This document shows positions 1 to 7,499 of a stretch of 7,499 bases of DNA, one piece after another. Every line of letters begins with the position of its first letter. Positions within the stretch are counted from its first letter, which is position 1. The stretch lies in the IMG/VR virus record IMGVR_UViG_2671180433_000015; one strand, 5' to 3'. Under the pieces are notes generated by a model that saw only the letters and a list, made by a program, of their open reading frames with translations, searched no databases and was not told the origin of the DNA. The translations under genes and the position numbers were made by a program. The stretch is from a virus. Lineage: Duplodnaviria; Heunggongvirae; Uroviricota; Caudoviricetes.

Positions 1-648
1 CTTCAGTATGCTGGTGGCGGTCTGTTCTCCCGGTATGATGTCGCTTTCACGGTATACGGAGCGGATTTTTTCCGCCGGTAATCCCAGAGAACGACGCGCT
101 ACTGCCTCAGGTAGTGCATCCACCACCTGATTGCAGGCCGCCCACCAGGATAATTCGGCCAGCGATAACTCCCTCTCCTGCGTACCGCTTATTGCGTGAC
201 CGATGACGTCAATCATCCATGCTGACAGGTTTTGATGAGCAAGTTGCTCGAGTGATTCGGATGTCTGGTCACGCAGCTGGTTGTCACAGTGCCAGCACAA
301 CACCATCGCGCCGGTACCGTAACGGTGAATGACTGTTTCGCTGTGATGATAATCGCCGTGTGGCCACTGGCAGGATTTCACGTGACGTAATAACCAGTCA
401 GACAGTGCACCTGCACCACCTGCTGCACGAATTACCCGCTCATCGCTGAAAAATGGTAGTAATGTTTTATCCTCAGCCAACGGCTGGCTAACGGCTGCAA
501 CGACGCCGGACGGAAGACTGCGCATGTTTTTGGGTTCCGGTTCCACCAATATTCTGCCGTTATGGAATACTGACATTGATTCACGGCCTGGCTTAACGAT
601 AACCAGACTGAGTTCCGGTACCAGAACAGGTCGAAGTAATACCCGCAC
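1..648 (-). CDS. Phage protein with Cys/His (HNH- or zinc-finger-like) motif; partial, C-terminus lies beyond the window start
   Basis: Minus-strand frame is open from 723 to position 1; it is absent from the ORF track, probably because it is truncated by the window edge. GTG at 648-646 lies 5 nt after a GGAGG Shine-Dalgarno and 1 nt after the TAA stop (652-650) of the upstream gene. Alternative in-frame ATGs at 576 and 525 have no convincing SD. Hand translation gives ...GGAGALSDWLLRHVKSCQWPHGDYHHSETVIHRYGTGAMVLCWHCDNQLRDQ..., a Cys/His cluster resembling HNH or Rap/NinG-type phage nuclease motifs. Family assignment is tentative. Confidence 0.5.
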   Translation of the reverse strand, partial: MRVLLRPVLVPELSLVIVKPGRESMSVFHNGRILVEPEPKNMRSLPSGVVAAVSQPLAEDKTLLPFFSDERVIRAAGGAGALSDWLLRHVKSCQWPHGDYHHSETVIHRYGTGAMVLCWHCDNQLRDQTSESLEQLAHQNLSAWMIDVIGHAISGTQERELSLAELSWWAACNQVVDALPEAVARRSLGLPAEKIRSVYRESDIIPGEQTATSILK

Positions 649-649
649 G

Positions 650-922
650 TTACCTCCAGATGCGTTGCTGATATGTGCGGGACGGACGCGGCGGGCGTTC
701 GGAATAAGGGAGCCTGACGGAAATTATCCAGTGTCGGAAGTCAGGATTGAGGCCTTTCTGAAACTGGTATCCACGTCTGCGGTAATTCTGAATCAGCCAC
801 TCGGCCTGTTCTTCAGTGCATTGGTCATGCTGGTACCAGTCATATTTGAATGCGTGAGAGCGCCGTCCGTGTCTGCTGGCAGGGTCGGCATCAGAATTGT
901 GGTGTTTGGTATTGTGCGCCAT
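650..922 (-). CDS. Small basic phage protein (about 90 aa), function unknown
   Basis: Part of track ORF 650..1003. The track start at 1003 is a TTG inside the U-tract of the upstream terminator, so the first ATG (922-920, MAHNTKHH...) is preferred. Arg-rich C-terminus. Stop TAA 652-650 is embedded in the SD of the next gene. Confidence 0.4.
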   Translation of the reverse strand: MAHNTKHHNSDADPASRHGRRSHAFKYDWYQHDQCTEEQAEWLIQNYRRRGYQFQKGLNPDFRHWIISVRLPYSERPPRPSRTYQQRIWR

Positions 923-990
923 CGGTTGTCTCTGCTGGCGCAGCAGGTGCCAGTTGTTCAGGCTGGCGTGTGGATTGTAAACCAGAATGC

Positions 991-1020
991 CAGGAAAAAA
1001 CAAAACCCGCGAAGCGGGTT
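991..1020 (-). terminator. Rho-independent terminator downstream of the restriction gene
   Basis: 7-bp stem AACCCGC (1004-1010) / GCGGGTT (1014-1020) with GAA loop. On the minus-strand transcript it is followed by UUGUUUUUUCC (complement of 991-1003). It sits about 70 nt after the endonuclease stop at 1093. Confidence 0.6.
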
Positions 1021-1092
1021 AGTAAAAATGTACTGAAGTCAATGACGTGCCATCACAGTTAAAATATGACAGACTCTATTTACGTAGAGATG

Positions 1093-1971
1093 TCAGACTG
1101 CAAGATCCAAGGGAAGATCAGAAATATCCTTTAATCTTTTACCATTAACCATCACGGAAAGCATGTCAGCTGCATCGCTGAGCCCCAGTATTTCAACTGC
1201 TGATATAAGTTCATAAAGCGCAAAATGATACACGCAATCTATATCACCAGTACCAAGAGCAATAGACGCCAGACGACTTGGAGTAGGCTCAGCAGTAACA
1301 ACCATTACATGAGGGAGATTTCCCTTACGGTTGCGAATAAGATTTAATGCCTCAGAACGAGCATTCTGGGCCCGGTCGCTTCTTATTGTCCATTTGCAGG
1401 AAATACTTGCGTGTAATATTGGTTTCCCACCATTCGAACTCCTGAGAGCTGACATGCGGGTAACAGAATCATCCACCAGTAATTCAGGACTGTTGATAAC
1501 TTGATCACATTCAGGTTCTCTTTCAACAATAATATCTGGTGAAATCGTATAATCACTCCCCAGTGCAGCAGCTAGCTGAGGATTACTTTTTGCAGCACTA
1601 TCCAATGCTATAAGATGGGCATATTGTTCATATTTAGCTATCTCTAATCTGTTTCTACCAGAAACCTGATGTACATTCCATTTTCCAGGGCGTAAGTGGC
1701 TGAGTTTAAAAAAGGTTTTTTCTATAAACTCTGCGCAGATACTCTCAAACTGATTACCAGATGTTTGCCCTGCAACACGTTCACCAATCGTTTCAGCCTG
1801 CAAGAAGCGAGCAATTTCTCTTGCTATAGCTTTACTGTTTTTGTTACTGCTATCTGCGTTACTAACAACTCCGGCAGTATTAATTGTGAGCGTATTCAGT
1901 AACAATTGGGCATGAAACTCCTTTCTGGCTTCAGCAAAACCAACTATGCTGTCAACCAAATCTCCATTCAT
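1093..1971 (-). CDS. Putative Type II restriction endonuclease, NgoMIV/Cfr10I-like class (292 aa)
   Basis: Track ORF 1093..2106 trimmed to ATG 1971-1969 (MNGDLVDS...). That start lies 13 nt after the methyltransferase TGA stop (1987-1985) and 9 nt after a GAAGGA SD. Motifs, numbered from this start: SPD146, S191-C-K193, E208, and R197-S-D199-R200 four residues after the lysine. This matches the non-classical PD...SxK...E active site plus R-x-D-R recognition element as I recall it for NgoMIV, Cfr10I, Bse634I and SgrAI. Co-oriented with and immediately downstream of a C5-methyltransferase. Confidence 0.6.
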   Translation of the reverse strand: MNGDLVDSIVGFAEARKEFHAQLLLNTLTINTAGVVSNADSSNKNSKAIAREIARFLQAETIGERVAGQTSGNQFESICAEFIEKTFFKLSHLRPGKWNVHQVSGRNRLEIAKYEQYAHLIALDSAAKSNPQLAAALGSDYTISPDIIVEREPECDQVINSPELLVDDSVTRMSALRSSNGGKPILHASISCKWTIRSDRAQNARSEALNLIRNRKGNLPHVMVVTAEPTPSRLASIALGTGDIDCVYHFALYELISAVEILGLSDAADMLSVMVNGKRLKDISDLPLDLAV

Positions 1972-1984
1972 TTCTGGATTTCCT

Positions 1985-3109
1985 TCAGGCTGCTTGACTA
2001 TTCTTACTGATGTTATTCTTATACCGTCCCTGCAAAACTCCATACACATATTGTGCGATTTTTGCCGCAAATAGCGGTGGAACAGCATTCCCGATCTGCT
2101 TTGCAATCTCAGTTTTTGAACCGGTAAAAATGAAATTATCAGGAAAAGACATTAATCTCGCTGCCTCACGATGAGTTATTGGCCGATCCTCTTCCGGATG
2201 TAAATATCGCCCTTTCTCCGGTTTGAAAAACTCAGTACGAATCGTTACTGAAGGTTTGTCCCACCACAGACGTCCAAACAAATCGGTCCCTCCAGATTTC
2301 TTTTTTAGCCAGCACGCCGGGGTTATATCAGGTCTTTTTTTCTGTAAATCGAAACGGTTACCTCCTGGTGGAACCGCTTTATATCGCTCCAGAGAAACAG
2401 GAGTGGGATTACGCCCAAAATGTAAGTTCAGCGGAGGAAGTTCATTACGAATATCAGTTCCAACAGGAGCAGGTAAGTCACCAATTGCATCACGCGTACA
2501 GACCCATTCAGGCAAAGCGACATCCTTATCAGGGGAACGATGCGTTGGTGCTGGCGGGAACGCCGGAATACTATGCACATCGAAGAGTTCTCGTTTGATA
2601 CCGATTGCTATCGTTCGTTTTCTTGTCTGAGGTACTCCATAGTCAGCAGTATTCAACACCATTGGATTAAGCAGAATAAAGCCCATGGATTTCGCTCTAA
2701 ACGTAATGTCCGCAAACTCATCGCTTATCAGCAATCCGGGGACATTTTCCATGACGAACATACAAGCCCTTGAACGCTCAATGACATCCATATAAGGCTC
2801 CCACAATGCTCTTCGGTGATCACCATAACGATTCTTATTCAATAAACTGAATCCCTGACACGGGGGGCCACCTATGACCACATCAGCCTCAGGAACAGTA
2901 TTGCTGGATGCCCACTCCTCAATATTTGCCTGAACTCCATGCAAACCAAAATTGGCATTGTAGGTATTTATAGCTGCAGCATTATTATCAATAGCAAGGA
3001 TACTTTCAAAGTAGTCAGACATCTCTCCATGAAGAAAACCATAAGATAATCCACCTGCCCCACAAAAGAGGTCTATCACTCTGAATTTATTTAATTCTTT
3101 CATCCGCAT
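1985..3109 (-). CDS. DNA (cytosine-5)-methyltransferase (374 aa)
   Basis: Canonical m5C-MTase motifs in order: I DLFCGAGGLSYGF (FxGxGG), IV GGPPCQGFS (catalytic PCQ), VI ENVPGL (ENV), VIII QTRKR, IX REAARLMSFPDNFIF, X QIGNAVPP. About 150 aa between motifs VIII and IX forms the variable target-recognition domain. ATG at 3109 has a GAGG SD 7 nt upstream. No N-terminal HTH extension. Confidence 0.9.
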   Translation of the reverse strand: MRMKELNKFRVIDLFCGAGGLSYGFLHGEMSDYFESILAIDNNAAAINTYNANFGLHGVQANIEEWASSNTVPEADVVIGGPPCQGFSLLNKNRYGDHRRALWEPYMDVIERSRACMFVMENVPGLLISDEFADITFRAKSMGFILLNPMVLNTADYGVPQTRKRTIAIGIKRELFDVHSIPAFPPAPTHRSPDKDVALPEWVCTRDAIGDLPAPVGTDIRNELPPLNLHFGRNPTPVSLERYKAVPPGGNRFDLQKKRPDITPACWLKKKSGGTDLFGRLWWDKPSVTIRTEFFKPEKGRYLHPEEDRPITHREAARLMSFPDNFIFTGSKTEIAKQIGNAVPPLFAAKIAQYVYGVLQGRYKNNISKNSQAA

Positions 3110-3192
3110 CCATATGCCTCAGATTAATGTTGAGCGTCTTACAGGACGCGTAATGTTAACTGGGGCTTTCTCTATCTGCCTTTTGGTGTTCA

Positions 3193-3217
3193 TGCCTGAG
3201 GCAGACAGCCTCAGGCA
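3193..3217. other. Perfect 9-bp inverted repeat (stem-loop) between the QueH-like gene and the methyltransferase gene
   Basis: TGCCTGAGG (3193-3201), 7-nt loop CAGACAG, CCTCAGGCA (3209-3217). GC-rich stem. No U-tract follows on either strand, so it is not a canonical intrinsic terminator. Confidence 0.5.
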
Positions 3218-3226
3218 CCCGCAGCA

Positions 3227-3255
3227 ATTCTACTTAACTCACGTCACCTCGCCAA
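3227..3255 (-). promoter_or_regulatory. Candidate sigma70 promoter for the R-M cassette
   Basis: Minus-strand reading: -35 TTGGCG (3255-3250), 17-nt spacer, -10 TAGAAT (3232-3227). This would place the inverted repeat at about +3 to +27 of the transcript. Sequence match only. Confidence 0.25.
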
Positions 3256-3287
3256 TATGAAATCAATCAGAAAGGTGATCCATAAAA

Positions 3288-3974
3288 TCACTCCTTCTCT
3301 TCTTTTCCGTAGTGGAGTTGGCCAATTTTGATAAGAGGGCGTCCCTGAGATTTGCGGTGTAGATTGGTATCGCGCAGAGAATACACACAGCCACAATATT
3401 CCTGCTGATAGAATTTTTCGCGCTTGCTGATTTCAATCATACGGGACGAGCCGCCCTGCTTGCGCCAGTTATAATCCCAGTACACCATACCCGGATAATG
3501 CGCAACAGCTCGCCGCCCACACTCGTTAACCTGCTGCATATTTTTCCAGCGTGAAATGCCCAGTGAACTACTGATCACACTGAAACCATTTTCAGCAGCG
3601 TACAACGCTGTCCGCTCAAAACGCATGTCAAAACACATGGTACAACGGATCCCCCTCTCAGGCTCCCATTCCATTCCTTTGGCACGTTCAAACCAGTTGT
3701 CGGTGTCGTAATCAGCATCGATAAACGGCACGCCGTGTTGTTCAGCAAAGCGAATATTTTCATCCTTACGAATTAAATACTCTTTCTGAGGATGAATGTT
3801 CGGGTTGTAGAAAAAGATGGTGTAGTCGATTCCCGAGGCCTGAAGCGCCTCCATCACTTCACCGGAACATGGAGCACAGCAAGAGTGCAGTAGTAGTTTG
3901 TTTGCCCCGTTTGGAAGCTCCAATTTAGGCCGTTTGAAATCAGCAATAGTCATAAATATTTTTATTGGGGTCAT
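3288..3974 (-). CDS. QueH-like epoxyqueuosine reductase family protein (DUF208), Fe-S protein
   Basis: 228-aa track ORF. N-terminal [15 protein letters not shown] motif and C-terminal EYCGCVYS cysteines fit the conserved Cys pattern of DUF208/QueH as I recall it. An alternative ATG at 3953 would give MTIADF...; neither start has a strong SD. Confidence 0.6.
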
Positions 3975-4127
3975 GAAAATAGCACAGAGTGTAGCATCAG
4001 AGCAGGGCTATCGGGAATATATGTCTAAATCTGGTAATATCTGGTTTTGACGCAAAGCGGACAACCACGCTGGCTCTACCCTGCGCCATGAAAATGTCAA
4101 TTCACATCTGAACTAATGCTCTTTAAT

Positions 4128-4553
4128 CTAGTAACGTCTAAAATATCTAACATTTCCTTGATAAAATGCCAGTACACGCTGCATAGCTTCGCTCTTCCGG
4201 CACTCGCGACAGATTATATTCAGGCGCCTGTCGTAGCGGCGTATTTCGCCGTCTGGTAACGACCAGATAAGGTCCGGATCAACCACTGCAGGTTTCTTCA
4301 CCTTTGCCCTTGAGAGTTTTTTGCGAGCATTTTGCCAGTCCTTACGCGCCTGTTCAGACGGGAATAACCCGTAACCAGAGTTGTATACATCGCCACTGGC
4401 AACCAGCTCTCTGGCGAGAACACTCATCAGATATCTTGTCGCACCTGTCCTGGCTTCCAGTTGCCGCAACGTCTCGCGACCGCTCAGACGTACAAGTTCA
4501 ACAACCTGCCCTTTAATTTTTTCCCGCTCTTCTTGTGTAAATACTTTTGCCAT
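4128..4553 (-). CDS. Ren-like winged-helix phage protein (141 aa)
   Basis: Track ORF 4128..4568 starts at TTG; the ATG at 4553 has a GGAGG SD 7 nt upstream and lies 15 nt after the stop of the upstream gene. The C-terminal segment ICRECRKSEAMQRVLAFY and the internal ARTGAT resemble lambda Ren as I remember it (FKECRQSAAMKRVLAVY; ALTGAT). The family call is from memory and is low confidence. Confidence 0.5.
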   Translation of the reverse strand: MAKVFTQEEREKIKGQVVELVRLSGRETLRQLEARTGATRYLMSVLARELVASGDVYNSGYGLFPSEQARKDWQNARKKLSRAKVKKPAVVDPDLIWSLPDGEIRRYDRRLNIICRECRKSEAMQRVLAFYQGNVRYFRRY

Positions 4554-4568
4554 AAGCGCCTCCGGCAA

Positions 4569-5339
4569 TCACTTTTCCGATACAACACGGCGGGAAGAAT
4601 CAGTAATCTGTCGAACAATATCCCGGTGCTTGTTCAGCTCCCGCAGCGCGGCGCAGACTCGCTCCCACTTCTGAACATCACTTTTCGCCCTGCGCAGCGC
4701 CAGGTTTGCCCTGCGAAGGGACGGAAAAATCAGCTCATCTGCTTGCGTTTCGGTAAACGATGGCAACGGCTGCACAATGTCCGCCACAGTTTCTGTTTTA
4801 ATTTCTTCCTGTGTTGCGGCTTCCCGGACTGGTAACGCAGCACCTGCTGGCTGAGGAAAGGCCTTACCATCACTTTCCGTTACCAGCGCGGCTTTCGGCT
4901 CTGCTGGTAAATTATCGCCCGGCATGCAGTAACGAAATTTACCGTTCTGATTAACGCGTGCCAGCCGCCCCGTTGCGGTTACCACCGCCAGCGTGGAAGC
5001 AACCTTGCGAGTACTGACACCGAACTTACCCGCCAGTTCCTCACACGTTTTAGCCCCATCCTGACCGATAAACTCAATCATCATGTCTGCGGTAACTTTT
5101 TGTTCGACCTCCCCGGTCAGCATATCCTGTGCTTCAGATTTTACTGGCCGCTCTTCGGTTACCCGGGATTCACCTTCGCCAGCCAGAAACCAGGTGTGAC
5201 CAGTTTTATCAACGACGCCTTTTCTTTTGAGTTCCCACAGCTCGTTGACAGCCTCTTCACGACTGATTCCAAGGCGAGCTGCCACCACATGTGAAGAGGC
5301 TTTTTTCAGTGCTTTCAGTGCGTCAGATACGGTTTCCAT
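4569..5339 (-). CDS. Phage hypothetical protein with two winged-helix-like repeats (256 aa)
   Basis: ATG 5339 with GGAGG SD 8 nt upstream. Two internally similar segments (VVAARLGISREEAVNELWELKRKGVVDKTGHTWFLA and CEELAGKFGVSTRKVASTLAVVTATGRLARVNQNGKFRY) look like HTH or winged-helix DNA-binding units. Sits between the helicase loader and the Ren-like gene. Confidence 0.7.
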   Translation of the reverse strand: METVSDALKALKKASSHVVAARLGISREEAVNELWELKRKGVVDKTGHTWFLAGEGESRVTEERPVKSEAQDMLTGEVEQKVTADMMIEFIGQDGAKTCEELAGKFGVSTRKVASTLAVVTATGRLARVNQNGKFRYCMPGDNLPAEPKAALVTESDGKAFPQPAGAALPVREAATQEEIKTETVADIVQPLPSFTETQADELIFPSLRRANLALRRAKSDVQKWERVCAALRELNKHRDIVRQITDSSRRVVSEK

Positions 5340-5360
5340 TAAAATTTCCTCCGGACAAAA

Positions 5361-6107
5361 TTACTTCACAACCCTCATATTGCTGACATTTGGACGCCAG
5401 CTATCCCAGTTAAACGTCACCCATCGACCACCGTTCATGGTCATGCGGTCCATAATCCTCTCACCAAGAAGCGTACTCATTGCGGCATGATTCAGGTTTG
5501 TTAACATCCCGACACTGCACAGTGATGCTGTCCGGCGATCAATTATCTGGTGCAATACCACCTGCTCGTTTTTCGTCTCCCGCTGAACGCCTATTTCATC
5601 CAGGACCAGCAAATCAACCCCGCAAAGCTCCTGTAAAAATTTTTCCCCGGATTTGCCGTTGTCGTAGCTGTCATGCAACACGCTCATGACGTCAGACACG
5701 GTGACGATAATCACGCTGCGCCCCTTCACCATCAGCCGGTTGCCCATCGCCGCTGCAAGGTGATTTTTCCCGGTGCCGGTTTTACCGCTGAACACAAAAT
5801 TCGTGCACCCGGTCATCAGTTCGTCAGCTATGGATTTGGCCTGGCTCAGCGCGTATTTTTGCCCGTCGTTCTGCACCTGATAATTTGCAAACGAGCATTT
5901 GCTGTGCAGAGGCTGGATGCCCGAACGATTCAGGATTTTTTCCACCCGCAACTGGCGATTCTGGCGGTTAATCTCCTCGCTGCGTTTTCGTCCTTCAGCA
6001 AGTTGCCATTCCCGCCACTCCTCCACCGTCCGGTACGGTGGAACCGACCCCTGTGGTGCAAGTCTGCGAATACGTTCAAGAACCCCAACTGCCGCAATGT
6101 TTTTCAT
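5361..6107 (-). CDS. DnaC-family replicative helicase loader (AAA+ ATPase, IstB-like), 248 aa
   Basis: Walker A GKTGTGKNHLAAA and Walker B DLLVLDEIG. Extended collinear similarity to E. coli DnaC as I recall it (NRSGI.PLH..CSF.NY, TGMLTN, LLGER.MDRM, FNWDS.R). ATG 6107 lies 6 nt after the stop of the upstream initiator gene. Confidence 0.9.
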   Translation of the reverse strand: MKNIAAVGVLERIRRLAPQGSVPPYRTVEEWREWQLAEGRKRSEEINRQNRQLRVEKILNRSGIQPLHSKCSFANYQVQNDGQKYALSQAKSIADELMTGCTNFVFSGKTGTGKNHLAAAMGNRLMVKGRSVIIVTVSDVMSVLHDSYDNGKSGEKFLQELCGVDLLVLDEIGVQRETKNEQVVLHQIIDRRTASLCSVGMLTNLNHAAMSTLLGERIMDRMTMNGGRWVTFNWDSWRPNVSNMRVVK

Positions 6108-6113
6108 GACACG

Positions 6114-7076
6114 TCACCCCCTGAATCCCGGCGGTATTTCAGTGTCCGGTTCAGAAATGTGATTCACGCAACGCTGCGCAGGCGAACGCCCCAGGCGGAT
6201 AACCAGTTCATCCCATTTTTCCCGGAGTTTTGCCGGACTCATGATGTTTTTTACCCAGAACGAATCCCGCTGGAGACGCCCAAACATTTCACAAATTTGT
6301 CTGTGAGTTCTGCCATCCAGCATCCGCATTGTGCGAACGTCATTGGCCCATGCTGTCCAGTTGGGTTCTTTCGGTCTAGTGATCTCGCCATCATAGCTGG
6401 CCGCCTGCTCGTAAAGACTCACGATTCGTCCCCAGATCCACTGTGCGCACACCAAATCTTCCTGACTTCCCCACTGGCGTTTTTTCGCACTGAACACAAC
6501 CGCGTCAGGGTGTCGGGTTAAAAAATCCTGTTCAGCCGTCTGCGGGTCCGGTTGCGAAGCGTCCGGACAAGAAGATCTTTTATCTGACGGATCAGGTTTT
6601 AATACTGACGGATCGGGGTCAATCATCGCCCCCCTAATCGGCAGTTTTTTATCAACAGTTGATCCATCAAAATTTGACGGGTCAACCGTTGAGGGGGCAA
6701 TATTTGACGGGTCAACTGTTAACGGGTCATTTTTTGCCGGGCTAATTTTTCTTTTCGGTTTATATGACTCACGCGCCGCCGCCGCAGCTGCTTCGAGTTT
6801 TTCCACATTAAGCCGATAGATATTGCTTACATTACGCCCACCGACCTTACGCTCTTCCTTCGTCAGCCAGCCCTCTTTCGCCAGTTCTGCAATAGCCGAT
6901 TTCACTGTGGATTCACTTCTTGCACCGATCTGACGCCGGATAGTTTCAATGGCAGGCCATGACACGCCCTCGTCATTGCTGTAGTCTGCAAGACGGGCCA
7001 TAACCGCCACCCTGGATAAGATCATGCCGGTGAAGGCGCACCCTTCCCAGACAAGACCATGAAGCTTGCTGCTCAT
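6114..7076 (-). CDS. Phage replication initiator (lambda O-like, N-terminal HTH) with DnaT-like C-terminal tail, 320 aa
   Basis: Track ORF 6114..7091 starts at GTG; the ATG at 7076 is preceded by a GGGGG SD. N-terminal HTH-like region (LSRVAVMARLADYSNDEGVSWPAIETIRRQIGARSESTVKSAIAELAKEGWL). Central Pro/Asp/Ser-rich repeats are encoded by the iteron array. C-terminus ...SEPDTEIPPGFRG resembles the C-terminus of E. coli DnaT as I recall it. Operon arrangement mirrors dnaT-dnaC. Confidence 0.85.
   Translation of the reverse strand: MSSKLHGLVWEGCAFTGMILSRVAVMARLADYSNDEGVSWPAIETIRRQIGARSESTVKSAIAELAKEGWLTKEERKVGGRNVSNIYRLNVEKLEAAAAAARESYKPKRKISPAKNDPLTVDPSNIAPSTVDPSNFDGSTVDKKLPIRGAMIDPDPSVLKPDPSDKRSSCPDASQPDPQTAEQDFLTRHPDAVVFSAKKRQWGSQEDLVCAQWIWGRIVSLYEQAASYDGEITRPKEPNWTAWANDVRTMRMLDGRTHRQICEMFGRLQRDSFWVKNIMSPAKLREKWDELVIRLGRSPAQRCVNHISEPDTEIPPGFRG
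6584..6770. repeat. Iteron array plus adjacent AT-rich tract inside the initiator gene (putative phage origin of replication)
   Basis: Direct repeats built on TGACGG(G/A)TCA at 6585, 6606, 6675 and 6705, plus a partial copy at 6722. Repeats 3 and 4 are near-identical 20-mers (TTTGACGGGTCAACCGTTGA and TTTGACGGGTCAACTGTTAA). A related palindromic TCAACAGTTGA lies at about 6652-6662. AT-rich stretch 6728-6770 (CATTTTTTGCCGGGCTAATTTTTCTTTTCGGTTTATATGACTC). Confidence 0.55.
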
Positions 7077-7098
7077 AAAACCCCCGAACACCGTGCTT

Positions 7099-7308
7099 TT
7101 AGTGCATCACCACAGCATTCCCTGCCGGGCCGCCGCGATTCATCTGGTCATACAAAACAACCGCTGACGCAACAAAATCATCGACATCCTTCACCAGCCG
7201 ATCCCTCCGTTCGACGATCTCACGGTAATATTCAGAACTGTGGCTGCGCATACGGGCCACCAGCAAAGGCGGCATCGCCTTTTCGATCGCCGGTAACAGA
7301 GCCTGCAT
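7099..7308 (-). CDS. Small hypothetical protein (69 aa) immediately upstream of the initiator gene
   Basis: Track ORF; ATG at 7308, stop 22 nt before the initiator ATG. No clear SD. The same frame stays open up to the stop of the upstream gene (7411-7413) with no alternative ATG/GTG start. Confidence 0.4.
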   Translation of the reverse strand: MQALLPAIEKAMPPLLVARMRSHSSEYYREIVERRDRLVKDVDDFVASAVVLYDQMNRGGPAGNAVVMH

Positions 7309-7410
7309 TTTTTCAACAGCATCAGGGGTGTCTTTCTCTACCCAGCGGAAAATTTTCTGGGTATTGCGAGCCAGGGCTTCCGGATGGCTGTCGTCGGTGA
7401 TGCTGCCAAC

Positions 7411-7499
7411 TTACTGATTTAGTGTATGATGGTGTTTTTGAGGTGCTCCAGTGGCTTCTGTTTCTATCAGCTGTCCCTCCTGTTCAGCTACTGACGGGG
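7411..7499 (-). CDS. C-terminal end of an unidentified gene; partial, start lies beyond the window end
   Basis: Only one minus-strand frame is open across 7414-7499 (...PSVAEQEGQLIETEATGAPQKHHHTLNQ, stop TAA 7413-7411). No other support. Confidence 0.25.
   Translation of the reverse strand, partial: PSVAEQEGQLIETEATGAPQKHHHTLNQ

Follow-up and report, generated by a model that had tools for sequence, protein, structure and literature searches.

A probable NgoMIV-type restriction-modification cassette in place of hok/sok in lambdoid prophages of Escherichia coli

Results

The window, that is, the whole stretch of DNA that was analysed, spans 7,499 nucleotides of a Caudoviricetes record (IMG/VR IMGVR_UViG_2671180433_000015) and carries on its minus strand two adjacent open reading frames, here called M and R, both of which lie where the first-pass annotation had placed them. 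M (1985..3109) is a DNA cytosine-5 methyltransferase ORF of 374 aa when read from the ATG at 3109; the start conserved in PGAP annotation and among the relatives of the cassette is the ATG at 3103, two codons in, which gives a protein of 372 aa. R (1093..1971) encodes a 292-aa type II restriction endonuclease of the NgoMIV family, with G^CCGGC as its predicted target. The stop codon of M (TGA, 1987..1985) is followed by a spacer of 13 nt (1972..1984, minus strand; AGGAAATCCAGAA, as read from the sequence) and then by the ATG of R at 1971, which bears out the spacing and the common orientation first described for the 292-aa ORF. The ribosome-binding site proposed for R was also found: it is a Shine-Dalgarno (SD)-like AAGGA (1985..1981), which overlaps the last base of the M stop codon and whose 3' end lies 9 nt ahead of the R ATG.

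M contains six m5C motifs in canonical order, as had been reported for the 374-aa ORF: motif I (FCGAGG, residue 15), motif IV (PCQGFS, residue 83), motif VI (ENV, residue 121), motif VIII (QTRKR, residue 161), motif IX (REAAR, residue 314) and motif X (GNAV, residue 340). Profile searches agree, with matches above threshold to PF00145 (E 4e-54) and to TIGR00675 (dcm), and M is thus a complete m5C methyltransferase. No helix-turn-helix (HTH) domain was found at its N-terminus, where only about 8 residues precede motif I. Nor does the interval 1023..3115 hold an additional ORF or any HTH domain that could represent a controller gene, as would be found in a C-protein R-M operon.

R matches the NgoMIV_restric profile (PF09015) over all of its 275 positions (1-275) with 423 bits (cut-off 23.2; E 6e-127), the PADLOC REase_II profile with E 8e-126 and, in a phmmer comparison, the NgoMIV structures 1FIU/4ABT with E 1e-118; its identity to the crystallised enzyme is 65.8% over 281 aligned residues. 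The catalytic residues E70, D140, K187 and E201 of NgoMIV are all kept, as E76, D146, K193 and E207 of R (PDX46-53KX13E with the upstream Glu), and the RXDR motif that reads CCGG is present as R197-S-D199-R200. Gln63, the one outer-base contact that was compared and which touches the outer G:C pair in NgoMIV, is kept as Q69. The roles of these catalytic and CCGG-reading residues in NgoMIV are described in PMC2532715 and PMC3413111. The nuclease homology on which the assignment of the downstream ORF had been made to depend is therefore present: R belongs to the PD...K...E family and retains every catalytic and recognition residue compared. Enzymes of the CCGG family share one fold and differ in their outer-base rules (PMC3413111), and none of Cfr10I, Bse634I and SgrAI appeared among the PDB sequence matches to R at E ≤ 0.01. 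The NgoMIV family itself is very large, with more than 8,000 database proteins and one member with a crystal structure. From these likenesses we infer that R would act as NgoMIV does, as a Mg2+-dependent PD...K...E nuclease that reads GCCGGC, cuts G^CCGGC and probably works as a tetramer on two sites (type IIF).

The partner of R is not the canonical M.NgoMIV, to which M is only 21.5% identical. In loci of other taxa, the methyltransferase upstream is 58-100% identical to M.NgoMIV in 71 of 80 cases, and these 71 proteins share just 22-42% identity with M (best local match); the chromosomal loci that were checked with an R in the 75-79% identity range likewise have a partner of the M.NgoMIV type. 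M is, in turn, 77-80% identical to methyltransferases paired with NgoMIV-family nucleases in Cronobacter and Pantoea, and elsewhere its lineage is partnered with an unrelated HNH nuclease. Searches with this HNH partner returned no named restriction enzyme, only generic HNH and winged-helix matches and weak matches to the HNH domains of McrA and IscB. These associations show re-pairing of R and M lineages: two unrelated methyltransferases serve as partners to one nuclease family, and a single methyltransferase lineage has two nuclease partners that are likewise unrelated. Because the M lineage is common to both nucleases, the HNH enzyme is a probable isoschizomer. M is predicted to modify a cytosine within GCCGGC; as M is far from M.NgoMIV and its lineage is also HNH-paired, this prediction is drawn from two features only, the conserved pairing and the conserved target-recognition region.

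The arrangement is conserved beyond E. coli. Cronobacter and Pantoea chromosomes, and a second lambdoid phage, carry an M of 371-372 aa and an R of 292 aa separated by 13-14 nt. Between Cronobacter and Pantoea, dN/dS is 0.035 for R and 0.038 for M, and in comparisons with the E. coli copies synonymous sites are saturated while pN is just 0.11-0.15. These substitution patterns reveal strong purifying selection on the M-R unit across genera. Copies in E. coli share 99-100% identity and so are uninformative on selection within that species.

The sequences that flank the pair belong to a hok/sok unit. Upstream of M, a consensus scan and homology to hok loci point to a hok promoter on the minus strand (3227..3255; -35 TTGGCG, 17-nt spacer, -10 TAGAAT). 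A generic promoter scan performed no better here than on shuffled sequence (5 sites against 6.7 expected), so that the site is credible only as the conserved hok promoter: an identical site stands ahead of the intact hokD of E. coli JNEC-KY177, and the Rfam hok-leader match begins at 3220, about 7 nt past the -10. From there, a truncated hok mRNA leader extends from +1 to +105 (3116..3220, minus strand), as defined by alignments to hok loci and by a match to RF01794 (61 bits, gathering score 59, E 9e-12) that is convincing only over the first ~104 model positions. Its 3' end is the mok Shine-Dalgarno GAGG (3120..3117), and within it lies the 5' tac/metastable hairpin (inverted repeat 3193-3217); the hok promoter is thus accompanied by the 5' leader elements tac, ucb and mok SD (element names and R1 coordinates as in PMC9841398). 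Up to position 3116, the leader is ~93% identical to those of hokW in HannyBb and hokD in KY177.

Everything between the leader and the terminator of the hok unit has been lost: the mok and hok ORFs, the Sok promoter, dcb and fbi are all absent in alignments to intact hok loci, and by these alignments hok/sok is here a remnant and no functional toxin-antitoxin locus. On the plus strand, by reference to the intact antisense strand of KY177, only the 3' hairpin and U-rich tail of the Sok gene would persist (3116..3175); the Sok promoter and the 5' target-recognition tail appear to be deleted, and the scan found no promoter-like site on the plus strand of 3116..3175. Downstream of R lies the intrinsic terminator of the hok unit (1004..1020, minus strand; AACCCGC-TTC-GCGGGTT then TTGTTTTTT), the sole terminator-like site within 800..4200, and the same hairpin follows hokD in KY177 and hokW in HannyBb. 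The first-pass annotation had the pair bracketed by a promoter and a terminator; both sites exist, but they lie outside 1093-3109 and were inherited from the displaced hok/sok unit rather than being the cassette's own. Rfam matches to sR55, isrK and sar all fell under their gathering scores and were treated as chance.

The limits of the imported segment were mapped against intact hokD loci and against two independent copies of the cassette, L096 and L120. Alignments to intact hokW/hokD loci stop at 3116 and pick up again at about 1022, which delimits a cassette of 2,093 bp (~1023..3115, minus strand). Its GC content of 42.7%, against 51-53% in the flanks, identifies it as foreign DNA. It also includes a 3' untranslated segment (1023..1092, minus strand), lying after the R stop codon and ahead of the hok terminator, that is absent from hokD loci and present in L120. 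Just 6 nt of foreign DNA precede the ATG at 3109, and the distance from GAGG to this ATG is 7 nt; in intact loci GAGG and the mok ATG are 8 nt apart. The cassettes of L096 and L120 have their own, different upstream region. The chimeric leader is predicted to fold stably (z = -3.2), mostly through inherited hok hairpins; its predicted single minimum-free-energy fold pairs the SD region, which makes the efficiency of translation uncertain.

The gene order around the cassette is lambdoid: O-like, DnaC-like, DUF1627, DUF977, QueH, M, R, a 90-aa ORF, DUF968, RusA and Q. This order supports the earlier view that the prophage carries the pair as cargo, with the replication genes on one side and the nin/Q-proximal genes on the other. 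Both neighbours are part of the phage backbone. Upstream and outside the cassette is QueH, an epoxyqueuosine reductase (3288..3974, minus strand; PF02677, E 1e-65), which adjoins hokD in cassette-free genomes; downstream is the 90-aa prophage ORF (650..922, minus strand), homologous to HannyBb and followed by DUF968/YdfU (PGAP annotation in L001, L003 and L095). The two flanks lie close together with no cassette in 640 genomes, and hokD is between them in all of the best 30 of these 640.

Both M and R are already named by PGAP in 60 of 5,426 complete E. coli genomes. Some 25 IMG/VR prophage contigs have identical junctions, as do those E. coli genomes that aligned in one contiguous piece, which span serotypes O157:H7, O111, O103 and O39 and in which the replication modules vary; this pattern points to a single origin of the cassette followed by spread. 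A protein identical to the R of the window, WP_001012717.1, is annotated in E110019 and strain 9000. No stx genes were found between Q and the lysis genes of the prophages of these two strains, and an association with Stx phages was rejected for the genomes examined. Cronobacter, Pantoea and L096 did not yield a direct donor, the candidates having either 70-74% DNA identity or a different junction; the latter is the case of L096, another lambdoid phage, whose R is 89% identical. Counts of GCCGGC gave no usable sign of avoidance, with 0 sites in the window against 1.9-2.7 expected (non-significant) and 11 in the E110019 prophage against 12-20 expected.

Discussion

We consider it likely that the locus is an NgoMIV-family type II restriction-modification system that resides in mosaic E. 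coli prophages of lambdoid type and is expressed from inherited hok signals. An NgoMIV-family R beside a complete m5C M, both from known families, makes it a classical R-M system and no new system class, as the first-pass annotation had judged. The protein content is in itself routine: it is not new, PGAP names both genes, and the suggestion that the pair was worth documenting adds little to what is already annotated. Our literature search found no paper describing this NgoMIV-type system of E. coli.

The system may be pictured as follows. About 2.1 kb of low-GC foreign DNA, which would have arrived without a promoter of its own, replaced the interior of hok/sok. Since the cassette came promoterless, M and R are most likely co-transcribed from the promoter of hok, a component of the hok/sok module and not of the phage early operons. 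The transcript would begin at about 3220, carry the 105-nt hok leader and end at the hok terminator (1020..1004). Translation of M could use the former mok SD (ATG 3109) or the native start of the cassette (ATG 3103), and R would be translated from its own AAGGA site. M would have to methylate a cytosine of GCCGGC, which would shield both the lysogen and the prophage's own DNA. In a lysogen, the pair would then restrict incoming unmodified DNA with GCCGGC sites, and it would penalise loss of the prophage as the displaced hok/sok did. The use of the hok promoter and of the mok SD is proposed on the grounds of homology, and enzymatic activity, defence and addiction are the roles that we would expect of such a pair.

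A functional system could instead depend mainly on read-through from the early rightward operon, in which case expression would be chiefly lytic or induced rather than lysogenic. The cassette is co-oriented with the upstream replication genes, DUF1627, DUF977 and QueH, the interval from QueH to M yielded no terminator-like site, and in L096 and L120 the cassette also follows genes of the replication module in the same orientation. Yet the hok promoter has stayed intact, with no difference from the one at hok loci, and if the R-M system were made only upon induction, the chromosome of the lysogen could not already be methylated by the time R appears. In other copies, moreover, the cassette comes with a promoter-like upstream region of its own (TTGATA-17-TATGGT), which suggests that it is normally expressed independently. 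We thus regard predominant read-through as unlikely.

It is also conceivable, although quite unlikely, that the system is decaying or silent, with M as a solitary (orphan) methyltransferase, R inactive or barely expressed in most carriers, and neither restriction nor addiction. Two prophage contigs (L136 and L137) have in common a 1-nt deletion at codon 84 of R with M intact, so that the nuclease is dispensable in some lineages. In L098, M is frameshifted in an A7 run beside an intact R, a state that would be tolerable only if R is weak, if another methyltransferase protects the DNA or if the base call is wrong; a genuine frameshift would speak for an R that is weak or silent in that contig, but this one sits in a homopolymer, which is typical of sequencing error. 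The cassette has lost its native upstream region, and the carrier prophage of E110019 is defective, with frameshifts in portal and integrase and an internal stop in terminase. Set against these signs of decay are the R of the window, which is intact with all its catalytic residues, the annotation of the identical WP_001012717.1 in E110019 and strain 9000, an intact R translation, 99-100% identical, in ~26 of 28 near-identical IMG/VR copies, and the strong purifying selection on the M-R unit between genera.

A specificity other than GCCGGC, whether through an M whose site is shorter or degenerate (for example CCGG or RCCGGY) or through an R that has drifted to another site of the CCGG family, would accord with an M unlike M.NgoMIV beyond the shared motifs, with lineage-mates paired with an HNH nuclease and with outer-base rules that vary on one fold (PMC3413111), but it is very unlikely, given that R retains RSDR and the equivalent of Gln63 at 65.8% full-length identity to NgoMIV and is far closer to NgoMIV than NgoMIV is to Cfr10I, Bse634I or SgrAI, and that a broader M (for example CCGG) would still protect GCCGGC and leave the working of the system unchanged.

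On the preferred reading, a functional NgoMIV-type system expressed from hok signals, one further consequence can be considered, to which we give little credence: the M-R mRNA could be under hok/sok RNA control, with Sok RNAs of sibling prophages pairing with the retained leader, SD included. Sok naturally targets the region of the mok ribosome-binding site, and ~44 nt of the target would be retained. Carrier genomes contain one to six further partial matches to the cassette query, mostly at 90-95% identity, which we presume to be hok-type leaders of other prophages. Pairing with sibling Sok RNAs could cut translation of M and R or trigger RNase III decay, and levels of restriction and methylation, hence prophage addiction, would then depend on which other prophages are present.

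The locus offers a base-resolved case in which an R-M system replaces hok/sok, itself likewise a selfish module with a stabilising role, in a prophage and seizes the resident promoter, ribosome-binding site and terminator, and such a replacement shows how accessory genes of phages can be expressed without bringing signals of their own. Cattle and human lineages of O157:H7, O111 and O103 carry the cassette, which could alter their susceptibility to phages, their uptake of DNA and their genetic tractability; M would leave an m5C mark to which PacBio methylomes are blind.

Among known systems, the closest characterised one is that of NgoMIV from Neisseria gonorrhoeae (1FIU/4ABT, type IIF, G^CCGGC). 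The nucleases are alike, with the key residues kept at 65.8% identity, and there too M precedes R on the same strand, a short distance away. The methyltransferases differ, that of the NgoMIV system having 312 aa and PCP in motif IV where the M of the window has 372-374 aa and PCQ; NgoMIV itself has 286 aa, against 292 aa for R, whose N-terminus is slightly longer; and the gonococcal system is chromosomal whereas the present one lies in a prophage. Much nearer in sequence are the cassettes of Cronobacter dublinensis, Pantoea spp., Cedecea davisae and L096, in which R is 83-89% and M 72-80% identical and which have the same gene order and a spacing of 13-14 nt, but which lack a hok leader and are preceded by upstream regions of their own. 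The Cronobacter and Pantoea cassettes share 70-74% nucleotide identity with that of the window and have a higher GC content (46-47%), and for these two reasons neither is a direct donor. NgoMIV-family systems on plasmids (Achromobacter, Paracoccus, Acidovorax and small E. coli/Enterobacter plasmids), with R 75-79% identical, are also the cargo of mobile elements, but their vehicle is a plasmid and the hok context is absent.

Carriage of a type II R-M system by a phage of E. coli has a precedent in the PstI-like system on the Stx2 phage of E. coli O104:H4. Like the cassette described here, it is a complete type II R-M cargo of a lambdoid prophage in pathogenic E. coli; it differs in its enzyme families and target, and the prophages of E110019 and strain 9000 are without stx. 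The closest counterpart in position is the prophage hok/sok itself (hokD/hokW loci), which occupies the same place in the prophage and has the same promoter, the same first 105 nt of leader with the mok SD and the same terminator. Both hok/sok and R-M modules have been tied to the stabilisation of the element that carries them (PMC9841398; bioRxiv 10.1101/2025.08.07.668861). Whereas hok/sok kills by means of a membrane peptide restrained by an antisense RNA, the agent of the cassette that took its place would be a nuclease restrained by methylation.

Results

A restriction-modification pair in a lambdoid prophage

The 374-aa reading frame M (3109..1985, minus strand), in which the first-pass annotation had recognized six m5C-methyltransferase motifs, belongs to the C-5 cytosine methylases (PF00145, E 4e-54; TIGR00675), and the motifs stand in canonical order: I, FCGAGG (residue 15); IV, PCQGFS (83); VI, ENV (121); VIII, QTRKR (161); IX, REAAR (314); X, GNAV (340). 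M is a complete m5C enzyme without an N-terminal DNA-binding extension; PGAP and relatives of the cassette place its start two codons downstream, at ATG 3103, which gives 372 aa. As had also been described, the M stop codon (TGA, 1987..1985) is followed after 13 nt by a co-oriented 292-aa frame, R (1971..1093, minus strand), whose ATG at 1971 is preceded by an AAGGA ending 9 nt before it. We assign R to the NgoMIV family: it matches the complete Pfam NgoMIV_restric profile (positions 1-275 of 275, E 6e-127), a type II REase model of PADLOC (E 8e-126) and, as its sole PDB sequence match, NgoMIV (1FIU/4ABT, E 1e-118; 65.8% identity across 281 residues). Published work on NgoMIV (PMC2532715, PMC3413111) gives Glu70, Asp140, Lys187 and Glu201 (motif PDX46-53KX13E) as catalytic residues, RXDR as the motif for reading CCGG at the core of the site, and Gln63 as a contact to the outer base pair. 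All counterparts are kept in R (E76, D146, K193, E207, R197-S-D199-R200, Q69); the family match and these conserved residues predict cleavage of G^CCGGC, probably by a type IIF tetramer. Profile searches thus returned matches for both proteins, and support the reading as a classical restriction-modification system. No controller (C) protein gene lies within the cassette.

The pair adds a member to a well-known kind of system, and public annotation already names it: PGAP gives "DNA cytosine methyltransferase" and "NgoMIV family type II restriction endonuclease". Of 5,426 complete E. coli genomes, 60 share the 2.25-kb region at 99.9-100% identity, the carriers including O157:H7 (strain 9000, UK Z-series), O111:H11, O111:H8, O103:H2, O39:NM, the atypical EPEC E110019 and commensal or ESBL isolates; the replication module beside the cassette differs among them, as expected of mosaic lambdoid prophages. 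The best match of the window is O111:H11 strain 88-19539 (99.7% over 1-7395). All close E. coli matches stop at 7395/7396, so the last ~100 bases (7396-7499) lie across a mosaic breakpoint in the ydaT-like edge gene. The gene order (O-like, DnaC-like, DUF1627, DUF977, QueH, M, R, 90-aa ORF, DUF968, RusA, Q) bears out the proposed placement as prophage cargo past the replication genes. No stx genes were present in the prophages examined (E110019, strain 9000). Downstream of the Q antiterminator, where Stx phages have stx, the same prophages have a second, unrelated gene annotated as a DNA methyltransferase (L001 15979-17055; L095 13761-14819), so each of them encodes two. The E110019 prophage is defective (L001 1534-3955, 6168-7829, 34623-35673), with frameshifted portal and integrase genes and an internal stop in the large terminase gene; its cassette is nevertheless intact. 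The R family counts more than 8,000 database members (76-89% identity) in Proteobacteria and beyond, and occurs in 17 plasmid records and on 59 IMG/VR viral contigs. None was found in the cultured phage genomes of the collection, the lone exception being a metagenomic contig at 56% identity, and a literature search found no paper on this E. coli system.

The cassette has taken the place of a hok/sok unit

Comparison with intact loci indicates that the cassette has replaced a hok/sok toxin-antitoxin unit. Firstly, the HannyBb phage homologue of window 3116-3285 immediately precedes the mokW/hokW toxin gene, and the Rfam hok-leader model RF01794 matches from 3220 downward (61 bits), the alignment being convincing for the first ~104 positions only. 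Secondly, the junctions are sharp: upstream, the window can be aligned with HannyBb and with the intact hokD locus of E. coli JNEC-KY177 as far as ...TTAATCTGAGGC (window 3116) and no further; downstream, homology returns at ~1022, exactly at a terminator-like hairpin with a T-run (1020..1004, minus strand; the only such site in 800..4200) that is also the hokD terminator of JNEC-KY177. The imported DNA between them (~1023..3115, 2,093 bp, minus strand) has a GC content of 42.7% against 51-53% in the flanks, and displaces the mok and hok reading frames, the Sok promoter and 5' tail, dcb and fbi (names after PMC9841398). Thirdly, the flanks lie close together in 640 complete genomes and have the R-M pair between them instead in 60; in 30/30 of the best 30 of the 640, hokD stands between QueH and the 90-aa ORF. 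The first-pass annotation had bracketed the pair with a promoter and a terminator. Both sites exist, the former as a TTGGCG-17-TAGAAT (3255..3227, minus strand) from a consensus scan that gave no excess of promoter-like sites over shuffled sequence, but they are not the cassette's own: since the junctions coincide with the hok unit, they are the hok promoter and terminator. The replacement is the new part of our findings, noteworthy if unsurprising to a specialist.

The upstream junction separates the mok Shine-Dalgarno (GAGG, 3120..3117) from the mok start codon, leaving only 6 foreign nucleotides before the first in-frame ATG of M (3109); GAGG is 7 nt from this ATG and 8 nt from the mok ATG in intact loci. 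In the part of the hok leader that remains, the 5' hairpin is made by a perfect 10-bp inverted repeat at 3193-3217 (TGCCTGAGGC / GCCTCAGGCA), with two C-G pairs where the JNEC-KY177 hokD leader would have U.G. The QueH epoxyqueuosine reductase gene (3288-3974, minus strand; PF02677, E 1e-65), which immediately precedes the hok position, belongs to the conserved backbone of the lambdoid prophages and is annotated as WP_000150294.1 in E110019, strain 9000 and JNEC-KY177.

A model for the lysogen and the evidence bearing on it

We infer the functional steps as follows. In the lysogen, the hok promoter, which belongs to the hok/sok module and not to the phage early operons, most likely drives a single M-R transcript that begins at ~3220 and stops at the terminator (1004). 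Translation of M would use the former mok Shine-Dalgarno or the native ATG, that of R the AAGGA in front of it; M would methylate GCCGGC in host and prophage DNA, and R would cut incoming DNA lacking the modification. Upon prophage loss, methylation would be diluted and the chromosome exposed to R. In that case the position would have passed from one element-stabilising module to another. Against this mechanism, depletion of GCCGGC was not found, and the chimeric hok-M leader is strongly structured; M-R transcription may instead be read-through from the phage early operon.

Broken copies on three IMG/VR contigs also speak against it. In the prophage contigs L136 (2210-3084) and L137 (4001-4875), the same single nucleotide, the G of ATAGAAAAAACC, is missing from R codon 84; R is thereby frameshifted, and M is intact. 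We read them as an inherited R-pseudogene lineage decaying toward a solitary methyltransferase. In L098 (2864-3984), an A7-to-A6 change in codon 257 frameshifts M beside an R gene with a translation that matches the window R at 100%; this may be a homopolymer sequencing error, or the cell may tolerate R without this M.

Capture of the cassette and re-pairing of its genes

Two independent copies in other lambdoid prophages confirm the cassette ends: L096, in which M-R follows cI-cro-cII-O-P (R 89% identical to the window R), and L120 (R 99% identical). Neither has a hok leader. Both have an upstream region of their own, unlike that of the window, with a promoter-like TTGATA-17-TATGGT, from which it follows that the window version lost its native upstream signals. 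In this short common stretch (L120 2740-2870; L096 3700-3870), the promoter-like sequence reaches almost to the start codon of M, stopping a few bases short of it; it is probably the cassette's native promoter, and a very short leader would result. Downstream, L120 has a hok-type terminator as in the window, a combination suggestive of recombination inside the cassette, between copies with different flanks. The exact junctions of the window recur in ~25 IMG/VR prophage contigs, which indicates one capture followed by spread through prophage recombination.

We examined 80 loci of other taxa, N. gonorrhoeae among them, in which R is 61-78% identical to the window R. An M.NgoMIV-like methyltransferase (58-100% identical) lies directly upstream of R in 71 of them; the identity of the window M to M.NgoMIV is just 21.5%. 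Close relatives of M (72-80%, 371-373 aa) are paired with a 292-aa R in Cronobacter and Pantoea, and probably in Cedecea, where the two genes are on a contig of equal length. Relatives 66-73% identical, in Edwardsiella tarda (L092 4088-5068), Idiomarina (L090 4105-5073) and Salinicola (L094 4147-5130), are followed by a winged-helix and HNH protein of 322-327 aa; outside its HNH domain, neither a named family nor a solved structure matched this protein. Between motifs VIII and IX, the target-recognition region of M is strongly conserved across both pairings, suggesting one specificity behind two unrelated nucleases; the HNH protein is probably a restriction enzyme of that specificity. In the Cronobacter-Pantoea comparison, R has a dN/dS of 0.035 and M one of 0.038; in comparisons with E. 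coli, saturation is reached at synonymous sites and pN is 0.11-0.15. Because of its distance from M.NgoMIV and the HNH partners of its lineage, M is assigned a putative GCCGGC specificity solely from conserved pairing and purifying selection. This re-pairing of M and R lineages is again noteworthy, and would not surprise a specialist. Compared with the NgoMIV system of N. gonorrhoeae, then, R shares the catalytic residues, the RXDR motif and the Gln63 equivalent of NgoMIV, whereas M is not the M.NgoMIV-type partner.

Follow-up and report, generated by a model that had tools for sequence, protein, structure and literature searches.

An NgoMIV-family restriction endonuclease gene, predicted to target GCCGGC and paired with a C5 cytosine methyltransferase gene, in a lambdoid prophage of Escherichia coli

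The window, by which we mean the whole 7,499-nt stretch of DNA that was analysed, carries on its minus strand a restriction endonuclease gene, here called R, and directly upstream of it a C5 cytosine DNA methyltransferase gene, here called M. Translation of the minus strand gives an R reading frame of 292 aa that starts with the ATG at 1971 and ends with the stop codon at 1093-1095; on the plus strand the frame of 1093-1971 is filled with stops. The RefSeq CDS has the same coordinates and strand, and the R protein is identical to WP_001012717.1. For M we use the ATG at 3109, giving 374 aa; RefSeq uses the ATG at 3103, giving 372 aa. Both genes are intact. M ends 13 nt upstream of the start of R on the same strand, an AAGGA Shine-Dalgarno sequence for R lies within the last codons of M, and this spacing is consistent with co-transcription of M and then R. 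The two genes and the signals that flank them are as follows, in the order in which they would be transcribed.

3255-3227, minus strand: hok promoter-like site TTGGCG-17-TAGAAT, assigned by homology to the hokD locus
3116..3255, minus strand: hok mRNA 5' leader together with the promoter-like site, including the hairpin GCCTGAGGC..GCCTCAGGC and GAGG at 3120-3117
1985..3109, minus strand: M, C5 cytosine DNA methyltransferase, 374 aa (PF00145, 184.6 bits; TIGR00675 dcm; RefSeq)
1093..1971, minus strand: R, NgoMIV-family restriction endonuclease, 292 aa (ORF translation, 1FIU/4ABT match, PF09015, PADLOC, RefSeq)
994..1020, minus strand: terminator-like hairpin AACCCGC-TTC-GCGGGTT plus T-run, found in the terminator scan, 73 nt downstream of the R stop codon

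With R as query, phmmer matched NgoMIV (1FIU/4ABT) among all PDB chains at E=9.6e-119, with residues 12-292 of R aligned to residues 5-286 of NgoMIV. The two proteins are identical at 185 of 281 positions (65.8%), the alignment contains one single-residue gap, and R numbering equals NgoMIV numbering plus 6. NgoMIV, from Neisseria gonorrhoeae MS11, is a type IIF enzyme that cuts G^CCGGC, and at 286 aa it is close to R in length. PF09015 (NgoMIV_restric) was the one Pfam family that R matched, scoring 423 bits where the cut-off is 23.2 (E=6.1e-127, profile positions 1-275 of 275), and the PADLOC model REase_II matched at 417 bits over profile positions 5-286 of 286; NCBIfam gave no model matching R. 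At 66% identity R is expected, on established knowledge, to share the fold of 1FIU/4ABT; a single-sequence AlphaFold2 model of R had a pLDDT of 34.8 and a pTM of 0.22, too low for the model to carry meaning. The identification of R is already known, as public annotation carries the same call: RefSeq names R 'NgoMIV family type II restriction endonuclease' and M 'DNA cytosine methyltransferase'. In itself this recognition matters little; the family is among the best characterised of all restriction enzymes.

The residues of R that correspond to the catalytic and base-contacting residues of NgoMIV are these.

1534..1542 (nt 1542-1534), minus strand: S144-P145-D146, with D146 at the position of catalytic D140 of NgoMIV
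1393..1401 (nt 1401-1393), minus strand: S191-C192-K193, at the position of NgoMIV S185-C-K187, with K193 matching catalytic K187
1372..1383 (nt 1383-1372), minus strand: R197-S198-D199-R200, the RSDR element, at the position of NgoMIV R191-S-D-R194; predicted CCGG reader
1351..1353 (nt 1353-1351), minus strand: E207, at the position of catalytic E201 of NgoMIV, in the K-x13-E arrangement
1852..1854, minus strand: D40, at the position of NgoMIV D34, an outer G:C reader
1273..1275, minus strand: R233, at the position of NgoMIV R227, an outer G:C reader
nt 1767-1765 (within 1744..1767), minus strand: Q69, at the position of NgoMIV Q63, which touches the outer C in the minor groove
nt 1746-1744 (within 1744..1767), minus strand: E76, at the position of NgoMIV E70, which we take to be the fourth acidic active-site residue

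A preliminary description, made from the letters of the DNA and its translated reading frames, had picked out, with no strand given, an SPD, an S-C-K, a glutamate and an R-S-D-R in R and had read them as the mark of an endonuclease with a CCGG-core site. The S-C-K at 191-193 and the R-S-D-R at 197-200, which begins four residues past K193, are where it had placed them. D146 was also rightly identified, the SPD as a whole being residues 144-146. The glutamate is present but lies at 207 rather than at 208, where R has Ala, an off-by-one without consequence. The resulting spacing, D146-x46-K193-x13-E207, fits the published CCGG-family motif PDX46-53KX13E (PMC3413111). Published work on NgoMIV gives E201 a catalytic role and has R227 and D34 touching the outer G:C pair (PMC5389614), with Q63 bonded in the minor groove to O2 on the outer C (PMC3413111); NgoMIV E70 has its equivalent in Glu80 of Bse634I (PMC3413111). 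NgoMIV, Bse634I and SgrAI all use the RXDR element in the same way to contact CCGG (PMC3413111, PMC2532715). All of these NgoMIV residues, i.e., E70, D140, K187 and E201 for catalysis, R191, D193 and R194 for CCGG, and D34, Q63 and R227 for the outer G:C pair, are the same in R.

The same residues are strongly conserved among relatives of R. At least 512 relatives turned up in a scan that took a single genome for each species, and the best 80 of these, 59-78% identical to R, were compared. D40, D146, S191, K193, R197, S198, D199, R200, E207 and R233 were invariant in 80 of the 80, and Q69 and E76 were invariant in a 40-sequence alignment. R and NgoMIV are least alike in two segments, residues 152-171 (35% identity) and 252-271 (40%). 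They also differ in host and vehicle, since R is carried by a lambdoid prophage of E. coli and not at a chromosomal locus in other bacteria.

The preliminary description had grouped R with Cfr10I, Bse634I and SgrAI as well as with NgoMIV. In a search of all PDB chains at E<=10, neither R nor the 40-sequence profile matched Cfr10I, Bse634I or SgrAI. Because these three enzymes went undetected, R is placed in the NgoMIV family proper, as a direct homologue of NgoMIV, and with the RCCGGY and CRCCGGYG enzymes it is, according to published structure comparisons, akin in fold and mechanism. Cfr10I and Bse634I (RCCGGY) and SgrAI (CRCCGGYG), all type IIF, share with R the permuted PD...K-x13-E arrangement and the RxDR element, which sits at the N-terminus of the recognition helix and makes identical CCGG contacts (PMC3413111, PMC2532715), but they lack detectable sequence similarity to R, even with the family profile, and they read the outer pairs differently from the NgoMIV family. 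Bse634I does so with Pro203 and Asn73, through few contacts (PMC3413111), and SgrAI with Arg31/Lys96 (PMC3413111, PMC2532715).

The reading of R as a CCGG-core enzyme is supported both by the overall identity to NgoMIV and by the alignment of D, K, E and RSDR with their NgoMIV counterparts. Of the two sites that had been offered as examples, GCCGGC and RCCGGY, the former is now the better supported. GCCGGC is favoured over RCCGGY as the predicted site of R because the outer-pair readers D40, R233 and Q69 are kept, and because R shows no detectable similarity to the RCCGGY enzymes. Counting of sites revealed no avoidance of GCCGGC. The window has 0 GCCGGC sites, with 1.5-1.8 expected, and the 35.6-kb prophage of strain E110019 has 11, with 9.5-16 expected, i.e., no depletion. 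Because a self-methylating element needs no avoidance of its own site, these counts are uninformative either way for the CCGG reading.

A C5 methyltransferase gene lies directly upstream and co-oriented at 73 of the 80 NgoMIV-family loci examined by tblastn, these being the best 80 of the at least 512 relatives, and in having a methyltransferase upstream of R on the same strand the window resembles NgoMIV. The lineage of the methyltransferase, however, differs. The usual NgoMIV-family methyltransferases are, like M, C5 enzymes (PF00145), but full-length matches to them are ~313 aa long and only ~22-32% identical to the 374-aa M of the window, and many of the tblastn alignments of M to the ~313-aa proteins span the N-terminal conserved motifs alone. 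M belongs to another C5 lineage, large and mostly gammaproteobacterial, at 65-99% identity. The usual downstream partner in this lineage is a 322-326-aa HNH nuclease (PF01844), as in Edwardsiella tarda and Idiomarina, and also in ~30 IMG/VR prophage contigs, for which methyltransferase identity is 47-76%. Only a subgroup of the M lineage is instead accompanied by NgoMIV-family endonucleases, 80-85% identical to the R of the window; it is made up of E. coli, Klebsiella michiganensis and the IMG/VR loci L117-L120 and L155. Neighbour-joining places the NgoMIV-partnered methyltransferases as a near-clade within the HNH-partnered ones. This arrangement is most simply read as replacement of the HNH gene by one of NgoMIV type.

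Since M is of a different lineage from the usual NgoMIV-family partner, its specificity is not fixed by homology, and we infer from viability alone that M protects the site of R. Comparison of the NgoMIV-partnered with the HNH-partnered methyltransferases showed that their C-terminal halves are 80-93% identical, and that position 237 is the only group-diagnostic position in the variable (target-recognition) region. The specificity of M was probably unchanged by the swap of partners. If so, the non-homologous ~325-aa HNH nucleases become candidates for cutting GCCGGC or a site that overlaps it. The HNH partner protein resembles known proteins through its HNH motif only, a match to McrA in the PDB being limited to that motif, and against the PADLOC REase_II models it gave no strong match, the best scoring 29.9 bits. 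R.NmeDI is an RCCGGY enzyme whose cognate methyltransferase, M.NmeDI, recognises RCCGGB. A similar ~9-codon overlap of the M and R genes had prompted the idea that the HNH partner is an R.NmeDI-type enzyme; given these PADLOC and PDB results, that idea was dropped as unsupported.

Several other accounts of R and its site were weighed against that of an NgoMIV-like enzyme. SPD, SxK and RxDR are short, and each is common by itself, so the pattern could in principle be a chance coincidence in a protein that is not a nuclease. There is nothing further in favour of this account, and we reject it outright given a full-length match to a crystallised nuclease at E=1e-118 and a Pfam score 400 bits over the cut-off. 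Another account is that of a CCGG-family enzyme with the degenerate RCCGGY specificity of Cfr10I, Bse634I or BsrFI, since the catalytic motif and RxDR are common to all such enzymes and the motifs seen in R therefore do not discriminate among them; in addition, a methyltransferase from outside the usual NgoMIV-family lineage could have a broader site. Nevertheless, we consider RCCGGY specificity improbable. D40, R233 and Q69, the counterparts of the outer G:C readers, are conserved in R and invariant across the NgoMIV family; Bse634I instead has the sparsely contacting Pro203 and Asn73 (PMC3413111); and the searches with R and with the 40-sequence profile gave no match to Cfr10I, Bse634I or SgrAI in the PDB at E<=10. 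Less probable still, to the point that we give it very little weight, is that R, once paired with a foreign methyltransferase, shifted its specificity to a site other than GCCGGC. The different lineages of R and M would agree with such a shift, as would the distance from NgoMIV of residues 152-171 and 252-271, but every known base-contacting residue is unchanged in R, the R proteins that accompany the same M lineage stay within a tight NgoMIV family, and the single variable-region position 237 is all that separates NgoMIV-partnered from HNH-partnered methyltransferases. An NgoMIV-like enzyme directed at GCCGGC is the reading that we retain.

The prophage is a lambdoid one of E. coli, and the 2.1-kb cassette that M and R make up lies in its early-right (nin-like) region. 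The order of genes on the minus strand of the prophage is a cI/cro-like gene, YdaT, an HTH replication initiator, a DnaC/IstB-like ATPase, DUF1627, DUF977 and QueH, then M, R, an ORF of 90 aa, DUF968, RusA and antiterminator Q. Hence the cassette has the replication genes and QueH on one side and DUF968, RusA and Q on the other.

A side observation concerns what the cassette has displaced. The slot that it occupies, from QueH to the 90-aa ORF and DUF968, is taken in thousands of E. coli genomes by hokD, a hok/sok-type type I toxin locus of Qin-like prophages. In the window the 2.1-kb M-R cassette sits in place of the mok/hok coding part, while the hok promoter-like site, leader and terminator are kept. 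When the window was compared with the hokD locus of E. coli FDAARGOS_401 (L161), identity was 98.8% from QueH through the hok promoter-like site and leader, ending at 3116, and homology was back from 1021, at the terminator-like hairpin, with 85.5% identity. It follows from these two blocks that window positions ~1022-3115 replace ~287 bp that contain the mok/hok coding part, which is missing from the window. The break in homology is 6 nt upstream of the first ATG of M. The GAGG at 3120-3117 of the window precedes the M ATG at 3109 by 7 nt; the corresponding GAGG in L161 is 9 nt upstream of an ATG that is presumed to be the mok start. The terminator-like hairpin of the window occupies the position of the hairpin downstream of hokD in L161. 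The Rfam sok model (RF01794), whose gathering score is 59, matched the window at 3220-3040 with 61 bits, and the alignment is good only down to ~3117. Scanning the cassette and its surroundings for promoters gave no excess of sites over shuffled sequence; the hok promoter is assigned by homology to the hok locus, not by the scan. The hok leader was absent from the Klebsiella locus and from the other NgoMIV-partnered loci, which indicates that the fusion to hok signals is specific to the E. coli version.

The swap of partners and the replacement of hok are the sole parts of this work that go beyond routine annotation, and both are side observations. Taken jointly, they would describe a chimeric restriction-modification system in which an NgoMIV-type R displaced an ancestral HNH partner, the target-recognition region of M being visibly unchanged, and in which the resulting cassette replaced the mok/hok part in E. 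coli. We put this joint account forward tentatively; it is a possible history, and we would sooner bet against the whole of it than for it.

Of 5426 complete E. coli genomes, 60 carry the 2-kb M-R segment, each as a single chromosomal copy, and 59 of the 60 copies are at least 99% identical. Carriers include the atypical EPEC strain E110019, O157:H7 isolates from cattle and O111:H11 strains; the entire window is 99.7% identical to O111:H11 strain 88-19539. The cassette had no match in the INPHARED phage collection, and was seen only in prophages and IMG/VR contigs. A literature search found no characterised GCCGGC or NgoMIV-like system of an E. coli prophage, nor any paper characterising this E. 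coli enzyme.

Endonuclease genes are often lost from prophage restriction-modification systems, and one further account takes R for a remnant, decaying or silent, at what would in practice be a solitary prophage methyltransferase locus. Among 27 full-length IMG/VR copies, 24 had no indel in M or R. The copies L113 and L114 have the same 1-nt deletion in GAAAAAACCTTTTTT, an A6/T6 run at about codon 84 of R, which truncates R, and the two differ in sequence background; a third copy, L132, has a 1-nt indel in M, which may be an assembly error, and an intact R. The shared frameshift in two related copies implies that R is dispensable in some strains, and to that extent it agrees with decay. For the R of the window we nevertheless regard decay as unlikely, though less so than a change of site: the gene is full length with all catalytic and recognition residues intact, a good Shine-Dalgarno sequence precedes its ATG, RefSeq carries no pseudogene flag, and neither the large majority of IMG/VR copies without indels nor the near-identity of the complete-genome copies is what a remnant would lead one to expect.

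In sum, we consider it highly probable that the window encodes an intact NgoMIV-family endonuclease, predicted to cut G^CCGGC and paired with a C5 methyltransferase, in a lambdoid prophage cassette. Because they are based on NgoMIV, 66% identical to R, the site, the cleavage position and the oligomeric state of R are extrapolations; the activity of R and the specificity of M are to be read with like caution. By homology R would be a Mg2+-dependent nuclease of the PD...(S)xK...E type, NgoMIV-like, and would probably act as a type IIF homotetramer, binding two sites and cutting them in concert. R197, D199 and R200 would read the central CCGG, D40, R233 and Q69 would read the outer G:C pairs, and cleavage at G^CCGGC would leave 5'-CCGG overhangs. 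M and then R would be co-transcribed, and M would methylate a cytosine in GCCGGC, or in a broader site that contains GCCGGC, shielding host and prophage DNA. The cassette would then restrict unmethylated incoming DNA, and it could stabilise the prophage.

About 1% of complete E. coli genomes, O157:H7, O111 and atypical EPEC among them, thus carry a prophage system predicted to target GCCGGC, and such a system could hinder transformation and phage infection and add an m5C mark. For the question of how restriction-modification modules assemble and move among prophages, the swap of partners and the replacement of the hok toxin gene may both be of interest. If the chimera is real, the ~325-aa HNH nucleases would be an unrecognised, non-homologous family that cuts GCCGGC or an overlapping CCGG-containing site, and the E. 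coli cassette would be a restriction-modification module placed under hok-type expression signals, one addiction-type module having been swapped for another.

Comparison of the window with the hokD locus of E. coli FDAARGOS_401 (L161) showed that the mok/hok coding part of this type I toxin locus has been replaced by the 2.1-kb M-R cassette, that is, the C5 methyltransferase gene M followed by the NgoMIV-family endonuclease gene R. Thousands of E. coli prophages carry hokD at this same position. In the comparison with L161, the following hok elements were seen to be retained:

994-1021, minus strand: terminator hairpin
3116-3255, minus strand: promoter-like site and 5' leader

The M start codon is placed 7 nt past a GAGG whose counterpart in L161 precedes the presumed mok start. 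The sok antitoxin family of Rfam was also matched here:

3040-3220, minus strand: RF01794 match, 61 bits

This score barely exceeds the gathering score of 59, and the alignment is good only over the 5' two-thirds, from 3220 to about 3117, the remainder entering methyltransferase coding sequence.

The genes on either side of the cassette are as follows:

3288-3974, minus strand: epoxyqueuosine reductase QueH (PF02677, 221 bits)
650-922, minus strand: 90-aa ORF, hypothetical protein WP_001447823.1, directly downstream of the cassette

The adjacency of QueH and hokD is conserved in many E. coli prophages. QueH, an enzyme that modifies tRNA, is phage cargo lying in the early region of the lambdoid prophage. 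The 90-aa ORF, for which no match was found in Pfam, is kept beside DUF968 in prophages both with and without the M-R cassette. A weak Rfam match to the archaeal C/D-box RNA sR55 (199-260, plus strand; 23.9 bits versus a gathering score of 35, E=0.016) falls within the DUF968 coding region and was taken as chance.

The ancestry of M was studied by comparison with loci L085-L090 (L085 being from Edwardsiella tarda) and L121-L158:

1985-3109, minus strand: partner C5 methyltransferase M

M differs from the methyltransferases accompanying other NgoMIV-family genes, with which it shares only ~22-32% identity, and within its own lineage the downstream partner is usually a ~325-aa HNH nuclease. The NgoMIV-partnered methyltransferases form a near-clade nested inside the HNH-partnered ones, and the methyltransferase variable region shows almost no change between the two groups. 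Site counts were taken over the 35.6-kb prophage of E. coli E110019 (L001, 1-35620), where GGCGCC was absent versus 8.7-9.5 sites expected, and CGGCCG occurred once versus 2.9-9.5 expected; GCCGGC was not depleted in this prophage. The scarcity of GGCGCC and CGGCCG may be explained by a bias common to E. coli in general, or by the prophage avoiding sites of other restriction systems in its host.

Frameshifts were seen in related copies. In two IMG/VR loci, L113 and L114, R is truncated by a common 1-nt deletion that falls in a GAAAAAACCTTTTTT run near codon 84:

1702-1734, minus strand: region of the GAAAAAACCTTTTTT run deletion in R

The sequence backgrounds of L113 and L114 differ, and the run may be a hotspot where repeated slippage inactivates R. 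In another IMG/VR locus, L132, the methyltransferase carries a 1-nt indel at position 769 of the M-R segment and R is intact; this indel is probably an assembly error, because a broken M with an intact R would be lethal if real.

A homologous M-R pair is present in Klebsiella michiganensis (L082-L084), with identities of 79% for M and 80% for R, but in a different prophage setting, in which DinI is followed by M, R, a LexA-like repressor, DUF968 and Q. The hok leader is absent from these K. michiganensis loci. It follows from this other prophage context and the lack of a hok leader that the cassette moves as a whole from one lambdoid prophage to another.

Follow-up and report, generated by a model that had tools for sequence, protein, structure and literature searches.

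The question raised by this locus is whether a prophage gene at positions 3288-3974 of the window (that is, the whole stretch of DNA that was analysed, 7,499 nt in length) encodes a QueH-like Fe-S enzyme, as the original prediction had it, and, if so, what such an enzyme would do in E. coli, where QueG acts at the same step. [quoted passage not shown] In this species the conversion of oQ to Q is cobalamin-dependent and K-12 queG knock-outs accumulate oQ (PMC4646009), QueG being counted among the cobamide-dependent enzymes of E. coli (PMC11841063).

Coding sequence and cysteine motifs

The longest ORF at 3288-3974 of the window is read from the minus strand and codes for 228 aa. The real coding sequence, however, is most likely 3288-3953 (-), of 221 aa, and not the one that begins at 3974, because the ATG at 3974 is replaced by ATT in the natural allele of strain GF47 while the ATG at 3953 is invariant; the latter is also the start used by the chromosomal homologues and by PGAP. 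We looked for a Shine-Dalgarno sequence before both ATGs (3974 and 3953) and found none.

Both of the cysteine motifs described in the original prediction are real: in the 228-aa ORF, HSCCAPCS lies near the N-terminus, within residues 27-40, and the CGC cluster belongs to EYCGCVYS at residues 192-199. A third pair in the middle of the protein, CTMC, had been passed over. Numbered on the 221-aa protein and supported by an alignment of 34 diverse members of the family, the N-terminal metal-ligand motif CCAPC (C25-C26-A-P-C29) is encoded at 3867-3881 (-), the CxxC pair (C104-T-M-C107) at 3633-3644 (-) and the CGC motif (C187-G-C189), in which C187, G188 and C189 are all invariant, at 3387-3395 (-).

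Membership of the QueH family

The profile search bore out the family assignment. Pfam PF02677 (QueH, formerly DUF208) matched the window protein with an E-value of 1.1e-65 and 221.5 bits, over profile positions 1-174 of 175 and against a curated cut-off of 23.5 bits, and the solved T. maritima QueH (PDB 7lc5) matched it with an E-value of 7.8e-22 (residues 27-203 against 4-178), at 33% identity. PHROG 3217 was matched as well, its label in PHROGs being 'unknown function'. None of the NCBIfam HMMs matched the window QueH, which is a matter of library content and no evidence against membership. In RefSeq/PGAP the identical protein, WP_000150294.1, is named 'epoxyqueuosine reductase QueH'; the gene already has its name there, and it is no new kind of system.

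The PF02677 family comprises about 2,500 cluster representatives at E ≤ 1e-10 in a library clustered at 50% identity. We aligned the window protein with T. maritima QueH and 32 diverse cluster representatives, 35-72% identical to the window protein, hence 34 sequences in all. All 14 invariant columns are kept in the window protein: the cysteines C25, C26, C104, C107, C187 and C189, with G188, and the polar residues N52, Y59, R62, E99, R103, K137 and Q184, among which R103 adjoins the CxxC pair. C29 was present in 33 of the 34 members, the exception being T. maritima, which has Asp13 there; in the same alignment C25 corresponds to C9 of T. maritima. According to PDB titles, C9S and D13N mutant structures of T. 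maritima QueH have been deposited, so both positions have been functionally probed. Li et al. are said to have found, in 2021, that the conserved cysteines of QueH bind a [4Fe-4S] cluster plus an adjacent iron.

As a side observation, T. maritima QueH is the only solved structure of the family, and it carries Asp13 where 33 of the 34 aligned members have Cys; its metal-site model may therefore not represent most of the family.

An AlphaFold2 model, built from 32 homologues, had a mean pLDDT of 79.6 and a pTM of 0.81. The first five Foldseek ranks in the PDB were all QueH (TM-score 0.85-0.87 when normalised to the target, rmsd 2.1-2.6 A), and the next matches, with far weaker scores, were the [4Fe-4S] tRNA thiolases TtuA and NcsA of the same superfamily. 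The predicted fold is thus adenine-nucleotide-alpha-hydrolase-like and superposes on solved QueH. Given the full-length Pfam match, the match to 7lc5, the superposition of the model and the invariant residues, the window gene is, as far as sequence and model can tell, a genuine and intact QueH, and its enzyme class is firm.

Prophage setting

The window's genes all share the minus strand and follow one another, as transcribed, in this order: a CII-like fragment (7099-7308), an O-like replisome organiser (6114-7091), a DnaC-like loader (5361-6107), a DUF1627 gene (4569-5339), the DUF977/Ren-like gene that is the constant upstream neighbour of queH (4128-4568; Pfam PF06163, phrog_142), queH itself, a C5 cytosine DNA methyltransferase of a type II R-M system (1985-3109; Pfam PF00145 with 184.6 bits, TIGR00675, PADLOC MTase_II), an NgoMIV-family type II restriction endonuclease (1093-1971 from the PGAP start, in an ORF that reaches 2106; Pfam PF09015 with 422 bits, PADLOC REase_II with 417 bits) and a small ORF (650-922), after which related prophages have a DUF968 gene. 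With lambdoid genes upstream and the methyltransferase and endonuclease downstream, the proposed location on a prophage, beside an R-M cassette, is confirmed.

A prophage of E. coli O39:NM strain F8704-2, integrated beside rspB/ynfA and annotated from the integrase to the tail fibres and type III effectors, shares 98% identity with the window region; the best full-length match of the window was an O111:H11 strain, at 99.7%. Beyond the tail fibres, the F8704-2 prophage carries genes for a NleG-like protein and a HECT-type E3 ligase and an nleC fragment (locus L094, 17960-21330), so it is an effector-carrying lambdoid prophage of an attaching-effacing type strain. It also carries two tRNA-Arg genes and one tRNA-Ile gene (locus L001, 13459-13708), none of them of the Q family; a tRNA search of the window found none. 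At the other end, the last 105 bases of the window (7395-7499) belong to the end of an IS1 element and are 100% identical to IS1A/IS1B termini found on numerous plasmids and chromosomes. The IS1 is inserted just past the CII-like/YdaT-like region, and the closest genomes are colinear with the window only up to 7395.

Distribution in E. coli genomes and phages

DNA of queH was found in 995 of 5426 complete E. coli genomes (about 18%), at 90-100% identity and nearly always in a single copy, and 985 genomes had it intact over 80% or more of its length. Only 47 genomes contained 80% or more of the window as a whole. As for queG, it was present in 5426 of the 5426 genomes, in agreement with the earlier statement that E. 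coli normally uses QueG; prophage queH would hence be a second enzyme for the step and not a replacement.

Wherever we inspected the context (in an ST131 isolate, a derivative of E. coli B, strains E597 and GF47, and phage HannyBb), queH lay downstream of the DUF977 gene. As a rule no other intact gene stood between the two; some loci have a methyltransferase fragment or a small ORF on the opposite strand there. The elements that host queH are Qin/Rac-type lambdoid prophages, and what follows it is variable: hokD, a Kiwa KwaB-like pair, a DUF1971 gene or the R-M cassette.

Among deposited phage genomes, tblastn found QueH in 25 of 50,697 records. One of them is a named E. coli phage, HannyBb, and the others are either metagenomic records, short and unannotated, or 'phage' records of very large size, which are possibly bacterial. 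This rarity is consistent with the finding of Hutinet et al. 2019 (PMC6884629) that the viruses analysed there had no QueA, QueG or QueH homologue. The gene had been called unusual cargo, and so it is for deposited phages, but in the prophages of E. coli it is common and, as said, already named. Our literature search for prophage-borne QueH returned only author-name false matches, general mentions of the pathway and queG.

The prophage of the E. coli B derivative, strain B-DidR, has a queH allele (locus L004, 5990-6655) with 96% amino acid identity to that of the window. This prophage, a Qin-like one, is decayed: IS3 has inserted into it, and its tail and DUF968 genes are truncated. It retains queH. 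Since an E. coli B derivative carries the gene, B-lineage laboratory strains may, in contrast to K-12, be able to finish queuosine when B12 is absent.

Origin and selection

Outside Escherichia, the closest proteins were those of Scandinavium (92% identical), Kluyvera (91%), Enterobacter (88-90%) and Erwinia (86%), while the DNA identity to the queH genes of Erwinia, Providencia and Photorhabdus was 76%. These genes have ordinary chromosomal neighbours, such as purL and glrK in Erwinia, tmcA and purC in Providencia and benE in Photorhabdus; in other chromosomes the neighbours are dehydrogenases, Hcp, a DeoR regulator, a glycosyl hydrolase, icd and GGDEF/EAL proteins. We also tested for lambdoid neighbours in 80 species-representative loci, and only E. 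albertii, whose QueH is 100% identical, has them. The comparison indicates that the prophage gene is derived from chromosomal queH genes outside phages.

Synteny among the chromosomal copies is too poor for any one donor to be named: any of the neighbours tested (purL/glrK, tmcA/purC, benE) was present in only 6 of the 80 species loci. QueH of Sphingomonas, Paracoccus, Rhizobium, Stenotrophomonas and Neisseriaceae is still 75-80% identical to the window protein. Such high identity across distant Proteobacteria, together with the poor conservation of the neighbour genes, hints at frequent horizontal movement of queH as a single gene.

The minimal cassette common to different prophage backbones is 3284-4002 (-), which consists of the gene, 4 nt downstream of it and 49 nt upstream of the 3953 ATG. 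Precisely, in blastn comparisons of the window with E. coli GF47, E. coli B, E597 and phage HannyBb, the homology around queH stopped at 3282-3284 on one side and at 4002-4069 on the other. As for how the cassette arose, a Qin/Rac-like lambdoid lineage of Escherichia most likely acquired it from a relative's chromosome within the Enterobacteriaceae, as queH with probably its own extended -10 promoter, and it sits between the replication/Ren-like module and the nin region.

Between prophage alleles, which lie on different prophage backbones, dN/dS was 0.03-0.09 at dS up to 0.49, and therefore the gene has been under strong, long-standing purifying selection in the prophage setting. This bears on the possibility that queH is a functionless passenger in E. 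coli, carried along on a successful prophage backbone. The gene does duplicate the step of QueG, and it does lack a Shine-Dalgarno sequence, as a passenger might; but the dN/dS values contradict this view, the ORF is intact in the 985 genomes given above, and the cassette 3284-4002 is retained while the genes flanking it vary. We hence consider a passenger very unlikely, and a gene kept for its function the better account.

The R-M cassette and the slot downstream of queH

The R-M cassette occupies about 1022-3115 of the window, where ST131 prophages, and most of the related ones, have hokD instead. The ST131 locus examined is colinear with the window at 3116-7395 (99.5% identity) and at 1-1021 (85.5%), and between the two colinear blocks it has about 290 bp with hokD; the R-M cassette is thus a separate insertion that replaces hokD. 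Among 80 IMG/VR prophage loci with identical QueH, hokD was the next gene in 56 and the R-M methyltransferase in 21. The adjacency of R-M and queH is incidental, and the methyltransferase is not functionally linked to queH.

The junction still bears a trace of the replaced gene. The Rfam sok antitoxin family RF01794 matched the window at 3040-3220 (-) with 61 bits, against a gathering score of 59, and the match runs across the cassette junction and takes in the beginning of the methyltransferase gene, so that the cassette seems to have replaced the coding part of hokD and to have kept hok/sok leader sequence. Inside this sok-like match, between the queH stop and the methyltransferase start, there is a perfect 8-bp inverted repeat (3196-3222, CCTGAGGC-agaca-GCCTCAGG), which is not a canonical terminator because no T-run follows it on either strand. 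In E. coli E597, the slot after queH holds a Kiwa KwaB-like gene and its partner (locus L007, 4153-5792; also hit H32). With Kiwa, hokD or R-M found there, the slot behaves as a variable defence-cargo site in Qin/Rac-like prophages.

Such a neighbourhood could be read as a sign that QueH itself takes part in defence or counter-defence together with R-M, Kiwa or hok, for instance by altering the Q-family tRNAs that anticodon nucleases target. The slot that would suggest this lies just downstream of queH and is filled in a strain-dependent way, yet it is the downstream partner that varies and the queH cassette that stays constant. Moreover, QueH matched none of the PADLOC defence models, only the neighbouring methyltransferase and endonuclease matching type II R-M models, and its closest homologues are single genes in ordinary chromosomal contexts. 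We regard a defence role as highly improbable.

The second of the two roles originally offered, an action of QueH on 7-deazaguanine in phage or host DNA and not on tRNA, would also draw on the adjoining R-M cassette and on the defence genes that the slot holds in other strains, and phages are known to put 7-deazaguanines into DNA (PMC6884629). However, the partner genes are missing. No DpdA/QueC-type gene was found among the window proteins in searches of Pfam, NCBIfam and PHROGs, as the original prediction had stated, and inspection of the flanking prophage in the F8704-2 annotation, for which dpdA or queC-like genes had been suggested as targets, gave no dpdA/tgt-like gene and no queA, queC, queD, queE or folE. 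To our knowledge no oQ-type base is known in DNA, and the window protein is 86-92% identical to QueH proteins from ordinary chromosomal neighbourhoods. The survey of Hutinet et al. (PMC6884629), in addition, had no QueH linked to DNA-modification clusters. The role on DNA is extremely unlikely in our judgement, and it is the first of the two roles, that in tRNA queuosine, which the evidence favours.

Transcription of queH

A putative extended -10 element, TGCTACACT, lies at 3988-3996 (-) and ends 34 nt upstream of the 3953 ATG. Its GCTAC core was invariant in the 8 sequences aligned, and 6 of the 8 had the form TGCTACA(C/A)T, with its distance to the ATG unchanged; it is present in divergent prophage alleles and before the chromosomal queH genes of Scandinavium, Kluyvera, Enterobacter and Erwinia, while the sequence flanking it was not conserved. 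Of 77 species loci, 23 have TGnTAnnnT in the 80 nt upstream, whereas shuffling gave it in 7.6% of sequences, and among close enterobacterial relatives the motif stood 33-40 nt from the start. This conservation suggests that TGCTACACT is a candidate promoter of the gene's own, which would enable expression in the lysogen.

We also ran a generic scan for sigma-70 promoters and terminators on 2900-4700, which reported no minus-strand promoter upstream of queH and no terminator. That scan demands a match to the -35 box, whereas an extended -10 promoter needs none, and TGCTACACT is accordingly absent from its output. With the generic scan negative, the proposal of an own promoter draws on comparative conservation, and, there being neither promoter nor terminator in the scan, queH could be read mainly from the phage early-right transcript instead of in the lysogen.

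Read in that way, the enzyme might serve the phage: transcription of the early-right operon after induction or infection would raise Q and tune phage or host-response translation during lytic growth. It fits with this that queH continues the row of O-like, DnaC-like, DUF1627 and DUF977 genes on the same strand, that no terminator separates them, and that in Shewanella, according to a preprint, phage infection induces queG and shifts oQ to Q. Prophage genes have, on the other hand, no excess of NAU codons (NAU fraction 0.58 in early and 0.53 in late genes, against 0.61 in a small host sample); queH is kept in degraded, cryptic Qin-like prophages, e.g. that of E. coli B, as fits a benefit to the host; and its own conserved promoter-like motif argues for expression independent of the phage operon. 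A service to the phage, which is compatible with our main explanation, seems to us rather unlikely, and expression in the lysogen would be driven from the gene's own putative promoter.

Probable function in tRNA

The main reading, then, is that the prophage QueH acts as a cobalamin-independent epoxyqueuosine reductase and converts oQ to Q in host tRNA; to this predicted activity we assign a probability of roughly 0.8. The enzyme would use its iron-sulfur centre for this conversion, and its substrates would be the tRNAs for Asn, Asp, His and Tyr, each modified at wobble position 34. The genes tgt and queA, whose part of the pathway supplies oQ-tRNA, are present in E. coli, and the species has no de novo synthesis of cobalamin. 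QueH is reported to need no B12, in what Zallot et al. are said to have described in 2017. Because QueG needs cobalamin and E. coli cannot make it, the prophage QueH probably lets the lysogen finish Q when B12 is scarce or when QueG is not working. Whether this B12-independent completion of Q is the benefit under selection we would put at even odds.

In broader terms, prophage queH might represent a lysogenic conversion of the tRNA epitranscriptome in about 1 in 5 E. coli strains, ST131 isolates and the E. coli B derivative included, an extension for which we see the chances as evenly divided. If it holds, strains with a cryptic or active prophage of this kind would complete Q independently of cobalamin and of QueG, and strains would differ in oQ versus Q under B12 limitation, e.g. 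in gut, urine or minimal media, with possible effects on the translation of NAU/NAC codons, on Q-linked phenotypes and on how tRNA-modification data from K-12 are read against those of other strains. If the enzyme is active, common clinical strains and the E. coli B derivative would differ from K-12 in B12-free completion of queuosine and would be an uncomplicated natural setting in which to ask whether Q and oQ have different physiological effects; PHROG 3217 would gain a function. What has been under-noticed is that a phage-borne queH, under strong purifying selection, duplicates the step of the B12-dependent QueG in so large a share of complete E. coli genomes.

Comparison with known systems

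Compared with T. maritima QueH (7lc5, 7lc7, 9deu; PF02677, COG1636), the window protein has the same domain from end to end and the same predicted fold (TM-score 0.87, rmsd 2.1 A). It differs in having Cys29, the majority state of the family, in place of Asp13, and in a basic C-terminal tail of about 27 aa, which is absent in T. maritima and common to other gammaproteobacterial QueH proteins. With respect to known QueH in general, the window gene lies on a lambdoid prophage and not in a chromosomal neighbourhood, and it coexists with QueG instead of replacing it.

QueG has the same predicted reaction, oQ34 to Q34 in tRNA (PMC5372724), but the fold and the cofactor set of the two enzymes are unrelated, QueG needing B12 (PMC4646009) and QueH not. 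QueG is moreover core (5426 of 5426 genomes), whereas queH is accessory (995 of 5426).

With the Dpd clusters of phages (DpdA, FolE, QueD, QueE and QueC; Hutinet et al. 2019) the window gene shares the fact of being a phage-borne gene of the queuosine/deazaguanine pathway. Those clusters, however, centre on the DpdA transglycosylase and on preQ0 synthesis, and the F8704-2 prophage has none of their genes.

Finally, accessory or 'moron' genes of lambdoid phages insert between the replication and nin regions. The queH cassette is similar to them as a single gene with its own promoter-like element and a fixed insertion point, next to a slot of variable cargo. It differs from them in that no terminator was detected after the gene and in that its cargo is not a virulence, exclusion or defence factor but, by its predicted activity, a tRNA-modification enzyme.

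Follow-up and report, generated by a model that had tools for sequence, protein, structure and literature searches.

An O-like initiator with a DnaT-like C-terminal tail and a DnaC-paralog helicase loader in an E. coli lambdoid prophage

In phage lambda, the initiator O has a DNA-binding N-terminal domain, a linker whose DNA carries iterons, and a C-terminal domain, and the gene for the loader P comes next. In Escherichia coli K-12, dnaT lies 2 nt upstream of dnaC, and the handover from the PriA-PriB-DnaT preprimosome to DnaB-DnaC was still called unknown in 2026 (PMC13377028). The K-12 Rac prophage encodes YdaU and, 6 nt later, YdaV, neither of which is functionally characterized. Initiators of the DopC-DopE type combine an HTH_36-type N-terminal domain with a module known from DnaT and have a helicase loader gene downstream (Brezellec et al. 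2017, PMC5509034). The window analyzed here, a stretch of 7,499 nucleotides (IMG/VR virus record IMGVR_UViG_2671180433_000015), contains a replication module that shares features with each of these systems.

Based on the open reading frame listing and on the RefSeq annotation of an E. coli O111:H11 prophage that is 99.7% identical to the window, this module consists of two minus-strand genes that occupy exactly positions 5361 to 7076 (Table 1). It is the replication module of an E. coli lambdoid prophage and is of a known kind, that of Rac YdaU-YdaV. Cro/CI-like and YdaT-family regulators lie upstream in the same order as in the Rac prophage, and a Ren-like gene is found further downstream of the loader, as in lambda. 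The initiator matches PHROG 391 ("replication initiation O-like"; E 2e-115), its start, MSSKLHGLVWEG, is invariant among homologs, and its C-terminal end reads ...SEPDTEIPPGFRG. The stop codon is separated by 6 nt from the loader ATG (junction ...TTC AGG GGG TGA CGT GTC ATG). The presence of a Shine-Dalgarno-like GGGGG inside the 3' end of the initiator gene suggests, from our reading of the sequence, that translation of the loader is coupled to that of the initiator.

Table 1. Positions of the replication module features in the window
Feature	Positions	Strand	Description
Replication initiator gene	6114..7076	-	320 aa; RefSeq WP_000095675.1, "helix-turn-helix domain-containing protein"
N-terminal winged-helix DNA-binding domain	6762..7076	-	aa 1-105; Pfam HTH_36, E 2e-6
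Putative origin iterons	6652..6741	.	Inside initiator gene, linker-coding region; ~5 units of 15 nt
Disordered DPS-rich linker	6549..6752	-	aa 109-176; AF2 pLDDT <50
Lambda-O-type helical C-terminal domain	6186..6536	-	aa 181-297; AF2 helices pLDDT 72-89
DnaT-like C-terminal tail, QRCVNHISEPDTEIPPGFRG	6117..6176	-	aa 301-320; AF2 pLDDT <50, predicted disordered
Gene junction	6108..6122	-	Last tail codons AGG GGG plus TGA stop form Shine-Dalgarno-like GGGGG 8-12 nt before loader ATG
Helicase loader gene	5361..6107	-	248 aa DnaC-paralog AAA+ protein, YdaV ortholog; RefSeq WP_044862401.1, "ATP-binding protein"
Walker A, GKTGTGKN	5763..5786	-	Loader aa 108-115; aligns with DnaC GKPGTGKN
Walker B, LLVLDE	5595..5612	-	Loader aa 166-171; aligns with DnaC LLVIDE

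With K-12 DnaC the loader shares 48% identity over aa 1 to 242 (E 8e-88), an alignment that covers the N-terminal DnaB-binding region; with Rac YdaV it shares 80%. It scores 506 bits against the NCBIfam paralog model PRK12377 (cutoff, 389) and falls below the cutoff of the NCBIfam DnaC equivalog (299 bits versus 357). It also matches Pfam IstB_IS21 (E 7e-19) and PHROG 50 ("DnaC-like helicase loader"), and it is an AAA+ protein in which both Walker motifs are intact. This is a point of difference from the lambda O-P system, in which the loader is P: searches with Pfam and NCBIfam do not place the window's downstream gene in the Phage_lambda_P family, and the tail of the initiator is not of the P-associated W/DW type described below. 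An earlier note on this DNA had described an initiator with a DnaT-like end, followed 6 nt later by a DnaC-family loader with intact Walker A and B motifs, and the sequence confirms this arrangement.

The initiator itself is composite. HTH_36 is its sole Pfam match above the cutoff. The AF2 model of the N-terminal domain (pLDDT 73 to 86) has an H-H-H-H-E-E topology, and its Foldseek matches are exclusively MarR/PadR/ArsR-type winged helices; this domain is presumed to be the origin-recognition domain. It is unlike the lambda O N-terminal domain, since BLASTP against lambda O finds no similarity to aa 1 to 144 and the winged helix is of a different type. It is 43% identical to the N-terminal domain of P0352, an initiator with HTH_36 and a DnaT C-terminal domain (CTD). 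In contrast to the initiators of the DopC-DopE type, which carry the DnaT DNA-binding domain and are paired with lambda-P-like loaders, the window initiator has only a DnaT-like tail and is paired with a DnaC paralog. The linker that follows is of low complexity and is variable among homologs. Beyond it, initiator aa 153 to 300 align with lambda O aa 145 to 277 (35% identity; E 5e-26 by BLASTP), and the alignment stops at the boundary of the tail. Because its C-terminal domain is homologous to that of lambda O, we count the initiator as O-like, as the earlier note had done.

The DNA encoding the linker contains a family of direct repeats with the consensus TCAACAGTTGACGGG, accompanied by GTTGACCCGTCAA dyads (direct-family and inverted-repeat searches); TRF reports a period of 15, 5.2 copies, and a score of 65. 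The position of these putative iterons within the initiator gene is the same as that of the lambda ori within gene O, and by analogy with lambda they may serve as the origin.

Similarity to DnaT is restricted to the very end of the initiator. When the protein is compared with K-12 DnaT by BLASTP, the last 20 residues alone align, with 14/20 identical and 18/20 positive (pairwise E 1e-7). The same residues give the sole match to the NCBIfam DnaT model (aa 305 to 325 in the numbering of a 325-aa ORF, against model positions 159 to 179; E 0.004), and the same 21 residues give the sole matches to the DnaT structures 2RU8, 6AEP, and 9ZBT (E 0.01 to 0.03). The initiator as a whole falls below the NCBIfam DnaT equivalog cutoff (16.7 bits versus 201). 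DnaT homology across the entire C terminus was also considered and is ruled out: a Pfam search finds no PF17948, the DnaT ssDNA-binding three-helix domain, hhalign gives a probability of 1% for the initiator C-domain profile against the DnaT CTD profile, and no DnaT structure is among the Foldseek matches. The window initiator therefore differs from DnaT in lacking both its N-terminal domain and its three-helix domain, and it is presumably targeted by origin sequence rather than by PriA-PriB. The parts shared with the host pair are the tail and the loader, with a gap between the genes of 2 nt in the host and 6 nt in the window. Thus, the alignments that the earlier note had called for bear out its statement that host DnaT ends in a similar peptide and is encoded directly upstream of DnaC.

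The tail fits the DnaT pattern ...RDxNxxSEPDxxIPxGFRG, including the DnaT-invariant residues P174, G176, and F177. Among 18 DnaT proteins that are 30 to 50% identical, these three tail residues are invariant and the N-terminal domain retains only M1, so that P-x-G-F is a fixed feature of divergent DnaT proteins. The consensus common to the window initiator and host DnaT is R-[DC]-[VI]-N-x-[IV]-S-x-P-D-x-x-[IV]-P-x-G-F-[RK]-G-COOH; tails that end in this way are called G-type here. Some G-type tails, ending in ..VDYSLPENSGFRS/T, depart from the consensus of DnaT and are perhaps not equivalent to it. The predicted disorder of the tail is as expected for a linear docking motif. Taken alone, the match to DnaT is short, but it is far beyond chance because the tail recurs upstream of 80/80 DnaC-like loaders.

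Over hundreds of phage loci, many of which are close relatives rather than independent lineages, the G-type peptide tracks DnaC-type loaders and never lambda-P-type loaders. Most of the loci recovered when viral sequences were scanned with the initiator or with lambda P as the seed were near-identical copies from few independent lineages, and the diversity of loci comes from a one-genome-per-species scan and a DnaC-seeded scan. Each of the 80 IMG/VR loci that encode a DnaC-like loader (48 to 54% identical to DnaC; one of these loci is host dnaT-dnaC) has an upstream ORF, 2 to 6 nt away, that ends in a G-type tail (...PD..[IV]P.GF[RK]G). The bodies that carry these tails are of at least 9 unrelated types, including K-12 Rac YdaU. 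By comparison, a G-type tail is found on 0/79 initiators upstream of lambda P and on 0/70 initiators upstream of P22 gp12-type helicases. In a set of 79 loci from one genome per species, a Pfam lambda-P loader comes after 26/26 full-length initiators that have W-type tails (..WN.xEGW..L) and after 0/35 that have G-type tails; all 35 have no loader within 2.5 kb and presumably use host DnaC. A genuine DnaT-type CTD with a ..ALDCTDWRDD tail is followed by a lambda-P-like loader in 75/75 loci, which indicates that it is the tail, and not the C-domain, that goes with the loader. Tail type thus covaries strictly with loader type.

A single apparent exception, in which a Pfam lambda-P match lies downstream of a G-type tail, is a locus in decay: what remains of a DnaC-like C terminus comes directly after the initiator stop codon, and then a lambda-P fragment with a stop codon in it.

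Tails are also swappable modules on initiators. Members of one initiator family have a conserved body as far as ...KLREKWDEL..L, beyond which the tail types diverge. At the DNA level, what phage POCJ13 has in common with the window is limited to the loader gene and the 61 nt that close the initiator gene and encode the tail; the rest of that initiator gene is unrelated. In phage HannyBb it is the C-domain and the tail that are shared, and a Ren-like gene comes next without an intervening loader. YdaU, which ends ...VNTVSLPDSAIPPGFRG, differs from the window initiator in having a DUF1376 N-terminal domain and a different C-domain, so that Rac and the window have the tail and the loader alone in common. 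Lambda O, with a C-domain homologous to that of the window initiator, ends ...LDLTNTDWIYGVDL in place of the DnaT-like tail. The breakpoints of this mosaic fall at the boundary between C-domain and tail and not at the gene boundary.

Since the tail codons adjoin the loader gene, simple linkage could account for part of the association. An explanation built on this alone would have the tail travel with the loader by adjacency, or persist as the loader's ribosome-binding site, with no protein partner; tail and loader are contiguous on the DNA, and the tail codons AGG GGG TGA overlap the loader's Shine-Dalgarno-like sequence. We regard this as very improbable, given that the 20-residue tail is conserved at the protein level across loaders that are only ~50% identical, that it is also kept in DnaT proteins and in phages with no downstream loader, and that the breakpoints lie where they do.

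The earlier note had proposed that the module may have arisen by fusion of an origin-binding HTH domain to a DnaT-like C terminus, giving a phage-specific route for loading DnaB; in the form considered here, the C terminus comes from host DnaT, with transfer from host to phage, and the route is new. The 14/20 similarity of the tails and a gene order equal to that of dnaT-dnaC are consistent with such an event, as is the existence of other phage initiators, DopC among them (PMC5509034), that carry the entire DnaT CTD plus the tail. The fusion does not describe the window initiator, in which a complete lambda-O-type C-domain sits between the HTH domain and the tail and only ~20 residues are shared with DnaT. 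Moreover, the tail is found on at least 9 bodies in numerous phages, so a single fusion is insufficient as an explanation and the tail is better described as a mobile module; we consider the fusion unlikely. The direction of transfer may also be the reverse. According to Brezellec 2016, as cited in PMC5509034, dnaC was domesticated from phage. DnaT-CTD domains also occur widely among phage-type proteins, with several tail types. Both points favor a phage origin of dnaT-dnaC. In the proteins that have both a G-type tail and a DnaT-type CTD, the matches are mostly on contigs of <2 kb. That phages load host DnaB by a route of their own is plausible in itself, but the tail more likely joins the host DnaC-type pathway because numerous tailed phages encode no loader.

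Based on the comparative pattern, the explanation that we somewhat favor is that the tail serves as a peptide on which DnaC-type loaders dock. The initiator would bind iterons inside its own gene through its N-terminal winged-helix domain, and its lambda-O-type C-domain would lead into the disordered 20-residue DnaT-like peptide at its end. This peptide would act as a short docking motif that brings to the opened origin a DnaC-type loader in complex with host DnaB; the loader would be the cotranslated phage paralog in the window and host DnaC in relatives that lack a loader gene. Lambda O provides a parallel, since it recruits P-DnaB through its own, different C terminus. From these comparisons we infer that the tail may physically bind DnaC or DnaB-DnaC. 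In the literature outside subscription journals we found no description of the tail as a loader-docking motif, and the role proposed here appears to be undescribed so far. Among the points against it, a more distant DnaC/IstB-like loader of betaproteobacterial prophages is paired with a non-G tail, and a 2026 study of the preprimosome suggests the DnaT N-terminal domain, not the tail, as the recruiter (PMC13377028).

A related explanation, which we judge to be a good deal less probable, is that the tail docks on DnaB itself, or on assembled DnaB-DnaC only, and that the DnaC paralog is an optional phage accessory. Contact between DnaT and DnaB has long been proposed (PMC4132743), and the 35 genome loci and HannyBb with a G-type tail but no phage loader indicate that the tail must have as its partner a host protein that all Enterobacterales possess. 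DnaB docking does not readily account for the presence of the tail before 80/80 DnaC paralogs, a pattern that suggests a requirement specific to the loader. Host DnaB is likewise the helicase brought in by initiators that are paired with lambda P, and these never have the tail, nor do the 70 initiators whose partner is a phage DnaB-like helicase.

The tail could instead mimic DnaT toward PriA, PriB, SSB, or ssDNA, so that the phage origin enters a PriA-type primosome. DnaT lacking residues 154 to 179 has a mildly lower ssDNA affinity (about 2-fold) and lower cooperativity (PMC4132743), and on this basis the role of the tail could lie in DNA binding or oligomerization rather than in docking. 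Several points make mimicry of the restart machinery improbable. With no DnaT DNA-binding domain in the window initiator, its tail cannot act as part of a DnaT-CTD filament. Structures published in 2026 place the PriA contact on the DnaT CTD and the PriB contact on the acidic linker, with none on the tail (PMC13377028). The strict absence of the tail from lambda-P-type modules would also be left unexplained. As for SSB, its C-terminal tail, DDDIPF, loosely resembles the motif (acidic residues, I-P, and F near the C terminus), a resemblance that may favor such mimicry.

If the docking explanation is correct, it accounts for the swaps of initiator and loader among lambdoid phages that keep compatibility, and for the viability of HannyBb, a phage in which an O-like initiator operates in the absence of a loader gene. 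The docking explanation likewise offers one short invariant peptide and one partner family as a candidate for how DnaT recruits DnaB-DnaC. A broader reading, which we put forward tentatively, is that [IV]-P-x-G-F-[RK]-G is the missing element by which both DnaT and phage initiators recruit DnaC or DnaB-DnaC, that lambdoid phages use a "tail code," and that host dnaT-dnaC is a domesticated phage tail-plus-loader cassette. Under such a code, interchangeable initiators would choose the helicase-loading route, with G-type tails leading to DnaC-type loaders and W/DW-type tails leading to lambda P. For the uncharacterized K-12 genes ydaU and ydaV, the docking explanation supplies a concrete predicted interaction. 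The phi80 gp15-gp14 type may belong with these pairs: phi80 gp14 is DnaC-like, and the homolog P0115, which ends ...VDYATPAGFRGY, bears the name "Replication protein 15" in its source.

The initiator combines a winged-helix domain, a lambda-O-type C-domain, and a DnaT-type tail. In a BLASTP alignment with DnaT of E. coli K-12, the last 20 residues align with 14 of 20 identical (pairwise E value of 1e-7), and the NCBIfam DnaT model and solved DnaT structures match only the same 21 C-terminal residues of the initiator. By sequence comparison, the DnaT-like portion is the tail only. The C-domain shows homology to lambda O (35% identity, amino acids 153 to 300 versus O amino acids 145 to 277; E value of 5e-26), and this alignment ends exactly at the tail start. 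With tails excluded, a profile-profile comparison between the C-domain (38 non-redundant sequences) and the DnaT DNA-binding domain (78 sequences) yields a probability of 1%. Foldseek searches with the AlphaFold2 model of the initiator (44 homologs as input; mean pLDDT of 66) return only winged-helix regulators and no DnaT structures. The earlier note observed the DnaT-like C terminus correctly, but its interpretation, in which an HTH domain was fused to a DnaT C terminus, is only partly right. Given this homology to lambda O and the 1% probability from the comparison with the DnaT DNA-binding domain, the initiator is not an HTH-DnaT fusion. Host-to-phage fusion is a lesser alternative. A purely DnaT-filament role for the tail is disfavored, since the initiator body lacks the DnaT DNA-binding domain.

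Locations of features in the window and in related loci
Feature	Location	Strand	Remark
Initiator gene	window 6114-7076	minus	320 aa
Winged-helix N-domain	initiator aa 1-105		AlphaFold2 model
Disordered linker	initiator aa 109-176		AlphaFold2 model
Helical C-domain	initiator aa 181-295		AlphaFold2 model
Disordered tail	initiator aa 298-320		AlphaFold2 model
Putative origin repeats	window 6652-6741		about five, 15 nt each
Shine-Dalgarno-like sequence of loader	window 6108-6122		last two tail codons (AGG GGG) + TGA stop
DnaC-like loader gene	window 5361-6107	minus	248 aa
QueH (epoxyqueuosine reductase)	window 3288-3974	minus	Pfam E 1e-65
sok antitoxin RNA match	window 3040-3220	minus	Rfam RF01794; 61 bits (gathering score 59), E 5e-12
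Type II restriction-modification pair	window 1093-3109	minus	complete
Large terminase gene	L002 (O111:H11 prophage) 580-2504		frameshifted
TerB-family gene	L002 (O111:H11 prophage) 9794-10156		internal stop
P0337 locus	L489 3996-4533		Logan contig SRR28974614_5687

A database search found 913 initiator homologs. Among the best 120 of the 913, which were read, the body is kept up to ...SPSKLREKWDEL..L, and the C termini then fall into discrete types: DnaT-like G-type tails (...SEPDTEIPPGFRG, ...VDYSQIPAGFRG, and ...VDYSLPENSGFRS/T), Trp-bearing W-type tails (...WNTPEGWRDVL and ...HWNSPEAWENTL), and a lambda-like tail (...NTNWIDGIEDDL). The C-domain of homolog P0071 differs, yet its tail, SEPDTEIPPGFRG, is identical. 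The DNA match between the Stx-type phage POCJ13 and the window is limited to the loader gene and the last 61 nt of the initiator gene; the POCJ13 initiator gene, whose product ends RCVNHISEPDTEIPPGFRG, is otherwise unrelated. Phage HannyBb has a different N-domain with the same C-domain and tail, and there is no loader between its initiator and the next gene, which is Ren-like. These comparisons show the tail to be a swappable module.

Close DnaT orthologs have nearly invariant tails. Very divergent DnaT proteins recovered by exhaustive HMMER search (30 to 50% identical, some AT-rich) end ...IPDGFRG, ...IPYGFKG, or ...IPDGFRDK. In an alignment of 18 of these, P174, G176, and F177 are invariant, as are known ssDNA-binding residues, and M1 alone is kept in the N-domain. 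The HMMER search also returned many phage-type proteins of 270 to 540 amino acids in which a complete DnaT C-domain is combined with a G-type, W-type, or other tail; one of these proteins shares the N-domain of the window initiator.

We surveyed tails and loaders with one genome per species, with IMG/VR loci that have a DnaC-like loader, and with sets of lambda-P, P22 gp12-type, and DnaT-type C-domain loci. For full-length initiators (one genome per species), W-type tails are followed by a Pfam Phage_lambda_P/PHROG 109 loader in 26/26 cases, and none of 35 G-type initiators has a gene of the P, DnaC-like, or DnaB-like type within 2.5 kb; these initiators are followed by PerC-like, ParB-like, DUF977, DUF1627, or methylase genes. 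L022 was left out of the G-type count (its initiator ORF has only 134 amino acids); there a DnaC-like loader follows the G-type tail. All 80 IMG/VR DnaC-like loaders (48 to 54% identical to K-12 DnaC) have an upstream ORF, separated by 2 to 6 nt, that ends ...[RC][DC][VI]N.[IV]S.PD..[IV]P.GF[RK]G, and these 80 ORFs include at least 9 unrelated bodies, among them DUF1376/YdaU-like, lambda-O-N-domain-like, and HTH_36 types and host DnaT itself. Of 80 lambda-P loci, 79 have an upstream ORF that ends ...DLTNTDWIYGV[DE]L and none has a G-type tail; such a tail is likewise found in 0/70 ORFs upstream of P22 gp12-type helicases. Because initiators with a true DnaT-type C-domain and an ...ALDCTDWRDD tail precede lambda-P-like loaders in 75/75 cases, the loader partner, as judged from gene neighborhoods, goes with the tail and not with the C-domain.

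One apparent exception, P0337 (G-type tail with lambda-P), was rejected as a decayed locus: its G-tailed initiator (HTH_36 N-domain, DnaT-type C-domain) is followed by a frameshifted C-terminal remnant of a DnaC-like loader (amino acids 184 to 247) and then by a lambda-P fragment (amino acids 102 to 210) with an in-frame stop. The tails upstream of lambda-P-like loaders (L407-L486, L003-L081, and L243-L322) are of the classes ..WNTxEGWxxVL, ..LDLTNTDWIYGVDL, and ..EALDCTDWRDD. Each class is acidic and retains a Trp, in many cases as D/N-W; these tails may represent a second, P-specific docking motif. In the betaproteobacterial Duganella and Janthinobacterium prophages (L069-L078), O-like initiators end ...QDYRAGVxxDGSF, not the GFRG motif, and are paired with a more distant DnaC/IstB-like loader, which may be a third pairing. 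These hosts are not known to have DnaC or DnaT.

The interval that the earlier note assigned to the module, 5361-7076, is exactly the two replication genes. The initiator starts at an ATG at 7076 that is invariant among homologs; the protein begins MSSKLHGLVWEG and ends ...QRCVNHISEPDTEIPPGFRG. The junction (TTC AGG GGG TGA CGT GTC ATG) bears out the 6-nt gap between initiator stop and loader ATG. Since AGG GGG TGA is the loader's Shine-Dalgarno-like run, the peptide end and the loader translation start are physically coupled. A ribosome-binding-site constraint, or pure linkage, is a lesser alternative explanation of the tail-loader association. The loader has intact Walker A (GKTGTGKN) and Walker B (LLVLDE) motifs and, as had been proposed, is a DnaC paralog (48% identity to K-12 DnaC, full length; 80% to Rac YdaV), scoring above the cutoff of NCBIfam paralog model PRK12377 and below the DnaC equivalog cutoff. 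The Rac prophage of E. coli K-12 has the same arrangement: YdaU ends ...VNTVSLPDSAIPPGFRG, and ydaV begins 6 nt later. The module in the window belongs to this kind, an ordinary and widespread type of lambdoid replication module.

The 15-nt repeats (TCAACAGTTGACGGG, with GTTGACCCGTCAA dyads) lie within the initiator gene, in DNA encoding the disordered, DPS-rich linker, as the lambda origin iterons lie inside gene O, and are probably the prophage origin. In lambda, O recruits P-DnaB via its C-terminal part. In the best-supported mechanism, drawn by analogy with lambda, the initiator would bind the putative iterons in its own gene, and the tail, which is covarying, modular, conserved, and predicted to be disordered, would physically dock a DnaC-type loader carrying host DnaB (here the paralog that the phage itself encodes; in relatives without a loader gene, host DnaC), thereby delivering DnaB to the origin. 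The main alternative has the tail contacting DnaB, or the DnaB-DnaC complex only. Removal of DnaT amino acids 154 to 179 lowers ssDNA affinity about 2-fold and also lowers cooperativity (Liu et al. 2014, PMC4132743), and tail mimicry toward ssDNA, PriA, PriB, or SSB is a lesser alternative to loader docking.

The mosaic nature of such initiators is already known, because HTH_36 + DnaT-C-domain proteins (DopC) have been described upstream of lambda-P-like genes (Brezellec et al. 2017, PMC5509034; the authors' 2016 work, as cited there, holds dnaC/dnaI to be domesticated from phages). Some phage records name homologs "primosomal protein I." The study that solved the preprimosome describes the way in which DnaB-DnaC is recruited as still unknown, suggests the DnaT N-domain as recruiter, and does not discuss the tail (Ducos et al. 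2026, PMC13377028). In the searchable literature, with subscription-only papers outside its coverage, no paper came up that presents the tail in the role of a loader-specific docking motif. What is added here comes from comparison across loci: the DnaT-like tail is portable, and as a motif it is tied to loading of the DnaC type. This result turns the open DnaT question into a direct experiment.

The window belongs to an E. coli lambdoid prophage, and at least 80% of the window is present in 47 complete genomes. All of its genes are on the minus strand, in the order CII-like/YdaT-family, initiator, loader, DUF1627, DUF977/Ren-like, QueH, Dcm methylase, and NgoMIV-family endonuclease. The last two (a C-5 cytosine methyltransferase and the endonuclease, Pfam E value of 1e-126) form the restriction-modification pair. 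No other queuosine genes accompany QueH in the window. Located between QueH and Dcm, the sok match points to a toxin-antitoxin locus of the hok/sok type. The closest prophage lies beside rspB/ynfA in an O111:H11 strain and matches the window over 7.4 kb at 99.7% identity; because of its terminase frameshift and the internal stop in its TerB-family gene, this copy is probably defective, and its replication genes are intact.

Follow-up and report, generated by a model that had tools for sequence, protein, structure and literature searches.

The region at positions 6567-6745 most likely constitutes the replication origin of a lambdoid prophage module, a reading to which we assign a probability of roughly three in four, and it is located where the initiator gene codes for a linker predicted to be disordered. 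The positions refer to the 7,499-nucleotide stretch of viral DNA that was analyzed as a whole, hereafter called the window. The origin reading is well supported by comparative evidence, from which we infer both binding of the initiator to the repeats and origin activity of the segment. A lambda-style origin, composed of iterons and an AT-rich tract inside the initiator gene, had been proposed in a preliminary description based on the letters alone. The constraint acting on the DNA, the lambda-like position of the array, and its inheritance together with the initiator's N-terminal domain speak for that proposal, whereas the AT-rich tract had been placed differently and the N-terminal domain belongs to HTH_36 and not to Phage_rep_O.

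The initiator gene occupies positions 6114..7076 on the minus strand and encodes 320 amino acids from the ATG at 7076, with the mechanical open reading frame beginning at a GTG at 7091. Its product is assigned to PHROG 391, "replication initiation O-like" (E 2e-115), and is labeled in RefSeq as "helix-turn-helix domain-containing protein". The first 105 residues (6762..7076, minus strand) represent a winged helix-turn-helix domain, presumed to be the origin-binding domain, in which residues 30-76 match Pfam HTH_36 (E 2e-6, 28-30 bits, above the curated cut-off). Phage_rep_O (PF04492), for which lambda O scores 123 bits, gave no match in the window protein even at E<=1, and the Pfam scan returned no match to Rep_3. 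In an AlphaFold2 model of residues 1-200, residues 1-105 adopt a confidently predicted winged helix-turn-helix fold (pLDDT 77-91) with the topology H-H-H-H-beta-beta-H, while residues 110-200 are without structure (pLDDT <50). Foldseek searches with the N-terminal domain retrieved dimeric winged-helix regulators of the MarR/PadR/ArsR type. The repeats discussed below are placed between residue 105 and residue ~190 of the open reading frame 6114-7076, in a region predicted by the model to code for a disordered linker, and since such a linker would tolerate codons imposed by the DNA, its predicted disorder accounts for the ability of this DNA to bear a second code.

The C-terminal domain (6177..6620, minus strand) was identified by BLASTP and tblastn as truly homologous to that of lambda O, with residues 153-300 aligning to lambda O residues 145-277 at 35% identity over 148 residues (E 5e-26), and tblastn matches of this domain were found in lambda, phi80, H-19B, BP-4795, and many Stx phages. 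In lambda O, the C-terminal domain is the one that interacts with the helicase loader. The window protein ends in a tail of 21 amino acids (6117..6179, minus strand) that mimics the C-terminus of the host DnaT, as seen from SEPDTEIPPGFRG compared with a 13-residue DnaT stretch.

Directly downstream of the initiator gene, a DnaC/IstB-like AAA+ helicase loader is encoded at 5361..6107 on the minus strand (Pfam IstB_IS21, E 7e-19; PHROG 50, "DnaC-like helicase loader"; NCBIfam PRK12377, 506 bits, and DnaC, 299 bits), and beyond it come DUF1627, DUF977, and QueH genes. On the upstream side of the initiator gene, the 3' portion of a YdaT/CII-like gene is found, truncated at 7395 by the end of an IS1 element (7396-7499). 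The neighborhood corresponds to the early-right operon of a lambdoid prophage, in whose intact copies the genes follow the order repressor, cro, ydaT, initiator, and loader. With the upstream cII/YdaT-like gene interrupted by IS1, the element in this genome probably resides in a crippled prophage, and since the insertion parts the initiator operon from the region of its promoter, the origin in this copy is probably silent.

The repeated TGACGG(G/A)TCA core that had been described in this region proved to be real. With at most one mismatch, TGACGGRTCA occurs seven times in the window, compared with 0.83 +/- 0.94 occurrences expected from 200 dinucleotide-preserving shuffles, none of which (0/200) attained seven, and six of the seven matches fall within 6585-6729. 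Of these six, three are exact and begin at 6585, 6675, and 6705, two (6606 and 6720) carry one mismatch, and one, at 6660, is in reverse orientation. The near-identical 20-mers 30 nt apart were recovered at 6672-6691 and 6702-6721, where 18 of 20 positions are identical, and every repeat copy sits, as had been stated, inside the minus-strand open reading frame 6114..7076/7091. A search of the repeat region for an internal promoter, a terminator, or a known RNA found none.

The regularity of the array exceeds what had been described earlier, as it comprises five clear units and a degenerate sixth at 15-bp steps. The proximal iteron array (6659..6730) consists of five 12-bp palindromic TTGA-N4-TCAA units with exact 15-bp spacing, which read on the plus strand TTGATCCATCAA at 6659, TTGACGGGTCAA at 6674 and again at 6704, TTGAGGGGGCAA at 6689, and TTAACGGGTCAT at 6719. 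The degenerate sixth unit, TTGCCGGGCTAA (6734..6745, plus strand), is in register with the array, and 6712-6741, likewise in register, belongs to the repeat family D1. Tandem Repeats Finder (TRF) reported 5.2 copies of period 15 and 2.3 copies of period 30 in 6652-6729. The units possess internal dyad symmetry, in the form of TTGA-N4-TCAA or TGAC-NN-GTCA, with short palindrome arms of 3-5 bp flanking a 4-bp center and with the sites 15 bp apart. The unit at 6689-6700 departs from the consensus and is one base off the majority E. coli allele, TTGAGGGGTCAA; alleles in E. coli differ in the number of units by 15-nt indels. Two further copies, each bearing a GATC, are found at 6585 and 6606 (6585-6615), 21 nt apart and nearer to the C-terminal domain.

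As the preliminary description had noted, the repeats also produce repeats in the protein, and the units are in frame and encode five residues each (e.g., VDPSN, IAPST, and FDGST); the question of whether they represent a DNA signal or a peptide repeat therefore matters. One explanation treats the repeats as a by-product of a peptide linker of low complexity (Pro/Asp/Ser) that lengthens and shortens by slippage, in which case the similarity of the DNA would reflect recent duplication only, devoid of any role in cis. Several observations agree with it: all copies share one reading frame with a 5-codon period, so that some selection on the peptide is possible, the linker is predicted to be disordered, and alleles differ by whole 15-nt units. 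The motif, however, is destroyed by synonymous shuffles, in which codons are permuted within the gene and the protein is left unchanged. In the window gene, these shuffles yielded a mean of 1.62 core matches against six observed, with none of 2000 reaching six, and for TGA-N4-TCA a mean of 0.61 against four observed (1/2000).

The same contrast was obtained in a family set collected by a genome scan, comprising 80 homologous loci (N-terminal domains 53-74% identical) spread over some 70 further species of the Enterobacterales, in which TGA-N4-TCA was observed 327 times against 68.5 +/- 8.3 in synonymous shuffles, the counts from these loci not being phylogenetically independent. The motif is 44-fold enriched in the linker of the 80 relatives, with a density of 14.1 per kb in the 270 nt coding for the linker versus 0.32 per kb in the remainder of the 3.3-kb loci; at least two copies are present in 78 of the 80 loci, and 144 of 226 neighbor spacings are exactly 15 nt. 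Other sets of homologues were of restricted use: an IMG/VR scan with a single N-terminal protein gave 80 loci with identical N-terminal domains, which were used for allele counts only, and the N-terminal homologue proteins, mostly truncated fragments, only seeded the genome scan and the structure alignment.

Codon choice also argues against a by-product of the peptide. The Ser in [D/E]-x-S is encoded by TCA in 87% of cases in the linker versus 17% elsewhere in the same genes, and the second Ser of the unit is fixed as TCT. Over some 70 species, the outer TGA/TCA triplets are retained, whereas the central bases, and with them the encoded residue, vary (P, G, A, T, R, V). Both orientations are represented among the asymmetric strong sites (center CCCG 53 versus CGGG 10; CCCC 14 versus GGGG 7), and flipping the motif alters the peptide, from DPS to DGS or from IDPSN to VEGST, with VDPSN and FDGST as the pair in the window and IDPSN and VEGST as that in Erwinia. 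In addition, the equivalent repeats of mEp460 stand in different frames, and the third codon positions of a distal element described below are almost invariant in 63 genes. The motif is thus constrained as DNA beyond the needs of the protein, and a purely peptide-level explanation appears unlikely; the by-product explanation with no role in cis is strongly disfavored. Homogenization of the repeats by unequal crossing-over would also preserve codons and could contribute to the pattern.

The position of the array relative to the homologous part of the protein is also that of the lambda origin. The four iterons annotated in lambda's record (39034-39118) stop precisely at the start of the C-terminal homology and are followed by the AT-rich region; since the lambda iterons end where homology begins, the array of the window is in the same place of a partly homologous gene. 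The 40-nt AT-rich stretch that had been reported beside the repeats does exist, at 6730..6769, where it is T-rich on the plus strand and encodes the Lys-rich peptide KPKRKISPAKN, but it is modest in composition (67.5% AT) and absent in SfII-type relatives. Its AT content, against 80% in the lambda tract, places it among the highest 1.3% of 40-mers from the replication module (4128-7308) and is equaled or exceeded by that of the segments 6635-6674 and 6567-6606, with the best 40-mers (6635-6674, 6727-6766, and 6567-6606) reaching 65-70% AT versus 80% in lambda. Relative to the array, this tract is situated toward the N-terminal domain, and no counterpart of it was found in SfII, phiNP, or most relatives.

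As a lambda-like AT-rich element, the tract at 6730-6769 has to give way to 6567..6614, on the opposite side of the array, which is conserved in the family and aligns with lambda. This distal conserved element of 48 nt, between the array and the C-terminal domain, reads GATCCGTCAGTATTAAAACCTGATCCGTCAGATAAAAGATCTTCTTGT on the gene strand and contains two copies of GATCCGTCAG (gene strand; plus-strand positions 6584-6593 and 6605-6614, 21 nt apart), an AT-rich spacer, an A-rich run, and three GATC sites, at 6574, 6590, and 6611. Conservation was counted over the 63 relatives in which the segment could be located: the element has a mean of 65% AT versus 48% gene-wide, two GATC sites are always present, and the third codon positions are nearly invariant (GAT 63/63, CCG 58/63, TCA 63/63, GTA 63/63, and the second GAT 62/63). 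Between the window and SfII-type phages, the element is 88% identical, compared with about 70% for the N-terminal domains at the nucleotide level. BLASTP pairs 6570-6620 with the peptide encoded by the AT-rich region of lambda, and a local DNA alignment of the distal element with that region gives 24 matches in 30 positions. Judged from these alignments, the positional equivalent of the AT-rich region of lambda is 6567-6614 and not 6730-6769.

The repeats are exchanged between phages together with the N-terminal domain. A module that can be exchanged on the C-terminal side extends over 6121..6581, with a mosaic boundary at ~6575-6581, just past the last repeat, and a megablast search against phages gave 86% nucleotide identity for 6121-6581 only (mEp460, HannyBb, and PhiR42_1). 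In mEp460, the C-terminal domain is shared, the N-terminal domain is unrelated, and the linker carries the repeat GGTCAAAATG in different reading frames. Phi06_2987 combines an N-terminal domain and array of the SfII type with another C-terminal domain, and Edno5 has a distant N-terminal domain, three copies of the 24-nt ATCCCAAAATTGGGAT, a C-terminal domain of the lambda type, and a P-type loader. The repeats are, by these comparisons, inherited with the N-terminal domain across mosaic boundaries, as expected of an origin-specificity module.

A relation is also apparent between iteron subtypes and a helix of the N-terminal domain, in that TTGA..TCAA goes with a KS(K/E)(T/S)TV helix, TCTGAC..TCAAA with a G(E/P/A)STVRT helix, and TCTGAACGTTCAGA, found in two relatives (L161 and L168) and forming a perfect 14-bp palindrome in the former, with STVIT. 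The pattern is imperfect, as L167 and L166 break it, and because the covariation of the recognition helix is both imperfect and inseparable from co-inheritance, it offers a hint only. These associations bear on the proposal that the motif is read by another factor, such as a host protein, Dam/SeqA acting through GATC, or a phage regulator, or that it serves as a recombination hotspot making the mosaic junction. The mosaic boundary at ~6575-6581 would suit a hotspot, and the conservation of the distal element whatever the iteron subtype, always with two GATC sites, would suit another factor, but iteron subtypes track the subtypes of the N-terminal domain, and unrelated N-terminal domains are accompanied by unrelated repeats, which makes this proposal very improbable.

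Among 5426 complete E. coli genomes, 1542, with O157:H7 strains among them, contain the N-terminal domain and repeat segment at an identity of at least 80%. Relatives are found in SfII and SfIV, which are serotype-converting phages of Shigella, and in prophages from some 70 further species of the Enterobacterales. SfII, SfIV, SfV, phiNP (Citrobacter), and 689R6 (E. coli) have in common with the window an HTH_36 N-terminal domain, a TGACGGGTCA core that recurs every 30 nt, with weaker TGA-N4-TCA units in alternation, the distal GATCCGTCAG pair, and a PxGFRG tail. The SfII-type units are flanked by TCTGAC...TCAAA, in contrast to TTGA...TCAA in the window, and the SfII-type relatives add a conserved palindrome, CCGYCAGAATCTGGSG (61 of 80 relatives), which the window does not have, whereas the window possesses the AT-rich tract on the N-terminal side and the adjacent DnaC-like gene that these relatives are without.

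Searches of the literature, for the motif as well as for SfII, SfIV, or SfV origins, found no description of the origin of the HTH_36-type module, and the published SfIV genome paper lists the replication genes and does not describe an origin. The oriJ/YdaU system of the Rac prophage was considered as a known equivalent and rejected, YdaU being a DUF1376 protein and hence a different initiator. A 16-kb circular sequence made up of the early region of this prophage, with no typed replicon (NZ_CP148542.1), was considered as independent evidence of autonomous replication and given little weight, because its ydaT and initiator gene both carry frameshifts. A resemblance, by eye, of a lambda palindrome to CCGYCAGAATCTGGSG is not claimed, the aligner having preferred to pair the AT-rich region of lambda with the distal element.

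Among known systems, ori lambda resembles the arrangement in the window in having dyad-symmetric repeats in the central part of the gene, flanked by an N-terminal DNA-binding domain (here presumed) and a C-terminal domain, an AT-richer segment between the repeats and the C-terminal domain, and an N-terminal domain that forms one specificity module with the repeats. The lambda-type comparison group included the Stx phages 933W and P27, with six iterons. The differences from lambda concern the family of the N-terminal domain, HTH_36 in the window and Phage_rep_O in lambda O; the sites, of 10-12 bp with a 15-bp period in the window and annotated as 18-bp iterons with starts 20-24 bp apart in lambda; the AT-rich element, with 62-67% AT in the window and 80% AT over about 40 bp in lambda; the loader, which is DnaC/IstB-like in the window and lambda P in lambda; and the DnaT-like tail, which the window protein carries. 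A 15-bp period (~1.4 helical turns) combined with short sites differs from the 19-bp iterons of lambda and is an unusual geometry for a winged-helix dimer.

A more general likeness exists to iteron plasmids with Rep_3-type initiators (pSC101, R6K, RK2, and P1), in which tandem repeats lie by an unwinding element and are recognized by a winged-helix initiator, binding and unwinding in the window being supposed by analogy. Plasmid iterons measure 17-22 bp and are located outside the rep gene, whose products contain two winged-helix domains. In contrast to these replicons, the repeats of the window are intragenic and the initiator has no Rep_3 match. Closer parallels are offered by other phages, as lambda, P22, and phage L each have a different set of iterons within the initiator gene (PMC8022706; PMC7466680), and gene 18 of phage L contains six imprecise 11-bp repeats inferred to be the origin (PMC8022706). 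Like the window, gene 18 of P22 and gene 18 of phage L encode distantly related initiators with their own iteron sets inside the coding region, and the phage L origin was deduced in the same way as that of the window. According to their descriptions, P22 and L are set apart from the window by the repeat sequences, the N-terminal domains of the initiators, and the partner, a DnaB-type helicase, gp12.

If 6567-6745 is the origin, initiation would proceed in three steps. The winged-helix N-terminal domain would bind the TTGA-N4-TCAA array and the two distal GATC copies to form an O-some-like complex; an adjacent, moderately AT-rich segment would then be destabilized, with 6567-6614 as the best candidate and 6730-6769 as the alternative; and the lambda-O-like C-terminal domain, together with the DnaT-like tail, would recruit DnaB through the phage DnaC-like loader. 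The proposed steps follow the example of lambda (PMC7466680) and of what has been inferred in print for P22 and L (PMC8022706). Points against the origin reading are that no strong AT-rich unwinding element is present, that short sites only 15 bp apart depart from the lambda geometry, that the unit at 6689-6700 is mutated, and that IS1 lies between the operon and the promoter region.

The first of these points is shared by another explanation, in which the sites bind the initiator for autoregulation or copy-number control, through a roadblock against transcription of the initiator and loader genes or through titration or handcuffing, while strand opening and helicase loading take place elsewhere in the prophage. 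Iterons have control roles in plasmids. The array does lie inside the transcribed initiator-loader operon, and no strong AT-rich unwinding element adjoins it; nevertheless, its position relative to the homologous C-terminal domain matches that of the functional lambda ori, neither the rest of the 3.3-kb loci (0.32 per kb beyond the linker) nor that of the window contains another cluster of the motif, and control and origin roles are not mutually exclusive. An origin located elsewhere, with the array serving control only, is accordingly judged improbable.

The differences from lambda could also be read as marks of a distinct architecture, defined by a close-packed TGA-N4-TCA array, a GATC element coupled to Dam/SeqA, and a tail copied from DnaT. 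In such an architecture, winged-helix dimers following one another at the 15-bp period would come to lie on almost opposite sides of the DNA, the subtype-independent distal element with its two invariant GATC sites would couple firing to Dam methylation or SeqA, and the DnaT-copied tail would recruit DnaB-DnaC as the replication-restart primosome does, in place of the hijacking performed by lambda P. This alternative is doubtful, and no feature was found that demands a new mechanism.

The repeats are thus most likely the origin of a common E. coli lambdoid prophage and represent an uncharacterized member of a well-known kind. The concept itself is unchanged, as it is textbook knowledge for lambda that the origin lies inside the initiator gene and that its iterons match the N-terminal domain, and such origins have been inferred for P22 and L (PMC8022706). 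Knowing the location of the origin would help in interpreting in-situ amplification of prophages after induction, in constructing lambda-dv-like vectors or incompatibility tools for the module, and in annotating a large class of proteins labeled only as "HTH domain-containing protein".

The initiator ends in a 21-residue DnaT-like tail (AQRCVNHISEPDTEIPPGFRG; 6117-6179, minus strand), which closely matches the extreme C-terminus of the host DnaT protein, and the annotation of "Primosomal protein I" in phage records can be attributed to this resemblance. In E. coli, dnaT lies upstream of dnaC, and the initiator gene in the window is likewise located directly upstream of the DnaC-like loader gene (5361-6107). 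Relatives that have no dnaC-like gene alongside, such as Shigella phage SfII, share the xPxGFRG ending. These observations suggest either mimicry of DnaT for the recruitment of DnaB-DnaC or the capture of a dnaT-dnaC junction.

The loci of E. coli EC261 (L003) and Z0117EC0133 (L004) carry initiator variants with 87-91% nucleotide identity across the N-terminal domain and the repeat segment, in both of which DUF977 directly follows the initiator gene and the DnaC-like loader gene is absent; the loader is therefore an optional component of the replication module.

The SfII-type relatives contain a palindrome, CCGYCAGAATCTGGSG, encoding FHP(S/P)ESGG, at approximately nucleotides 390-420 of the initiator gene, in the stretch that separates the iteron array from the distal GATC element. 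The palindrome is conserved in L103, L007, and 61 of the 80 homologous loci from other Enterobacterales (L089-L168), and is confined to the linker in the SfII-type relatives, with 0 occurrences outside it. The window subtype differs in carrying CTGCCGATTAGGGGGGCGATGATTGAC at this position. The palindrome to the right of the AT-rich region in lambda, TCGTCAGAGAATTCTGGCG, resembles CCGYCAGAATCTGGSG by eye, although the two were left unpaired by the aligner.

Additionally, the replication module is included in a circular record of 15,977 bp deposited as a plasmid from an E. coli isolate obtained from a dog (NZ_CP148542.1), the content of which consists solely of the region of this prophage from the repressor to the lysis genes. 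A typed plasmid replicon is absent from the whole record, and frameshifts occur at homopolymers in its ydaT and initiator genes. The record could represent a replicon of the lambda-dv type, or it may have arisen artefactually in the assembly of an amplified prophage.

Elsewhere in the window, the prophage carries a low-GC gene pair (1093-3109) flanked by QueH on one side and the DUF968, RusA, and Q genes on the other. The two genes encode an NgoMIV-family type II restriction endonuclease and a DNA cytosine methyltransferase; other copies of the prophage (L001) have hokD at this position. A sok antitoxin RNA (3040-3220, minus strand; Rfam score of 61 bits against a gathering score of 59) overlaps both the intergenic region and the methyltransferase ORF at its 5' end, and is probably a remnant or portion of the hok/sok (hokD) locus found there in related prophages. 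The epoxyqueuosine reductase QueH gene (3288-3974, minus strand), which adjoins DUF977 and DUF1627 in the prophage early region, is retained in the related E. coli prophages L001 and L173.

Just upstream of the initiator, the ydaT-family (CII-like) gene is interrupted by an IS1 end (7396-7499). The match of the closest genomes to the window stops at 7395, and IS1A/IS1B copies on thousands of plasmids are 100% identical to the last 110 nt of the window. Owing to the position of the IS1 end within the ydaT-family gene, the early operon of this prophage is disrupted.
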